Of a DNA stretch of 51,967 nucleotides, positions 1-51,967 are shown piece by piece (positions within the stretch are counted from its first letter, which is position 1; each line of letters begins with the position of its first letter). Position numbers and translations under genes: made by a program. The DNA comes from a virus (taxonomy: Duplodnaviria > Caudoviricetes): the IMG/VR virus record IMGVR_UViG_3300044798_000130, positions 1 to 51,967 of that record; one strand, written 5' to 3'. The notes beneath the pieces were generated by a model, which was not told the DNA's origin, did not search any database, and saw nothing but the letters and a program-made list of their open reading frames with translations.

Positions 1-229
1 TCCATTCGCAGACCCTGAAGTTGGTCCATGAGATCTTGCAGGTTGCTGCCGTCCAGACCAGTTGTGCGACCAATGGAGGTCTTCATGTCCTCCCATTTCA
101 TAACGGCTTGTGTGGAGGCAGCACCGAGAGCACCCAATGCAACGACACCAGCGCCCGCCACCATGCCGATTGGCCCCAACGTACCGGCAACAGATGATGC
201 CATGCCGCCCATGACACCAAATTGCTGAG
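1..229. repeat. Terminal direct repeat (circular assembly overlap) of 51739..51967
   Basis: 1..229 matches 51739..51967 except A103 vs G51841; the overlap lies inside the tape measure gene. Confidence 0.97.
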
Positions 230-527
230 TCATGCCCATTTGCAGAGACCGCCCCATCTCTTTGCCCACATTAGCGAACTTGCCTTTTTCGGCATTGAGG
301 AAGTTGCTGAAGCCACCACCCACTGTGGTAGGAGCCTCGATGACAGATTTGACATTGATGGTGGCTTTCTTTTCCGCCGCATCGCATGCCGCGAAGAAGC
401 TTCCAAAGTTCGGATTAGGGACCGATATCGGAGGCACCTTTAGAGTATTGATCTGACTCTGCAATGCGTGCAGTTTGCTTTCGATGGCTGAAAAATCAGC
501 CGTTCCCGACATGGCAAAATTAGGCAT
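1..527 (-). CDS. Tape measure protein, 5' part (continues across the junction into 46956..51950)
   Basis: ATG at 527 with GGAGG upstream; MPNFAMSGTADFSAIESK... reads in frame into MGGMASSVAG; about 1769 aa in total. Confidence 0.9.
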   Translation of the reverse strand, partial: MPNFAMSGTADFSAIESKLHALQSQINTLKVPPISVPNPNFGSFFAACDAAEKKATINVKSVIEAPTTVGGGFSNFLNAEKGKFANVGKEMGRSLQMGMTQQFGVMGGMASSVAGTLGPIGMVAGAGVVALGALGAASTQAVMKWEDMKTSIGRTTGLDGSNLQDLMDQLQGLRM

Positions 528-984
528 CTTTGGGTTCCTCCAATAAATTCAGTCCGTGGGCTCTACAAATTTTGACGGTTATCGCGGGATCGGTCTTTGG
601 CGTTGGTGGCATAGTTTCTGGAAAGATCTCTTCAAAAGTCCTGAATTTGTGTTCATAACCAAACAGTGGCCGATTCATCATGGCTTGGAAGCTGTACCAG
701 GCCTGCCTTTTTAGGTCGTTTTCCTTTGATTTCAGAGTTTGGCGATGAAAGTAAATAGCTTCTAAAATATCATTATCTGTACATCTTTCTAGTTCAGAAA
801 GATTAAGACCAAGTTCTAGCTTGGCGAGTCGCTCGAAGGTAAGCCATCTGTCTTCTTGGCCTTCGCATCTTGTATAGCCTTCTCCACCGTGTCCATGTAT
901 TCGTTCTCGCTCGCCGTTAGGATCGCTTGCCTGTCGTTGGAGATCTGCCAGCTCCTCTGGAGAGAAGCAACAGTAGAAGGGTTT
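520..984 (-). CDS. Tail assembly chaperone extension (T-like ORF, probably expressed by -1 frameshift)
   Basis: The -1 frame is open from about 1044 to TAA at 520 (...WLTFERLAKLELGLNLSELERC...EEPKDA*), has no plausible 5' start codon, and lies between chaperone and TMP; phased A AAC CCT at 984..978. Confidence 0.6.
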   Translation of the reverse strand, partial: KPFYCCFSPEELADLQRQASDPNGERERIHGHGGEGYTRCEGQEDRWLTFERLAKLELGLNLSELERCTDNDILEAIYFHRQTLKSKENDLKRQAWYSFQAMMNRPLFGYEHKFRTFEEIFPETMPPTPKTDPAITVKICRAHGLNLLEEPKDA

Positions 985-1346
985 GTAGCATAACGATATG
1001 CAGTAATTATAGCCCTTACCAGATCTTGCTTTTGGCCGCCTGCTTCAATGAATGAATCGATTGCCGCATCTATGATGTCAAGCGAAAGATCTTTGTCTTC
1101 ATGTTTCAAGCCATAGTAAAGTGCTTGGCTGAATATTCGGGCATTGCCTAGCCAGCCATCCATTATGCGATCCGCGAAAAGCATGTTTCCGGGTTCGATA
1201 ACTTGCATGCTTCGTAAGATGATATTAGCATCTTCTTCGAATTTGCCTATGGCTTTATGTCCGAAGTGAAGTTGCCTAGTCTTGCCAGAGAATTCTATCG
1301 TTACGGTTCTTAGGCCCTTTTCGGGATTATTCTTTTTATTTACCAT
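816..1346 (-). CDS. Tail assembly chaperone (G-like)
   Basis: Position between tail tube and TMP; likely start ATG at 1346 after CAGGAG RBS. Confidence 0.7.
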   Translation of the reverse strand: MVNKKNNPEKGLRTVTIEFSGKTRQLHFGHKAIGKFEEDANIILRSMQVIEPGNMLFADRIMDGWLGNARIFSQALYYGLKHEDKDLSLDIIDAAIDSFIEAGGQKQDLVRAIITAYRYATNPSTVASLQRSWQISNDRQAILTASENEYMDTVEKAIQDAKAKKTDGLPSSDSPS

Positions 1347-1437
1347 ATATATTTCTCCTGCAAAATATTTCCTGAAATTAAAAGCCAAAGCCAGGGCCCA
1401 GGACTGCCTTTTCGGGTGCGCTGCCTATGCTTTGGCC
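1344..1437 (-). promoter_or_regulatory. Structured cis-regulatory RNA element (CCGAAAAG motif), copy A
   Basis: Stem GGCCAAAGC/GCTTTGGCT; internal TAGGC..CCCGAAAAG; loop TCCTG complementary to two downstream CAGGA, the second being the RBS. Confidence 0.55.
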
Positions 1438-1562
1438 GGTTGGTTTCTAGCTATACTTACGTTTTTTCGGAGTGGAGATAACGGGTTCGTTTGCCTCTTC
1501 CGGCCCATCTACCTTCTTGCCATCGTCACCATACCAGGCCTGGCAATGCTCACATTAGTGGC

Positions 1563-2576
1563 TCACGAAGATCGCTCCACGATCTCGCCGTTTTGACCGC
1601 CTCTGGTTTCGAATGAGATGTTTAGTCCATTGATTCCATCGCCGGTGATGTCAATATCCGCTTTCGGGATAGTGCAGTATCCTACCCACCTGGCATCACT
1701 GTCTAGATTCTGATACAAAATGCATACGGCGGTCACATTATGGCCCACGCCATTTATCTCAGTGTAGTTGATGGGGTTGAGCCCGCCTGATAGATGGGTG
1801 TGCGCTACCACGTCTAAGGTACCCACGCCTGTTTCACCTGCCTTCAGATCGGCCCTCACGCCAAGATCCTGGATGCATGGCATGGTCTTGTTCCATAGGT
1901 TGACCAATTGCAATGCGGTAGATGCCGTTCCAGGTTGCACTACTATGGCATTCCCGGTTACCGTTATGCTGAGGGTGCTGCCCGATGGTGTAAGATATTC
2001 GATACTGATATCATTGCCCACCAGGCCGCCCGGAACATGAGTGAAAGTGATGTCTTTGTTGGTTCCCAGCGCGGTGGTCAATTGAGCACATGTATTGCAT
2101 ATTGTCAGCTTCGCAGACGCGCTCCAGTCTTTGGTTTTCGGTATGGACCGCTTGGCCGTGTCCCTGAGGAACATCTTCTTCTCTACATCGGGAGTCAGAG
2201 ATAGTTTCCAGTTTTCGACCCCCTGAACCATGTTCGGTGTTATGACGTTGGCGCTGGTCATCTGGACGGTATCGGCAGATGCTATTGGCGTCCCTAGGAA
2301 TATTCGGCAATCCTGGGGCTCTACCCGAACCGTTCCTGGAATGCTGAGCCATGAGCCAGTACCGCCTATCTTGTATTGGAAAACTGGCGTTACAGCATCA
2401 TCCAAGTTGCGGAATGCTGCATCAGCTACCTCATATACCGAATATCGAGGCCTGATCTCGGAGGGATCAGCCGAAAGGTCGACTTCTGCCATCGCTTTGT
2501 TCGTAGCAGACGCAGACGCACCCGACGCCAGATATATAGCCCCCAATCGGCCCTGTATAATAGTAGGAGTGGTCAT
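1563..2576 (-). CDS. Tail tube-like protein with inserted domains
   Basis: Shares the segment ENWKLSL..VEKKMFL..TAK.SIP...DWS with 2590..3015. Confidence 0.65.
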   Translation of the reverse strand: MTTPTIIQGRLGAIYLASGASASATNKAMAEVDLSADPSEIRPRYSVYEVADAAFRNLDDAVTPVFQYKIGGTGSWLSIPGTVRVEPQDCRIFLGTPIASADTVQMTSANVITPNMVQGVENWKLSLTPDVEKKMFLRDTAKRSIPKTKDWSASAKLTICNTCAQLTTALGTNKDITFTHVPGGLVGNDISIEYLTPSGSTLSITVTGNAIVVQPGTASTALQLVNLWNKTMPCIQDLGVRADLKAGETGVGTLDVVAHTHLSGGLNPINYTEINGVGHNVTAVCILYQNLDSDARWVGYCTIPKADIDITGDGINGLNISFETRGGQNGEIVERSS

Positions 2577-2589
2577 CTTTGACCATCTC

Positions 2590-3015
2590 CTAAGCCGGTA
2601 AAGTCAGAGATATACCGTTGGGCTCAATGGTAAAAGACACGGTGTTGGGCTGAAGGGGATCTACAGATGGTTCGTACTTGGTTACAATTCCAGCAGCGCA
2701 CATGTAGGTGGTTGTGGTGGCAGTAGCGGTACCGGGATAGATCATAAACGCAATGTTGCTGGCGTTTTTTGCGGCTGTCTTGATGATCGCCTGGCCAGGG
2801 TCATCCGCAGAATCCAATGTGATCTGTCCGGTGATGCTGAAATCGCTCACAGTCGGGATGGTGGTCTTCGCAGATGTATTCAGGAACATCTTCTTGACCG
2901 TTTCCCAATTGTAGGTGACTTTCAGATTTTCGGTACCTATGCACTCGGTGGTTGCAGTGCCGGTTGTCGCGACCTTGAAGATCGCATCTTTGCCTAAAGT
3001 TGCTGATACTACCAT
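2590..3015 (-). CDS. Major tail tube protein
   Basis: 141 aa, beta-rich, DPGQ motif, ...SFTIEPNG end; position in the tail operon. Confidence 0.75.
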   Translation of the reverse strand: MVVSATLGKDAIFKVATTGTATTECIGTENLKVTYNWETVKKMFLNTSAKTTIPTVSDFSITGQITLDSADDPGQAIIKTAAKNASNIAFMIYPGTATATTTTYMCAAGIVTKYEPSVDPLQPNTVSFTIEPNGISLTLPA

Positions 3016-3076
3016 ATTTAACCTCTTTAAGTACTTAAATGGTCATAATTCTTTTCAAGTCTCGCGCTATAGACGG

Positions 3077-3751
3077 TCATTGACAGTGCGGCGCATACAT
3101 CTTTTGCCCCATGTGGCCCAATATTATTCTGGTATCCAGATATACCTTATAGCCAATGTCTCTGGCCCGTTGGCTGAATGCGAAGTCAATCGTTAGATAT
3201 TCTAACCTGCCATCATTGTCATGAATCATGGGCATGAAGAAGGGCCGTATCTGAGTAACATCATCGAACCATACCAGCGGCAAGCTATCTGCCATATCTT
3301 GAAGCAATTTGCGACTTATGCAAGTGAATCCGGTTGGGACATATCGGACCTCTTTGAGCCCGCCGCCTGGACCTATCAGGATCTCCCCCTCTTCCAATGG
3401 GACCACGCATAACTGATCCTCTCGCCCTCTCTTGAGGTATGGGCCTGCGACCAGGCCGCCCGTCTCTTTGACAGATTCCACAATTCGCTTGATATCGCTC
3501 CCCATCTTGTAATTAGGATTTTGCCAGGGATTTAGAAAAATGTCATAGTCCATTGATAACAGAAAATCGAAATCGCTTTCCAAGAACTGCATTGCGTTAA
3601 TGCAAAGTCCCACGTCGATGCATGAGGTCTGGGTGGCCTTGTAGCCTATGCCGATACCTTCGGGCGGCTCACAAAGCGACCGGAAAAGCTGATCTGTGAA
3701 TCGGAGATCTGCATTTTGATAAGCCTGATAAACGAGAAGTACCTTATCCAT
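3077..3751 (-). CDS. GT-A fold glycosyltransferase (GT2-like)
   Basis: DxD-like MDYD, VAGPY, PTGFTCISR, DFAFSQRARDIGYKVYLDTRIILGHMG. Confidence 0.8.
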   Translation of the reverse strand: MDKVLLVYQAYQNADLRFTDQLFRSLCEPPEGIGIGYKATQTSCIDVGLCINAMQFLESDFDFLLSMDYDIFLNPWQNPNYKMGSDIKRIVESVKETGGLVAGPYLKRGREDQLCVVPLEEGEILIGPGGGLKEVRYVPTGFTCISRKLLQDMADSLPLVWFDDVTQIRPFFMPMIHDNDGRLEYLTIDFAFSQRARDIGYKVYLDTRIILGHMGQKMYAPHCQ

Positions 3752-3754
3752 TTC

Positions 3755-4135
3755 TTAGCTCCTGTAATCAACCGTTAGAATTTCTATCCATGCAGACAGA
3801 TCATCAAAAGTATCTGGCACCTGGTAGATTTTGGTAGCTCCTATTGTAGCCCAAATGATAATTGCTGCATATCCAGCCAGATCTTTTACTGTTGCTTCGG
3901 ATACTTTGCTTATGCAGCGAACTTCCAATTGCCCGGCCACTTTACCGCCGGGATCATGTAGGTAGGAGGTCCTTATTTGGGGCAGGTCAATCACCGCGAT
4001 GCAAGCATATGGGGATGTAGCTAGAAGGCTATCCTGTAGCTGAAAATTCCTACCGGAAATGACACCAGACACCAGCGGACCAACTATATCCGAATTCTGG
4101 AGTGCATTGGCGAGGGCAACGGAAGTTGTGGACAT
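3755..4135 (-). CDS. Tail terminator/completion-like protein
   Basis: 126 aa, PYACI motif, located just upstream of the tail tube genes. Confidence 0.55.
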   Translation of the reverse strand: MSTTSVALANALQNSDIVGPLVSGVISGRNFQLQDSLLATSPYACIAVIDLPQIRTSYLHDPGGKVAGQLEVRCISKVSEATVKDLAGYAAIIIWATIGATKIYQVPDTFDDLSAWIEILTVDYRS

Positions 4136-4136
4136 G

Positions 4137-4175
4137 GGGAAACCTTCTTATAGTAATAATTACTAATTACTGGTT
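4137..4175 (+). promoter_or_regulatory. BRE/TATA promoter with palindrome TAGTAAT-A-ATTACTA; leaderless start
   Basis: GGAAAACC-TTCTTATA then palindrome 4151..4165; ATG at 4176. Confidence 0.6.
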
Positions 4176-4352
4176 ATGGCAAAGATCAATGAAGATCTGT
4201 CACCAGAAGCACATCAGATCTTAAAGAATTATCAGCACGCAAACTGCTTCCGAAATCAAGGTGAAGCCCTTAACAAGATTTTGATTCGCTTTGAAGAGTT
4301 ACTGGAAAAGGAAACGATAACTTATTGGAAACCAATCAGTGATCAGAAATGA
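4176..4352 (+). CDS. Small ribbon-helix-helix-like regulator (58 aa, not in ORF track)
   Basis: MAKINEDLSPEAHQILKNYQHANCFRNQGEALNKILIRF; strand-helix-helix pattern; resembles 22138..22263. Confidence 0.55.
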   Translation: MAKINEDLSPEAHQILKNYQHANCFRNQGEALNKILIRFEELLEKETITYWKPISDQK

Positions 4353-4492
4353 AGGTTAGTAATTTGATTGCAGAATTGCGGAAATGCCCTTCCGATTTCG
4401 ATGTATCCGTGGAAGGATTCGATGATTCGGCTGATGCCGATCACATCGAGATCGTTGAAGTCAACCGAGAAGTCATGATTTGCAGAGAGTGA
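4349..4492 (+). CDS. Small acidic hypothetical protein
   Basis: MKVSNLIAELRKCPSDFDVSV..., a common viral N-terminal pattern; ATGA overlap with the previous gene. Confidence 0.55.
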   Translation: MKVSNLIAELRKCPSDFDVSVEGFDDSADADHIEIVEVNREVMICRE

Positions 4493-4498
4493 TTTGAA

Positions 4499-4816
4499 AT
4501 GAGAACAGTCTACATATTGCTTGTAGCCATCGCCCTCATGGGCATGGCAAGTGCCGTTGAGCTGTCGAATAGCAACCTATCACTGTCCATCTTTCATGCC
4601 TACATGGAAGAGGATCTTGTGCCATCTGTGTCAGCCTTCCAGCCAGTGGTGGATGCCTGGAATGGCAGTCAAAACAAGGTAATTGGAGCCTTCGATTACT
4701 CCGAAGTGGCCGATATGACCAATTCGCTTGGCATGGGTGATCTGGTTAGGGTCGGGAACATGTCAGATGGCGAGGGACACTACCTGGATGGGACGAAGAA
4801 TTACATCCAACCTTAA
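4499..4816 (+). CDS. Small secreted protein
   Basis: Signal peptide MRTVYILLVAIALMGMASA; sequons NLS, NGS, NMS. Confidence 0.7.
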   Translation: MRTVYILLVAIALMGMASAVELSNSNLSLSIFHAYMEEDLVPSVSAFQPVVDAWNGSQNKVIGAFDYSEVADMTNSLGMGDLVRVGNMSDGEGHYLDGTKNYIQP

Positions 4817-4821
4817 TCTTT

Positions 4822-5193
4822 TTATTCATTCCAGACACGTTCGCAGCATTCTTCAAATTTTTGTTCCATAATAAACACCGCTGGCCTAATATGTGGCCTG
4901 AACCGCCAAATCTTTTTAGACTGCTTAGGTCCAAACTCCTGTGGCTCTCCGTAGTCCATGCCGTTGGCGAGAGTTATCTGATATCGGCATGGTCCGAGCC
5001 TGGCAACACTGCTTGCCGCTGGAATGCTGTCTTTCAGTGCCCCGGTATCCTTTAGGCAATTGGCATGAGCCACATTAATTCCCTCCACAAGCAACTGATT
5101 GGCCGCCTTCTCTGCTAGGGCATCCTGTTTTTGGATTTCGGCTATGATCTCTGCTTTTAGGCTAGAAATGTCTACTCTGAGATTAATCGTCAT
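4822..5193 (-). CDS. HK97 gp10-like neck/tail completion protein
   Basis: DTGALKDSI, YGEPQEFG, RPHIRPA motifs. Confidence 0.8.
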   Translation of the reverse strand: MTINLRVDISSLKAEIIAEIQKQDALAEKAANQLLVEGINVAHANCLKDTGALKDSIPAASSVARLGPCRYQITLANGMDYGEPQEFGPKQSKKIWRFRPHIRPAVFIMEQKFEECCERVWNE

Positions 5194-5972
5194 GCATATA
5201 GATCGACCAATGCCGCCTCCGTTGGATGTGGGTGGTCTGCTATGACTTTATCAAATCCGTATTCCAACCAGCACCTGCAATTGACCTCTTTCTCGGCTGG
5301 AAATTTCTGATAAATTGTGGTAGTCTTGCTAACTTTGCTTGCGAATTCGCCGCCCATTTCGATCTTGGTGCCGTTCAATGCTTGATGTGCTTTTCTGACT
5401 CTGGAATCACCCACAGTATGCCAGGTGGCTGTTGTAGCATCTGCCTTTCCCGCGAATTCATGGGCACCGCCTCTTATGGCCCGGCCTCTTTCAGTCCTTA
5501 TGATCGTTCTGGTCCTAAATCCAGAATTGTCCACAATTCCAGCCAGGTGAGGCTCCTTCAGGATTTGCCGTGCAAGTGGTCTTTCATTCATGCTGGAGTT
5601 CTGCCAGATGTAATTAGTAAGTTTGCGCTTGTCGGTTTGCACCATGCGCTTAATTAAATCGCCGCCCCTCTTCTCTATGTATTCTGTCGCGATCTCCCTA
5701 ACCGGGATGGCCTGCTTCTTGAGCCCATAGGTGGCAATGAACTTCTCTCCATTGCCTACCATTTCCGGTAAGAGCCACTTCTCCAAGATGCTCCAGACTT
5801 CAGCATTCTTGGCTTTGCTCGCTAAGAGATACTTCCTCATAGCCACCTGGTCCATGATATCCATAGGTTCATAAGGCCCCTCTAAATCGAAGTAACCCAC
5901 GCTTTGCAGATACTTGGTAATCTGAGGGCCAAATTTCTGCAAGATATCGTGGAGTTGGCGATCGGGTAGCAT
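5190..5972 (-). CDS. Head morphogenesis protein (MuF/SPP1 gp7-like)
   Basis: RTRTIIRTE, WHTVGDSRVRKAH, VNCRC motifs. Confidence 0.85.
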   Translation of the reverse strand: MLPDRQLHDILQKFGPQITKYLQSVGYFDLEGPYEPMDIMDQVAMRKYLLASKAKNAEVWSILEKWLLPEMVGNGEKFIATYGLKKQAIPVREIATEYIEKRGGDLIKRMVQTDKRKLTNYIWQNSSMNERPLARQILKEPHLAGIVDNSGFRTRTIIRTERGRAIRGGAHEFAGKADATTATWHTVGDSRVRKAHQALNGTKIEMGGEFASKVSKTTTIYQKFPAEKEVNCRCWLEYGFDKVIADHPHPTEAALVDLYA

Positions 5973-6062
5973 GTGGGGCTCCTAGGCGGGATTTCTATCA
6001 TGAGATGACATAATTGTAGGCAGATGGGATAATTTGGGCTGCTATGAAGCTATAAATCGATA

Positions 6063-6100
6063 GGGAAAACTACTTAAACGTATGGATCATACTGTTCATT
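6063..6100 (+). promoter_or_regulatory. BRE/TATA promoter with palindrome GTATG-GAT-CATAC; leaderless start
   Basis: GGGAAAAC-TACTTAAA, palindrome 6080..6092, ATG at 6101. Confidence 0.55.
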
Positions 6101-6256
6101 ATGCCAAACCGGTGGATAGGAAAAGAGGCGGATGAGATGCTAGATTCTGTCATCTCGGATTATAAGAAGCGAAACGGATTGGACATAACAAAGACTCAAG
6201 CCATCGAGGTATTGTTCAATTCGTTGGCTGCCTACAAAGGAGATGAGAAGCAATGA
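6101..6256 (+). CDS. Small RHH-like regulator (51 aa, not in ORF track)
   Basis: MPNRWIGKEADEMLDSVISDYKKRNGLDITKTQAIEVLF. Confidence 0.5.
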   Translation: MPNRWIGKEADEMLDSVISDYKKRNGLDITKTQAIEVLFNSLAAYKGDEKQ

Positions 6257-6420
6257 ATTTCGATGAATCGTTTGATCGGGCGCAACGCGCCTACGATAAT
6301 CAAAGCGATGATTATGAGGACATGATGGATAGCTTGCCAGATTGCATAGATCCTAGGGAAGAACTGTCAGATGCTGAAATTGATGAGATGGAAAGACTAT
6401 TTGCGAATTCGAAGAGGTGA
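6253..6420 (+). CDS. Small acidic hypothetical protein
   Basis: MNFDESFDRAQRAYDNQSDD...; ATGA-coupled to the previous gene. Confidence 0.5.
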   Translation: MNFDESFDRAQRAYDNQSDDYEDMMDSLPDCIDPREELSDAEIDEMERLFANSKR

Positions 6421-6426
6421 TTAGGA

Positions 6427-6612
6427 ATGAATCCCGATGAAGTTATTAAAATGCCATTAGATGACTTTGAGAAAGCTTTTGGTTTCCGGCCAAGAGATGC
6501 ATTGGATAAGAAATGGTTCGCTATCAATGGAAATCGGATTACAGAGACGACCCGTGCCTTTGCATTGCACTTGATGGGCGATCTTAATCTATCGGATGTG
6601 ATCATGAAATGA
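6427..6612 (+). CDS. Hypothetical protein
   Basis: GAGGTGA RBS; part of the coupled micro-ORF string. Confidence 0.55.
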   Translation: MNPDEVIKMPLDDFEKAFGFRPRDALDKKWFAINGNRITETTRAFALHLMGDLNLSDVIMK

Positions 6613-6773
6613 ATCAATTCCTAATCGATAACATCCCATACCGAGCCGTCTATCGTGATGTAGGCACATATCATGAGGAGCGGGGCGGATGCTGCCAATT
6701 GGATGGCAGCAACTTCCAAGAATGCCAGGATTGTAGTTTTGAGGGACATTGCCCGGCGGATGGTGAGGAATGA
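6609..6773 (+). CDS. Small Cys-rich hypothetical protein
   Basis: MNQFLIDN...GCCQL...ECQDC...HCP; overlapping start/stop junctions. Confidence 0.45.
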   Translation: MNQFLIDNIPYRAVYRDVGTYHEERGGCCQLDGSNFQECQDCSFEGHCPADGEE

Positions 6774-6943
6774 TGGATACGAACGAATTGATTGAATGGA
6801 ATAATAAGCTGACCAAGCTACTCAGCGAACCGGAAAGCGAACGCAACGAAATCTGGTGGGTAATGTCTGTGGGCAGCCACTTGGAGAAGTTGGCCAACTC
6901 CTGGCATCAATGCGAAGATTGCCCGAAGGCGGTAAAAGCATGA
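6770..6943 (+). CDS. Small hypothetical protein
   Basis: MMDTNELIEW...CEDCPKAVKA; GGTGAGG RBS. Confidence 0.45.
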   Translation: MMDTNELIEWNNKLTKLLSEPESERNEIWWVMSVGSHLEKLANSWHQCEDCPKAVKA

Positions 6944-7083
6944 GTCTAAAATCCATGCTCTACAAAATCCTTCGCATATCTAACGACCTTAACGCCATCC
7001 AGAGAGGGCCGAAGGCTATTGGCAAGAGGATAGGCAGGAAGATGGTTGGTAGATTGGCGGGTAAGATTATTCGGAGGATTTAG
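6940..7083 (+). CDS. Small basic protein
   Basis: MSLKSMLYKILRISNDLNAIQRGPKAIGKRIGRK...; ATGA coupling. Confidence 0.55.
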   Translation: MSLKSMLYKILRISNDLNAIQRGPKAIGKRIGRKMVGRLAGKIIRRI

Positions 7084-7474
7084 TATGAACATGACATGCC
7101 GATTGACCGGGCATATTGTAGTCCAAGGGGAATACCACGATACATGTTCCCGGTGCGGTGAACGATTTTATCACGCTCGCCGGGAACCCGAAAGACAGGC
7201 TACGTTTTATTGGTGGATGAGGTAGAAAATCTGTATCGGGCAGTGCCGATCCAGTATCGAGCGAATGCGGAAATCATTGAACAATATGCCAAAATGTTAG
7301 CTCTTTACTTGAAAACATGAAAGGACCGGGAGCCGGTAGCCAAATTCAACGGTGAATTTAGTAACCCAAATTTCAGGCATGAGAGGGAATTATCCGGCAC
7401 AATACCGGATATGCCCAAACAAGCCTAACAGATCCTCTTTTTGATGTACCTCGCCACTTAGTTAGTGACTATGA

Positions 7475-7789
7475 TCATTTTATCACAAAATGCTCCAGCA
7501 ACATGACCGCAATCGCGATGGCCACAATCGCCCATTCCCGAATGCTCAGATAAGCAATCGCTTCGCCCTCGCGTTTTCCGCCCTCTTTCGTAGAGCATGA
7601 GGTCAAATTATCGACCTTATCATTGATCGATGTTAACGAGACCTCTATCCGGGGCAGAGAGGCGGCGCATATTTCAAGTGCGGAGACCTTTCCCCAAAGC
7701 TGGCTTATATCACCATCGTGGCGCTTATCATTGCTCTCCAGCACGGAAACCCGCGCATGGAGGACTTCGGGATCACATGGTTCAGACAT
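7475..7789 (-). CDS. Coiled-coil protein with C-terminal TM helix (holin-associated/XhlA-like)
   Basis: Likely start MSEPCDPE after GAGGGTG; heptad pattern, then WAIVAIAIAVMLL. Confidence 0.55.
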   Translation of the reverse strand: MSEPCDPEVLHARVSVLESNDKRHDGDISQLWGKVSALEICAASLPRIEVSLTSINDKVDNLTSCSTKEGGKREGEAIAYLSIREWAIVAIAIAVMLLEHFVIK

Positions 7790-7797
7790 GTGCACCC

Positions 7798-7989
7798 TCA
7801 GGGCGCAGAGGTCTGGCCTCTGGTAGCAAACCAGAATGCGCCCCACCCAACGATTCCACCACCAAGCACTTTGGCAGCATCGGCAATGAATGCATTTCCT
7901 GACCAAGCCGCTGCAATAATTATGAAAAGATAAGCAATCAACACCTCTGAGAAAATGTAGAAACCTTCACCAAAATCTGCGATCGCCAT
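7798..7989 (-). CDS. Putative holin (2 TM helices)
   Basis: 63 aa with two hydrophobic segments; adjacent to the coiled-coil TM protein. Confidence 0.5.
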   Translation of the reverse strand: MAIADFGEGFYIFSEVLIAYLFIIIAAAWSGNAFIADAAKVLGGGIVGWGAFWFATRGQTSAP

Positions 7990-8247
7990 CTATTCCACCG
8001 CCTCCGCCCATCCGAGCCGAATCCATTTCTCAATCTGCCAGGCGGTCACGTCCATTGTGTCCGATTCCATTGTGTTGCCTGCTATTGCTTTCTGTGGATC
8101 GCTTACCGATCCATAATGAAAATCCTGAAGTATCCTAAGTTGCATGATCTACCTCCACAAAAACCGGCTCCTGCTCACCGGGCGGCTTATCGGTCCATCG
8201 CACTTCGTATTGCTTGCCATCCTTCTCGATGAGCTGTTTTTCCATGA

Positions 8248-8679
8248 TCAGTCCCCGGTTTTGAACGCCTTTCCGCCCATACCAGGGTTCTTAGCCATGT
8301 GACATTCGGGATTTATTCCGTAAGTCATCATATATGATCTCTTTTTCATTGGTTTCCCTCCCGATCCGGGACGATAGAACGTGACGCCTAGATCTGTATA
8401 GGAGCCGTTAGGTATTTGTTCCTGGGTGGAATCCAGCATAGGCACGCAGCCACAACAATCATCTGGTTTTTCGGACTCCTTCACGATCCACTCTTCCAGC
8501 TCTGCCCCGTCTGTTGGGGTACCATCTGGCAGTACCAGGGCACGGCAACATTCTGGACAACTTATCAGGATCTTGCCGCCCGTGTCTTTCTTGTGCTGAA
8601 CAGCGAGTTTGATATCTCGCGCCTTGATTGTGATTGGGTTTTCACATACAGGGCAGTCGATTTTGATGTCATTAGCCAT
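8248..8679 (-). CDS. Cys-rich Zn-binding protein of unknown function
   Basis: CPVC, CPECC, CCGC motifs; GGAG RBS. Confidence 0.7.
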   Translation of the reverse strand: MANDIKIDCPVCENPITIKARDIKLAVQHKKDTGGKILISCPECCRALVLPDGTPTDGAELEEWIVKESEKPDDCCGCVPMLDSTQEQIPNGSYTDLGVTFYRPGSGGKPMKKRSYMMTYGINPECHMAKNPGMGGKAFKTGD

Positions 8680-8802
8680 TATTATTTCTCCGGTAATTTT
8701 CTTCTCTGCTATCCTTTTGTGACTTTCGCCAATTTGCCAGACAGATCGGGAAAGGGGATTCTAAGGCGGGCCGTAAGTGGCCCGCGCATTGTAGAAATGT
8801 CT

Positions 8803-9348
8803 CTATAGGTATAACCGCCTGAGAAATTCGCGTCCGCTGAGTTTGCTAAATGCTGTAACCTTCTTAATAACATACCGATTTGTGAGATATTCAATCTCAC
8901 CGCCAACCACGCAAAGAGCATCGGCAGTAAGGACCTGTGCCAAAGATTGTGACCAGGAGCCGGAGGAGTTTTGGTACATTTGGGTGCTATCCATCCAGCG
9001 ACAGAGGAAAGCAGTTAGCACTTCTGAGGTGATTGGTTGCCCGCCCGTATCCACGCACTCGATTAGAATATTGCAATCCAGACCCGATGTAGTAACCGTC
9101 GGGACGGCGGTTAAGTTCGTGGTTGAATTTTTGGCGGCGGTCTGGATGAAGGATACTTTTTCAGAATTTATGAAAGCATCCCCGGCGCAATCCGTGTGGC
9201 CAGTGGTTGGTGATACCGTTATCCTGCATCGAAATGCCCCGGTTGGCTTTGTGCCCGTTAGAACCAAGGACGCGGCAGATGGACCGTTAAAAAGAGTCCA
9301 ATTGGATTTTGTCACGCGGTAAGCCGTACTTTTCAGCCCTGGCACCAA
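8803..9348 (-). CDS. Putative head closure/stopper protein with insertion
   Basis: Follows the adaptor; C-terminal beta-barrel-like ...YVIKKVT...RLYL. Confidence 0.45.
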   Translation of the reverse strand: MVPGLKSTAYRVTKSNWTLFNGPSAASLVLTGTKPTGAFRCRITVSPTTGHTDCAGDAFINSEKVSFIQTAAKNSTTNLTAVPTVTTSGLDCNILIECVDTGGQPITSEVLTAFLCRWMDSTQMYQNSSGSWSQSLAQVLTADALCVVGGEIEYLTNRYVIKKVTAFSKLSGREFLRRLYL

Positions 9349-9354
9349 TTAGAA

Positions 9355-9945
9355 TCACCTCGTAGATGTCGAAATATCAGAACTATATGCAATACTGCCA
9401 AACGTTAGCTCGACCGCTCCACCCAAATAGCCTTTCATCAAGCGGTAAGCCTCCGAACTCAGGAGACCGTTGTGCTTCTCTGGGTTGGAAGCAGCCAATG
9501 TCTCTGAGTACACCCCGCCAAGGTTGTAAATCTGGACTCCCTGCTCTTTCATGGCTTGTCTATCGGTGTTGTCCGAGTCCGCGAAGAATTTGTAAAGAGC
9601 TATTGCCTCTTCACAGCAGGCATCTTTGACATTTTGTGGCACAATTGGCAGACCGGTATCCTCATCCCAATCATGCACCTTGCCGTCAATCACTCGCGGG
9701 AAGGCGAGTGCCTGCTCATCGGCATCAATTGTGGTATTTCTATTATAGATGTAATATGTCAGTCCGGCAAATGGCATAGCGTCTATTGTTTTTGTGGCTC
9801 TCGTCAGATACCAGGCCATGCCAGAAACGAGCGCCAGAAATGCAGTTGCTCTCGGATCGCCTGAGAAATATGCGCCCGCCGAGGCAACCGACACATACGA
9901 ATCGGTGGAGGCGGCAATTGGCGTTAGCGTCCCTGATCCACTCAT
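9355..9945 (-). CDS. Head-tail adaptor (DnaT-like family)
   Basis: DSYVSVASA..YF, ATKTID, QALAFPR, VPQNVKDACCE motifs. Confidence 0.75.
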   Translation of the reverse strand: MSGSGTLTPIAASTDSYVSVASAGAYFSGDPRATAFLALVSGMAWYLTRATKTIDAMPFAGLTYYIYNRNTTIDADEQALAFPRVIDGKVHDWDEDTGLPIVPQNVKDACCEEAIALYKFFADSDNTDRQAMKEQGVQIYNLGGVYSETLAASNPEKHNGLLSSEAYRLMKGYLGGAVELTFGSIAYSSDISTSTR

Positions 9946-10919
9946 GTAACCACCTCGGCATCTGCGATTGGCTCATCATAGTTGGGCGCAAATGCCAAGA
10001 TGTAATAGGTTCCTGGCACTAGGCGGAATGTGGCGATGCCTGCGCTGTTTGGGATCGCGGTTTTTTCTAATACAGTGCATGCCACGTCGGAATAAGCTTC
10101 TACCGTGGCTCCTGATATGGCAGCATGCGTGACAGAATTCGTGACTGCATAAGTCCAAGTCACTGATCCAACCGGATCAGAACCGGACGCAGCGATCGCG
10201 ATAAGTTGTGTACTGTTCGAATCGATCTCCTGGCGGATTTGTACCACGGTTGGGGCAAATCCTGCCTTGTCAGTCAGAGCGCGGGTTGTCTCGCTCCAAA
10301 CTTTTGTAGAGATCTCTTCTTTCGTTGGCGGAACCGCCGCCAATGTCATCACAGACCCGACCGCAGCGGGTGACGCCGGGAGGGCATTCACTTTCGCCAG
10401 AAAACCGGCGTGTGTGCCAATTGCCTCATCACAAACCGCGTCTGCAATATCTTCTTTGGTAGGTGGTGCCGTTGCCAGTGCAAAGCCGGTCTTGTCGGAA
10501 ACGGTGACAGAAGCCGCATTCAGACTGGCCTTTTGCAGAGCGCCAAAATCAATGTTGGCTTGCTCATTGACCGCTGCCGGAAGGTTGCCGCTCACATCAG
10601 CCGCCGCTATGGTAGCTGCATACTTCTGCCCGGCTGGCTCAGTCCAGAGAGCACCGGGGCAGCCTATGACAATGACGTTTGCGGTTGCAGATACCGGGAT
10701 GAGTAGCAGCATATTGCCGTTTGTTTCCACATCAGATATATCGAAATAATAGTAGCCATTGGAAAGCTCTGTCGGGTTGGTATCATCTACCGGTTTGGTG
10801 CTACCTCCATCGATTCGCAGATTGGCGGTGATGTTGGCGGCATCGCCCGTCACCGGGCTGCCGCTCGTGCGCCCGAACGCAAAGCAAATCCAGCGTTGTC
10901 CGGATGTGTTTTTTAACAT
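9942..10919 (-). CDS. Virion structural protein with repeats and C-terminal beta-sandwich
   Basis: Ala/Thr-rich; repeated LATAPPTKEDI / LAAVPPTKEEI and TDK.GFA; AISGATVEAY...LVPGTYYI. Confidence 0.6.
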   Translation of the reverse strand: MLKNTSGQRWICFAFGRTSGSPVTGDAANITANLRIDGGSTKPVDDTNPTELSNGYYYFDISDVETNGNMLLLIPVSATANVIVIGCPGALWTEPAGQKYAATIAAADVSGNLPAAVNEQANIDFGALQKASLNAASVTVSDKTGFALATAPPTKEDIADAVCDEAIGTHAGFLAKVNALPASPAAVGSVMTLAAVPPTKEEISTKVWSETTRALTDKAGFAPTVVQIRQEIDSNSTQLIAIAASGSDPVGSVTWTYAVTNSVTHAAISGATVEAYSDVACTVLEKTAIPNSAGIATFRLVPGTYYILAFAPNYDEPIADAEVVT

Positions 10920-10920
10920 C

Positions 10921-11688
10921 TCAAATACCCCCGGCCATTAAGCGCCGATAGTATTGTTGCGCTTTGGGCCCCGGCAGTGTCGCCAGCCCCGGAAACGGAT
11001 CGGTGTCGTACATGCAGTACGGGAAAGCATAGAGGTACGCAACTTCCTCGGCGGAGAGGGCGCGATTGTAGATCATAATACATCCGATCAATCCCAAAAA
11101 ACCCGTAGTGCCTCCACCGTCTTGATAATTTCCAATTCTCAGGACATTTGGTACATTTGGAATTGCTGTAACTACTGTTGGACTGCCAATACCATCTATG
11201 TATATCACGCCAACCGTGTCTTTCAACGTCCCGGCAATTTGATGAGATATTCCAATAGTGGGCGCTGGGATCCGGGACAATCCATCAAGCCCTCCACCTC
11301 TGAGCCATATTGTATTCATATAAACAAACAAAGTCGCATTAGAGTTTACCTCCGCCTTGCTAACAATGGTTTTGTTGACATTGTAATTGAGAGAATTGAC
11401 CCATGAAATAATAGTCATTTCTGTAGATCGCTGATCAAATGATGCAATTTTAATGAAGTTATTACTCCCGTTGAACGCCAGCGCACCCCCACGTGGCCCC
11501 GGCACCCACCCGCTCGTGGGCGTATCTTCTCCGAAGCCTATCTTTGTGCCGTGATTTTCATTTCCTGAAGAATCATGAACAGTTGGGCCGCCATTCTCAT
11601 TGAACAGATATGAGGCCACCAAGTTCTGCGATGCCCAATGATCGCGGTTGAGCGGCGTATTGTAGAGCGGCTTGCAGATACCAGACAT
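10921..11688 (-). CDS. LamG/concanavalin A-like domain protein
   Basis: LVASYLFNE.GG..V.DSSGN.NHGT, TIISWV, IYNRALSAEEV. Confidence 0.85.
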   Translation of the reverse strand: MSGICKPLYNTPLNRDHWASQNLVASYLFNENGGPTVHDSSGNENHGTKIGFGEDTPTSGWVPGPRGGALAFNGSNNFIKIASFDQRSTEMTIISWVNSLNYNVNKTIVSKAEVNSNATLFVYMNTIWLRGGGLDGLSRIPAPTIGISHQIAGTLKDTVGVIYIDGIGSPTVVTAIPNVPNVLRIGNYQDGGGTTGFLGLIGCIMIYNRALSAEEVAYLYAFPYCMYDTDPFPGLATLPGPKAQQYYRRLMAGGI

Positions 11689-11689
11689 C

Positions 11690-12055
11690 CTAAGATACCT
11701 CAGAAAGCTCGATGCCTTCCACCCTCAGCGTCACATTCTGCCCGGTATTGCTTCCAGCGGTCACTTTCGCATATTTCGCATAGACCGGCAACGGTGCTGG
11801 CCAGGAAGAGACAACATTATTTCCAAGCGCGGACCCATATGCACCGCCCTGCTTGTACCAATTTGAATTATCTGCACTCCACCAAACTTGAGCGATGGCA
11901 GCAACGGTCGGGCCGGTTGTACCGTTAGTGATCTTGATCCCCAGGCCCGCTTGATATCCGTCCTGCAAATCAAGCACAGAAGACGTATAATCGGCGGCAC
12001 CCGCGGTCAAGGTCACGTTATCGGCCAGAACAGTTACGACTTTTGTAGTTGCCAT
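11690..12055 (-). CDS. Small beta-rich virion protein
   Basis: All-beta pattern, SADNSNWY; late operon. Confidence 0.55.
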   Translation of the reverse strand: MATTKVVTVLADNVTLTAGAADYTSSVLDLQDGYQAGLGIKITNGTTGPTVAAIAQVWWSADNSNWYKQGGAYGSALGNNVVSSWPAPLPVYAKYAKVTAGSNTGQNVTLRVEGIELSEVS

Positions 12056-12056
12056 C

Positions 12057-12290
12057 TCATTTCACCCGGTTTGCGGTCGTGGTCATTGCTGCCGATATGG
12101 TTTTTTCTTTGGTCTGCCTACCACGCCATTTCAGGAGAGCGGCTTCGGCCAGGAGCATGAACTTTGGCCGGGCTTCCTCGGAGCAGAGGTGGCGAGCAGA
12201 GAAGGCGAACGTGCTGCCATCCGGCTCCATCCATGTGGCGGTGATGCTGCCGCAATCATCCTTGCCTTCATCCAGTTTTACTTCTATTAT
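12057..12290 (-). CDS. Hypothetical protein (start uncertain)
   Basis: ORF fills the gap between structural genes; CAGGAGG upstream. Confidence 0.4.
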   Translation of the reverse strand: MIEVKLDEGKDDCGSITATWMEPDGSTFAFSARHLCSEEARPKFMLLAEAALLKWRGRQTKEKTISAAMTTTANRVK

Positions 12291-12350
12291 CCAAGCCAAA
12301 TCAAAGCCTCCTGTAGTTTATTATTACTCCAAAAAAAATAATTAAGAGAA

Positions 12351-13550
12351 TCAAATCCTCTTCATTCGCACAGTCATGACGCCGCCTGCCAATGTGGTCA
12401 GAGTGCCGGAAAAGTCCAATGCAAGACGTTCGGTGCTGTTTACCTTGCATAAGCCGCTGCCCGTGGCGGGAGTGCTGCTTATGATGGTGTTGGCCGTTCC
12501 CTTCAGGTTCACAACTGCCTGAATTACCGCCGATCCCTGCGCCGGTGTCTGCGTGCCGGTGCATTTCGTTAGGGTCAGATTGACGGGACTTGCATCATTT
12601 CCGGCCACGGTATGTACTTCAGATACCGCCACAACCTGCCAGGATGAGGTAGGAACAAAGACATTGGTATCCACAGAAGCCGCGCTTATGGGCACATTGA
12701 AGTCCCAATATTGGGGAACGATGACGCCGCCCACTGTCAACTTATCGACGGTGGTTACTGCTAGGGATTTGTCGGTATATACAGTCGTATTGCCCTTCAG
12801 GACCACGGCACCGCCGCCGGTCGTGGTTGTGGTCAGGCCAGCACCTAAGATATTGCCATTGAAGGTATTCGTTCCTAGTGGCGAACTGTAACCGCCCGTC
12901 ATGGCCGAGAAATCAACCACGCCACTTCCAGAGAGCCCGGTCAGGCTCTTATTAGCAGCGATGGTGATATCTTCAAGGATCTTTAGCGCGCCGGTTGATG
13001 TGGTTATGCCGGCCGTGCCTACCGTGATGCCAGACGCGCCGGATTGAACCAGGCTATAGCCGCTATCCTGGGTTATGGCTTTGGTAGTCATTGCCCCATT
13101 GATGTCCACTGCGCCGGTTCCTGATGTGATCCCGCCCGATCCTTGCTGAGTCAGGTTATATCCAGAATCCTGGGTGATCGCGCGCGTGGTCGCTGCCCCG
13201 TTGATATCGATTATGCCGCCGATGGTGCCGGTCCCCGTTGGCATCTTCCAAGCACCAGTGGCATTGGACCAATCGATACCGCCGCTGCCAGTGGTTGAAT
13301 ATAGGGAATGGTTGGCCGCGAATCGCAGATTGCCATCATAGACGCCACCGTTTACGGTCCCGCCGGTGATAGTAGCAATTCCAGCAATGGTTACATCGCC
13401 ATCTATGAAGCTATCAGCATCTCCCACATCGAGCCCATGCCCGATGAGATAGCCGGCGGTGGAATAATTCTCACTCCGGGGATACCACTGAGCCCCGGTC
13501 AACCCGGACACTAGAACAAAGATTGCCAAAAAGATAAGAAGTTTTCTCAT
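12351..13550 (-). CDS. Signal-peptide-bearing Gly/Thr-rich protein with decoration-like C-terminal beta domain
   Basis: MRKLLIFLAIFVLVSGLTGA; tandem DINGA.TT.AITQDSGY repeat; immediately after MCP. Confidence 0.75.
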   Translation of the reverse strand: MRKLLIFLAIFVLVSGLTGAQWYPRSENYSTAGYLIGHGLDVGDADSFIDGDVTIAGIATITGGTVNGGVYDGNLRFAANHSLYSTTGSGGIDWSNATGAWKMPTGTGTIGGIIDINGAATTRAITQDSGYNLTQQGSGGITSGTGAVDINGAMTTKAITQDSGYSLVQSGASGITVGTAGITTSTGALKILEDITIAANKSLTGLSGSGVVDFSAMTGGYSSPLGTNTFNGNILGAGLTTTTTGGGAVVLKGNTTVYTDKSLAVTTVDKLTVGGVIVPQYWDFNVPISAASVDTNVFVPTSSWQVVAVSEVHTVAGNDASPVNLTLTKCTGTQTPAQGSAVIQAVVNLKGTANTIISSTPATGSGLCKVNSTERLALDFSGTLTTLAGGVMTVRMKRI

Positions 13551-13560
13551 CTTTTCAACC

Positions 13561-14571
13561 TCACGGCTTCAGGACAGCGAATGGGGATCTGCTCGCGGTT
13601 CCAGCGATGTCCACCGGTATGGGGCAGCACCAGCCTATTCGGCATGTGGCCTTCAGGAGAATAACATCCTGTTGCATTGCATTGATCAAGACAACCCCAG
13701 CTGCATCGGTGACCACGCCAGTATCCGTCATGGAAAGCTGAATATCCTGTCTCCATGCATAGAAGGCCTTCTTCCAGTTACCCGCGATCATCAGGGCAGT
13801 GCTGGCATCAAGGCTGTCATTCTGGAGGAAATTGACATCTACACCGGCGAGGGAATATTTCGGAGTTCCCTGACCATTTTCCTGTGCCCATAATGGTATG
13901 CCGTCAGAAGACCGTATGCCACGCATTACCGCCTTCTGGCTGAGATCGGCTACAATGCCATCCACGTTGTACCTCTTGCCCTCCACCAGGCCAAAGAGGC
14001 CACCTACGCCCAAAATGGCATCATACATGTCCACGAAGGTTTTGCCAGATCCGACGGAATCGGATTTGTCAATCACCATGCTATTGTCGGTGGCCGTATG
14101 ATAGATGCTGTCGGGGAAGGCAGCCGGTGCATTGGTATCATCCCACATCACGGCCTGGTCGAATTTACGGGCTATGGACTCGGCCAATCTGGGCTTGATT
14201 TCCGCCCACAGGTCGAAGCCATCTGCAAGATCTGCGATCATATCCTTGGGGATTGGGACCACAACGCCCATTTTCGCGGCGGTGATTGTCGAATTGGTCC
14301 AGCCCTGCTTCGTGGTCTGGAGAAGACCGCCAGCTACTTCGGGCGAGGTGCCGTCGCCTGCCTCAGTGTCCACCCAATAGGCTTCGGGATACAGGGACAT
14401 AACGGCCCGGCTCTCGATTTTGGTGGACATATTGGGCTCTCTCTTCATCAGGCCCATAATCGCGCTCTGCGTGATTGTTTCCTGGATCACACCCGGAACA
14501 TATTTCGGGTTGATCATGCCTGCCGTCACCAAACCGGATCGGGCCAATACTTCATCGTAAGTTGCTACCAT
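13561..14571 (-). CDS. Major capsid protein (HK97 fold)
   Basis: AYWV, AKMGVVVPI, LAESIARKFDQAV, DGIPLW, GNWKK, NAMQQD motifs. Confidence 0.92.
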   Translation of the reverse strand: MVATYDEVLARSGLVTAGMINPKYVPGVIQETITQSAIMGLMKREPNMSTKIESRAVMSLYPEAYWVDTEAGDGTSPEVAGGLLQTTKQGWTNSTITAAKMGVVVPIPKDMIADLADGFDLWAEIKPRLAESIARKFDQAVMWDDTNAPAAFPDSIYHTATDNSMVIDKSDSVGSGKTFVDMYDAILGVGGLFGLVEGKRYNVDGIVADLSQKAVMRGIRSSDGIPLWAQENGQGTPKYSLAGVDVNFLQNDSLDASTALMIAGNWKKAFYAWRQDIQLSMTDTGVVTDAAGVVLINAMQQDVILLKATCRIGWCCPIPVDIAGTASRSPFAVLKP

Positions 14572-14575
14572 ATTA

Positions 14576-15085
14576 TCATCTCGCGGTTGGGCTTCCCACG
14601 CCGGCCAACATCCTCAGAGCAGCATTCATTTCATCATTTTCTGTCTGTAGCTGCCCAGCAGTTACTGGCGGCACGGGCTTGCCCGCATCATGCTTGATCC
14701 CTAGCTTTTTCCGCAAGGCTTCGGCATGTGTCTTTAGGCTCGCTTCGTCCATGCCCTTCAGCTCCTCGATCCAATCAGCGGGGAGACCAGCTTCCTTGCC
14801 AATCTTCTGCCGGAGATCTCCGAGTTCGTAGCTTGTGAGCTTGGTTTTGAGTCCTTGGATCTCTGTTTGTGTTGTTCCAAGGGAGTTTTCCAAAGCGGCT
14901 GCCCGTTGCAGAGCACTTTCAAGCTCTGTCTTTGGGACATAATTTGCCAGCTTGCGGTTCAACGATGCCTGGTACTGCTGCTCAGTCTGGAAGACTTTGT
15001 AGGGACCGGGCGTATTCACTACAGGGTCCGCAATGGGAACGGCTGGAGTGGTTGGAGTGCTAGGGTCTTCTGTCATGGTAATCAA
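14576..15085 (-). CDS. Capsid scaffolding protein
   Basis: Coiled coil, GLPA...LKG.DE..LK..AE.L pattern; directly upstream of MCP. Confidence 0.75.
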   Translation of the reverse strand: MITMTEDPSTPTTPAVPIADPVVNTPGPYKVFQTEQQYQASLNRKLANYVPKTELESALQRAAALENSLGTTQTEIQGLKTKLTSYELGDLRQKIGKEAGLPADWIEELKGMDEASLKTHAEALRKKLGIKHDAGKPVPPVTAGQLQTENDEMNAALRMLAGVGSPTAR

Positions 15086-15297
15086 TCCGGGGCTTTAGAG
15101 CACATCGGATATAGAATTAAAACCTATTATTGAAAAAGGATAATTGACTGCTATCAACACGGCTTAGGCTTTCCGCCTTTAGGCTTCTTTTTCGCCATCT
15201 GATCCTCCAGATTTCTTTCTGCGTTTGGGCTTTTCTGGCTCACTCGTTTCTGGAGTGGCTACCTTCTGCCTTCTCGGATTACTACTTGGGTATAGCG

Positions 15298-16659
15298 TCA
15301 TAACATCCCCCCTTGCATCGATTTCATTTCATCAGTTTCTGTAAGAATTTGTTTTTCTGTGAATCCTCTTTCCCTCATGATACCTTGCGGGCTACGTGCG
15401 CCGCCTGTAATCTTCATGGTGTCAATCTGAGCTTCCTCATAATCGTCATCTGGCAAGCCATCTTTCCATATGATGTCCAGGGACGTTAGCGGAACGGCGC
15501 CAGGTACCTTGTTCTTGACATCGAGAATCGAGATCGCTTCAAGAATATGCTTAAACACCGGATCATATTGCAACTTGCACCGCTCGGATTTCTTTAGCGG
15601 CCTCATCATGAGCATCCTCAGGGCCTTGCCGCTAATCGCATTTCCCAGCGTGTCCGGCTCAAAGGCGCATCTGCATGTCTCTGAAATGGTATATAGCTGG
15701 GTGAGCACCTTATCGATCAGAGTAAAAGATGCTACCAACTGTCCGTCCCATGTGATGTATTGAGGGACAGCATCGCCTTCGCCAATCGGGAAGACACGCC
15801 GCTTGGCATTATAGGCACGCTCGTTGGTGATGGGGTCTGGCGGGCCAAGGGCAGCATCAGGAACGGCGAACGCTGGCTCGCTGTGAGCATCTAGTGTCCT
15901 ACCAGATCGGGTGAAGGTGATCTCCAGTCGCTTGATCATCGGATCAATATCTTGATAATCATCCGTGCCGTAGATATCATCGGTGGTGCTTGCATTCAGT
16001 ATCGGGAATACCAGTGGCTCATCGAATCCCGTTTGGACTTCGACAATATCATAAGGATCTGATATGATTTCACCCTGGTCGGATAACGCAAACTTGCAAC
16101 TCCAGATAAGCCCGCCGCTATGGATCTCCACATCCAAGATTTTGTTATCAAGCGACCAAGCAATCACATGCCCGACCGCCTCACCATCCGGCCCAACCAC
16201 CGGCCACCAATTCTTAGGAGATACTATCTGAAGTTTGGCGGGCTTGCCCTCTTCTGCATAGACTTTTGCGACACCGGCACCGTATCGGCTCATATCGATT
16301 CTGGCAGCATAGGCTTTCGACCAGAGATTGAGCCTCGGAACTAGGGAATCCAGATAGATTTGCTCTGGTGTCGCGACCTCGCTTGTAGCGATTCCCACCT
16401 TCATGGTGGGCTTTTCAGATAGCAGAAGATCGGCCCAAAATGTGGATAGCTGCTTATGGAAGTTGATAATGAAAATGATTTTGTTGAAATCCTTCTCACG
16501 GTCAGCATACAGATTTTTGAGGATCGTATAGACCTCATCATGCTTGCGCTGCCATAGAAGAAGGTTATCGGCATAGATTTTGAGCCGATCCTTATCCTCG
16601 GCGGGCGGCCAAGGCTTACCGCGCATAAAATGCGATTGGAGATTGTCTGGAGTGATCAT
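15298..16659 (-). CDS. Portal protein (SPP1 gp6-like)
   Basis: INFHK, YGTDDY.DI, YITWDGQL, SGKALR, IWKDGLP motifs; follows TerL. Confidence 0.9.
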   Translation of the reverse strand: MITPDNLQSHFMRGKPWPPAEDKDRLKIYADNLLLWQRKHDEVYTILKNLYADREKDFNKIIFIINFHKQLSTFWADLLLSEKPTMKVGIATSEVATPEQIYLDSLVPRLNLWSKAYAARIDMSRYGAGVAKVYAEEGKPAKLQIVSPKNWWPVVGPDGEAVGHVIAWSLDNKILDVEIHSGGLIWSCKFALSDQGEIISDPYDIVEVQTGFDEPLVFPILNASTTDDIYGTDDYQDIDPMIKRLEITFTRSGRTLDAHSEPAFAVPDAALGPPDPITNERAYNAKRRVFPIGEGDAVPQYITWDGQLVASFTLIDKVLTQLYTISETCRCAFEPDTLGNAISGKALRMLMMRPLKKSERCKLQYDPVFKHILEAISILDVKNKVPGAVPLTSLDIIWKDGLPDDDYEEAQIDTMKITGGARSPQGIMRERGFTEKQILTETDEMKSMQGGML

Positions 16660-17948
16660 TAGTATGCCTTCCTGAATATTCTTCGCGCCGCATAACGTGT
16701 GGCGTCAAGCACATGGTCATCTTTTTTGATAGGTTTGTCTTCCCCAACCAGAGCCGCCTTAAGATCCCATGAGTAAGTTTGAATTTCCCCTATCAGATGC
16801 TTGCAGGATTCATGAATTAGCAACTTGCCGGAACTGAGCGCAGAAGCCACATCCATGATTCCAGCTTGAACTGCATTGTCAGCATCCTTCATATTCATCA
16901 GGCCATCGCGCTTGAATTGCACTTTCATAGGACTTGCTGAGGGATCGACTTCTATAGACGATGGATACCATTGACCGCCTTCTCTGGCCAGGAATGTTTT
17001 CATGTCCTTGGAGAATTCGAATGTGGTCTTCGCGACCATTTTCGTAGCATCGTGATAATATTCCTTCCATGCTATCCATTTGCCGGTATGTGGTCCAGTT
17101 GATGCCCGCCCGAGCATGATATATGTGGTTACTGAGGCTGCTCCGAAGTCCACCCCAACCACAAGATTGCTCCAAGAAGCTGGCAAATCATGAATAACAT
17201 GCTTGCTGATATCGAACATGTTATAGACCAGGCCTTCTGCTAGGCACCACTCGCCCAGGATGTAGCGACGATAGAATATTGATCCTTTGGACCAGCGCCT
17301 TTCGTATCTTTCTCTCGTTTTCTGACTGAGGGAGAGATTGTCATCCATCAGAAAATGTAGATGAAGGAGCTTCTTCTGGTCTAACTTCTGCAAATAATCG
17401 GTATTTATGTAATTGTACGGGCCGTCTGGGTTACAATTGTACCAGAACTTCGAATCCTCATCAGAACACCTGCCTTCTGCCTGGTTGACGAAAGATTGCG
17501 GCATAAGTGCAACTTCATCGAATAGGAATCCGCCCCCTGTAAATCCTTGCACGGGGTCTTGAGACTTTTCGTTGTTGCCACCGAAAAGATGAAACTGATT
17601 AGTACGCCTGCCCTTGGATATTTCCAGATGGGGCATTTCGGCACTTCTGTTATCTTTAACCTTATAGCCTCTTCCTGGCAAGACTTGTTTCAGCGGACCT
17701 ATAACGTTCCTTCGCAGGGCACCTAGGGTCTTACCTGCCATCCCTAGGTTGTGGCCATTATATGTCCGCATGGCCCATTCTACGTAGGCGGTTGACATTG
17801 GCAGCGTTTTGCCTGATCTTATCGCCCCATCCGCAATGATGCCATCGAAATCAGATACTTCGCTTTCAGGGAGCGTCCAATTCATTATCATCTTCTGTTT
17901 CTGGCTGAGTGGTTGCCAGGTGAACAGCGCGGGCGTCTTTCCAGTCAT
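16659..17948 (-). CDS. terL: Terminase large subunit (PBSX-like)
   Basis: GAIRSGKT Walker A, FLFDE Walker B, CNPDGP, GVDFG, DDHVLDATRY nuclease motifs. Confidence 0.95.
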   Translation of the reverse strand: MTGKTPALFTWQPLSQKQKMIMNWTLPESEVSDFDGIIADGAIRSGKTLPMSTAYVEWAMRTYNGHNLGMAGKTLGALRRNVIGPLKQVLPGRGYKVKDNRSAEMPHLEISKGRRTNQFHLFGGNNEKSQDPVQGFTGGGFLFDEVALMPQSFVNQAEGRCSDEDSKFWYNCNPDGPYNYINTDYLQKLDQKKLLHLHFLMDDNLSLSQKTRERYERRWSKGSIFYRRYILGEWCLAEGLVYNMFDISKHVIHDLPASWSNLVVGVDFGAASVTTYIMLGRASTGPHTGKWIAWKEYYHDATKMVAKTTFEFSKDMKTFLAREGGQWYPSSIEVDPSASPMKVQFKRDGLMNMKDADNAVQAGIMDVASALSSGKLLIHESCKHLIGEIQTYSWDLKAALVGEDKPIKKDDHVLDATRYAARRIFRKAY

Positions 17949-18435
17949 CTTTTGCCGTTGCCTTGAGTGCTTCTATCATGCCGTCGGATTCTACATCGTT
18001 GCCAGCATCCGGGCTTATCTTTGCCATAACTTCTATGATCTTAACTTGTGGCGCTATGCATTGCCCGAATACAGCTAGATTATACGGGTTCGTTGGTGGT
18101 GCCTTCCGTCCAAGCGAAAGATCAATAGCTTCCTGTGCATCGTCCCACACTTTTTGCTGGCAGGTCAACAGATCCAGCCCCGCCTTCCCGTCCATTCGCG
18201 CCTTAGCAACCATCACCTGGCTGACATAGTGCGCCTTATGTGGCACACCATGCTTATCATTGCCAATTCCAGCATGCCTATTCATGGTCAGGCGGCAACA
18301 CCCAAAGTCTTTCGCGATAGACATGATCGAATCGCCCCGGACTATCCTCTGATTGATGGCATGTCGCTGTGGTGAAGCGCATATGCGGCATTTAGGAGGT
18401 TTGGGCTTGGGTTTGATGCGAGGGATTTTGGGCAT
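17866..18435 (-). CDS. terS: Terminase small subunit
   Basis: CRIC + HTH (SIAKDFG...MNRH); overlaps the terL start. Confidence 0.7.
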   Translation of the reverse strand: MPKIPRIKPKPKPPKCRICASPQRHAINQRIVRGDSIMSIAKDFGCCRLTMNRHAGIGNDKHGVPHKAHYVSQVMVAKARMDGKAGLDLLTCQQKVWDDAQEAIDLSLGRKAPPTNPYNLAVFGQCIAPQVKIIEVMAKISPDAGNDVESDGMIEALKATAKDDWKDARAVHLATTQPETEDDNELDAP

Positions 18436-18449
18436 GGTGGTAGGTCCGA

Positions 18450-18488
18450 GGGATAAGTATTTATGCTTATACTACCTCTAGTAGTAAT
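18450..18488 (+). promoter_or_regulatory. TATA promoter with palindrome TACTAC-N5-GTAGTA; leaderless start
   Basis: TATTTATG 18458..18465, palindrome 18470..18486, ATG at 18489. Confidence 0.55.
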
Positions 18489-18728
18489 ATGCAATATGAC
18501 TACGAATTGAGCCCAAGAATCGTCTTCGACAACGCGAACATCGAGAGAGAATCTTGGAAAGGAGAAGGCCATGTGATCCTGGCCATAGACACCGGTGCTA
18601 AGAGCGCTAAGTGGTCCTGGTATCGGGATGATGATTTCAGCCTAAACGAGTACGATCAGCCGATTGCTTATGAGGCCGCCATGCAGATCATCCTTTCGAC
18701 GTTCGCCCGCGCGCAGAGGGATAACTAA
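18489..18728 (+). CDS. Hypothetical protein (antisense cassette within the late region)
   Basis: Has its own promoter; TAATG coupling to the next gene. Confidence 0.6.
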   Translation: MQYDYELSPRIVFDNANIERESWKGEGHVILAIDTGAKSAKWSWYRDDDFSLNEYDQPIAYEAAMQIILSTFARAQRDN

Positions 18729-19024
18729 TGATCCCTCACCACACATGTATCTGGTGCGGCAAAGAGTGGCCGATCATCGTAGAGCGGCCTATCAAGTGCC
18801 CAGGATGCCAGAAGAAGAACTGGAAGGCGCTAGATATCGTAACCGATATGACAGAACGCGATCTCGCGGCTCTGGTAGAATATGGACAGGCCCACAATTA
18901 TCCTTGCGTCCTATCGCCCGCCTGGGATAAGGATAATGTCAAGGATCTCCGAGAGGACATCATGACATCGATCTCCGATGGGTGGGAATGGGGAAGCCTG
19001 ATAAGAGACTTCCTACAGGAATAG
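18728..19024 (+). CDS. Zn-ribbon protein
   Basis: CIWCGKEWP...PIKCPGCQKKNW; same pattern as 34462..34602. Confidence 0.65.
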   Translation: MIPHHTCIWCGKEWPIIVERPIKCPGCQKKNWKALDIVTDMTERDLAALVEYGQAHNYPCVLSPAWDKDNVKDLREDIMTSISDGWEWGSLIRDFLQE

Positions 19025-19309
19025 GCCAGTCTTGGCCCGGTAGTCGCTTTCCAGAGCATTTATCTTTTTCTGATATTCTTTCTTCTGAGATCTTAGCGCC
19101 GCCCTTTGCTCAGAGGTCGCGGTGTCAGATCTCTGTGCGGTTTCATATAACTTATCTATGGTCGCGATATTCTCTTTGTATGCTTGCTTTTGCTGTTGGG
19201 CCGCAACCCGGAACACCTCGCCCGGTTGCTGATTATCCGGCAGCGAATCGCCACCTCCGCCACCACCTTTCCGGCCACCGTTGCCGCCGCCCCCAGCATT
19301 GCCGCCCAT
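19013..19309 (-). CDS. Gly-rich N-terminus protein
   Basis: MGGNAGGGG start, a type often found after DUF4417 genes. Confidence 0.55.
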   Translation of the reverse strand: MGGNAGGGGNGGRKGGGGGGDSLPDNQQPGEVFRVAAQQQKQAYKENIATIDKLYETAQRSDTATSEQRAALRSQKKEYQKKINALESDYRAKTGLFL

Positions 19310-19310
19310 C

Positions 19311-20078
19311 TTAACACCAATCCTCTAATGTAGCTATTCGTCTAGGTCGGATTTGTTGTACTTGCATTTCAGAATGCAGCGGTTCAATTGTAACCTTCTT
19401 CTCCAAGGCAGCAATTCTCTTTTGCTTCTTAGATCTGTCTCTGGCTGACCAATCCTCGCCACAATAGATCAACCCCGCTCTTTGGCAATATCGCTCCACG
19501 TCTTTGTTGTGGGCGAAGACAGCAAACTTGATCATATCGGTGCCTGCTCGCTCCCTGGCAAGTTCTACTTGATGAGCTAATAGATCTAAATCATAATATT
19601 TCTGATAATGGGTTGCATAGGATAGCCAACCATGACCGACTCCTAAGAGGTTCATATCCTCCCATCGCTCGGCCACATTCATATCTACCCAGCATCTCAT
19701 GTGGCCCATTTGCTGGAATAGGCAGGAGAGCTGACGTTTCTTGAAGATTTGCCACAATGCCCTGGCATAAGGCTGTGAATTTGAAGTACTGAAATTGACC
19801 TCAATAAACGAGGGTGCTCCAGAAGTCCAAACTTTCTCTGGCCTTTCCCACAACTTCCAGAATGCAGCGCCGTGTTCAACCGCATTCCCTAATCCATTGA
19901 AGCGATTGTCATCCACCCAGAAGGTTACAGTTCTGCCCTTCATATCAGAGGTCCGGGCAACAGATCCCCATTGGCGCGGGTAATCCAGAACATCGCCTTG
20001 GAGGGACATGTCTAGATCGGGAATGCCTTCGCTATTGGAGCTGGAAAATACGGCATCCGGACAATCTGACATAATCAC
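19311..20078 (-). CDS. DUF4417-like protein
   Basis: VTFWVDDNRF, VNFST, ALWQIFKKR motifs; upstream of terminase. Confidence 0.6.
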   Translation of the reverse strand: MIMSDCPDAVFSSSNSEGIPDLDMSLQGDVLDYPRQWGSVARTSDMKGRTVTFWVDDNRFNGLGNAVEHGAAFWKLWERPEKVWTSGAPSFIEVNFSTSNSQPYARALWQIFKKRQLSCLFQQMGHMRCWVDMNVAERWEDMNLLGVGHGWLSYATHYQKYYDLDLLAHQVELARERAGTDMIKFAVFAHNKDVERYCQRAGLIYCGEDWSARDRSKKQKRIAALEKKVTIEPLHSEMQVQQIRPRRIATLEDWC

Positions 20079-20236
20079 CTAAATAATAAGGAAATCCGGG
20101 ACCGTCTCACTCAGCCCCTGGAAAGGATAGGTTTCTAGATACTTAGGTTCACCGCTAAGCCGTAACTAGGAAGGACACTTTCAAGGCTTATCCAGGCCTT
20201 ATAACGGGTGGGGACGGGGCACATTCGCGCGAATCC

Positions 20237-20539
20237 CTAACAGGCTTTCCCATACTCTAGATATCGTACCATTTGGGCGTATCCTGACGTCCCCTCGTGA
20301 ATAATCGCATGGGCTGCCGATTGTCCCCTTATTTCCATCGTCTGTGATGGATACCATGGTTTCGGTGGATTGCGTAGGCAGCCATTGTTAAGCATGGCCT
20401 CGACCGTCTTGCAGATCGACGGCCTCTTGAATTTCGGCATCATGAAAGCCCGACCGCTCCTATTCGCCTTATGTAACTGCCTTATCGTCCGTCTCAAGGC
20501 GGGGAGGTTGCAGAACTTTCGGAGCGTCTTACCGGGCAT
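20237..20539 (-). CDS. Basic hypothetical protein
   Basis: Likely start MPGKTLRK just downstream of the structured RNA. Confidence 0.4.
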   Translation of the reverse strand: MPGKTLRKFCNLPALRRTIRQLHKANRSGRAFMMPKFKRPSICKTVEAMLNNGCLRNPPKPWYPSQTMEIRGQSAAHAIIHEGTSGYAQMVRYLEYGKAC

Positions 20540-20545
20540 AATAAA

Positions 20546-20641
20546 TGTAACGTTGGCCGAGCGGTTGAACCGCGAAATTTCGTGGGCTGGCAGTACCAAA
20601 CCCGCCACTCGAACGCCTTATCAGGGCCGACCAACATGACA
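20546..20641 (-). ncRNA. Candidate multi-branched (cloverleaf-like) small RNA
   Basis: Closing stem TGTCATGTTGGTCG/CGGCCAACGTTACA with three hairpins; BRE-TATA about 24 nt upstream; T-rich run downstream. Confidence 0.5.
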
Positions 20642-20854
20642 GGCGACATATGCAGCCTATCTATTTAGCATTTTCGCTACTTATTATAACATGCCTAATA
20701 ATTTATTCAGATTAAAGAAATGCCGATGGTTAGTGGCTGCCTCATGTGGCCTGCATGGACCGTGTCCGTCTTCGGGAAAATCGCGTAAAGGTGGTTGCAG
20801 TTCGGCTAGGTTATCGTCTTCTGATTGCATGAGAAGCCTCGCGAAAATAGATAA

Positions 20855-21355
20855 CTATTCTTTATATAGACACTCATGTTTAAATTTTTCAAAATTTTTC
20901 TTTTTGCTTCGTTTCGATATCATGCTAATGGGTATCGGGTTCGCGGACTCGTTGATGACGTTATCTTTCTTGGCTATAATTGCTTTCAACAACGCGATCT
21001 CATCACGGAGCGTTTTAATTTCTTTTGATGCAATTTCTTCCGATCTAAGGAAAAAGTCTTCAAAATGATTATCAATAACAGGATAACAATTTATCCTGGT
21101 TATCATGGCTTTGGTTACGTCGAACCATTCTCCGTGTTTTCGATCTTTCTTGAAAAGATCATGAAAATAACGTTCAAGTTTTCCAGGATCATCGGATTCA
21201 ATGTATCCCATGAACATTAAAGCAACAGGCGAACCGGTCTGAATTGCCCTCAACCGACCATCAAGACGTGTCGTGCATCCTATCTTCATATGAGGATTTG
21301 CAATGCGATAATTTGGGTCTTTGCATGCCACAAAATAAACGTATCCAGTTACCAT
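20855..21355 (-). CDS. GIY-YIG endonuclease (T5orf172/MUG113-like)
   Basis: GYVYFV, KIGCT, RL.AIQTGSP, LE..FH..F...R.HGEWF. Confidence 0.88.
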   Translation of the reverse strand: MVTGYVYFVACKDPNYRIANPHMKIGCTTRLDGRLRAIQTGSPVALMFMGYIESDDPGKLERYFHDLFKKDRKHGEWFDVTKAMITRINCYPVIDNHFEDFFLRSEEIASKEIKTLRDEIALLKAIIAKKDNVINESANPIPISMISKRSKKKNFEKFKHECLYKE

Positions 21356-21444
21356 CTTTAGCACCTCTTGGTCGTGCTCTTGGAAGATTATAAGAGGCAG
21401 AAGAGTCCAAGATGTTCTCTCTTTTCGGGGATCGGCCTAGCCTC
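21353..21444 (-). promoter_or_regulatory. Structured cis-regulatory RNA element (CCGAAAAG motif), copy B
   Basis: Stem GAGGC/GCCTC; TAGGCC..CCCGAAAAG; loop TCTTGG complementary to two downstream CCAAGA, the second overlapping the GAGGTG RBS. Confidence 0.55.
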
Positions 21445-21528
21445 ATAGATAACTTATATAATTTTACTAGGCAAGCATGTAAGCGAGCATGCATCAGCCT
21501 ACGTTTATATCAATGCAGTTAATACTAT

Positions 21529-21867
21529 TTAAAGCTTTTTGCTAGTTAATGCTCTCCGAAAGTTGCCCATCTCGCGGTCCTTTGTTTTTGGACTCATCTT
21601 TTCGCCCTCAGGATTACCATCATTTTGGACCACCGAACATGCCCGACAAACCTTTAGCCCGTTGTCGCTATTGTAAACCGTTCCGGTCTTCCCACATGCC
21701 CGGCACATCGATTTATCAAATTTTACATCTATGACATCCCCATATTTGTCTTCCACCTCTCCGAAATCCCCATCGGCACGTTGCCCAAACGGATTCTCGC
21801 CTGTATTCCTGGCAGGTCTTGAGCCCAGGAAGGCGGCTTTTGGTATCATTTCTGGCAATCTATGCAC
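21529..21867 (-). CDS. TFB/TFIIB-type Zn-ribbon protein
   Basis: CRACGKTGTVYNSDNGLKVCRACSVV resembles the TFIIB ribbon spacing. Confidence 0.55.
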   Translation of the reverse strand: MHRLPEMIPKAAFLGSRPARNTGENPFGQRADGDFGEVEDKYGDVIDVKFDKSMCRACGKTGTVYNSDNGLKVCRACSVVQNDGNPEGEKMSPKTKDREMGNFRRALTSKKL

Positions 21868-22141
21868 CTCTTAGGTAATAATATGTAGCTGCCACTATAA
21901 AGCAAATTGCATATACCAATAACCAGAACTTGGTCCGCTCGATGGAATATCGTTTTAATCCAATCTCCTTATATCGTTTAACCGACGGTGCTATCTGCAT
22001 TCTCCTCCATCCATTTCTGTAACCTATCCCAACCATGCCCCTTGTGCCATACCACGGATTCGCGTACCACCTCAGGCAAACCAAGTCGTCGTCTTCATCA
22101 TCTACAACACCGCGCATATTACGCGAAAGGATTACCTTCAT
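21860..22141 (-). CDS. Hypothetical protein with C-terminal TM; N-terminus resembles an HNH-associated remnant
   Basis: MKVILSRNMRGVVDDEDDDLV..LRW; FWLLVYAICFIVAA. Confidence 0.45.
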   Translation of the reverse strand: MKVILSRNMRGVVDDEDDDLVCLRWYANPWYGTRGMVGIGYRNGWRRMQIAPSVKRYKEIGLKRYSIERTKFWLLVYAICFIVAATYYYLRGA

Positions 22142-22263
22142 TCTTTACCCTCTTTCACATATCGATCCACTGTATCATCTATTGTGAATATCCCGTTCTT
22201 TTTCTGAAAATTATCTAAAATTTCCCGCGCCTCTTCGGATATTAACACATTGACTCGTTTCAT
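22138..22263 (-). CDS. Small RHH-like regulator (41 aa, not in ORF track)
   Basis: MKRVNVLISEEAREILDNFQKKNGIFTIDDTVDRYVKEGKE; palindrome AAGTATGA-N7-TCATACTT at 22276..22298. Confidence 0.6.
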   Translation of the reverse strand: MKRVNVLISEEAREILDNFQKKNGIFTIDDTVDRYVKEGKE

Positions 22264-22286
22264 AATAATAAGTATAAGTATGATTA

Positions 22287-22601
22287 CTACTCATACTTTT
22301 CGGTATCATTGGGTTTCCACCATTCCTTGAAATGCTGCCACGTGGTATCCAACCCGATCTTATAGCATTCTTCCGGTTGCAGATTAAGATCCAACGCGAG
22401 CATCTCCAATTGCAAAATCATTTGTCCTATATCGATTTTGATATCTGCCATATATAGGTTAGCATCTCTTGGAATTCTTCTCGCTTTTGATATTCTGTTA
22501 GCGATTCCTCCAAGCTCATGCAGCAGAATTAATGTCCGGGTTTCAGGTGTCTGGCCGTCTTTCTCGATCGAATGCAGAAAACGAGGGGTAGGTTCGATCA
22601 C
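22287..22601 (-). CDS. MazG-like all-alpha protein (divergent)
   Basis: LLHELGGIA...KIDIG...LEMLALDLNL pattern; acidic metal-binding motif degenerate. Confidence 0.4.
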   Translation of the reverse strand: MIEPTPRFLHSIEKDGQTPETRTLILLHELGGIANRISKARRIPRDANLYMADIKIDIGQMILQLEMLALDLNLQPEECYKIGLDTTWQHFKEWWKPNDTEKYE

Positions 22602-23513
22602 TTATTAGCCTCTTGCCATTTTGCCAATTTCGCCAGCTCCTCGGTGAGATCTATTGTATCGCGGGGGGCATATATATATCCGCGTTCCCGGATGAGACGT
22701 TTGCTAGATGGCCTCAGGCGAATCATGTTTCCTCCCTGGGCACTGCCACCACACACCATGGATAGACCAACTCATCCGGATCTATGCCCTCTATCGCCGC
22801 TACTTTTCGTAGCATATCGGCGGTACGTTCTGGTAATATAAATTTACCGGCCATCATCCATCACCGTTATCCTGTTTAGATGCATGATCGTCGTTTCTCG
22901 TTGCTTGATGACGATTTGTAGCCTATCGATCTCATTGGCTTGTGCTTCGATTGTGGCAACGAGTTCGGATTTCTTCATGTAGATCTCCCTAACGCCATCC
23001 CCATTACTATTCCGACCCCATAAACGAAAAACGTCCATGCGACCAATAGCAAATCATTCTTTTCGGAAACGCTCATCGCCAATATCCTCCTCAATATCCC
23101 ATAATCCAATTCAATCCACTAAATATCCAATGAACCAAGGGTTCAAAGGCCCAAGGCAGATGGATGGTTGCATTGATCACCTGAAAATGGATCGCCATGT
23201 CTTCTGGGCGAATCCAAGGGGCTGCTATTAGGTCGGTTACATTCATTTGAAGACCCACCACCACGCCCAAAACCCTAAGCCAAACGTCGATCCAATAACG
23301 AATAAGTCTAGCACTGATCCGAGCCTATCCAAAGTCGTTTTGCCTAATAAATCGCTTATTATCATTTCCAGTTCCCCCGTTTCGCGTGCCGTTGGACAGC
23401 TTCTGCTTTCCATGCTATGCGATCTGCCTTCTTCTTCTGGTAGAATACCTTCGCTGCATGTGAATAATCCGCTTGGGAAAAGTCGGACTCTGTGAAATAA
23501 TCGCGGCATTCTG

Positions 23514-24308
23514 TCATGCATGCCTCTTGTATATCATTCTGATCATAGGATTCACCTGAGCACATCTCTTCGGCCCCATGCCCGGCAGCTCTTCCAGGGG
23601 CTTAGCATAATCGCCCCTAGGCACCAGGCCAATCTGATATTCTTTCAGAATCGTTTGCCAGGTTTCCGGCCCGATTCCTTTGGTCAGGCAACACGCCGCA
23701 CAAAGTTCGCGCTCTCCTTCTGCCGGCCTTGGGCGATAGTCCATCATATCAGCATCGGTTAGAACCTTGTGAGCACATGAAAGCAATCTTTGGTATGGGT
23801 CTAATTGCCACCTCATGACAGGGACACCAGATGCAAACGATTTGGCTTCAAAATCGAATAGCCGTTTCTTGTAGCTTTCCATTTCATATTTCAGCTCATC
23901 TCCATGATATTGGGTCTTAAGAATCTGGAATATGGCATCAGCGACTTGATTATCCCCCCCGAGAACCACAATTATGGCTTTGTGCCCGGCTTCGGACATG
24001 GCCAAATGCTGTAAAAATAAGTGACCGTCACGACCAAGGGCGGAAATGACATAATCTTTGACTTCCTTCAACTCAGCCAAAAACTTCTTAACATTCTTCA
24101 GAAATGCCTGCCCTCCAATCGAATCCTCCACACACTCAGTCGAATGTAATTCGAAGCATACATCAACCACGTTATCGGCATTTACTTCCAGGGGGGCAAA
24201 TCGCGGGTCTTCCATAATGGCGCATGCTAACGATTTGGCGCGCGTCCCCTCACCAGCCGCTATGAAAGATTTGATTTTGTTCATACCAGCCACCTCAGCC
24301 ACGGCCAT
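23514..24308 (-). CDS. ERCC4/XPF-like nuclease with HhH tails
   Basis: ELKEVKDYVISALGRDGHLFLQ; KGIGPET and LPGMGPKR hairpins. Confidence 0.7.
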   Translation of the reverse strand: MAVAEVAGMNKIKSFIAAGEGTRAKSLACAIMEDPRFAPLEVNADNVVDVCFELHSTECVEDSIGGQAFLKNVKKFLAELKEVKDYVISALGRDGHLFLQHLAMSEAGHKAIIVVLGGDNQVADAIFQILKTQYHGDELKYEMESYKKRLFDFEAKSFASGVPVMRWQLDPYQRLLSCAHKVLTDADMMDYRPRPAEGERELCAACCLTKGIGPETWQTILKEYQIGLVPRGDYAKPLEELPGMGPKRCAQVNPMIRMIYKRHA

Positions 24309-24408
24309 CTCTTAAACATATAGCCACCCAATTCTATCATCTTCTCCTGGATGCTATTAGGCATTAGTAGAGCGAATTGCAAAAAAGGATCTATTCGATT
24401 ACCTTGCA

Positions 24409-24657
24409 TTATTCCTCCCACCTCGGACTATCCTCAAAATACCCACATTCACACAGATATGTCGATCCATTGGGGTGTTTTTGGATGGCGATCTTATCCG
24501 AGAAACATCTAGCACATCGCCTATTAGCGGTCATGTCATCGTATAGATCTTCCAGGGCTTCAAATATTGTATCCCCAAACCCGATCGCAGTCTCTTCGGG
24601 CATGGAGCCTATGCATGCGCATATTTGGTCCCCATCTGGGTATATATCTATTTTCAT
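24409..24657 (-). CDS. Small Zn-finger protein
   Basis: DGDQICA..G...GFGDT..EAL, then CARC/CECG. Confidence 0.55.
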   Translation of the reverse strand: MKIDIYPDGDQICACIGSMPEETAIGFGDTIFEALEDLYDDMTANRRCARCFSDKIAIQKHPNGSTYLCECGYFEDSPRWEE

Positions 24658-24964
24658 CCTTCTGTCACCTCTATAGGTTCGCTGCCTTCTGGTTTGTCGT
24701 AATCCGATGGCCTATACTGCTTATTGGGTTCCTGTTTTCTGCGATCTTTGCGGCGCAAAGGTGCATAGGGGGCAGTCATTTTAGACCGCCACAAGTTCCT
24801 TGATAGCTTTGGCTGCAATGATTGACAAGATTGTGGTTATATCTGCCTCCAATTGCATCATTTCATCATGAAGTTCGCTTTTACGTTCCGCCTTACCTTG
24901 CAGTATCCGATCAAGTTCGTCTAGAGACATTTTCAGTTCTGGCATTGCGATAAGCTGCATGTCC

Positions 24965-25903
24965 TCATCCCTCCCTTATGCTATCCAGCAACCGTTCGCA
25001 CCATTCCAACGCTTCTGCGGGGCAGCACGTTTCTGGATGCATTATGTAGACTTTGTTCCTTCCGATCGCGATGGTGATGTGGATCTGGTCGGTGTTTGGC
25101 TGGCAATCTTCCTCATCGCATGTGCCTTTCTGCGATTTATATACTTCCGGCCCTTCGCCTCGCTGATATTTTTCCAGTGGGTCTAGCCGCAATTGCAATC
25201 CCTTGATATCGATTGCTTGGAATTCTTGCCGTTTCTCGATAGCAGATAGCCGCCCCTCGATCGCGGGCATGCCAAGTCCTTTTCGGACCTTGTCTAGCGA
25301 CTCTTGGCATTCTTGGATCTTGTAGCCTATGGTACCGGTATGCATGAAAACCTCTTTCGAGGTGAGCTTCCGCAGGCGCTTGGCGTGATACCAGCCAAAA
25401 TTCTTTCCAGTACAGTCGTTCGCTCCTTCGAACTCGCCCGATAGTGTTTTGTGTGATATTCGGAACAAACCGCCAATATCATGATTTCCACCTGTTCTGG
25501 TAGGGCCGACGATCTCAACCCAGTCACCAATTTTCAACTCCGGTCTAAGATGCTCTTCGACCTCGCCAGGAGAGAGCTTTCGCAGGTCGGCTTTATACCA
25601 ATAATCCTGATGCTTTGCGCCGTAATAACCATATCCTAAAATATGGGACTTGATATCAGTTATCTGGAATATTTCATGATAACTGTCACAAATACCAGGC
25701 AGAACCTCCACCCAGTCACCTATCTTCAACTCTTCTTTCACCAATCGCAGGCTACTGGCTGGATACCATAGGCCGCCGACCCGAAAATTCCCACGTTCTG
25801 ATATTTCGGTGATTTCGCCCTCTTCACCAACGCACATGCACAACTCACCGAACGCGGGCCCGGTGATTAGCACCTTGCTGCCCATGGAAAGAGGAGGGGT
25901 CAT
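24965..25903 (-). CDS. Tandem SH3/KOW-like repeat protein
   Basis: Three units (G[S/D][K/W]V.I ... WY.A..LR[K/L]); ELKIGDWVE occurs twice. Confidence 0.65.
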   Translation of the reverse strand: MTPPLSMGSKVLITGPAFGELCMCVGEEGEITEISERGNFRVGGLWYPASSLRLVKEELKIGDWVEVLPGICDSYHEIFQITDIKSHILGYGYYGAKHQDYWYKADLRKLSPGEVEEHLRPELKIGDWVEIVGPTRTGGNHDIGGLFRISHKTLSGEFEGANDCTGKNFGWYHAKRLRKLTSKEVFMHTGTIGYKIQECQESLDKVRKGLGMPAIEGRLSAIEKRQEFQAIDIKGLQLRLDPLEKYQRGEGPEVYKSQKGTCDEEDCQPNTDQIHITIAIGRNKVYIMHPETCCPAEALEWCERLLDSIREG

Positions 25904-26766
25904 TGGGACGCAACCTCCTTTTCAGGATCTATCTCAGCCACCCCGGCTTGTGCCATCTCGGACGAGTCATACATCCCCCCCAGGTTTGCCGGGAATCCCT
26001 CTCTCAACGCTTGCACGATCGCCACCTTTCTCACCATTGTCCCTGGCATCTTCTTCCATTGGGCCTTGTCGGTGTTGTATTCGGCCATCACAACCTCTGC
26101 CCGGATTGGTATCTTGCGGTCTTTGCGGTGGACTTCTGCCCATCCGCCCAGGAGCGTTTCTTCTGATGGCAGATAGAACGTGCCTTCCCTGCGAACCAAT
26201 TCCCCGCCGTCTTTGGGCCGCACAATGATCCCTGCTCGGAATCCGTCGAACTGTGGATGGGCCTCAGCCTTCTCTGTAAAATATTCCTTTCCAGCTATGA
26301 AAGAGACATTACGTTCTCCTTTGTCATTAACATAGACCACTAAATAGACCTGTTTGGTCATCGGGTCCGCGCCTTTGCGCTTGCAGAACTCACAGAAAAG
26401 ATAGGCTTCCTGCTCAGTTGCTTTTGGGTTGATGTAATCTATAATGTCCCTGGGTGTTAGGATGCCATTAGATTGCACCGGAGAGCCGTTAACGGGCTTT
26501 CTTGGCACAGATGGCATAATCGTCTTATTCTCTGGCAATCTGCCCGCCTTGGGTTTTACAGGCAATTCGTCACCGCGAATTGCTGCTTCCAATGCCGCCA
26601 CATAACTTGTTACTTTGCTGATTACCCGGCCATCGGCTTTGACCTCTGCATGGCCGAAGGAGCCTTTGAAAATTATGTGCTCGTCGGTATGTTCTGAAAT
26701 TTCCCATTCATCGTCGATAGCGGGCAGTTGTAAAACCCGCTCAAATATCACGTTATCACTTGCCAT
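25900..26766 (-). CDS. bet: Phage ssDNA-annealing recombinase (Bet/RecT family)
   Basis: DPMTKQVYLV, AEAHPQFDG, GGWAEVHRKD, WKKMPGTMVRKVAIVQALREGFP. Confidence 0.9.
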   Translation of the reverse strand: MASDNVIFERVLQLPAIDDEWEISEHTDEHIIFKGSFGHAEVKADGRVISKVTSYVAALEAAIRGDELPVKPKAGRLPENKTIMPSVPRKPVNGSPVQSNGILTPRDIIDYINPKATEQEAYLFCEFCKRKGADPMTKQVYLVVYVNDKGERNVSFIAGKEYFTEKAEAHPQFDGFRAGIIVRPKDGGELVRREGTFYLPSEETLLGGWAEVHRKDRKIPIRAEVVMAEYNTDKAQWKKMPGTMVRKVAIVQALREGFPANLGGMYDSSEMAQAGVAEIDPEKEVASQ

Positions 26767-26770
26767 TTGC

Positions 26771-27439
26771 TCATTCCTCCCTCTCTGCTATGATCTTCGC
26801 CAATACCGATGGCGATATCTGGACGTAGATCTTTATCACCTCGCCCAATGGCTTGCGATCGCCATAGTCTCCCGCGCTATTGACAGGCGGCTTGCTATCT
26901 GCCAGGGCTTCTTTTTGCAGCTTGTAAAGCTCCTCACGCCAATATGCAGCATTTCTGTTTTCTTGGCAAGCATCCGCCTTCCACGCATCGCGCCCCATTG
27001 TTATTATGCGGATGTCTTCTTTCTGTTCTTTGATCATATCACCTGCCAGGTTTAACTTGCCTTGCAACTTCTGGCAGGATTCGCATTCATCCACAGACAC
27101 GAGATCGAGCGATGCACGGGGCCATGTGAATCTGCTGCCATCCAAGTGGGCAGAACCATCGGACGAGTTGATTCTGTTAACGGCGTATGTTTTTCCGATG
27201 GCGTCCGTCATCTCGCCGACCCATCCCAACGGACCTGTCACTTTTCGGGCTACCCGGACCTTATCACCCACCCGAAATGCATCCGGGACAATGGGCTCTA
27301 TATCTCTCGCCCTCCCAAGAAGATGGTTCCCGTGCTCATCAACGGCACACACCGAACCGGCCTGGTCAATTCTGTCTATGCGGCATACACGACCGTCGAC
27401 GCATACGCACATATCGATTCTGCAATCTTTGATATCCAT
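26771..27439 (-). CDS. SH3/KOW-like domains plus coiled coil, hypothetical
   Basis: FRVGDKVRV...GWVGEM...IGK; C-terminal coiled coil. Confidence 0.55.
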   Translation of the reverse strand: MDIKDCRIDMCVCVDGRVCRIDRIDQAGSVCAVDEHGNHLLGRARDIEPIVPDAFRVGDKVRVARKVTGPLGWVGEMTDAIGKTYAVNRINSSDGSAHLDGSRFTWPRASLDLVSVDECESCQKLQGKLNLAGDMIKEQKEDIRIITMGRDAWKADACQENRNAAYWREELYKLQKEALADSKPPVNSAGDYGDRKPLGEVIKIYVQISPSVLAKIIAEREE

Positions 27440-27613
27440 TCAATCCACCTTCGTCTGCAAATTACAAACATTATACTCATTCAATTGTATCATTCTTGCA
27501 TCTATCGCATCCCGGACCAATGCCGAGAAAACTATTTCAGGATGATTATTCAGAAACTCATCCTGCTCTTTATTGATCCGGGCCGTTCTACTATAAGATT
27601 CGTATTTGCCCAT
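27440..27613 (-). CDS. Small RHH-like regulator (57 aa, not in ORF track)
   Basis: RTARINKEQDEFL....IVFSALVRDAIDA; TATA at 27635..27642 and palindrome TAGTA-N7-TACTA at 27621..27637. Confidence 0.65.
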   Translation of the reverse strand: MGKYESYSRTARINKEQDEFLNNHPEIVFSALVRDAIDARMIQLNEYNVCNLQTKVD

Positions 27614-27816
27614 GCTTAAGTAGTATTCGTATTACTATTTATAGTTATCTATTGCAAAAAATAAAGACACTTTCCAGCACGCATCGACCTCTCAACAATG
27701 CATGCCAGAATAAGATGAGTCGATCCACCGGCATAGCCGCGTTTCCGTCCGCTATGATTCCAGGCTACGTGACTTCGTGTTTGCCACCCGGTCTTTTTTT
27801 CTTGCCTGCCGACTCA

Positions 27817-27941
27817 TGCACCAGGCCGGATTTGCACCGGCGGCTCCCCGCTTGCGATTTATAGAGATTTTTAAGCTCATCCTCGATATCAAGAATGAGA
27901 CCTCGTGCCATGCGGGCCTCTACTGCTGAGATACTTGGTGC
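27817..27941 (-). ncRNA. tRNA-like element with a 60-nt insert replacing the anticodon loop
   Basis: Acceptor GCACCA/TGGTGC-A, D arm TCTC-AGCAGTA-GAGG, stem CCCGC/GCGGG, T arm GCCGG-TGCAAAT-CCGGC. Confidence 0.6.
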
Positions 27942-28034
27942 GCGTGGGGTGATAACGCCAGGCCCTCAGGAAATTCTAAGAGACCTGGCAATGGGCAGAG
28001 ATCCGAGATGAACGGCTCTGGTTTGCCACGCTGC

Positions 28035-28244
28035 CTATTGACTATGATGATACATTGCCCGGCCCAATGGCACATAATCATCCCATTTTCCAGATGGCTT
28101 GATGCCAGTTGATACCCATTCGGTATATTGCTTTATCTGTCCGTCTTGTGTTTTGCAGAAGTTGGTTAGATCCGAATAGCTTCTGCATGCCGCCAATTGC
28201 TTCTCCGAGAAAAAAAAGAAGCCCCATTCATCGTTGTAATTCAT
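28035..28244 (-). CDS. Hypothetical protein
   Basis: GGTGAG RBS; early operon orientation. Confidence 0.5.
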   Translation of the reverse strand: MNYNDEWGFFFFSEKQLAACRSYSDLTNFCKTQDGQIKQYTEWVSTGIKPSGKWDDYVPLGRAMYHHSQ

Positions 28245-28389
28245 TTTTTCTCACCACTATACCAGGCCAATGCTCTTGCCCACGCACACAATTGCACCGA
28301 TTTCTCTGGAAGCAATACCAACGTATCTATCTGATTCAGCATATATATTTGCACTGAATCCAAAGGTGTTCTCAATTCGAGTGACATAA

Positions 28390-28440
28390 AACCGCCTAGA
28401 GGAGTCGAACCCCATCTGCATAGCAGCACCGTGTACGGTT
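28390..28440 (-). ncRNA. Miniature tRNA-like element (T arm plus acceptor-like stem)
   Basis: AACCGT...CTGC-TAT-GCAG-AT-GGGG-TTCGACT-CCTC...GCGGTT. Confidence 0.4.
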
Positions 28441-29125
28441 CCTGTATGGAGGACAGATTTCGTATCTGAGCATATAGGGCTATTGGCCTATAGGACCACT
28501 CTCCCGCGACCAGTTCAGCCTCTTGTCACATTTCGCTATCAGTCTCGCTGCCATGTATCTCTCTTCAGGGCAGTCTAAGCCACCCAGGGATTCGCTAATA
28601 TCCTGGCGATAGGTTAGGATGCGGGTGCGCATATTCATGGCCATTCTGCTTCCTCTCCTTCCCAATCGATCTTATCGTTCGTGTCATCCATGTAATCTTC
28701 CCATTTATTTCCGAATGGGCAAACTTCTGCCTTGCAATCTTCCAATGTCGGTCCCATTATACCGACTGATCTATCTTCAGGAGACCACGAAGATTCTTTG
28801 CATTTTACGCAAAACTTGATTTTGAAAGGTTTATCTACCATGCCTAAATCCCCCATCGCTTGCTAATCTCTGCAATCACTTGCCCGGCCCGATCCGGATC
28901 TGTCTTTTCCAGTTCCAGGTAAAAAGATAAATTGTCCTTAACGTATTGTGGTACTTCCATTTAAATCACCTCTATCTGATATCTAACACCGCTACCTATC
29001 CGGCCCATCGGATCCATCTCCCTCAGCCAATAATCTTGCAGCTCTTCCAGGCCATGAGCATAGTAATCGATGGCCCAGGCATGGCAGCGATGGGTAAAGG
29101 ATACCTGACAATGTAAGATGCCCAT

Positions 29126-29380
29126 TTAGATTACCTCCACTTCCCGGCAATCGGTCAACCTCGCGCCCCCATGCCTGAATAGGGGGGATGCAAAGAACTT
29201 AATTTTTGCGTCCACCGGAACGCCTATGGGAAAATTCCCCATAATTCCGTTCACATAATGATGATCTCTCTTGATATATGTTCGCTTCTCACCTCGAATT
29301 TCGCAGTCTGCTAGCATGTGATTGCCGTTCTGGTCGATGCCTTTGTAGGTTGCGGTTACTTGCAGTTGGCGGCTTTGCAT
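29126..29380 (-). CDS. Small OB-fold-like hypothetical protein
   Basis: Beta-rich; likely start MQSRQL after GGTGG. Confidence 0.4.
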   Translation of the reverse strand: MQSRQLQVTATYKGIDQNGNHMLADCEIRGEKRTYIKRDHHYVNGIMGNFPIGVPVDAKIKFFASPLFRHGGARLTDCREVEVI

Positions 29381-29559
29381 GTTCAAGCCACCTTCCCGCG
29401 CATTTGGCATTCTGCCCAATCACATTCTATGCATTCACAGGACGCTTCTTTATCAAATTCTACGTAGCATCCTATGACTTTGCCCTTTGCAGATATTGAT
29501 ATTAATACCTGGCCATCTTCTGTTAGTTGTTGCATGTTAACCTTCCTTCTTAGTTTTTC

Positions 29560-29657
29560 AGTATAAGCTACTAGCACTCATGACTATTTATAGCTTACGC
29601 TATGATATCTTAGCTTAACCCGAAAGTTATTTAAGCTTATAAGAGATATACTAAAGC
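29560..29657. promoter_or_regulatory. Divergent TATA promoters with repeated TAAGCTA/TAGCTTA sites
   Basis: CTATTTATAG 29584..29593 (leftward); CCGAAAG-TTATTTAAG (rightward); motif copies at 29564, 29591, 29611, 29632. Confidence 0.55.
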
Positions 29658-29789
29658 ATGGCTAAAAAAGTGTCATTCCCGGCCAGGGTGAACGCGAACC
29701 TTGGGATCAGGATACCCGAAGCCGCGCGGGAACAAATGAAGATCGCGAAAGGGTCACAGGTAATTGTGACAATCGAGGTAAAAGAATGA
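29658..29789 (+). CDS. AbrB/SpoVT-like DNA-binding protein (43 aa, not in ORF track)
   Basis: FPARVNANLGIRIPEAAREQMKIAKGSQVIVTIE. Confidence 0.75.
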   Translation: MAKKVSFPARVNANLGIRIPEAAREQMKIAKGSQVIVTIEVKE

Positions 29790-30052
29790 AGAAATTTCGC
29801 ACTTGGTATAATGATAAGATAGAAGAGATCGAAGTCATTCGTGAAACGGAACGGTTTGTGGTAGTCCACGCTGGATTATCACGCGAAAGACGCGAGGCCC
29901 GGAGCTCTGACAATGGTTCGAACTATTTCGACACCTACCAAGAGGCCAAAGAGTTCCTGATAGATCGCGAAAAAGATGCTATCCAGGGACATCAGAATGA
30001 TATCAAGAGGCACCAAGAAACATTACAGAAGATCAAGGATATGAAACAATGA
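29786..30052 (+). CDS. Hypothetical protein
   Basis: ATGA-coupled to AbrB; IEEIEVIRETERFV...YFDTYQEAKEFL. Confidence 0.65.
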   Translation: MKKFRTWYNDKIEEIEVIRETERFVVVHAGLSRERREARSSDNGSNYFDTYQEAKEFLIDREKDAIQGHQNDIKRHQETLQKIKDMKQ

Positions 30053-30218
30053 TAACCACCCGCCCAGATTGCAACCACTTGGCATATCTGTATGCTCAGG
30101 ATAGGACACATCTCGATAAGCCCGGCTGCCTAAAGGGGCATGGTTCCTGGCCATTGGATTGGACTTGCAAAGACTGCTATGATTTTGTGAAGAATCCGAA
30201 ATATGAGGAGCTGGAACA

Positions 30219-30419
30219 ATGAATATAACCGCTATGGAAAAGACGATGCCTACCATATTAAGGAACCAATGCATAATCATGAAAGCGTTGCAGTTGCTTC
30301 TGCAAACCGGAAAGTATAGAGGAACTGTCATGGATCGCTGTCTAGAAGAGCTATCTACTGCGATACTGGAATCTGAGCCCATGCCGATATGTGGCATTGA
30401 CGACTTGCCGGATGAATAG
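30219..30419 (+). CDS. Hypothetical protein
   Basis: GGAG RBS; T-tract after the stop. Confidence 0.5.
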   Translation: MNITAMEKTMPTILRNQCIIMKALQLLLQTGKYRGTVMDRCLEELSTAILESEPMPICGIDDLPDE

Positions 30420-30894
30420 ATAGCTTATCCCTTTTTAGAAGCCCTTTATAGCCTCGTAGCCGATAGATTGCGGGCTGCATAGATGTTTGCCTATTTGGTA
30501 GGATATCTGTGCTCCTTGGGCCTCTGGCGGGCGCTACTAAGTATCTATCAGCCCGCTTGGTATATCCTCATAATCAACCCGGATGTGATCTGGCAATGCT
30601 TCTGTCCAGTAGATGAGATTATCTATGCAGTCTAGCAGATCGCCCCATTGGATCATTTCGATATCTAGGTCAACGGTCCATTGGTCCATGTTTCATAGCT
30701 CCTTTTGTTGCCCGGACATATTGTACAAATATCCGTTACATGATATAATTTCTACTGCTATCTTTTGTTACAGATTGTTATACTGGAATGGTCATATTGA
30801 TGTGTACATTTATGTAATCCTCTCGATACAAATCATGCATCTCTGCTTATCGATTCCCGTACCAGGATGTCGATTTCTGTTATCTCTGGGTCGT

Positions 30895-31140
30895 GCCCGG
30901 TAGTTCCGGTTGTCCAAAATGAACTCTTTTTGGCCTCTTGCTATCGTTTCCGGGAGTCCGGTAGTTGAAACGGTCCTTTTAGCCCTATATAGAATATCTA
31001 CACTTTTTTCCATTACTACTAAACTACTACCGGAACTTCCGGAAAGAAGATAAAGAAAATAATATATAATATATAGTAGAGTGTTTTTTACTCTCCGGAA
31101 GTTGGGCAAAATGACTACCGGACAACTACCGGAACTTCCT
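30895..31140. repeat. Putative replication origin with ACTACCGG iterons and AT-rich core
   Basis: ACTACCGG at 31026, 31114, 31125; inverted CCGGTAGT at 30897, 30958; AATATATAATATATA near 31061; directly downstream of the primase-helicase. Confidence 0.65.
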
Positions 31141-31227
31141 AGCATAGCGATTTTGCCCATCTTATAAATATCATTTCCAACCATTGTAACACTCTTTTCA
31201 TACTTATTCCTATTTTCGTATGCAGTT

Positions 31228-34008
31228 TTAGCATATAGATTCGTCTTTCATTATCTTCACTATCCAGGTCTTTGAATTCGTCGATTTATCAGTCCCTTGT
31301 GAAAGCGTAAACCCGCCCTTATATCGAACGTTTAACTTTTTCCGTAGAAAGATCCCAACTTTCTTCCCGTTGCCCGGTCCTTTGAACTTGATCTTTTCTG
31401 CCAGTTCACCGGGCACTGCATCGCTTAACCTAGATCCGGCGTTCTCTAATTGCATGATAAGCTCTGAAGAAGTGACCGGTGCTTCCATATGCACGCTATA
31501 CCAAACCCTGAAGAAATCCGCCCATTCATCGTTTCCAGAATCAGAGTCCTCGTATAGTTTAACCAGGTTATCCAAGAACCCTTCAACACCGGCATACTTT
31601 AGGATACCGCCCACCACAGAAACCCAATCCTCAAATCCCCCAATAACATGCTTGCAACCGTCCGGTTTTCCAGCTATCGCCCATGCCCTGGCCATGATAA
31701 GCAATGATGCCAACAGTTCGCCCCGGTGTTCTGCAACCCACTGGTTGAGTTTTGGGTGCCTAAATTTGTCCACCTTCCTCTCCCACGGACGCTCCAGTTT
31801 GGCGTCTAGCTGGATCATATACGCCCGCCTAGGAAGATCCCCGCTCAGTGAGATGTTGTTTCCTGTAGCATACCAGCACGCTCTTTGCGGATATTCCACA
31901 GCATCCGTCTTTCCTAGGGTGCGATCCTTCCAGATTGAAGAAGTAAGAGCCCTTGATAATGTTCCTGCCTTCAGATCAGCATCTAGGTTATCAAAACATA
32001 TGATGTGGGTGCCGTCGCTTAGCAGTCCTGTAATAAGTTTCCTCCATTCCGCTTCATTGTCCGCCGGGCTGAGGGCCGCCATCTCCTTTCCGGTGGAAAT
32101 TATCGATATAAGGTCAAGGATCTTTGAGGCCCCGGTGCCGGGTGCGGGCTTATCTATCAATGCTATTGGGGTTTGGCCTGAGATCATTGGTCTTACGATT
32201 GGCGTAACAAATGCCGCGAGAGCATTCGCTTTCGATGCCTGATCAAGGAAAGGGAAATCGTGCAATACCTCCTCCATCACATTTTTTGCCGCTTCTCTGG
32301 CATCTTCTCTGGTGGGATATTCTGGTATTTCTGGTATCTGGAGCATATCCGCTTGTGCGAAGTATAATCGCGTTGCCTCATCATATCCAGCGACGCATAG
32401 AATACTACCATCTTCCCGGACCACGGGTGCTCCGATCATGCCCCGGATTAAAGGCACTTCCCACGTTCCTAGAGCCAAAACCCCTTTCGCTATATCCAGC
32501 GGTGGGTGACATTGAATAAATTTGTCTTCTAACTTGCTCCATTTTTCGTATTTTGCTGCCCGGCTCATTTCGTTCCTGATAGCATGGTCGCTATAATCTT
32601 CTATTTTATATTGATCAGAATCCACGGTTTTGATCCTGCACAACGCGCCGCCGCGCTGGAATATGGTAGGCGGATCATTGAAATCGTATATGGTTTTTTC
32701 TACTTTTTCTATCAGCTCGATGAGATCGGAGGTCAGGGTTATCATGGGTCGCTGCCTTTTCCCATACATTCCCGGCCATTTGTAGCAATTTTTGTCCGGC
32801 TTGCATGCTCCTAAGCCTTTCAGTCCGAGATGTGGATAACCCGAGCCATCTGTTTGAATCGTCTTGCATGATGGGCAAGAGAGCTTTCCAAAACAACTTT
32901 CGAATACATGGCCCGCGTTCCCAACACCATTTCGCTTAGAGATCTTCTTTATAACTTCCCATGCTTCTTCCTCTTCCCATCCGGATTGGTATAGGAAGGC
33001 AGATAGTAAGCCACTGAATCTGGTCTTTCCGGCTCCTCTATTTTCGTTCTGCAAAATATAGAGCATGCAAGGCGGAAACGTCTCCATACCTTCTTTGCCC
33101 GGCGATCTGTAAACCTCTCTGAAATTGGCCCTTCGCTTCTTTTCTTCTGGTTCCGGGTACTTGTCTAAGAGCTGGAATAGATTGGTCTTTTCGTCTGCAT
33201 CGTAGCTGGAATACCATTGATCGGCCTTCGCGAGCATTTCAGAACTTAGTGGGATCTTTGCCGCTGCTAGATCGATTTTTATGTTTTCGCGGTCTAGTGG
33301 TGTCACTGCATAGGGCAGCCTCTTATGAATCGATAGAATGCTTTTAAAGACCCGTTTGGCATTATTCAGAGAGTCGAACTTTACTCTTTGTCCATCTTCA
33401 GGAAAACGTTCCTTAAATTCCTCTTCCGTTGCTCCTATGAATCTGTTAAAGCGATCGCATACCGTCTCATAGAATTCCGCCCTGTCCCTTCCCTGGCAAT
33501 CTTCCCCCGGCTTGCATATCGCATGATGCAATTTAACGTAAATGCCGCCGCCGGAAAACAGCACCCAAACGCTCTTATGAATGCCGGAAAGTTTCAGCTT
33601 TTCTACCAGAAAACTAGCCGCATGATCAAGGGCTTCTTGTGCTTCCTCAATTTTAAATAGCTCGTTCTTGTCGATGTCTACTCCGAGGGTGTACCCTAGG
33701 GTTTCCGCCGGTGTTCCTAGTGGTGTTTGGCTGCTTACATCGTCTTTTAATGGAGACTTCCCCTTCAGGTCTTTTCTAAACACGTTTAGAGTCGAATAAA
33801 GAACTCTATGTGTTTGGGTGACGTGCTCATAATCATCCTGCGAATTCATGAGCCTTATGCGATTGTCTTCTAAGTAGCGGTACCATAAAATGAAATCTGC
33901 ATTAATCGCCCGAAAGGAGCCGTCTGGAAACGAGGTGTTTTTTATTATGATATCCCGCACCTCTTGTCTGGCATAATGCTCTTGGGTAATTTCCGTCGCG
34001 GTCTTCAT
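31228..34008 (-). CDS. Primase (AEP catalytic + PriL-like Cys domain) fused to a P-loop helicase-like domain
   Basis: GVDID, FSGGGIYV, KFDSLNNAKR; FPPCM...CPSC...C; PAPGTGASK, ICFDN, ATGNN, DLPRR. Confidence 0.8.
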   Translation of the reverse strand: MKTATEITQEHYARQEVRDIIIKNTSFPDGSFRAINADFILWYRYLEDNRIRLMNSQDDYEHVTQTHRVLYSTLNVFRKDLKGKSPLKDDVSSQTPLGTPAETLGYTLGVDIDKNELFKIEEAQEALDHAASFLVEKLKLSGIHKSVWVLFSGGGIYVKLHHAICKPGEDCQGRDRAEFYETVCDRFNRFIGATEEEFKERFPEDGQRVKFDSLNNAKRVFKSILSIHKRLPYAVTPLDRENIKIDLAAAKIPLSSEMLAKADQWYSSYDADEKTNLFQLLDKYPEPEEKKRRANFREVYRSPGKEGMETFPPCMLYILQNENRGAGKTRFSGLLSAFLYQSGWEEEEAWEVIKKISKRNGVGNAGHVFESCFGKLSCPSCKTIQTDGSGYPHLGLKGLGACKPDKNCYKWPGMYGKRQRPMITLTSDLIELIEKVEKTIYDFNDPPTIFQRGGALCRIKTVDSDQYKIEDYSDHAIRNEMSRAAKYEKWSKLEDKFIQCHPPLDIAKGVLALGTWEVPLIRGMIGAPVVREDGSILCVAGYDEATRLYFAQADMLQIPEIPEYPTREDAREAAKNVMEEVLHDFPFLDQASKANALAAFVTPIVRPMISGQTPIALIDKPAPGTGASKILDLISIISTGKEMAALSPADNEAEWRKLITGLLSDGTHIICFDNLDADLKAGTLSRALTSSIWKDRTLGKTDAVEYPQRACWYATGNNISLSGDLPRRAYMIQLDAKLERPWERKVDKFRHPKLNQWVAEHRGELLASLLIMARAWAIAGKPDGCKHVIGGFEDWVSVVGGILKYAGVEGFLDNLVKLYEDSDSGNDEWADFFRVWYSVHMEAPVTSSELIMQLENAGSRLSDAVPGELAEKIKFKGPGNGKKVGIFLRKKLNVRYKGGFTLSQGTDKSTNSKTWIVKIMKDESIC

Positions 34009-34301
34009 CTATGTCCCTGCCCGGCCAATTGCTTAAGCTTTTCATAGGCAGCATTGACCTCTTGCATGGTCTTGGTATTGCCGCCTTTGTCCGGGTGATG
34101 CTGGTTCGCGAGGTTCCTATAGCCAACCAAAATAAGCCTCTCCATCATTGATAATGATGCTTCGGTTTTTGCCGCCCGTCTCTCCTTTTCTTCTTGATAC
34201 ATCTTAAATTCTTTTTCTTTCGCTGTCATGAGGTACTCGATATAATCATCGGGAACATCGGACAATTCCCAACCATTATATTTTCCGAAGGTAAGCTTCA
34301 T
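34005..34301 (-). CDS. J-domain protein with N-terminal FGKY..W motif (DUF3820-like)
   Basis: MKLTFGKYNGWELSDVPDDYIEYL; YRNLANQHHPDKGG...MQEVNAAYEKL. Confidence 0.85.
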   Translation of the reverse strand: MKLTFGKYNGWELSDVPDDYIEYLMTAKEKEFKMYQEEKERRAAKTEASLSMMERLILVGYRNLANQHHPDKGGNTKTMQEVNAAYEKLKQLAGQGHR

Positions 34302-34450
34302 GCATCCCCCCACGATTTATCGCACCGTTCGCATATGCCATCACAGCACGGCGCACCCGTCCTTTCCTCATCGCGGTCGGTCACAATCTGCCTATTGCCT
34401 TCATAGCAAAAGGCATAAATAGAATCAGAGTCCTCTGTATATCTGTCCAT
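34298..34450 (-). CDS. Small Cys-rich protein
   Basis: MDRYTED...CCDGICERC; AGGTG RBS. Confidence 0.45.
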   Translation of the reverse strand: MDRYTEDSDSIYAFCYEGNRQIVTDRDEERTGAPCCDGICERCDKSWGDA

Positions 34451-34461
34451 ATCTGACACCT

Positions 34462-34602
34462 TCAAATGCCCGCCACAACGGGCACTTCCTTCTTTTCTAC
34501 ATTCCAATACCGGCTCTTGCATTTCGGGCACATGGCCGGGAGCCAATCCACGCGGGGCAGCCATTCCCAACCACATTTTCGGCATGCTTGTTTTTCGATC
34601 AT
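34462..34602 (-). CDS. Zn-ribbon protein (46 aa, not in ORF track)
   Basis: MIEKQACRKCGWEWLPRVDWLPAMCPKCKSRYWN; leaderless after TATA and palindrome TAACTTA-N7-TAAGTTA. Confidence 0.7.
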   Translation of the reverse strand: MIEKQACRKCGWEWLPRVDWLPAMCPKCKSRYWNVEKKEVPVVAGI

Positions 34603-34690
34603 TAACTTATGATAAGTAAGTTATCCTATAAATATCTATCCCACCCTCGGACATAGAAACATTTAAATACTATGAAGTGCTTCATACTCA
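34603..34690. promoter_or_regulatory. Divergent promoter pair, each with its own palindrome
   Basis: Leftward TATA near 34627..34634 plus palindrome 34603..34623; rightward ATTTAAATA 34661..34669 plus TATGAAG-TG-CTTCATA 34671..34686. Confidence 0.65.
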
Positions 34691-34716
34691 ATGCCGTATA
34701 AGGCAAGGATACAACC

Positions 34717-34932
34717 ATGAGCGAAAGACTAAACAGCACAATAACGTCCAAAATAAGCGACGAAACCCGAAAGGAAATTGAATCGTTGGTAGCATCGTGC
34801 CAATTTGGCAGCCTTGGTGAGGTAACCAGATGGCTCCTACAACTCGGAATAGAAAAGTCACACGAGCTTTTCGCGAAGGAATGGGAAGAAGAGAAGGCGG
34901 CGAGAGGACCGCCGGAAGAAGACGATTGCTAG
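34717..34932 (+). CDS. RHH (CopG-like) regulator
   Basis: TITSKISDETRKEIESLV...FGSLGEVTRWLL. Confidence 0.7.
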   Translation: MSERLNSTITSKISDETRKEIESLVASCQFGSLGEVTRWLLQLGIEKSHELFAKEWEEEKAARGPPEEDDC

Positions 34933-35062
34933 AGATATCATCTTTTTTTGACTGCCTACCTGCCTATCCCCCAATCTCATCACCCTCTTTGGATGGCCTA
35001 TTGCAACCAGGCATCGATAACTATTTATAGTCATAGTGTAATGACTATGTGGTGATAATGCA

Positions 35063-35215
35063 ATGGTCGAAGCAAAACCCGATAACCAGAAAGTAAAGCC
35101 AATTGTGGTGCAATTGCATCAGGATATCTTGTCTTGGATCAAAGAGACGCTTGCAAGTGGCGAGCGGTCCAGGTGGATTGAAGAAGCAATAAGAGAGAAG
35201 AAGGAGAGGATGTAG
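35063..35215 (+). CDS. Small RHH regulator (50 aa, not in ORF track)
   Basis: PIVVQLHQDILSWI....GERSRWIEEAIREK; TATA 35021..35030 and ATAGTCAT-N6-ATGACTAT palindrome. Confidence 0.7.
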   Translation: MVEAKPDNQKVKPIVVQLHQDILSWIKETLASGERSRWIEEAIREKKERM

Positions 35216-36031
35216 ATGGAAAAGGATATATTCGTGATAGATTCGAAGAAGCTGCGAAAGTTCTTTGAAATTCTCGCGGCATTGACAGATGAAGTCAAAT
35301 TGCAAATAAATCATGAAGGAAACGTTTTCTACGCATCGGTAGTAGATCCGGCGAACGTTGCCCTGTGCGAAGTTTCCATATCAGGAGTCCACTTTGAAAA
35401 GTCGTCGTCGGTCGTCCGAGATGTTGGGCTCGATGTTTCCGACGCGATGAAAATGCTCAATTGCTTCAAGTCCAAATATGCGCAGCCGGTGACGCTGGCA
35501 ATCGAGCAATTGGAAAAGGGGAATATTCCGCAATACTTCCTGGGCGGCTGGAAGTTCAATATACCGGAAATTTCCCCATGCGTCGAACTGTCTCATCACA
35601 TCATAGATCCTTCTGCGATCCGAAAAGAACCAAAAATACCGGCCATTGACTTTGAAATAGACATGAAGATCCCGGCATTGGTACTACATGATGTCGTTAA
35701 GACCATCAAAGCGACCGGATGCAATCAAATGGCCATCAAGACCAATGCCACCCACTTAGTATTCACGACCGAAACAAACGAGAACGATGGCCAAAAGATG
35801 AACTACTCCATAGATCGCAATGCGTTGCTCGATGAAAGTACCAACAAAGAGGATGCCAGATCTATATTCTCAATGGAATATTTTGGGGATATGATAAAAT
35901 CCATTCCGAAAGATTGCTTGGTAAGAATGCGGTTTGGGCGGGATTATCCGGTTAGACTGGATTTTGAGCCATTTGGGAACGGATTCAACTGCATGTTCAC
36001 ATTGGCTCCGAGGATAGAACAAGAAAATTGA
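35216..36031 (+). CDS. pcn: DNA sliding clamp (archaeal PCNA)
   Basis: VDPANVAL, SIFSMEYF.DMIK, GRDYPVRLDF, FTLAPRIE. Confidence 0.92.
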   Translation: MEKDIFVIDSKKLRKFFEILAALTDEVKLQINHEGNVFYASVVDPANVALCEVSISGVHFEKSSSVVRDVGLDVSDAMKMLNCFKSKYAQPVTLAIEQLEKGNIPQYFLGGWKFNIPEISPCVELSHHIIDPSAIRKEPKIPAIDFEIDMKIPALVLHDVVKTIKATGCNQMAIKTNATHLVFTTETNENDGQKMNYSIDRNALLDESTNKEDARSIFSMEYFGDMIKSIPKDCLVRMRFGRDYPVRLDFEPFGNGFNCMFTLAPRIEQEN

Positions 36032-36056
36032 GGCTGTAATTGGATTACAGCCTATA

Positions 36057-36251
36057 TTATTTTAGCTTAAGCTCCTCAATCCTCTCCACCAATTCCGGCA
36101 TCAACACCAGCATAATCTCATCCAATGGCTCCGCTGGAATGGTATAATATTCCTGCTTAACCTGATGCTCATCAGTGGGACCGGCCTCGTTCCAGATCCT
36201 GTCAATCCTATCCAGGATGTCCTCTATAATCTCCAGCATCCTGCCATTCAT
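36057..36251 (-). CDS. Hypothetical protein
   Basis: ATGA-coupled ORF in the early operon. Confidence 0.5.
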   Translation of the reverse strand: MNGRMLEIIEDILDRIDRIWNEAGPTDEHQVKQEYYTIPAEPLDEIMLVLMPELVERIEELKLK

Positions 36252-36571
36252 CTCTCTTGCCCCAACGGAACCTGTCTATATGCAATCTTCAAAGCATCCT
36301 TATCCGATCCTCGGACCTTGAAAGGCTTCTGGAAGGCAGGCAACCTAAACTCTGTAATTCCCCTGGCTATCAGCTCATCGCCTAGAGCCTTTCGTCTTGC
36401 TTCGGCTCCCCAAGGCAACGGGCTTGTTTCGTTGGCAGCCTCATGCATATATGCCTTGATTAGTTCTTGGTCATCCACAGTAACACCTCTCCTTCCCATC
36501 ATATCCACATTCCGAGCAACATATGAAGGGCCAGCATGCATCATGATAAGCCTCGAAGTTCCTGGTATCAA
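36248..36571 (-). CDS. Hypothetical protein (start uncertain)
   Basis: Early operon ORF. Confidence 0.45.
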   Translation of the reverse strand: MIPGTSRLIMMHAGPSYVARNVDMMGRRGVTVDDQELIKAYMHEAANETSPLPWGAEARRKALGDELIARGITEFRLPAFQKPFKVRGSDKDALKIAYRQVPLGQER

Positions 36572-36967
36572 ATCTCTTGCCCTGCTCGGAATTAAAGCCT
36601 TGATGACAGGTTGGACAAATCATAGCATCCACCATATTTTATTTTTATCATGCCACACAACCGGCTCTCTGGAATGCAAAATTATTTCCCCATTGCACAA
36701 AACTCTGCAAAAATATTTGGCAATAGGTCGCGGCTCCTTGTCAAACCTCATATTTCATTATCACCTCTCCTTCAGGTCCCCTTGCCCCCTTCCGCACATG
36801 ATCCGGGTACTGGCAAGTCCAATGAAGCTTGCCATAGTCGTCGGTATGTACCTCATCGGCCCAATAGTACAAGTCGCTGCCTATCTGAATGCCTATAGAA
36901 TGGCCGCCATTTATCGCAGATCGCTCCTGGGCATTTCGAAGAGCGGTATTCTTCCAAGGATCGGGAT

Positions 36968-37225
36968 TCATTTCGATCTCCAGTATTTTCCATTTTTCCC
37001 ACATTTATCAAACCGTTCTCCAAACACGTGCTCAGATAACGTCTTTCCTTGCCGTCTTTCGCTATTACAATCTAGCAACTTTCCATGATATACAGCTTCA
37101 CCACTTACCAGATCGATTGTTTTGGTCTGCAACCGACGGCAAAAATCTTCTGGGATTATAGGCAGATCGTAGTTCTTGCACATTTGCACGAAATTCGCAC
37201 AATTGGCGCAAAACAGATCGGTCAT
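36968..37225 (-). CDS. Cys-rich hypothetical protein
   Basis: CANC...C...C.SER...CGKNGKYW pattern. Confidence 0.55.
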   Translation of the reverse strand: MTDLFCANCANFVQMCKNYDLPIIPEDFCRRLQTKTIDLVSGEAVYHGKLLDCNSERRQGKTLSEHVFGERFDKCGKNGKYWRSK

Positions 37226-37429
37226 TTCTTTCCCCGCTTCTTCCTGGCAACATCCTTCTTAGCATTTCTAGCAGCTACATCGATGCTATGGGCCGCCTTC
37301 ATCACCGTGGCCTCTTTCGCCTTTTCTGCCTCTGTCATCTTTCTAAGCCGCCAATCTTGGCAAGTTCCTGATAGGGCAATCATCTTTTCTGGTTTACATC
37401 TCGGAAGATTTATATTATAGAAACAATAT

Positions 37430-37651
37430 TTACATCTGCCTTTCATCTCTTCCATATAGATCAGTGCTCCATGTAATTACCCACACCGTGCCATTCCCGG
37501 TCCAATTGCCGCTACCAATCTCTATTATGGTTTCATTTGTCCCATTCCCAATAGCATTGCCGGAAACAGATAGCTCCATGCCAGTAGATAGCCCAATTAG
37601 CAGGAGCAAAAATATGGCAAGCAACTCCACCAATGCCATCCCTTCCACCAA
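37430..37651 (-). CDS. Small secreted sequon-rich protein
   Basis: Hydrophobic LLAIFLLLLIGLSTG; sequons NGT, NET, NWT, NGT. Confidence 0.55.
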   Translation of the reverse strand: MVEGMALVELLAIFLLLLIGLSTGMELSVSGNAIGNGTNETIIEIGSGNWTGNGTVWVITWSTDLYGRDERQM

Positions 37652-37790
37652 GGTTGCTTTTCTTTAGCGGACTGTAATAACTCATTTGCGGTATCTCTCT
37701 TGTATTTTTCGTATGCGTCTGGGGTGATATATACTCTCCTAAATAGGGTCTCTGCTATCTGAAATTCGCTCATAATCTCGGACATCTTCC

Positions 37791-38114
37791 TCATAGCTTG
37801 CCCTCGCATTTCAGCATATCCCTATGTACCTCGATAATGGCCGTTCGCCGCTCTTCGGGCAGGTCGCTCCAGCCTATCCGGCGATCAAATCCTACTATGT
37901 GCCCTTCGCCTATCGCCGCCTGGTATCGCTGGAAGTTGTGGAGGGAGATTGCTTCCGCCTCACATAGCAAGCCTTCCAGCTCTGTTATTCGATCCAGCGC
38001 AGATGGTAAAAGCAACGCCGCTTCTTCTAGATTCGTTTCGGGGTCCCCTTTCCAATTCTTGTATCGATCGCATAGCTCATTGGCCTTTTCCATGTCAAAT
38101 TTCAATTCACCCAT
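37791..38114 (-). CDS. Hypothetical protein
   Basis: GGTGA RBS; helical. Confidence 0.55.
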   Translation of the reverse strand: MGELKFDMEKANELCDRYKNWKGDPETNLEEAALLLPSALDRITELEGLLCEAEAISLHNFQRYQAAIGEGHIVGFDRRIGWSDLPEERRTAIIEVHRDMLKCEGKL

Positions 38115-38220
38115 GATATCACCACATTCTTTCCCATCATTGGCCGCAATTTAGCCGCTTTGCGTTTTGGAATCTGAATCATGACCACCGCGAACTCCTC
38201 ATCCTCTATTATGTCTTTCA

Positions 38221-38577
38221 CTATTCCGAGCATTTGTCATCCTTCCATATTTTGGAGCATTCTTGTCTCTTGGTATCGTTGGTAGCATGGCCTGTAAATG
38301 CGGCCTTATGCGGCTTGATCCCTTTCATATTTTCAAGCCATTTTGGTAACAGGTTTCCCGATGAATCGAAAAAGTCATCATGGAAGTACCAGGTACTGCC
38401 CACCAGAACCAAAGGAGCGGCCTGTACCCAAATATTCGTTTCGCACAGCACGCGGGCCATCACCGTCGCGTCCAGAGTTTTCTCCTCATAGGCGATCTGA
38501 GCCTCCTGGAAGGCAGCTTTCAGGATCTTGCATCTCGGACAGTCGTTGGTTGAATATATTTTCAGGCTCATAAGCAA
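38221..38577 (-). CDS. Glutaredoxin/NrdH-like protein
   Basis: IYSTNDCPRCKILK, QAAPLV. Confidence 0.8.
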   Translation of the reverse strand: MLMSLKIYSTNDCPRCKILKAAFQEAQIAYEEKTLDATVMARVLCETNIWVQAAPLVLVGSTWYFHDDFFDSSGNLLPKWLENMKGIKPHKAAFTGHATNDTKRQECSKIWKDDKCSE

Positions 38578-38937
38578 TATACCTCGCTGCTATTCGGTAT
38601 GTCCATATAGGAAGGCAGATTGCATTCATATTCCAGCATTTCGGCATTCATCTCTCGCGCTTCTTCCAGATCGCTTGCCCGCAATCCTTTTGCGCCTCTC
38701 TTCTGACTCATTCCATATCACCAAGTCGCTCAACTTCCGCCCGCCACTTTCCAGCGCATAATAGATGAAATTGCAGCTCCTCTTTCGCATTGGCAAGTGC
38801 CTCCTCTCGCGGGATCAGGATGCTCGTGGGCTTTGGTTCCGCCCGCTGCATCAATGGGTGGCTGCTTGATACCATGATTTTTCGCTCAGCTACGCATATT
38901 GGACAGGAGCATCCTACCTCGTGCCCTGGTATCTGGT

Positions 38938-39225
38938 CTATGATTGGCATTTTTTATCTCCTCTTTTTCTACCGTTGTGGTACTTCCCGCAGACGATGTC
39001 AACCACGGCATTTCTGGTACATCCAAAATCCCGTGCGGTTGCGTCCCATGACTCTCCCATCAGGCATCGATAGATTCTGATCGCCTCTGCTGTAATTCCA
39101 TCGATCGATTTTGCTCTAGGAATTGGTATTTTCGCCGGTCGAGTTTTCCGTTTTTGAGCATGGATGGGTTGAACATATGGAAATTCGTCTATCTCATCCT
39201 GCTCAAGCATTATGACTTGGGACAT
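38938..39225 (-). CDS. HTH-containing hypothetical protein
   Basis: GESWDATARDFGCTRNAVVDIVCGK. Confidence 0.55.
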   Translation of the reverse strand: MSQVIMLEQDEIDEFPYVQPIHAQKRKTRPAKIPIPRAKSIDGITAEAIRIYRCLMGESWDATARDFGCTRNAVVDIVCGKYHNGRKRGDKKCQS

Positions 39226-39491
39226 CCAACCACCCGGTAAGAATCATGCCATCTTTCTATCTGGCCTGCCTTATGTAAGGCCGCCAAATGCCCTAAAACC
39301 GCGTTTCTCCCTTGGAAGCAACATAACTCTACATCAAACCTAGAACATGGCCCATTGGCCGCTATATAGTCCAGGATCTCAGTTCTGTCTCGCTTACAAT
39401 CTGATGTTCGACCATTTCTGGGATGCTCGGAGCGATGCTTAAGTAGGCTCATATCTCGCCAGATAGAAAGGCCATCCGTGAGATACTTCAT
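39210..39491 (-). CDS. Winged-helix protein
   Basis: EILDYIAANGPCSRFDV...AVLGHLAALHKAGQIE. Confidence 0.65.
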   Translation of the reverse strand: MKYLTDGLSIWRDMSLLKHRSEHPRNGRTSDCKRDRTEILDYIAANGPCSRFDVELCCFQGRNAVLGHLAALHKAGQIERWHDSYRVVGCPKS

Positions 39492-39570
39492 GCAGGCAAC
39501 CTAGGATTCCTGGCCAGGAATAGCCACCAAGTACACAATGCTAAAATTCCAACTATGAATGCTTCTATGA

Positions 39571-39816
39571 TCATGGGTTGCCCCCGAGCGCCCCCTCTAT
39601 TTGCTTAGCCAATCCGGCGATCTCCCGGCCTCTGGTGGTGATGCATACATTCAGCCAGTCTCTGAATATCAGGCCATTCTTTTGCAGAAGAAGCAAGCAC
39701 GGCTTGATGGTCTTTTGGTTTATTTGCAGCTTTTCGGATAGATACGTCTGCGTGACATCCTTTTCGCAAAGTAATCGCAGGATATCTATTTTCATTTCCA
39801 TTTTCGATCTACGCAT
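39571..39816 (-). CDS. Archaeal winged-helix regulator; first gene of an early operon
   Basis: MRRSKMEMKIDILR...L.KNGLI...ITTRGRE; leaderless after TATA near 39839..39848. Confidence 0.8.
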   Translation of the reverse strand: MRRSKMEMKIDILRLLCEKDVTQTYLSEKLQINQKTIKPCLLLLQKNGLIFRDWLNVCITTRGREIAGLAKQIEGALGGNP

Positions 39817-39909
39817 ATGGGGGTGTACGACCCAATACTACTTATAGCTGATGCTTGATCATGAAAAAATTGGATAAAAATGATGCGCGGGGTAGCTTAC
39901 GCGCGCAAC

Positions 39910-41424
39910 CTACTCAGGAACCCCATTGTGATAATTGCCTGTTGATATTGTCCCGGTCGCCAAATCGCGTAAACCCACAGTCGTGTTAAACATCCGATTA
40001 TATCGGACTGAATTATTTAATCCGGCTGTTAAATAAATATTCGAGTCGGACGAACTTCTAAAGGTATTAAAATCAATTGCGTTTTCCGAAAACCCCGTTG
40101 GAGTAGTAGCTAACACTAAAATACCAACCTCTCCATTATCAATCATGTTGTGGTTGATATCCCATCGGTTGATCCTTTCATAATCAGTACTACCAACCGA
40201 CTGAAAAAGCATTGCATAATTCGGTGCAGTTGCATTCAGATTGCGAATGTCACAATTGGAAATTCTACCTCCGGTCAATGGCAACCCCTCTCCTCGTACC
40301 CATAACGCGACCCCCATAAATTGTCCTTGAGTCGCTATGTAACTACCAATTATCGACGGAGAATTGCATCCATGTAGCTTAACAGGCAATTCATCATTGT
40401 CGATCATGCACCCAATTATTGTGGGCGTGTCAATATATTGGAGCAAAATGCCATAATAGCATGATATAAAGGTGGAATCTACGATACGTATCCCGTATGC
40501 ATAGACAGATCGATCGGTGCGACCAGTGGCATAGATTCCGTGGTGTAAACTAACAAAATAGTTATTGGCCCACCCACAATTCCCATAATATGAAAACGCA
40601 TTTAACAGCTCGGCGCGAATCCCGACTGCGGTATTTGACGGGTTGTTACGGGCATCGTTCGGCCCCATCAACATATTATGACTTATATCGATACCTTCCA
40701 ATGCACTCAAATGAATGAGTGTGCCGGTACCCGCTTCTGATGTAAGAACGTTATGATCTATCTGCCAGTATAACATGTTTGGTGCGTGCGCCGCCTTGGA
40801 ACTATTTGTCCAGACTTCGACGCCCGTATTGGTGCCCGTCACATTGATACCCATTTCAGTTATATGCCAACGTACGGAAGGAATTTCGGATATGTTGATC
40901 AGTGGATTTACAGAACCCCGAACGCCAGTGGTGGGGCCATTGCCGGCCAGAACAACAGTATGATTTAATTGCAATGACGTAGATATATCAAACATATTAC
41001 ATAATTCTACTTTTCCTCCGAGGTTTAAGGCCGCTTGGATAGCGGTTGAATTACTGGAACTAATCGATAATGGCCAACCGTCTGCCCGCAGTGCCACGGC
41101 TCGTTGCAATCCCAACCAAGGCACCGTGAACAGGAACACTCTGGACGATGTTTGCGGAGCGAGTTGGCCGGATTGAACATATCCACTGTAGGATACGTTT
41201 CCACCCGGTTGCAAAAGTTGCGAATATGTCACCGCGTCCTGCTTCGCCGTGCCATTTACTACGTCATGGATCTGGGTATAAACATGATCGGTCCAATTGT
41301 AAGTAATGTTGATCGGACCGCCTGCAAATTCGGACCAATCGATTTGCGTCGACGCATCCAGTTTTACGGCACCCACGCCGCTTATAAGCAGCGCCAGTGA
41401 TAATAGAATAATAATAAATTTCAT
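39910..41424 (-). CDS. Signal-peptide-bearing parallel beta-helix protein (tailspike/pectin-lyase-like)
   Basis: MKFIIILLSLALLISGVGA; QDAVTYSQL neck; STAIQAALN cap; repeated I..N/GI strands; 12 N-X-S/T sequons. Confidence 0.8.
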   Translation of the reverse strand: MKFIIILLSLALLISGVGAVKLDASTQIDWSEFAGGPINITYNWTDHVYTQIHDVVNGTAKQDAVTYSQLLQPGGNVSYSGYVQSGQLAPQTSSRVFLFTVPWLGLQRAVALRADGWPLSISSSNSTAIQAALNLGGKVELCNMFDISTSLQLNHTVVLAGNGPTTGVRGSVNPLINISEIPSVRWHITEMGINVTGTNTGVEVWTNSSKAAHAPNMLYWQIDHNVLTSEAGTGTLIHLSALEGIDISHNMLMGPNDARNNPSNTAVGIRAELLNAFSYYGNCGWANNYFVSLHHGIYATGRTDRSVYAYGIRIVDSTFISCYYGILLQYIDTPTIIGCMIDNDELPVKLHGCNSPSIIGSYIATQGQFMGVALWVRGEGLPLTGGRISNCDIRNLNATAPNYAMLFQSVGSTDYERINRWDINHNMIDNGEVGILVLATTPTGFSENAIDFNTFRSSSDSNIYLTAGLNNSVRYNRMFNTTVGLRDLATGTISTGNYHNGVPE

Positions 41425-41433
41425 AACATCTCC

Positions 41434-42396
41434 TCAAATTACCTGATAATCTCCCATACCCACGTTGCAATGGGGTGTCTGTGCATTCCCGGCGAACCAG
41501 CCCACTAGATAGAAATTGGTAATCAGATTTTCAATCTTGCCCTCGACGATGCCATTAGCATCTGCCTCCACCGAAATGAAGCAGTGCTGACTATCGTGAT
41601 ATTCATCGATTGCCCCTCCATTTTTTCGCAGGGCATAACTGTATGCAGTGGCAGTACCATCATCCATGACCTCAAACAGGCCGACCTTTGCTCCGACCGG
41701 CAAAGCAGTAAGATCGGTGTAGGCACTCACTCCCGCGAGAGAATAATCATTGGTCGCTTTGTCTCTGAGGAAAGTGCCTAGACTCTCGCCTTCGATGTAT
41801 CCTATCAGATATAGACCCACGTAACCGGAATCTGCATACTGTTCGCATTTTCTATCCGTGCATTTCATCACCGCGAGATGACAAGACCCTCCTCTGATCT
41901 CTGCTTTCAGATCGTCCGTGCTTCCATCGTCTCGGATTCCAAATAATAGGTCCGAGCCAGAGCTGATGCTTTTCACTATGAATATCAATGCAATTGCGGT
42001 GGTCGGGACATGCGTAGTACAATCGACATCCGCCCATGCATCATATGTATCGGCGGATACGTTTATTTCAGCAGCCAAGAAGGTGAATCCTGCCGTCATG
42101 TAACCGACAACATAGACTTTTATTGCCGTTTTGCTCGATGCATAAATCTGGAATGCATCATTGACATCTACGCCGCACCATGCACCAAACATCCTCGCTG
42201 GATTGCTGGTGCTTTTTATTGCGATCGTGCTGCCCTTAGCACGACAACCAAAAACAGCATTATTTGCCACGACCTGCAAGGCAACGCCGGTCACTCCCGC
42301 GGAGGGCAAAGTCGCATATAGATTGAGATCGATGTCGGTCCATTTACTCGTTACGGTTATCGGAACCAAAACGGGAGTTACTGGAAAGTATGGCAT
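41434..42396 (-). CDS. Tail fibre/receptor-binding protein with three repeated domains
   Basis: WTDIDL / WADVDC / YTDLT units, each with an FG.R..GS-like segment and a YxxG(Y/W) end. Confidence 0.65.
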   Translation of the reverse strand: MPYFPVTPVLVPITVTSKWTDIDLNLYATLPSAGVTGVALQVVANNAVFGCRAKGSTIAIKSTSNPARMFGAWCGVDVNDAFQIYASSKTAIKVYVVGYMTAGFTFLAAEINVSADTYDAWADVDCTTHVPTTAIALIFIVKSISSGSDLLFGIRDDGSTDDLKAEIRGGSCHLAVMKCTDRKCEQYADSGYVGLYLIGYIEGESLGTFLRDKATNDYSLAGVSAYTDLTALPVGAKVGLFEVMDDGTATAYSYALRKNGGAIDEYHDSQHCFISVEADANGIVEGKIENLITNFYLVGWFAGNAQTPHCNVGMGDYQVI

Positions 42397-42399
42397 GAT

Positions 42400-43866
42400 C
42401 TACTCCGAGTGCTTGTTGATACCGATTTTCACTTTTACAGCCAGGACATAGATCGTCTCATCTAGTAGATCGGTGGCATGCGTTGGATTGCGATACAACC
42501 GCAGTGCGCAGGTGGACCCGGCCACTGGCGTGCCGCCCAATGTAAATGGACCGATTATCGCAGTTCTAAGCCTCGTGTTGGCCGTGCCATTAGCAGCATC
42601 GGTGACCTCTGCCGCCGTGCCCCACGCAGTCGTGACAAATGAATCGCCGTCTCTTACTGCCATTCCCTGAATGCCGAATCTAACGCCGTTGCTTGTGGTT
42701 CCGGTGCTATAATATGTCACATATGCGTATAGTGGCTGAAGATCATATCCCTCCGGAAGTTCCAGATCATTTGTTGCATATTTTTGGGAAGTATGGACGA
42801 ATCCAAGAGATAAAATATTTAATAGACTGGTAGCAAATTCAACTTGCGTAGCTATTATGCATCCACCGGTCGTGGTGGCTATCCAAGATCCGGCTTTGAG
42901 TGTTACTGATATGTATTTTTTAGCAAAAGAATCCGCCGTCTTCCTCTTCATGGTGCCGTTTTCCGACACAATCAGGTGATCAGTAGTACCGACTGGTGCT
43001 GTAGTGCTTGCGGTTTCCGCAACAAGAACCGCATTTACCACGGTTACCGGAGTACCTGCTCCCTTCACGGCCACGCCGGTATCTGCCCATGCACATAGTT
43101 GGTCTGCAACTGCAGAACCGCTCTTGGTCAGGGTGCCGGTTCCCGTGCCGTCCTCACCGCCCGTGGCATGCGGTGCCCATGCAGTGGTATATGTAGCCCC
43201 AACAACCGGCTCAGTGGTGGCTCCCGATGTATGTCCCGATGTGCAAATCCAAGATCCTATGCCGTGGCCGCTTTCGGCATGCTGTACGATATCATTGAGA
43301 GCATAATAGGTTGCAGTAATCCATGTGCCTTTCTGAGTCAGGGTGCCAGGACTGCCAGAGGAGCCTCGTTGTCCTTGTGTACCTGCGCAAAATATTTCCC
43401 AATAAGCAGAGGGAATTACAGCAAGTGCATATGTAGAGGTAACTATATATGAAACTAGAATTTTCGTTCCTGCTGGCAATAAGTCGGTGAAAATGATTTG
43501 TTTCGATGCGCCAACCGTGGTATAATCAGTTGTTCTTGTTTGGACAAGTCCATTGATGGTGACGATCTCGTTCCCGTCTGCAAAAACGTTATCTACAGTG
43601 AACGTGGTCAATACGCCATTTGGCTCTTCGTTGACCTTTTCGCTTAGAATAATGCCGCCTGCGTCCCCGGTTGCAGCCAAATCCGGCATATTGGCGGCGG
43701 AAGACGCGTGCTGCGCCTTGCATGTAAATGATGCCCCTAAATTATAGACCGTATCACCTACGGCATAATCTTCTGCTGTTAGCCATTGGCCACGTTGCAA
43801 TAACGGCACCGCCGTTCCTATTGTTACATATTTTTCAATTGGAGCTGTCATGAAAACCTCAAACAA
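42400..43866 (-). CDS. Tail fibre with two CBM5/12-like modules
   Basis: GQWLTAEDYAVGDTV...C...H and GTWITATYYALNDIV...WIC...H; PNGVLTTFT...NGLVQ...DYT. Confidence 0.7.
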   Translation of the reverse strand: MFEVFMTAPIEKYVTIGTAVPLLQRGQWLTAEDYAVGDTVYNLGASFTCKAQHASSAANMPDLAATGDAGGIILSEKVNEEPNGVLTTFTVDNVFADGNEIVTINGLVQTRTTDYTTVGASKQIIFTDLLPAGTKILVSYIVTSTYALAVIPSAYWEIFCAGTQGQRGSSGSPGTLTQKGTWITATYYALNDIVQHAESGHGIGSWICTSGHTSGATTEPVVGATYTTAWAPHATGGEDGTGTGTLTKSGSAVADQLCAWADTGVAVKGAGTPVTVVNAVLVAETASTTAPVGTTDHLIVSENGTMKRKTADSFAKKYISVTLKAGSWIATTTGGCIIATQVEFATSLLNILSLGFVHTSQKYATNDLELPEGYDLQPLYAYVTYYSTGTTSNGVRFGIQGMAVRDGDSFVTTAWGTAAEVTDAANGTANTRLRTAIIGPFTLGGTPVAGSTCALRLYRNPTHATDLLDETIYVLAVKVKIGINKHSE

Positions 43867-45007
43867 TATCGCGATATGTGGCCTGCAAGTAGGTCAACAG
43901 ATGATTGGAGCCTTCTTCATCAAAAATGGTTAGCGTTGCAGTATCATCAGGATCTATTACAGGAATATAATTCTTAGAAATGTATCTATCAACTTGTGCC
44001 CTAAATTTGGATATGGTCACGCCGTCTGTTGCTCCCGTGGTTATGCCAACAGAAACAAAGGTTGCCCCAATGGCCTCATTGGGAAAATATATCTCATTCT
44101 TCCCCACTACCAATGGATCACTATCTATAGCAGCGATGTCCGAAAGATCAGATGCATAGGCAATATCAATAGCAGGAGCACCAATGATATCAGATACATC
44201 AACTTCCATATATGGAACTGAAGAGAGCAGCAACGGACCATGAAAAGGCACCATCAATTTGGCATTTGCCCCCAACCGCAGGGCTTGGTAAGCCAGTGAC
44301 CCCCCCGTACCATAATCAAAAAACGTGTTGCCTCGGAGGTCTATCTGATGCTGAGCATACGTTTTTGGGAATTTCGTTTCGTATGAATGACGGCAATTCC
44401 CGAAACGATCCAAGACAAACCGATCTCCTCTCATCATGGCGGCGCATAGCAAAACTTCTTCATCGTCTATCGAATAGCCGAGGCCTCCAGTGTATACTCC
44501 TGCAACATATCCGCCGGATGCTAATATCTGATCCAATCCAGATTCATGAGAGCCCGTATTCTCGATCGTGGCCGGCACTGGAAGGCTAACATCCCTGGCA
44601 TACTTGATACCCTGCTCTGTGCCATAGAGCTTCCCATTGCCACAGACGACCTTGACATCACTATAATAGATTTGGCCGTCTTTTATTATCGTGCTCTTGG
44701 TTGGTGCAGCATGTGCATATTCGATATAGGATACTTGGTCTTCATTGAATGGGCAGAACTCCGCGCCGGGTGGTGCCGTGTTGAACTCTTTTCTGGCACG
44801 CTCGACATCGGCTCTGGTTATCGAGGCAATCTGGAAGGTATAAGTCTCTGGCTCCCACCCGCTTTCCTGTATCGTGGCCCGATCCATGCCAGAGACTGAG
44901 AAGTTGTCTATTTTACGGCCCGATCCAGAAGGGGCAGGCGTGTCATCCCAATCTACCAGTGGATATATTACCAGGCCATGAATAGAAACATATGCGATAT
45001 CGCTCAT
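43859..45007 (-). CDS. Distal tail/baseplate-type protein
   Basis: Position in the tail tip; IENTGS and ...ATYRD end. Confidence 0.5.
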   Translation of the reverse strand: MSDIAYVSIHGLVIYPLVDWDDTPAPSGSGRKIDNFSVSGMDRATIQESGWEPETYTFQIASITRADVERARKEFNTAPPGAEFCPFNEDQVSYIEYAHAAPTKSTIIKDGQIYYSDVKVVCGNGKLYGTEQGIKYARDVSLPVPATIENTGSHESGLDQILASGGYVAGVYTGGLGYSIDDEEVLLCAAMMRGDRFVLDRFGNCRHSYETKFPKTYAQHQIDLRGNTFFDYGTGGSLAYQALRLGANAKLMVPFHGPLLLSSVPYMEVDVSDIIGAPAIDIAYASDLSDIAAIDSDPLVVGKNEIYFPNEAIGATFVSVGITTGATDGVTISKFRAQVDRYISKNYIPVIDPDDTATLTIFDEEGSNHLLTYLQATYRDIV

Positions 45008-46959
45008 ATCGATAGCCTCTTATAGAATTTCATGTTGGCGGAAACCGATAGCTCTGGATGGTCTGCAAATTCGGTATGAACTTCTGCATATTCCTTTTCC
45101 ATGTGTACCCACAGTTTCACGGTATTGGTCTCATTGGCTGCTAGATATTTGGTGATATCTATTTCCGGCAGGCTTCCACTGCCTATACATCGAGCTACAA
45201 AGCTCGCCTCAGGAACTTCGTATACGGTGGGAGTCAAGGCTTCTCCGATGGTAGCCTCGATTGTCATCTCCACGGCGCACCGGCCAAATTCAATATCTTT
45301 CACGCCAAATGCATCTACCCAATAGGTCTCCCAATTTATTCCATGTCCCGGCTTCCTGCTTGTGATCGCAGCATGCGCTAAAATGCATCTGTATAGCCTG
45401 ATATCATCATCTTTCTCCTGGTAGACCTCATCACCTGCCACATAATCGTGTGGTGATTCCCAATTTTCGATGCTATCCAGTTTAGAAAGGCTGATTGAAA
45501 GTGTCACTCTGGGGTTGTTCTTAGTATCTGTTATGCCGGGCGGGACATAATATTCCAATTCACATGCGTCTGCTTTATGTTCTGGATCGGATAGATAGAA
45601 AGTGCCTGTCTTGGATACGGCATCATTCAGGTCTCGGAGATACTTGTCTGTAAATCCCCTAGGAAAACTATTCCTGGCATCTTCAACATCTACAAAATCT
45701 ATGGTCTTTGCGCCCAATTCGAATGATGTAACACCAGAAGAAGATTCTTCAATCGAGAAGCTGGATAATACCAGAGGCGGAGCATCTTTGGGGTAGAACT
45801 TGATGTAATCCCCCGGATACATCTGGAAAATTTTGTTTGATCCAATATTGTATTTGGAATCGATCTGTCGGGCTGCGAAAAGAGTATCGATTTTTGAAAT
45901 CAGTATGCCCAAATCGTCCCGGAATCCATTCTCGACCTCAAATTTCTCATATGCTCTCAGTCCGGTATATGTGGTGTCTTCCTTGCCATAATAATTTCCA
46001 CCCATGCCGATTCCAACGATGCCGTGTACCTTGGGATCGCTTGCAGTGGACTTTCCGATGCTACAGAATCCAGTTTCCCCCTCTCGGATGGTATAGAGGC
46101 CTCGTTCGCTGCCCCGGCCATCAGTTTTCATGATGTCTATGTAGGTGTAATTGGCATCATCTCGTATGCGAAGGAAAAACCCGCTGCTGTAGATACAATC
46201 AGCTATCAGATCTCCCATTTCGTCCAGGGATGTTTCCAGGTCACCGTTCAGGGTCTGGGTGGAATCCGCAACCTCTCCTAATCGTACCGTGGTATCGTAG
46301 GCATTTTCTATCAGCAGCCCGCCTAGCAAATACCAGCCATTTGACCGTAGATCCTCGATTCTGATGTAGATATCATCATCGTCTCTGAAGAACCCGCATT
46401 CTGTATAAGTCAGTGCTGCCAATGTTATACTGTCGGTTAGCTGCTTTGCGCCAGCATTTTCGCCGATGAATAGGTTCCTGGTGCCCCAAAAGGACGTCTT
46501 CCCATATCCAGCAAGCTTGATAATGCTTCTGGTGGCATCATAGATGGTGTAGGGCAGGCTCCTGGGAGGAATACTGTTGGCAATTGCGATCAGGCCAGGG
46601 ACGACTCCATTGGTCAGGGTGTCGGCGAAGAGCTTGCCAAAATCCACATCATCCATTGGGTAGAAATAATCCGGCGCAAATCGCGTATTTAGAAGGCCTT
46701 CAACTCCTGGACAGGCCCAGGTAGTCTTGCTATCGTTCTCTATATCGATATCGTTCGACTCAGCGTAGCAACGGGCTTTAACCATGCCATCATCGGTTGC
46801 CGTGATGAGATTGTATTGGTTGATAGGCACACGCCGATCAACCGTCAACTTCAGTTCCCTGGCATCGAGTCGGTTGAGTGTCTTTGGGCGGGAAAGATCC
46901 CACCCACACTCAATATCTCTGAGGACATTGCCGCTTTCTGTCTTGACATCGATCTTCAT
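45004..46959 (-). CDS. Tail tip/hub protein with CBM5/12-like module
   Basis: Follows TMP; WESPHDYVAGDEV...YRCILAH...WETYW. Confidence 0.6.
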   Translation of the reverse strand: MKIDVKTESGNVLRDIECGWDLSRPKTLNRLDARELKLTVDRRVPINQYNLITATDDGMVKARCYAESNDIDIENDSKTTWACPGVEGLLNTRFAPDYFYPMDDVDFGKLFADTLTNGVVPGLIAIANSIPPRSLPYTIYDATRSIIKLAGYGKTSFWGTRNLFIGENAGAKQLTDSITLAALTYTECGFFRDDDDIYIRIEDLRSNGWYLLGGLLIENAYDTTVRLGEVADSTQTLNGDLETSLDEMGDLIADCIYSSGFFLRIRDDANYTYIDIMKTDGRGSERGLYTIREGETGFCSIGKSTASDPKVHGIVGIGMGGNYYGKEDTTYTGLRAYEKFEVENGFRDDLGILISKIDTLFAARQIDSKYNIGSNKIFQMYPGDYIKFYPKDAPPLVLSSFSIEESSSGVTSFELGAKTIDFVDVEDARNSFPRGFTDKYLRDLNDAVSKTGTFYLSDPEHKADACELEYYVPPGITDTKNNPRVTLSISLSKLDSIENWESPHDYVAGDEVYQEKDDDIRLYRCILAHAAITSRKPGHGINWETYWVDAFGVKDIEFGRCAVEMTIEATIGEALTPTVYEVPEASFVARCIGSGSLPEIDITKYLAANETNTVKLWVHMEKEYAEVHTEFADHPELSVSANMKFYKRLSI

Positions 46960-49900
46960 CGCTTTAGGGCCTCATAGATCTTCTGCGGGAGTTCTTTCAT
47001 GATGGCTTTCTTGTGGGCGGTCAACAATGGCATGATTTCTGCCTTACTTGAACCAGAAACGTTCAGAGGCATGTTGATGGTGATTGGAGAACCGATTGCA
47101 GCAGTCGCATTAGAACCACCCGCGAACCCTCCTTTGGCAAACTGCCTGATACCAAGTTCCCTCATGACTTGGGGCAAAATGCGGAGGCCTGCCGCACGAT
47201 CGGAAATGGGGACAAATGCTTCAACCAAGCCGGGCTTTTCTGCAAATATATTTCCACCCGGTGAGATACCGGTTTCGCCATAAGATATACCGCCTTCGGC
47301 ATACTGGATACCAGGACTGCTCCACCCGGACGAGGCTACTTCGACGGCATGCGTTCCGCCCCAAGAAACATTGCCCCCCGGTCTGGTTGATCCAGTACCT
47401 ACCCCGCCACCAGACCATCCCCCAAAGAACGATCCATAAGAGCCGCCGTACCTAGATCTAAATGCCCCCCATGCTCCGCCTCCCATGCCATATGCACCGC
47501 CCGTCATCAAGTCGGAATAGATCTGCCCATTGGCAGTTTGCACGGCTATTAGGTTGCCATTCAGGTCTTTGATCTGAGAACTCATTTTATCAGTATTTTT
47601 CGCGGTATCTTTGCCATAGGGAACTGCTTGTGCCGCATATTTGGCCAATTCAGAACCATTTAGAGCTTTGGTTATACCATCCGGACCTGTTATCGTCCCG
47701 GCTTGCTTTTCCGCTCCACCTTGCCCCCAAGGGCCTGGTATGCCTTCCTTCTGCGCCGCTGTTGCCCAAGGCCCCCAAGAAGGATATATGTCTTCATATC
47801 CACCAAGCGATTCTTCCCTGAAAAAGCCCTTACCGCCTATATCCACGGGCATGGCCAATATCGATTCTTGATACTTGGCCCATGTCGTCATGCTATCGAT
47901 GCACGAGGATAGACCACTTTCGGCGGATGCTATGATGCCATCGAATTCGGAAAGACTCCAAGTCAATGGTTCCATGGTTGCCCCGCCCGTGAGTAGATCA
48001 CTCGTTTGCTTGCTGGGAGCAACAGTTTTAAGAGTAGTGTCTAAGTTTGCTACAGTACCATCCAAGGTTGTTATTCGGTTGCCAAAGTAATCTAGTGTCT
48101 TGGTATTATCCTTTATGGCCGGCACCGTTTCGCTTGCGAAGTAAGCCTTGGCGGCTTCATAATCCTTGGTGGGTCCGATGTAGGACTTGAAGAATTGCCC
48201 ATTTTTCTCTGCCTTTCTTGCGGTCTCTTCTATCATGATGCCCTGTTGGCTCATGGCTTCGCAATATTGCCCACTCGCGGCAGACGCATTGATAGCGGCA
48301 TCTGATAGAATCAAGGTGTTTCTAAGTTCCGTGCCTACTAGATCAGCATATCGAACTCTGACAGTATTTACCGCCGTTAAACTGTCCCTTTCTATGGCCA
48401 ATGGGTTAAGGACGCCATGGGACTGCTTGGTAATGATGCCTTTGCTTGCATCTATGGCCCATTGAGGTTCTGTATGCGGCCCAGAAGGCATAACGGCGGA
48501 TATGCCACGGGCCGCGTTGGATTGAGCAACGAAGGCATTGATCCTGGCATCCATGCCATACTTGTCCCATGAGGATTGGCCGGTGAATGGGTTAACCTTG
48601 ATCGCCGCTATTGCCTCCGGTGAGATGACGACGTTTGCTTGGCCTCGTTTGGCGGATGACTGGTAACTATCCGCACCACCCTTTATCGTCCATCGATTAT
48701 TAGTGTCTGCATTCCACCACATATCAGATACATATGTAAATGAGTCATCTAAAGCAACCGTGGCTGGTATAAGTTGCTGCTGAGTAACTATCTGCTGTTG
48801 CTGGATAGGTATCTGTTGCTGGTATTGGGCATTTACGGTAGCGACATTGACTCCAAGTTTGCCCAATTCCGGCCCCAACTTGGTTACAAATATACCAGGA
48901 TCTTGGTTATAGAATCCATGCGACTCAAAGAACCCGTGGTCTAATGGTTGGATGCACTCGTTTAGGGTCTTGAATGAACCGGACAATGCCTGCATATTGT
49001 AGCCCATGTCATGAGCATCGTATGTTTGGCCTCTGGCGGAAAACGTATCCTGATTGTATAATGCCAAATTTTCAGGAACTAATGGCAAAATGCATGGCAG
49101 GCCATCCATCGGGACGACAATCTCGTCTTTTCCAGCTTCTCCTATATTGGCAATGGTACCTCCCGGCGTGTGTTTTACGATAGCACCTTTGGCGAGTTGT
49201 GGAACCTCATAGTTTTTGCTCAGGATCGCATTAAGCAAACTATGTTTGGAAGTTACTGGCTGAACAGATCCTGGAGTCACTAATGGTGCTTGCCAGTTAC
49301 TCCAATCTGAGACTTGCTTTCCGCCTAATGCAACCCCATTTGCGCCAAATTGAGATGCTCTATATACATCTGCGCCCATGCTCGGAGATGATGTCCAATT
49401 GTTTGTTATATTGGAAATATTGTTAAAGCTTTTTGCGTTTATGGCCTCTATTATTCGGCTACTATCCGCAAAACTTGCTTCCTTGAGCGTGGTAGTTCCG
49501 GTTTTGACATCGGTACTAACGATAGATACTCTATCACCAACGATCACCACACCGCCTTTAAGCTCTGCATCGGCGGTAAACATGCGTTCTTGCCAGGCTA
49601 CCAGATTAAGAAGTTCAGGATCTTTTCGGGACAATTCTTCTTGGATTTTAACCAAGCTCCCTAACATACCCGGTTCGCCTTTGGTTATCTTATCTTCAGC
49701 GATTCCTACCAATTCCAGAACGCGAGCGGCGTTTTTATCTCCCGCATCAGATCGTTCTTGGAGGGCAACCAAATGCTCTTGTAATCTGGTTTCATCCGCC
49801 TTCATCGGCTCGATTTTGGCGGCGGATCGCATCTTAAGATATAGATCGCCCTTCGATTCTAGCCATAGATCGAGGTTGGTTTCGATTTCGCCCGTATCCA

Positions 49901-51967
49901 GTTTCAGTTTTATTCCAAGATAAGTATCTTTATAATCATTTAGGAGATCGTCGAAGCCCGCCTTGTCAAATTCCGGACCGATTTTGACCTTCAGATCTTC
50001 AAGTTTCTTGATAGCCGCCCCGATGTCATCTTTCTCAAATCCCTCGATCATGCCATCTGAAATTATGCCAGCTAACGTGCTGGACATCTCTCCTTTTTTG
50101 AGAGACATCCACTTGGGCATATCCAAAAATACCGGCTTGAGTGAATCCTCAAGTTGCTTGGACATTTTCGCGAATCCGCGCTCGTTTTCACCACGTGCCT
50201 CTTGCCAGTTTATCGCCTTGATGACCTCGCCAGATTCGTCCAACGCGGATACAGTGCCACTGCCCCATGTGGATTTTTTGTTTCTAGTATATTTCTGGAT
50301 GGTGTAGTCACCAAAAAATGTATCAAGTTTCTTGATATTTTCGGTGAGACTGCCTGGGGTGGATTGGGAATTTATGCCGCCCGTTTGGTAATCGATCATC
50401 TGGCCGTATGTCTTGGATTTGGTGTCTCTATCGAGAACTTGGATGGTTCTGCCCACAAGTGCTTCCTTGTCCGACATCTGCTTATTTCCGGCAGAATCAT
50501 AGATGAGTGATCCGATCGCTTCAGATACCTTGTTGTCCTTCATGGCCGCCATGAAGACTTCGCCAAAAACACCCCCCGCGGCCTTTCCAGCTTCGGTGCC
50601 TACCGATTTCATCTTGCCAGTGACCGGATCAAAGTTTCCAGCCTTTATGCCAGCATTGACAAAATTGGTGTATGTGGAAGCGGTTTGCCTGCCCATTTCG
50701 GCGGAGGTGATCTCATTCGCGGGTAGTTTTTCAATTCCAAGGAAGTCTTTAGCTGCCGCCACTATGTCCGTATTTTTATACTTGGAATCGGCAGCGGTCG
50801 CTTTTGCGAATAGCGCTGTACCTTTCTCATTAGCAGCTATCCAGGCATCCGCTATGCCACTGGCGATATCGGTCACGATGGGCAACAATTGGCCACCGAT
50901 CTTCTCCAAGCTCACCTGGAAGGCTTCGCCTATCCGGGCAAACTGCTTACTGGCATTATCAGCTACATTCTCATAACCCTTGGCCACATTCCCAGGTTTT
51001 GCGGCTAGATCGAATGCTCCCTGTAACTTGCCAGTGCCCGCGGTGATATCGGCTACCACCTTATCGATCATGCTGGCACCTTCCAGGCCAAACATCTTGA
51101 ACAGATCGGGGCGACTGCCTTCTGGCATTGCAGCGACTGCTTGCCCCAGGGATTGGATGGTGCCCATGAAATCTGCTTTAAGGCTAGTAGAAAGGGTTGC
51201 CTGATCAACGCCCATCAACTTTGCCACATCATCGCTGTTTTGGGACATCTTTTGAGAGACGCGTTCGATTTGTGTGCCCGCCTCACCTACACTCGCGCCG
51301 GTATCAATGAGGAAGGAAGCCATAGCTTCCCATTTGCCATAGGTCTTCTCATCGGGTGCCCATTTGGCGATAGCTCCGCTGCTATTCTTCATAGCAGTGA
51401 CTATTTCCTCTTCCGAAGAGCCCATAGCATTGGCTAGGTTATCGGTTACTCCGCCCACCTTGTACGCATAATCCGCCCACGACATCTCTTCTTCGCCACG
51501 CGCCTTTCGTTGGATATTCCATGATCCTAGCGTGACCGAGCCCATCTTGCCGATGCCTGAAGAGGTAGCTTCGGCTGACATGCCCCATGCACCTTGCAGG
51601 ATTGCGGTGGCCTTGGTAAAATCCAGGATCTCCTGCTTATAGCCTTTCAGATCGCCAGTTTCCATCTTCTTCTGGCCGACTCCGATAGAGCCTGCTTGCT
51701 CTACCATGTCGGAGGCAGCTTGTCCGGTGATGCCGAATTCCATTCGCAGACCCTGAAGTTGGTCCATGAGATCTTGCAGGTTGCTGCCGTCCAGACCAGT
51801 TGTGCGACCAATGGAGGTCTTCATGTCCTCCCATTTCATAGCGGCTTGTGTGGAGGCAGCACCGAGAGCACCCAATGCAACGACACCAGCGCCCGCCACC
51901 ATGCCGATTGGCCCCAACGTACCGGCAACAGATGATGCCATGCCGCCCATGACACCAAATTGCTGAG
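46956..51967 (-). CDS. Tape measure protein (main part)
   Basis: Very long Ala/Gly-rich helical protein; TP901-like core (EQAGSIGV...DFTK, LFKMFG); LAKGAIV...IGEAG motif. Confidence 0.92.
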   Translation of the reverse strand, partial: QQFGVMGGMASSVAGTLGPIGMVAGAGVVALGALGAASTQAAMKWEDMKTSIGRTTGLDGSNLQDLMDQLQGLRMEFGITGQAASDMVEQAGSIGVGQKKMETGDLKGYKQEILDFTKATAILQGAWGMSAEATSSGIGKMGSVTLGSWNIQRKARGEEEMSWADYAYKVGGVTDNLANAMGSSEEEIVTAMKNSSGAIAKWAPDEKTYGKWEAMASFLIDTGASVGEAGTQIERVSQKMSQNSDDVAKLMGVDQATLSTSLKADFMGTIQSLGQAVAAMPEGSRPDLFKMFGLEGASMIDKVVADITAGTGKLQGAFDLAAKPGNVAKGYENVADNASKQFARIGEAFQVSLEKIGGQLLPIVTDIASGIADAWIAANEKGTALFAKATAADSKYKNTDIVAAAKDFLGIEKLPANEITSAEMGRQTASTYTNFVNAGIKAGNFDPVTGKMKSVGTEAGKAAGGVFGEVFMAAMKDNKVSEAIGSLIYDSAGNKQMSDKEALVGRTIQVLDRDTKSKTYGQMIDYQTGGINSQSTPGSLTENIKKLDTFFGDYTIQKYTRNKKSTWGSGTVSALDESGEVIKAINWQEARGENERGFAKMSKQLEDSLKPVFLDMPKWMSLKKGEMSSTLAGIISDGMIEGFEKDDIGAAIKKLEDLKVKIGPEFDKAGFDDLLNDYKDTYLGIKLKLDTGEIETNLDLWLESKGDLYLKMRSAAKIEPMKADETRLQEHLVALQERSDAGDKNAARVLELVGIAEDKITKGEPGMLGSLVKIQEELSRKDPELLNLVAWQERMFTADAELKGGVVIVGDRVSIVSTDVKTGTTTLKEASFADSSRIIEAINAKSFNNISNITNNWTSSPSMGADVYRASQFGANGVALGGKQVSDWSNWQAPLVTPGSVQPVTSKHSLLNAILSKNYEVPQLAKGAIVKHTPGGTIANIGEAGKDEIVVPMDGLPCILPLVPENLALYNQDTFSARGQTYDAHDMGYNMQALSGSFKTLNECIQPLDHGFFESHGFYNQDPGIFVTKLGPELGKLGVNVATVNAQYQQQIPIQQQQIVTQQQLIPATVALDDSFTYVSDMWWNADTNNRWTIKGGADSYQSSAKRGQANVVISPEAIAAIKVNPFTGQSSWDKYGMDARINAFVAQSNAARGISAVMPSGPHTEPQWAIDASKGIITKQSHGVLNPLAIERDSLTAVNTVRVRYADLVGTELRNTLILSDAAINASAASGQYCEAMSQQGIMIEETARKAEKNGQFFKSYIGPTKDYEAAKAYFASETVPAIKDNTKTLDYFGNRITTLDGTVANLDTTLKTVAPSKQTSDLLTGGATMEPLTWSLSEFDGIIASAESGLSSCIDSMTTWAKYQESILAMPVDIGGKGFFREESLGGYEDIYPSWGPWATAAQKEGIPGPWGQGGAEKQAGTITGPDGITKALNGSELAKYAAQAVPYGKDTAKNTDKMSSQIKDLNGNLIAVQTANGQIYSDLMTGGAYGMGGGAWGAFRSRYGGSYGSFFGGWSGGGVGTGSTRPGGNVSWGGTHAVEVASSGWSSPGIQYAEGGISYGETGISPGGNIFAEKPGLVEAFVPISDRAAGLRILPQVMRELGIRQFAKGGFAGGSNATAAIGSPITINMPLNVSGSSKAEIMPLLTAHKKAIMKELPQKIYEALKR
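51739..51967. repeat. Second copy of the terminal overlap
   Basis: Direct comparison with 1..229. Confidence 0.97.

Follow-up and report, generated by a model that had tools for sequence, protein, structure and literature searches.

The gene directly downstream of the major capsid protein gene of this virus (12351..13550, minus strand) encodes a 399-residue protein whose N-terminus looks like a cleavable secretion signal, and the best explanation of its features, to which we assign a probability of about 45%, is that it is an exported, probably N-glycosylated, homotrimeric head fibre or decoration protein, added to capsids as the cell lyses or afterwards. In the scheme that we propose, the protein would be made along with the capsid protein, probably from one transcript, and its N-terminal signal would route it through Sec and be cut off after Ala20. 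Outside the membrane the host oligosaccharyltransferase would probably N-glycosylate it, and it would fold into a fibre of three chains, with a jelly-roll trimer at the C-terminal end that is similar to phage cement proteins. The fibre would encounter DNA-filled capsids only at cell lysis and would bind them then, while relatives that lack a signal and occupy the same gene slot would join capsids inside the cell. Tailed virions assemble in the cytoplasm, and decoration after assembly is possible for lambda gpD, T4 Hoc and Soc, and phage L Dec. The scheme builds on features that were seen directly, namely the gene with its start codon, a signal-like N-terminus that is conserved, the gene slot, the modelled fold and the sequon pattern; from these we infer export, cleavage, glycosylation, trimer formation in vivo, capsid binding and the end of the fibre that binds.

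Genomic setting

The window, that is the whole stretch of DNA analysed here, is an entire virus record of 51,967 bases, linear, with an estimated completeness of 91%. The tape-measure gene reaches its right end and a tail-chaperone gene stands at its left end, so the record is circularly permuted. The morphogenesis block lies on the minus strand and comprises genes for the large terminase (16659..17948), the portal (15298..16659), the scaffold (14576..15085), the HK97-type major capsid protein (13561..14571; Pfam Phage_capsid, E 2.5e-13; phrog_10 major head protein, E 3.1e-29), the 399-residue protein and, after five intervening genes, a head-tail adaptor (9355..9945). A tract of eight T (12331..12338, minus strand) lies 13 nt past the stop codon of the gene under study and is one of only two runs of at least seven T on that strand of the 51,967 bases. 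No hairpin-type terminator was listed at this tract in a terminator scan; it is possibly an archaeal-type terminator that closes the capsid transcription unit, and an end of the capsid transcript at this site would fit expression of the 399-residue protein at the level of the capsid protein.

Signal-like N-terminus and its conservation

The N-terminus of the protein is laid out as MRK (charge +2), LLIFLAIFVLVSGL (14 hydrophobic residues) and T-G-A|QWYP, and its hydropathy peaks at a Kyte-Doolittle mean of 3.62 in a 10-residue span. Residues 1-20 (MRKLLIFLAIFVLVSGLTGA; 13491..13550, minus strand) thereby divide into n, h and c regions with predicted cleavage after Ala20, and show what Sec and signal peptidase I look for: a positive n-region, a hydrophobic h-region of 7-15 residues, and small uncharged residues at positions -3 and -1. 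In the AlphaFold model of the full-length protein, residues 2-18 form a helix that is followed by a low-confidence linker (residues 19-39). Our signal call rests on this count of n/h/c features together with conservation in homologues. A signal, recognised by a charged n-region, a hydrophobic h-region and an A-x-A type site, was found in 39 of 55 non-self homologues and was lacking in 15, with the remaining one cut at its 5' end. Among another 135 representatives of the C-terminal domain (50% identity), at least 36 have a signal too. The clear Sec-type signal described by the initial annotation, and its conservation in homologues, which that annotation had named as a check, thus both hold at the level of prediction from sequence.

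The residues that follow the predicted cleavage site vary by subgroup (QWYP, AWYP, VTIT, APQPQ, VMWD), while positions -3 and -1 retain small residues. Five homologues without a signal (P0018, P0022, P0024, P0027 and P0028) start with M(T/A)D(F/P)VTIT, and their VTIT start is the sequence found just past the predicted cleavage site in the signal-bearing homologues P0011 and P0023 (...VGA|VTITD). The mature N-terminus of the 399-residue protein itself is QWYP, unlike the VTIT of P0011 and P0023. The signal-less protein of locus L031 starts with MSYYPRQDYT, which by eye is near QWYPRS, in a short stretch left unaligned by BLAST. The agreement between signal-less starts and the post-cleavage sequence of signal-bearing relatives indicates that the signal has been gained or lost inside one family, with the mature end unchanged.

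Sequons and probable N-glycosylation

The eight N-X-S/T sequons counted by the initial annotation are present (N28, N80, N96, N132, N200, N254, N324 and N371), against 4.9 ± 1.8 in shuffles (p = 0.07), an excess that is not significant in this single protein. Across the family, whole proteins with a signal (n = 75) contained 491 sequons where shuffles gave 296 (1.66-fold), and whole proteins without one (n = 116) contained 402 where 337 were expected (1.19-fold). The difference persisted among 50%-identity representatives (Mann-Whitney p = 1.6e-5 for whole-protein sequons, and no effect for the reversed motif), although the sequences are related, so that z-scores and p-values overstate independence. 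In the signal-bearing set, neither the reversed motif nor Q-x-S/T, D-x-S/T or N-x-A/G was enriched.

We then split the count by domain, using proteins in which a stalk of 100 residues or more is joined to a single C-terminal jelly-roll, leaving out other architectures and counting the truncated P0025 in the signal-less set. In the jelly-roll, 112 sequons were found against 58.9 expected when a signal was present (1.90-fold, 43 proteins), and 22 against 20.2 when it was absent (1.09-fold, 20 proteins). The excess in the stalk was alike in the two groups (1.37-fold with a signal and 1.48-fold without), so that part of the sequon excess is structural, and we therefore partly rejected the whole-protein excess as evidence of glycosylation. 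The roughly two-fold sequon density of the jelly-roll in signal-bearing proteins is the pattern to be expected if exported members of the family were under selection for N-glycosylation, and the 399-residue protein is probably N-glycosylated. Glycosylation cannot be the sole reason for export, since relatives with a signal are found in records of bacteria as well, for example L004 in an acidobacterial record titled Pyrinomonadaceae bacterium, and general N-glycosylation is not expected there. The glycosyltransferase that the initial annotation had assigned to this virus was not recovered: Pfam, PHROGs and NCBIfam gave no such enzyme among the window's ORFs of at least 100 residues.

Architecture of the putative fibre and predicted trimer

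Behind the signal, residues 21-113 (QWYPRSENYS...; 13212..13490, minus strand) form a mature N-terminal part that is conserved in the sequences of relatives, including relatives with other C-terminal domains (P0005, P0017, P0026, P0030, P0035 and P0050). Residues 114-262 (12765..13211, minus strand) form a Gly/Thr-rich stalk that includes two 32-residue repeats, residues 114-145 (13116..13211) and 148-179 (13014..13109), of which 22 of 32 positions are identical. With 15.0% Gly, 15.3% Thr and 9.0% Ser in the mature protein, these repeats confirm the Gly/Thr repeat stalk that had been noted at the outset. No tandem repeat was found at the DNA level in the gene. The monomer model gives the stalk no regular secondary structure (pLDDT 53-81, against a full-length mean of 71), and blastp at E <= 1 found no domain shared between the protein and the window's tail proteins.

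The C-terminal residues 263-399 (12354..12764, minus strand) are predicted to form a jelly-roll that assembles as a homotrimer. Residues 250-399 modelled alone (62 sequences) gave an all-beta jelly-roll with a pLDDT of 93.9 and a pTM of 0.85. When this model was compared with 48,161 chains by VIA-align, the best match was the trimeric cement protein of KHP40 (7dou_4; Z 8.2, rmsd 3.3, 112 residues aligned), and capsid chains of GP4 (8h89_J, Z 7.5), Pam1 (7eel_H, Z 7.5) and VP1 (9in6_c, Z 7.3) and the jelly-roll cement of BPP-1 (3j4u_H, Z 6.8) also matched. Similar scores were obtained for a tail-fibre tip (9rkv_M, Z 7.6), XepA (7.4), YomS (7.3) and carbohydrate-binding modules (6-7). Jelly-rolls are common, and a Z of 7-8 is the usual best for models that have no true match, so the fold by itself proves little; the decoration-like C-terminal beta domain of the initial annotation thus holds up as a modelled jelly-roll that resembles cement proteins with a Z in the background range.

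Modelled as three copies, the jelly-roll scored 0.96 (0.96, 0.96 and 0.93 in separate runs), against 0.00 for the best of three controls, with a contact agreement of at least 85% and a partner pLDDT of at least 88. Of 30 proteins whose solved structure is a pair of one chain, 20 attain this score mark, as does 1 of 23 solved as single chains. These counts are a rough calibration for three copies and for our own alignment; resemblance to solved jelly-roll trimers may also raise the score. The C-terminal jelly-roll is accordingly given here as a predicted homotrimer. Three tandem copies of the jelly-roll also occur naturally, in proteins about 445 residues long.

The jelly-roll is widespread. 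A search with residues 250-399 of 1.84 billion representatives returned 988 proteins at E <= 0.001 (50% identity), among which some are stand-alone domains 130-170 residues long, some have a stalk and some, of about 445 residues, carry three copies in tandem. One relative, P0187, consists of a Phage_cement_2 domain (E 1.3e-20; phrog_122 head decoration, E 2.2e-18) followed by the jelly-roll. The 399-residue protein itself matched no family in Pfam, PHROGs or NCBIfam, Phage_cement_2 (PF09956) and phrog_122 included; tblastn with this protein, P0052 and P0049 found no match in 50,697 GenBank phage records, and the profiles A1 and A2 found nothing significant among PDB sequences. Being large and outside Pfam, PHROGs and the GenBank phage records searched, the jelly-roll family is an uncharacterised, widespread capsid-adjacent module.

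As to the orientation of the fibre, we favour the jelly-roll as the capsid-binding end. The stand-alone jelly-rolls and the cement-like structural matches argue for the C-terminal trimer as the base, whereas P0187, in which the jelly-roll is distal to the cement domain, and the matches to fibre tips argue for the jelly-roll as a displayed knob. The domain order of P0187 would, however, suit an anchor equally.

Comparison with known capsid appendages

The cement proteins of Helicobacter phage KHP40 (7dou), cyanophage Pam1 (7eel_H) and Bordetella phage BPP-1 (3j4u_H) are single jelly-rolls, and the 399-residue protein has a modelled one of about 120-140 residues, with match scores in the background range; it is also a predicted trimer, has its gene next to the capsid gene and has stand-alone relatives of 130-150 residues. 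In contrast to these cements, with which the profiles A1 and A2 showed no sequence similarity among PDB entries, it has two additional parts, a stalk about 240 residues long and a predicted secretion signal; to our knowledge, no solved cement protein has such a stalk and signal.

As an elongated accessory protein that is encoded near the capsid gene, probably trimeric and probably adhesive, it also resembles phi29 gp8.5, T4 Hoc and the turrets of HFTV1. We know of no report of a signal peptide in any of these three. The capsid base of phi29 gp8.5 is its N-terminus, so that gp8.5 and the 399-residue protein differ in domain order. The archaeal virus HFTV1 is described as having capsid turrets with a carbohydrate-binding module, which are proposed to make the first contact with host glycans (PMC12494034), and on that account an adhesive head appendage is plausible in archaeal viruses.

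Gene slot in relatives and alternative roles

A capsid gene stands directly before the homologue in ten loci, in which the homologue may have or lack a signal. The upstream gene was recognised through its blastp match to the capsid protein of the window in L005 (48% identity), L016 (51%), L019 and L021 (33-34%), and L031 and L034 (35%), in all of which the homologue is the next gene; by family in L004 (phrog_29) and L012 (phrog_4523); and as Pfam SU10_MCP in L017 and L030 (E 5.7e-40 and 4.3e-19, respectively). The relative in L030 carries a signal, shares the N-terminal part and has a different C-terminal domain. A head-tail adaptor follows the homologue in L005, L016, L017, L018 and L020, and in L017 it is the signal-less P0027 that occupies the capsid-to-adaptor slot. 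In two further loci, L003 and L023, the homologue lies behind tape-measure and baseplate-like genes, and in L003 it adjoins a 73-residue membrane-like ORF. The count of ten loci behind capsid genes and two behind tail genes leaves out L006/L007 and L008-L011, the GC-rich L013-L015 (P0022), and loci that were too short or unreadable. L006/L007 and L008-L011 have a different arrangement, in which the homologue is preceded by a protease gene, a small ORF or two, and a 310-327-residue ORF with no match in the libraries. A search of viral contigs with P0021 returned nothing. The position of the L003 and L023 homologues behind tail genes and a fold Z within the background count against a head fibre.

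The same loci bear on the main rival explanation, which is that the 399-residue protein is exported to work on the infected cell's envelope and never joins the virion. Such a protein could mask the receptor or S-layer glycans, and thereby block superinfection and keep progeny off debris; another possibility is a part in opening the envelope at egress. Any exported protein could have such a signal and sequon pattern, the window contains other signal-bearing ORFs (39910..41424 and 4499..4816), and the homologues of L003 and L023, with the membrane-like neighbour of the former, would be at home in this role. The fold also resembles that of XepA (Z 7.4) and YomS (Z 7.3), which belong to lysis cassettes of Bacillus subtilis prophages. 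However, homologues that lack a signal keep the mature N-terminus, and one of them, P0027, sits in the capsid-to-adaptor slot; lacking a signal, these homologues have no means of acting at the cell surface until the cell lyses. Moreover, P0187 fuses the jelly-roll to a cement domain, and among loci with an identified upstream gene the ten behind capsid genes stand against the two behind tail genes. We consider an envelope-acting protein unlikely on this evidence, though it is the alternative to be taken most seriously.

Among the Sec-exported phage proteins that act outside the virion are endolysins with a signal and lipoproteins, T5 Llp for example, and the 399-residue protein is like them in having an N-terminal Sec-type signal on a phage-encoded protein. 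Unlike it, these are lysis or exclusion proteins from lysis or early regions rather than fibres encoded between capsid and adaptor genes, and they have no signal-less homologues in the capsid-to-adaptor slot. XepA and YomS (6i56 and 6i5o) are similar-size beta-sandwiches, and they are late-operon proteins located outside the cell, which we count as a further likeness. XepA and YomS are described as pentamers (PMC6834076), whereas the 399-residue protein is a predicted trimer and its neighbours are capsid and head genes rather than a lysis cassette. XepA also features in a paper on secretion without a signal peptide (PMC1266369). The profiles A1 and A2, run against the PDB, gave no sequence match of the jelly-roll to either protein.

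A second alternative is that the protein is an ordinary head fibre added in the cytoplasm and that its hydrophobic N-terminus is a structural or membrane-contacting tip rather than a secretion signal. Assembly of tailed virions in the cytoplasm and the signal-less relatives in the same slot would both agree with this. Against it, 39 of 55 homologues have the n/h/c layout and its small -3 and -1 residues despite differing downstream residues, the enrichment of sequons in the jelly-roll is confined to signal-bearing forms, and the model places a low-confidence linker after the N-terminal helix. We regard an ordinary cytoplasmic fibre as improbable, and retain an exported head fibre or decoration protein as the preferred reading.

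Translation start

The ATG of the 399-residue ORF lies 10 nt past the TGA of the capsid gene (13561..14571), and a ribosome-binding site read from the sequence, GAGGT (13558..13562, minus strand), overlaps the capsid stop codon and ends 7 nt before this ATG. In the public protein collection, the window's product is present only as a 297-residue form that starts at Met103 (P0001). P0002 aligns with the 399-residue protein at 71% identity and 100% query coverage, and P0008 and P0050 share its N-terminus. The conservation of residues 1-102 as protein in P0002, P0008, P0050 and others, together with GAGGT ahead of the ATG, favours the long form, and these data support the 399-residue form as the real product and the upstream ATG as the conserved start. 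Translation from Met103, which would leave the signal-like stretch untranslated and is the only form of the protein in the public database, is therefore very improbable, and the start of the long ORF so close behind the capsid gene also speaks against it; a downstream start, on which by its own account the initial annotation would have fallen, is not borne out. The public gene call for 12351..13550 drops the signal. If a head fibre does pass through Sec, gene callers and annotators who expect structural proteins to be cytoplasmic would miss proteins of this kind.

Host

The host is very probably an archaeon, a conclusion that we draw from a single gene, the PCNA encoded at 35216..36031 (plus strand). 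This ORF had no Pfam match at E <= 0.01 and was identified by structure-sequence, NCBIfam and ESM Atlas matches. It matched archaeal PCNAs over the full length (3hi8_A, E 5.3e-17; 1rwz_A, E 4.6e-15), whereas eukaryotic PCNAs gave E values near 1; the best of the NCBIfam sliding-clamp models was NF002222 (E 3.5e-38, below the curated cut-offs), and the nearest ESM Atlas clusters were PCNA families (0.96). The tailed viruses that we know to carry PCNA are archaeal viruses. With a host that is most likely archaeal, the AglB route to glycosylation is conceivable; of the initial annotation's proposal of glycosylation by host AglB, the archaeal host thus appears likely, since the PCNA best matches archaeal PCNAs, and the route itself stays at that level.

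We also considered a bacterial host, since both the terminase (46-48% identity) and, at about 30%, the capsid protein have counterparts in phages that infect Gram-positive bacteria, and judged this similarity to be weaker evidence than the PCNA. Promoter and terminator content leave the host undecided, with 35 sigma-70 sites against 25.3 ± 4.8 in shuffles and 20 terminator-like sites against 18.1. A genome scan for relatives gave only three distant matches, all in bacterial-titled records. Ribosomal protein L15e is absent from the genome that contains L003, so the relative at L003 lies in a bacterial bin or on a mis-binned phage contig.

Proposed head completion outside the cytoplasm

More generally, we tentatively propose that some archaeal, and apparently also bacterial, tailed viruses finish their heads outside the cytoplasm, with the fibre, encoded beside the capsid gene, secreted, modified by enzymes of the host envelope, which in archaea would N-glycosylate it, and added at lysis. 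If this is true, the particle would carry host-made surface glycans that are beyond the reach of cytoplasmic assembly, and the repeated gain and loss of the signal in one family would mark switches between an inside and an outside route. N-glycans acquired by the Sec route would bear on the recognition or evasion of S-layer glycoproteins by archaeal viruses and on particle stability, and lysis would be a maturation step too, where textbook assembly is wholly cytoplasmic. A full-text literature search, which returned mainly abstracts, found no paper in which a tailed virus exports its decoration or head-fibre protein.

Another ORF with a signal-like N-terminus

The initial annotation had joined the 399-residue protein with ORF 39910..41424 and a glycosyltransferase into one extracytoplasmic maturation system. 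Such a joint system is conjectural: no glycosyltransferase was found among the ORFs scanned, and what links the two proteins is that both have a signal-like start and more sequons than expected. In ORF 39910..41424 the N-terminus is signal-like, there are NosD/beta-helix matches, and 12 sequons stand against 7.2 expected (p = 0.04). It is the last gene of the tail gene row, and its product could be a spike or else an exported enzyme that degrades the envelope.

Modularity of the fibre family

Comparison of the fibre protein encoded at 12351..13550 (-) with its homologues revealed a set that has signal, N-terminal part and stalk in common with it: P0005, P0017, P0019, P0026, P0030, P0035, P0043-P0045, P0050 and P0054. 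The C-terminal domains of these homologues, in contrast, are unlike that of the fibre protein and are of at least three other kinds; one of the homologues, P0045, matches YadA_stalk. Because a shared signal, N-terminal part and stalk are combined with differing C-terminal domains, the family is modular, and in this it resembles receptor-binding fibres.

One relative, represented by loci L006 and L007, carries a second signal-bearing ORF (L006 7541..8248 and L007 2892..3599) directly 3' of a signal-bearing fibre gene whose product is 634 aa long. The product of this second ORF has 235 aa and begins MLMMRIIALLFAVALIGISSG..., and a PHROG search with it returned no matches.

Gene content around the fibre gene

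In the window, four extra genes (9942..12299, -), with products of 80, 121, 255 and 325 aa, separate the fibre gene from the head-tail adaptor gene. The 255-aa product is Laminin_G_3/ConA-like (E 1.2e-13). By comparison, two loci with fibre homologues, L005 and L016, have only one small ORF in the same interval, with an additional HNH endonuclease in L005. Given this difference in gene number, the window virus may bear additional head appendages. A Mu F-like head morphogenesis gene (5190..5972, -), which matches Pfam Phage_Mu_F at E 4e-10, is found on the coding strand some 9 kb further downstream than the portal gene (15298..16659); it is placed with the connector and tail genes rather than adjoining the portal gene.

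Other signal-like and hydrophobic ORFs

Signal-like N-termini were also found in two further products of the window. The final gene of the tail gene row (39910..41424, -) encodes a 504-aa protein that has NosD/beta-helix matches and whose N-terminus, MKFIIILLSLALLISGVGA, is signal-like. It contains 12 sequons versus 7.2 expected (p = 0.04) and may be a tail spike with a signal or an exported envelope-degrading enzyme. The other, a 105-aa ORF (4499..4816, +), lies inside the structural block but on the opposite strand; its product has the signal-like N-terminus MRTVYILLVAIALMGMASA and three sequons versus 0.9 expected, and a scan of family libraries yielded no matches. A 73-aa ORF (37430..37651, -) encodes a strongly hydrophobic segment and four sequons versus 0.9 expected, and its product could be a small membrane protein, holin-like or other. 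No endolysin, integrase or glycosyltransferase was recognized among window ORFs of at least 100 aa, all of which were searched against Pfam and PHROGs and 24 against NCBIfam.

Host assignment and oligo-T tracts

The principal evidence for an archaeal host is an archaeal-type PCNA sliding clamp encoded at 35216..36031 (+), which matched 3hi8_A at E 5.3e-17 in a phmmer search of PDB sequences and the NCBIfam entry NF002222 at E 3.5e-38; Pfam gave no PCNA match at E <= 0.01. Counted over the window, runs of at least seven T are scarce, with two on the minus strand (12331..12338 and 28210..28217) and two on the plus strand (one at 34943..34949). Two of these runs, 12331..12338 (-) and 34943..34949 (+), are each found shortly past a gene end, the placement expected of archaeal oligo-T terminators.

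What the first reader, a model, noticed from the sequence alone, without database searches (positions are those of the whole stretch)
27655..28031. Tandem structured-RNA locus built around a tRNA-like scaffold with a 60-nt cargo in the anticodon arm
Seen on the minus strand, four folds abut with little or no spacer. (A) 28031-27942: junction closed by GCGTGG/CCACGC with two hairpins. (B) 27941-27817: tRNA-like fold with acceptor, D arm, CCCGC/GCGGG stem and T arm GCCGG-TGCAAAT-CCGGC; its anticodon loop is replaced by 60 nt containing the hairpin CTCATTCTTGA/TCGAGGATGAG. (C) 27817-27715: RNA closed by ATGAGTCG/CGACTCAT, starting at the discriminator base. (D) a long hairpin followed by a T-tract. 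Stem mismatches are mostly G-U on this strand, which supports RNA-level structure. The insert does not form a canonical 37/38 bulge-helix-bulge. Inference: the tRNA mimic could recruit host RNase P and tRNase Z to release the flanking small RNAs, or act as a decoy for tRNA-targeting defence. The insert also begins with ATG and opens a 48-codon frame.
Basis: partly seen in the sequence, partly recalled or inferred. Interest (0 to 1): 0.8.

Follow-up and report, generated by a model that had tools for sequence, protein, structure and literature searches.

The report
Broken-anticodon tRNA mimic in archaeal virus
A gene-free gap in a probable archaeal tailed virus holds a tRNA-shaped element whose anticodon arm is disrupted, set between two conserved hairpins; related viruses have the same layout, so it is a real tRNA-derived element, most likely an RNA-processing signal rather than a working tRNA.

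Summary
The folds are in the sequence, but only some are more than chance. The window is a tailed-virus contig. Its closest named relative is listed with a Methanosarcinales host, and a family member carries a tRNA with a canonical archaeal intron.

The finding fills a 420-nt ORF-free gap between two same-strand gene blocks. Standard detectors call no tRNA here, and the relaxed ARAGORN hit is at noise level.

Four other distinct viral genomes share the locus. All five have:
- hairpin A2;
- a C-rich tail;
- hairpin D with the invariant loop TGAGAGGTC;
- an oligo-T run and a TATA-like box.

Four of the five carry a tRNA-shaped module between A2 and D. Two of these pass Rfam's tRNA threshold, yet all four have an aberrant anticodon region. 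Acceptor and T stems stay paired through many double substitutions.

The 60-nt insert, module C and the 48-codon frame occur only in the window. No bulge-helix-bulge motif would excise the insert.

Best reading: a non-decoding, tRNA-derived element that host RNase P and tRNase Z cut to shape the ends of early transcripts, like the known t-elements. A decoy role and slow decay of a tRNA gene remain open. No expression data were available.

The parts
27957..27989 (-). Hairpin A2 (GCCAGG...CCTGGC base, 13 bp in the window).
   Evidence: Folds in all 5 genomes at 10-13 bp each. The 6-bp base is invariant, and the upper stem differs in sequence but stays paired.
27942..27956 (-). C-rich tail GTTATCACCCC plus ACGC, ending at the 5' end of the tRNA-like acceptor stem
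   Evidence: TATCAC(A)CCC in 4 of 5 genomes and ATAAACCCCC in L047. CCACGC pairs with GCGTGG at 28030-28025 in the full-region fold.
27990..28035 (-).
   Evidence: Fold. A1 (GGCA-C-GCATG...CATGCTGCC) is near-identical in L002, L029 and L047 but diverged here.
27817..27941 (-). tRNA-like module B. Acceptor 27941-27935 / 27824-27818 (6 of 7 paired, A.C at pair 7). D arm 27931-27917. Stem CCCGC 27916-27912 / GCGGG 27851-27847. T arm 27841-27825 (GCCGG TGCAAAT CCGGC). Discriminator A at 27817.
   Evidence: Cloverleaf is the minimum-energy fold of the isolated element. Positional counterparts in L002, L029 and L047, with 47 of 48 acceptor and T cells paired. Descriptor scan. Not called by ARAGORN at defaults or by Rfam.
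27852..27911 (-). 60-nt insert in place of the anticodon loop, with hairpin 27899-27876 (CTCATTCTTGA/TCGAGGATGAG). It begins with ATG, the start of ORF 27911-27765.
   Evidence: Sequence and fold. No bulge-helix-bulge would remove it. No counterpart in relatives, and the ORF is not conserved.
27715..27816 (-). Module C: about 102 nt bounded by the 8-bp inverted repeat ATGAGTCG/CGACTCAT. Window-only insertion of unknown meaning.
   Evidence: Absent in 4 of 4 relatives, where D follows the tRNA-like module within a few bases. No other copy in the window or loci. Its A-run pairs with the terminator U-run in the full-region fold.
27672..27710 (-). Hairpin D, 15 bp, loop TTGAGAGGT holding the invariant TGAGAGGTC (27694-27686)
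   Evidence: A hairpin of 14-21 predicted pairs (a few of them flanking or in-loop) centred on the same 9-mer in all 5 genomes, with unlike arm sequences and 17 G-U among 83 pairs. The 9-mer occurs once per genome in 5 of 5.
27656..27665 (-). T-run TTTATTTTTT, a likely archaeal-type transcription stop
   Evidence: TTATTTTTTG in 4 of 5 genomes and TCTTTTTG in L047. It starts 6 nt after the stem, so the bacterial-type terminator scan finds nothing.
27636..27651 (-). TAGATAACTATAAATA, a promoter-like TATA box. The ATG at 27613 lies 22 nt after it, with no Shine-Dalgarno-like sequence between.
   Evidence: AGATAACTATAAATA is conserved in the window, L002 and L029. L032 and L047 have related TATAAAT boxes. 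The function is inferred.
28388..28442 (-). T0: a second tRNA-like minihelix upstream of ORF 28244-28035. It has an 8-bp closing stem, a 4-bp hairpin and a T-arm-like hairpin GGGG TTCGACT CCTC.
   Evidence: Homologous to L032 847-902. RNAalifold gives 16 pairs: 3 with both sides changed and 2 with one side changed. The window copy alone does not fold better than shuffles (z -0.16).

Best explanation
Element B is a tRNA-derived RNA module that no longer decodes. It keeps the acceptor stem and T arm of a tRNA, but its anticodon loop is replaced by a 60-nt insert.

It sits in the untranslated tail of an early transcription unit of a tailed virus that probably infects a Methanosarcinales-type archaeon. 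Upstream lie a conserved hairpin (A2) and a C-rich tail. Downstream lie a conserved hairpin (D), an oligo-U stop signal and then the promoter of the next unit (RHH-like protein, 222-aa protein, RecT).

Proposed mechanism (inferred, not shown): host RNase P cuts at 27941 and tRNase Z cuts after 27817, as they do at archaeal and plant-mitochondrial t-elements. The upstream mRNA then ends in the A1/A2 hairpins, and the tRNA-like piece and the downstream hairpin RNA are released. A second tRNA-like minihelix (T0, 28442-28388) upstream of ORF 28244-28035 would mark the other side of that unit.

Shown here: the structure, its conservation and its tRNA ancestry. Inferred: transcription, cleavage and any benefit to the virus.
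For: 1. Same place in relatives. 5 distinct genomes share A2, the C-rich tail, D with loop TGAGAGGTC, the T-run and a TATA-like box. 4 of the 5 have a tRNA-shaped module between A2 and D.
2. tRNA ancestry. The modules of L047 and L029 score 48.4 and 39.1 bits on Rfam tRNA, whose cut-off is 29.
3. Non-decoding in all four. The anticodon region is 12 nt in place of the tRNA model's 17 (L047), 21 nt in place of 13 model positions (L029), a long hairpin (L002) or a 60-nt insert (window). None has a bulge-helix-bulge.
4. Helices are kept. 47 of 48 acceptor and T cells pair, and 11 of 12 pairs show two or more pair types. Window versus L002 (RecT 84% identical) has 3 double compensatory changes, 1 one-sided change and 1 mismatch.
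5. Specificity. A strict T-arm-plus-acceptor descriptor hits 2 sites in 104 kb, and one of them is B.
6. Strand. All genes here are on the minus strand. G-U pairs make up 17 of 83 in D and 6 of 58 in A2. The window's minus strand folds at z -2.62 against +0.87 for the plus strand.
7. Archaeal host, hence archaeal tRNA enzymes. The primase is 71% identical over its full length to a virus recorded with a Methanosarcinales host. A family member has a separate tRNA with a canonical 16-nt bulge-helix-bulge intron.
8. Precedent. Passages of PMC4326828 describe t-elements, tRNA-like structures cut by RNase P and tRNase Z, in Haloferax. A listing of PMC1920247 covers plant mitochondria.
9. A second tRNA-like minihelix, T0, is conserved with L032.
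Against: - No expression or RNA-end data exist.
- L032 keeps A2 and D with only 12 nt between them, so the tRNA-like module is not needed for whatever A2 and D do.
- The window copy departs from tRNA rules: G instead of U at position 8, no GG in the D loop, G at T-loop position 2 (the tRNA position-55 equivalent), an A.C pair in the acceptor and 3 nt before the D stem. The elbow that RNase P reads may therefore be weak.
- It falls below every detector threshold.
- In L002 the sense strand does not fold better than the antisense strand (z -1.18 against -2.19). Its isolated module is unremarkable (z -0.76).
- Only 4 sequences carry the module. If they were captured independently from different tRNAs, the 'covariation' is trivial.
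- RNAalifold found no consensus for D on the MAFFT alignment, because the stems sit in different registers.
Confidence: 0.45

Rival explanations
1. It is a decaying tRNA gene. The ancestor carried a working tRNA between A2 and D. The gene is now dying at different rates in different lineages, and the window copy is the most eroded, with no function of its own.
For: Rfam scores grade downwards: L047 48.4 bits, L029 39.1 bits, L002 and the window nothing. L032 has lost the module altogether. The window copy has lost U8, the GG of the D loop and T-loop position 2 (tRNA position 55 equivalent), and has an A.C pair. The same virus family does carry a working-looking tRNA elsewhere.
Against: All four lesions lie in the anticodon region, while acceptor and T stems stay paired in 47 of 48 cells. 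Window versus L002 shows 3 double compensatory changes against 1 mismatch. Neutral decay should break stems rather than repair them. The rest of this gap has diverged beyond blastn recognition between the window and L002.
Confidence: 0.2
2. It is a tRNA decoy or sponge. The anticodon-less mimic binds host factors that recognise the acceptor and T half of tRNAs. These could be defence toxins that cut or modify tRNA 3' ends, or tRNA-modifying or CCA-adding enzymes. Binding would protect host tRNAs or retune translation during infection.
For: The acceptor-T half is selectively retained while decoding is lost in 4 of 4 modules. The module is optional and cargo-like: absent in L032 and variable in its inserts. 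It lies in an early-gene region.
Against: No defence or anti-defence gene is linked to it in the scans made (Pfam and PHROGs). No target is known in Methanosarcinales. The elbow is degraded in the window and L002. Nothing was tested directly.
Confidence: 0.15
3. It is a genuine intron-containing tRNA. The 53-60 nt insert is spliced out to give a working tRNA; ARAGORN suggests Ala, anticodon CGC or GGC.
For: ARAGORN in relaxed mode draws a cloverleaf with a 53-nt intron. Archaeal tRNA genes often carry introns, and a family member has one.
Against: No bulge-helix-bulge flanks the insert, and candidate counts are at shuffle level: 5 against a mean of 7.3. The relaxed mode is noise. Pair 3:70 is A-U, not the G-U that marks alanine tRNAs (recalled rule). 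Relatives have unrelated aberrations at the same arm, including a 5-nt shortening that no splicing could mend.
Confidence: 0.05
4. It acts at the DNA level only. The gap is just a terminator plus promoter or operator region, or a single-strand initiation site. On this reading the tRNA likeness is incidental.
For: D, the T-run and the TATA-like box are the best-conserved parts. The invariant 9-mer could be a protein-binding site. It sits next to genes for small DNA-binding-type proteins.
Against: Two relatives pass the curated tRNA threshold at this exact spot. The abundance of G-U pairs points to RNA. The small DNA-binding proteins differ between genomes (RHH-like versus AbrB-like) while the 9-mer does not change.
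Confidence: 0.1

Closest known systems
t-elements: tRNA-like processing signals of Haloferax volcanii (upstream of 5S rRNA) and of plant mitochondrial mRNAs
   Same: A tRNA-shaped fold embedded in a longer transcript next to other RNAs. It is not a decoder and depends on the acceptor and T half. The setting is archaeal, where RNase P and tRNase Z are known to cut such elements (passages of PMC4326828; one passage of PMC3296008; listing of PMC1920247).
   Different: This one is viral. It carries a 60-nt insert in the anticodon arm and lies between two conserved hairpins ahead of an oligo-U stop. Cleavage was not tested here. The primary papers (Holzle 2008, 2012) could not be read, so their structural definition was not compared.
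Canonical tRNA genes of archaeal tailed viruses, including intron-bearing ones
   Same: Cloverleaf topology, a 7-bp acceptor stem, a 5-bp T stem with a 7-nt loop, a discriminator base, and a location in an intergenic spacer. Relatives pass Rfam RF00005. The HFTV1 viral tRNA with a short intron is described in a passage of bioRxiv 10.64898/2026.09.13.751334.
   Different: There is no 7-nt anticodon loop, no bulge-helix-bulge, no U8 and no GG in the D loop. It is not called by ARAGORN or Rfam in the window.
tRNA-like elements that define the ends of neighbouring RNAs in eukaryotes and their viruses: MALAT1 mascRNA and murid herpesvirus 68 tRNA-miRNA units (recalled, not looked up)
   Same: The working principle: a tRNA mimic recruits RNase P or tRNase Z, so that a flanking structured RNA gains a defined end.
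   Different: Different domain of life and different polymerase. There is no sequence relation, and no evidence here that the flanking hairpins are functional small RNAs.
tmRNA tRNA-like domain and bacterial YrlA tRNA-like module (recalled)
   Same: An acceptor-T half without an anticodon arm.
   Different: ARAGORN's tmRNA mode and Rfam found no tmRNA here. There is no tag frame, no G3:U70 and no Ro or SmpB partner gene in the scans made. In YrlA the acceptor is closed and the ends lie at the anticodon side, which is the opposite topology.

Membership tests
tRNA (Rfam RF00005 / ARAGORN) | Score at or above the curated threshold of a tRNA model | tested here: not met
   Window: no match at gathering score, at E<=10 or at E<=1, and none with ARAGORN at defaults. 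Positional counterparts L047 (48.4 bits) and L029 (39.1 bits) do pass the cut-off of 29.
tRNA (Rfam RF00005 / ARAGORN) | 5-bp anticodon stem closing a 7-nt loop with U33, or an intron removable at a bulge-helix-bulge | tested here: not met
   The stem CCCGC/GCGGG closes 60 nt. No bulge-helix-bulge excises the insert, and candidates are at shuffle level.
tRNA (Rfam RF00005 / ARAGORN) | 7-bp acceptor stem stacked on a 5-bp T stem with a 7-nt T loop (U54, C56, A58, G53-C61) | tested here: met
   6 of 7 acceptor pairs and 5 of 5 T pairs. The loop TGCAAAT has U54, C56 and A58.
tRNA (Rfam RF00005 / ARAGORN) | Conserved tertiary-interaction bases: U8, G18 G19 and U55 (rules recalled) | tested here: not met
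   G at position 8, D loop AGCAGTA without GG, and G at position 55. L029 and L047 do have them.
t-element (tRNA-like processing signal) | tRNA-like fold that is not a decoding tRNA, embedded in a longer transcript beside another RNA | tested here: inconclusive
   Fold and non-decoding state are shown. Co-transcription is inferred only from gene strand, a promoter-like box and a T-run downstream.
t-element (tRNA-like processing signal) | Cleavage by RNase P at the 5' side and tRNase Z at the 3' side | not testable with these tools
   This needs RNA-end mapping or enzyme assays. No RNA run is on hand.
tmRNA | tRNA-like domain plus tag reading frame and pseudoknots, detected by ARAGORN or Rfam | tested here: not met
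   No tmRNA or 14 (the last in -m mode at a lowered threshold).
Bacterial intrinsic terminator (for fold D) | G+C-rich hairpin immediately followed by a U-run | tested here: not met
   The scan found 0 sites. The T-run starts 6 nt after the stem in the window.
Archaeal oligo-T terminator (for the end of the locus) | Run of 5 or more T on the coding strand after the transcribed unit (rule recalled) | tested here: met
   TTTATTTTTT at 27665-27656. T-runs occur at the same place in all 5 genomes. Termination itself was not tested.

The most novel reading that the evidence does not exclude
A clade of archaeal tailed viruses keeps, under selection, a mosaic non-coding locus built from anticodon-less tRNA mimics (B, T0 and further T-arm minihelices in relatives). 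On this reading, host tRNA-processing enzymes cut these mimics to release a set of structured viral small RNAs. The released RNAs would include one that ends in hairpin A2 plus a C-rich tail resembling the 3' tail of 16S rRNA, and the D hairpin with its invariant loop. The mimics themselves would also titrate host factors or defences that bind tRNA ends. That would be a prokaryotic-virus counterpart of the herpesvirus tRNA-linked small-RNA units.
Probability: 0.2. Interest if true: 0.75.

Novelty: new variant of a known kind. Interest (0 to 1): 0.55.

Why it matters
tRNA-like processing signals are known from haloarchaeal rRNA operons, plant mitochondria and mammalian nuclei. None was listed for an archaeal virus in two full-text searches.

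If the element is cut by host RNase P and tRNase Z, it shows how these viruses shape early transcripts in hosts where RNA processing is little studied. The conserved hairpins A2 and D would then become candidate viral small RNAs or protein-binding sites, defined to within a few bases.

If instead it is a decoy, it points to tRNA-directed defences in methanogens.

Either way, the five-genome comparison gives a test set of natural variants: with the module, without it, and with different anticodon-arm lesions.

Tried and rejected
- **Relaxed ARAGORN as evidence.** Rejected. About 1 hit per kb per strand, and 30% of shuffles give a hit.
- **Bulge-helix-bulge intron.** Scanned the window and L002 gaps and the L029 and L047 modules. 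Nothing lies at the insert, and counts are at shuffle level.
- **Module C as a duplicate of fold A.** The local alignment score is reached by 27 of 500 shuffles.
- **The 48-codon frame as a gene.** tblastn against relatives gives one 15-residue match at E 2.1.
- **attP, or a tRNA fragment left by integration.** No integrase in Pfam scans of 20 ORFs or PHROGs scans of 53 ORFs. Both acceptor strands are present.
- **Kissing pair between the A2 loop (CTCCTTTC) and the D loop (GAGAGG).** 6 bp are possible in 4 genomes. The window lacks the A2-loop motif while keeping the D loop, so the pairing is not supported.
- **The A2 loop and AUCACCCC as mimics of the 16S rRNA 3' tail (recalled sequence).** L047 has ATAAACCCCC, so this is left as an idea only.
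- **Consensus fold of D by RNAalifold on MAFFT.** 0 pairs, because the stems are in different registers.
- **Relatives through RecT.** 9 viral and 10 metagenome loci. Only L002 and its identical copy L013 had the gap. L003, L004 and L006 are cut by contig ends, and the rest have other contexts.
- **Pattern scans.** L026, L027, L033, L034, L037 and L039 are chance hits in coding DNA. L048 lacks the locus.
- **GTDB genomes.** No RecT relative. 11 pattern hits, 0 of 11 with the D motif.
- **GenBank phage collection.** No DNA match to the window gap or the L029 gap, and none to the 157-aa neighbour.
- **vir525, the closest named relative.** It has iterons at the corresponding spacer, not this locus.
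- **Sequencing runs.** No RNA holder listed; 2 DNA holders that may be the source.
- **Not attempted.** A covariance model trained without the window, because the MAFFT alignment misplaces the D arm and acceptor pair 7.
Full report
**Setting.** The window is one IMG/VR virus record of 51,967 bases, classed linear and 91% complete. It encodes a large terminase, an SPP1-type portal, a major head protein, a scaffold protein, a tape-measure protein and RecT, so it is a tailed virus.

Its 926-aa primase/helicase-like protein is 71.1% identical over 100% of its length to GenBank record BK063673.1. That record, 'Caudoviricetes sp. vir525', names Methanosarcinales as host. The best RecT match among deposited phages, at 40.6%, is also a Methanosarcinales-assigned virus. 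I did not see the paper that made those host assignments. The only sequencing runs holding the stretch are two peat metagenome DNA runs.

**The observation.** The finding fills a gap without a convincing ORF, 27614-28034. The gap lies between minus-strand ORF 28244-28035 (69 aa) and ORF 27613-27440 (57 aa, RHH-like). Downstream of these come a 222-aa ORF and RecT.

The 401-nt minus strand folds at -141.1 kcal/mol, z -2.62, with 1 of 100 shuffles as good. The plus strand gives z +0.87, with 79 of 100 as good.

Against this, several detectors are silent:
- ARAGORN at defaults finds no tRNA or tmRNA.
- Rfam finds nothing at gathering score, and no tRNA match at E<=10 or E<=1.
- ARAGORN draws the cloverleaf only with introns allowed and the threshold lowered. 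That setting yields 111 hits in the window, and a hit in 30% of 200 shuffles of the region.

The cloverleaf call alone is therefore worth nothing.

**Relatives.** RecT-based scans gave 9 viral and 10 metagenome loci. Only L002, and L013, which is identical over the 901 bases compared, have a comparable gap. L003, L004 and L006 end at contig edges before it. The others have different neighbours.

Between the window and L002 (RecT 84% identical), blastn sees only a few short blocks in the gap. Patterns built from those blocks found L029 and L032, which equals L036. A profile of the 222-aa neighbour found L047. Chance hits (L026, L027, L033, L034, L037, L039) lie in coding DNA.

This makes five distinct genomes: the window, G002 (L002), G001 (L029), G003 (L032) and G005 (L047). 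Gene order downstream is kept in four of the five: a small DNA-binding-type protein, an 'MDIK..RI' protein, RecT, then a homologue of the 312-aa ORF. In L047 the locus instead lies about 2 kb upstream of the 'MDIK..RI' gene, with other ORFs between, and the genes further downstream were not listed. GTDB genomes hold no relative, and deposited phages hold none of the locus.

**Anatomy by comparison.** All five share the following:
- hairpin A2, with the invariant base GCCAGG/CCTGGC and a variable but paired upper stem of 10-13 bp;
- a C-rich tail, TATCAC(A)CCC in four genomes and ATAAACCCCC in L047;
- hairpin D, a fold of 14-21 predicted pairs centred on the invariant TGAGAGGTC;
- a T-run;
- a TATAAAT-type box 22-24 nt before a start codon that has no Shine-Dalgarno-like sequence (22 nt in the window and 24 nt in L002; not measured in the other three).

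TGAGAGGTC occurs exactly once per genome in 5 of 5 genomes, always here. G-U pairs make up 17 of 83 pairs in D and 6 of 58 in A2. They would be A-C mismatches on the other strand, which fits an RNA read from the gene strand.

One result goes against a simple strand argument. The L002 gap folds no better on the sense strand (z -1.18) than on the antisense strand (z -2.19).

RNAalifold found no consensus for D on the MAFFT alignment, because the stems lie in different registers relative to the loop. The support for D is therefore five independent hairpins around one motif, not column-wise covariation.

**The tRNA-like module.** Between A2 and D, four of the five genomes carry a tRNA-shaped module. 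L032 has only 12 nt there.

- L047 493-559 scores 48.4 bits on Rfam tRNA, whose cut-off is 29. It has a canonical acceptor stem, U8, a D arm with GG and a T arm, but 12 nt where the 17-nt anticodon arm should be.
- L029 707-785 scores 39.1 bits, with 21 nt in place of 13. ARAGORN at defaults calls neither L029 nor L002; L047 was not run through ARAGORN.
- L002 2141-2261 has a perfect 7-bp acceptor stem and the T arm GTCAG TTCGACT CTGGC, with long hairpins at the other two arms.
- The window copy has a 60-nt insert.

Across the four, 47 of 48 acceptor and T cells are standard pairs, and 11 of 12 pairs show two or more pair types. The window and L002 differ at 5 of 12 pairs: 3 by double compensatory change, 1 one-sided and 1 mismatch.

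A strict descriptor was also run. It requires a 5-bp T stem with G53-C61, a T loop of the form T.C.A.., and an adjoining 7-nt strand that pairs upstream with at most 1 mismatch. It hits two T-arm sites in both strands of the window. One is B and the other lies inside ORF 39910-41424. Shuffles give a mean of 1.3 combinations. A chance hit landing exactly where relatives have their module is therefore unlikely.

One caveat applies: if the four modules were captured from different tRNAs, the pair variation says only that each is tRNA-shaped.

**Not a spliced tRNA.** A bulge-helix-bulge scan finds nothing that would remove the insert. Counts are at shuffle level: 5 against 7.3 in the window gap and 13 against 8.7 in L002. 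None is found in the L029 and L047 modules.

The same scan finds exactly one motif, at the canonical site, in a separate tRNA of G001 (L049 443-531, 44.3 bits, 16-nt intron). This works as a positive control and supports an archaeal host.

The window copy also lacks U8, the GG of the D loop and U55, and it has an A.C pair in the acceptor stem.

**What is window-only.** Module C (27816-27715) and the 60-nt insert have no counterpart in 4 of 4 relatives and no second copy anywhere. C is not significantly like A (27 of 500 shuffles). The 48-codon frame has no conserved counterpart. I cannot explain C.

**A second element.** Upstream of ORF 28244-28035, the stretch 28442-28388 is homologous to L032 847-902. 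It folds with it into an 8-bp closing stem, a 4-bp hairpin and a T-arm-like hairpin with loop TTCGACT. Of its 16 pairs, 3 have both sides changed and 2 have one side changed. The window copy alone is not better than shuffles (z -0.16).

L047's record has about 660 nt of spacer with further T-arm-like hairpins. tRNA-like pieces are thus a recurrent building block of these spacers.

**Mechanism.** The best-supported reading is a t-element. In Haloferax, tRNA-like structures are cut by RNase P and tRNase Z and define the ends of neighbouring RNAs (passages of PMC4326828; one passage of PMC3296008). Plant mitochondrial mRNAs use them too (search listing of PMC1920247).

Here the cuts would fall at 27941 and after 27817. 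The upstream mRNA would end in the A1/A2 hairpins, and the tRNA-like RNA would be freed. That acceptor-T minihelices are enough for these enzymes is recalled knowledge, not something tested here.

Three rivals remain: slow decay of a former tRNA gene, a decoy for factors that bind tRNA ends, and a purely DNA-level role. L032, which lacks the module yet keeps A2 and D, shows that the module is dispensable for those two hairpins. That fits an accessory element as well as it fits decay.

No expression data were available, so every step after 'it folds and is conserved' is inference.

**Novelty.** In two full-text searches I saw no description of tRNA-like processing elements in archaeal viruses. 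The nearest item was a viral tRNA with a short intron in HFTV1 (a passage of bioRxiv 10.64898/2026.09.13.751334). I rate the element a new variant of a known kind.

Noticed in passing
window 28388-28442 (minus strand): A second tRNA-like minihelix (T0), with T-arm-like hairpin GGGG TTCGACT CCTC, lies between ORF 28665-28480 and ORF 28244-28035. It is homologous to L032 847-902, with 3 double compensatory changes in 16 pairs.
   Followed up: partly
L049 443-531 (G001:C1:54342-54430): A relative carries a separate tRNA (Rfam 44.3 bits) with a canonical bulge-helix-bulge and a 16-nt intron at 37/38. The spliced loop would read TCTGTAA, with C at position 33. This is an archaeal hallmark.
   Followed up: partly
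window 27786-27800 and 27656-27668: The A-run AAGAAAAAAAGAC in module C is complementary to the terminator U-run GTCTTTATTTTTT. The full-region fold pairs them around hairpin D. Its meaning is unknown.
   Followed up: no
L002 2098-2110, L029 668-680, L032 916-928, L047 459-470; window 27946-27953: The A2 loop CACTCCTTTCC (ACTCCTTTC in L047), found in 4 of 5 genomes but not the window, and the tail ATCACCCC resemble the 3' tail of 16S rRNA (recalled sequence). The D loop holds a Shine-Dalgarno-like GAGGT. No test was made beyond noting that L047 and the window break the pattern.
   Followed up: no
L050 1410-2070 (G005): About 660 nt of spacer holds several T-arm-like hairpins: CCGG GTCAAAT CCGG, GCCGG TTCGACT CCGGC (a weak partial match to the 3' end of the tmRNA model, E 0.006-0.047) and GAGG TTCGATG CCCTC. 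These lie ahead of the A2-tRNA-like-D unit.
   Followed up: partly
L023 / L024 (BK063673.1, around the record start): The closest named relative, vir525, has repeated ATACCCGCA / TGCGGGTAT iterons in the spacer downstream of its primase gene. This is a likely replication origin, and the locus studied here is absent.
   Followed up: no
window 28341-28350 (minus strand): AAATATATAT inside the hairpin GATTCAG...CTGAATC, about 100 nt upstream of the ATG of ORF 28244-28035. It may be the promoter of the unit whose tail holds the finding.
   Followed up: no
window 40031-40055 (minus strand): This is the only other hit of the strict T-arm-plus-acceptor descriptor. It lies inside ORF 39910-41424 and is taken as chance.
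   Followed up: no
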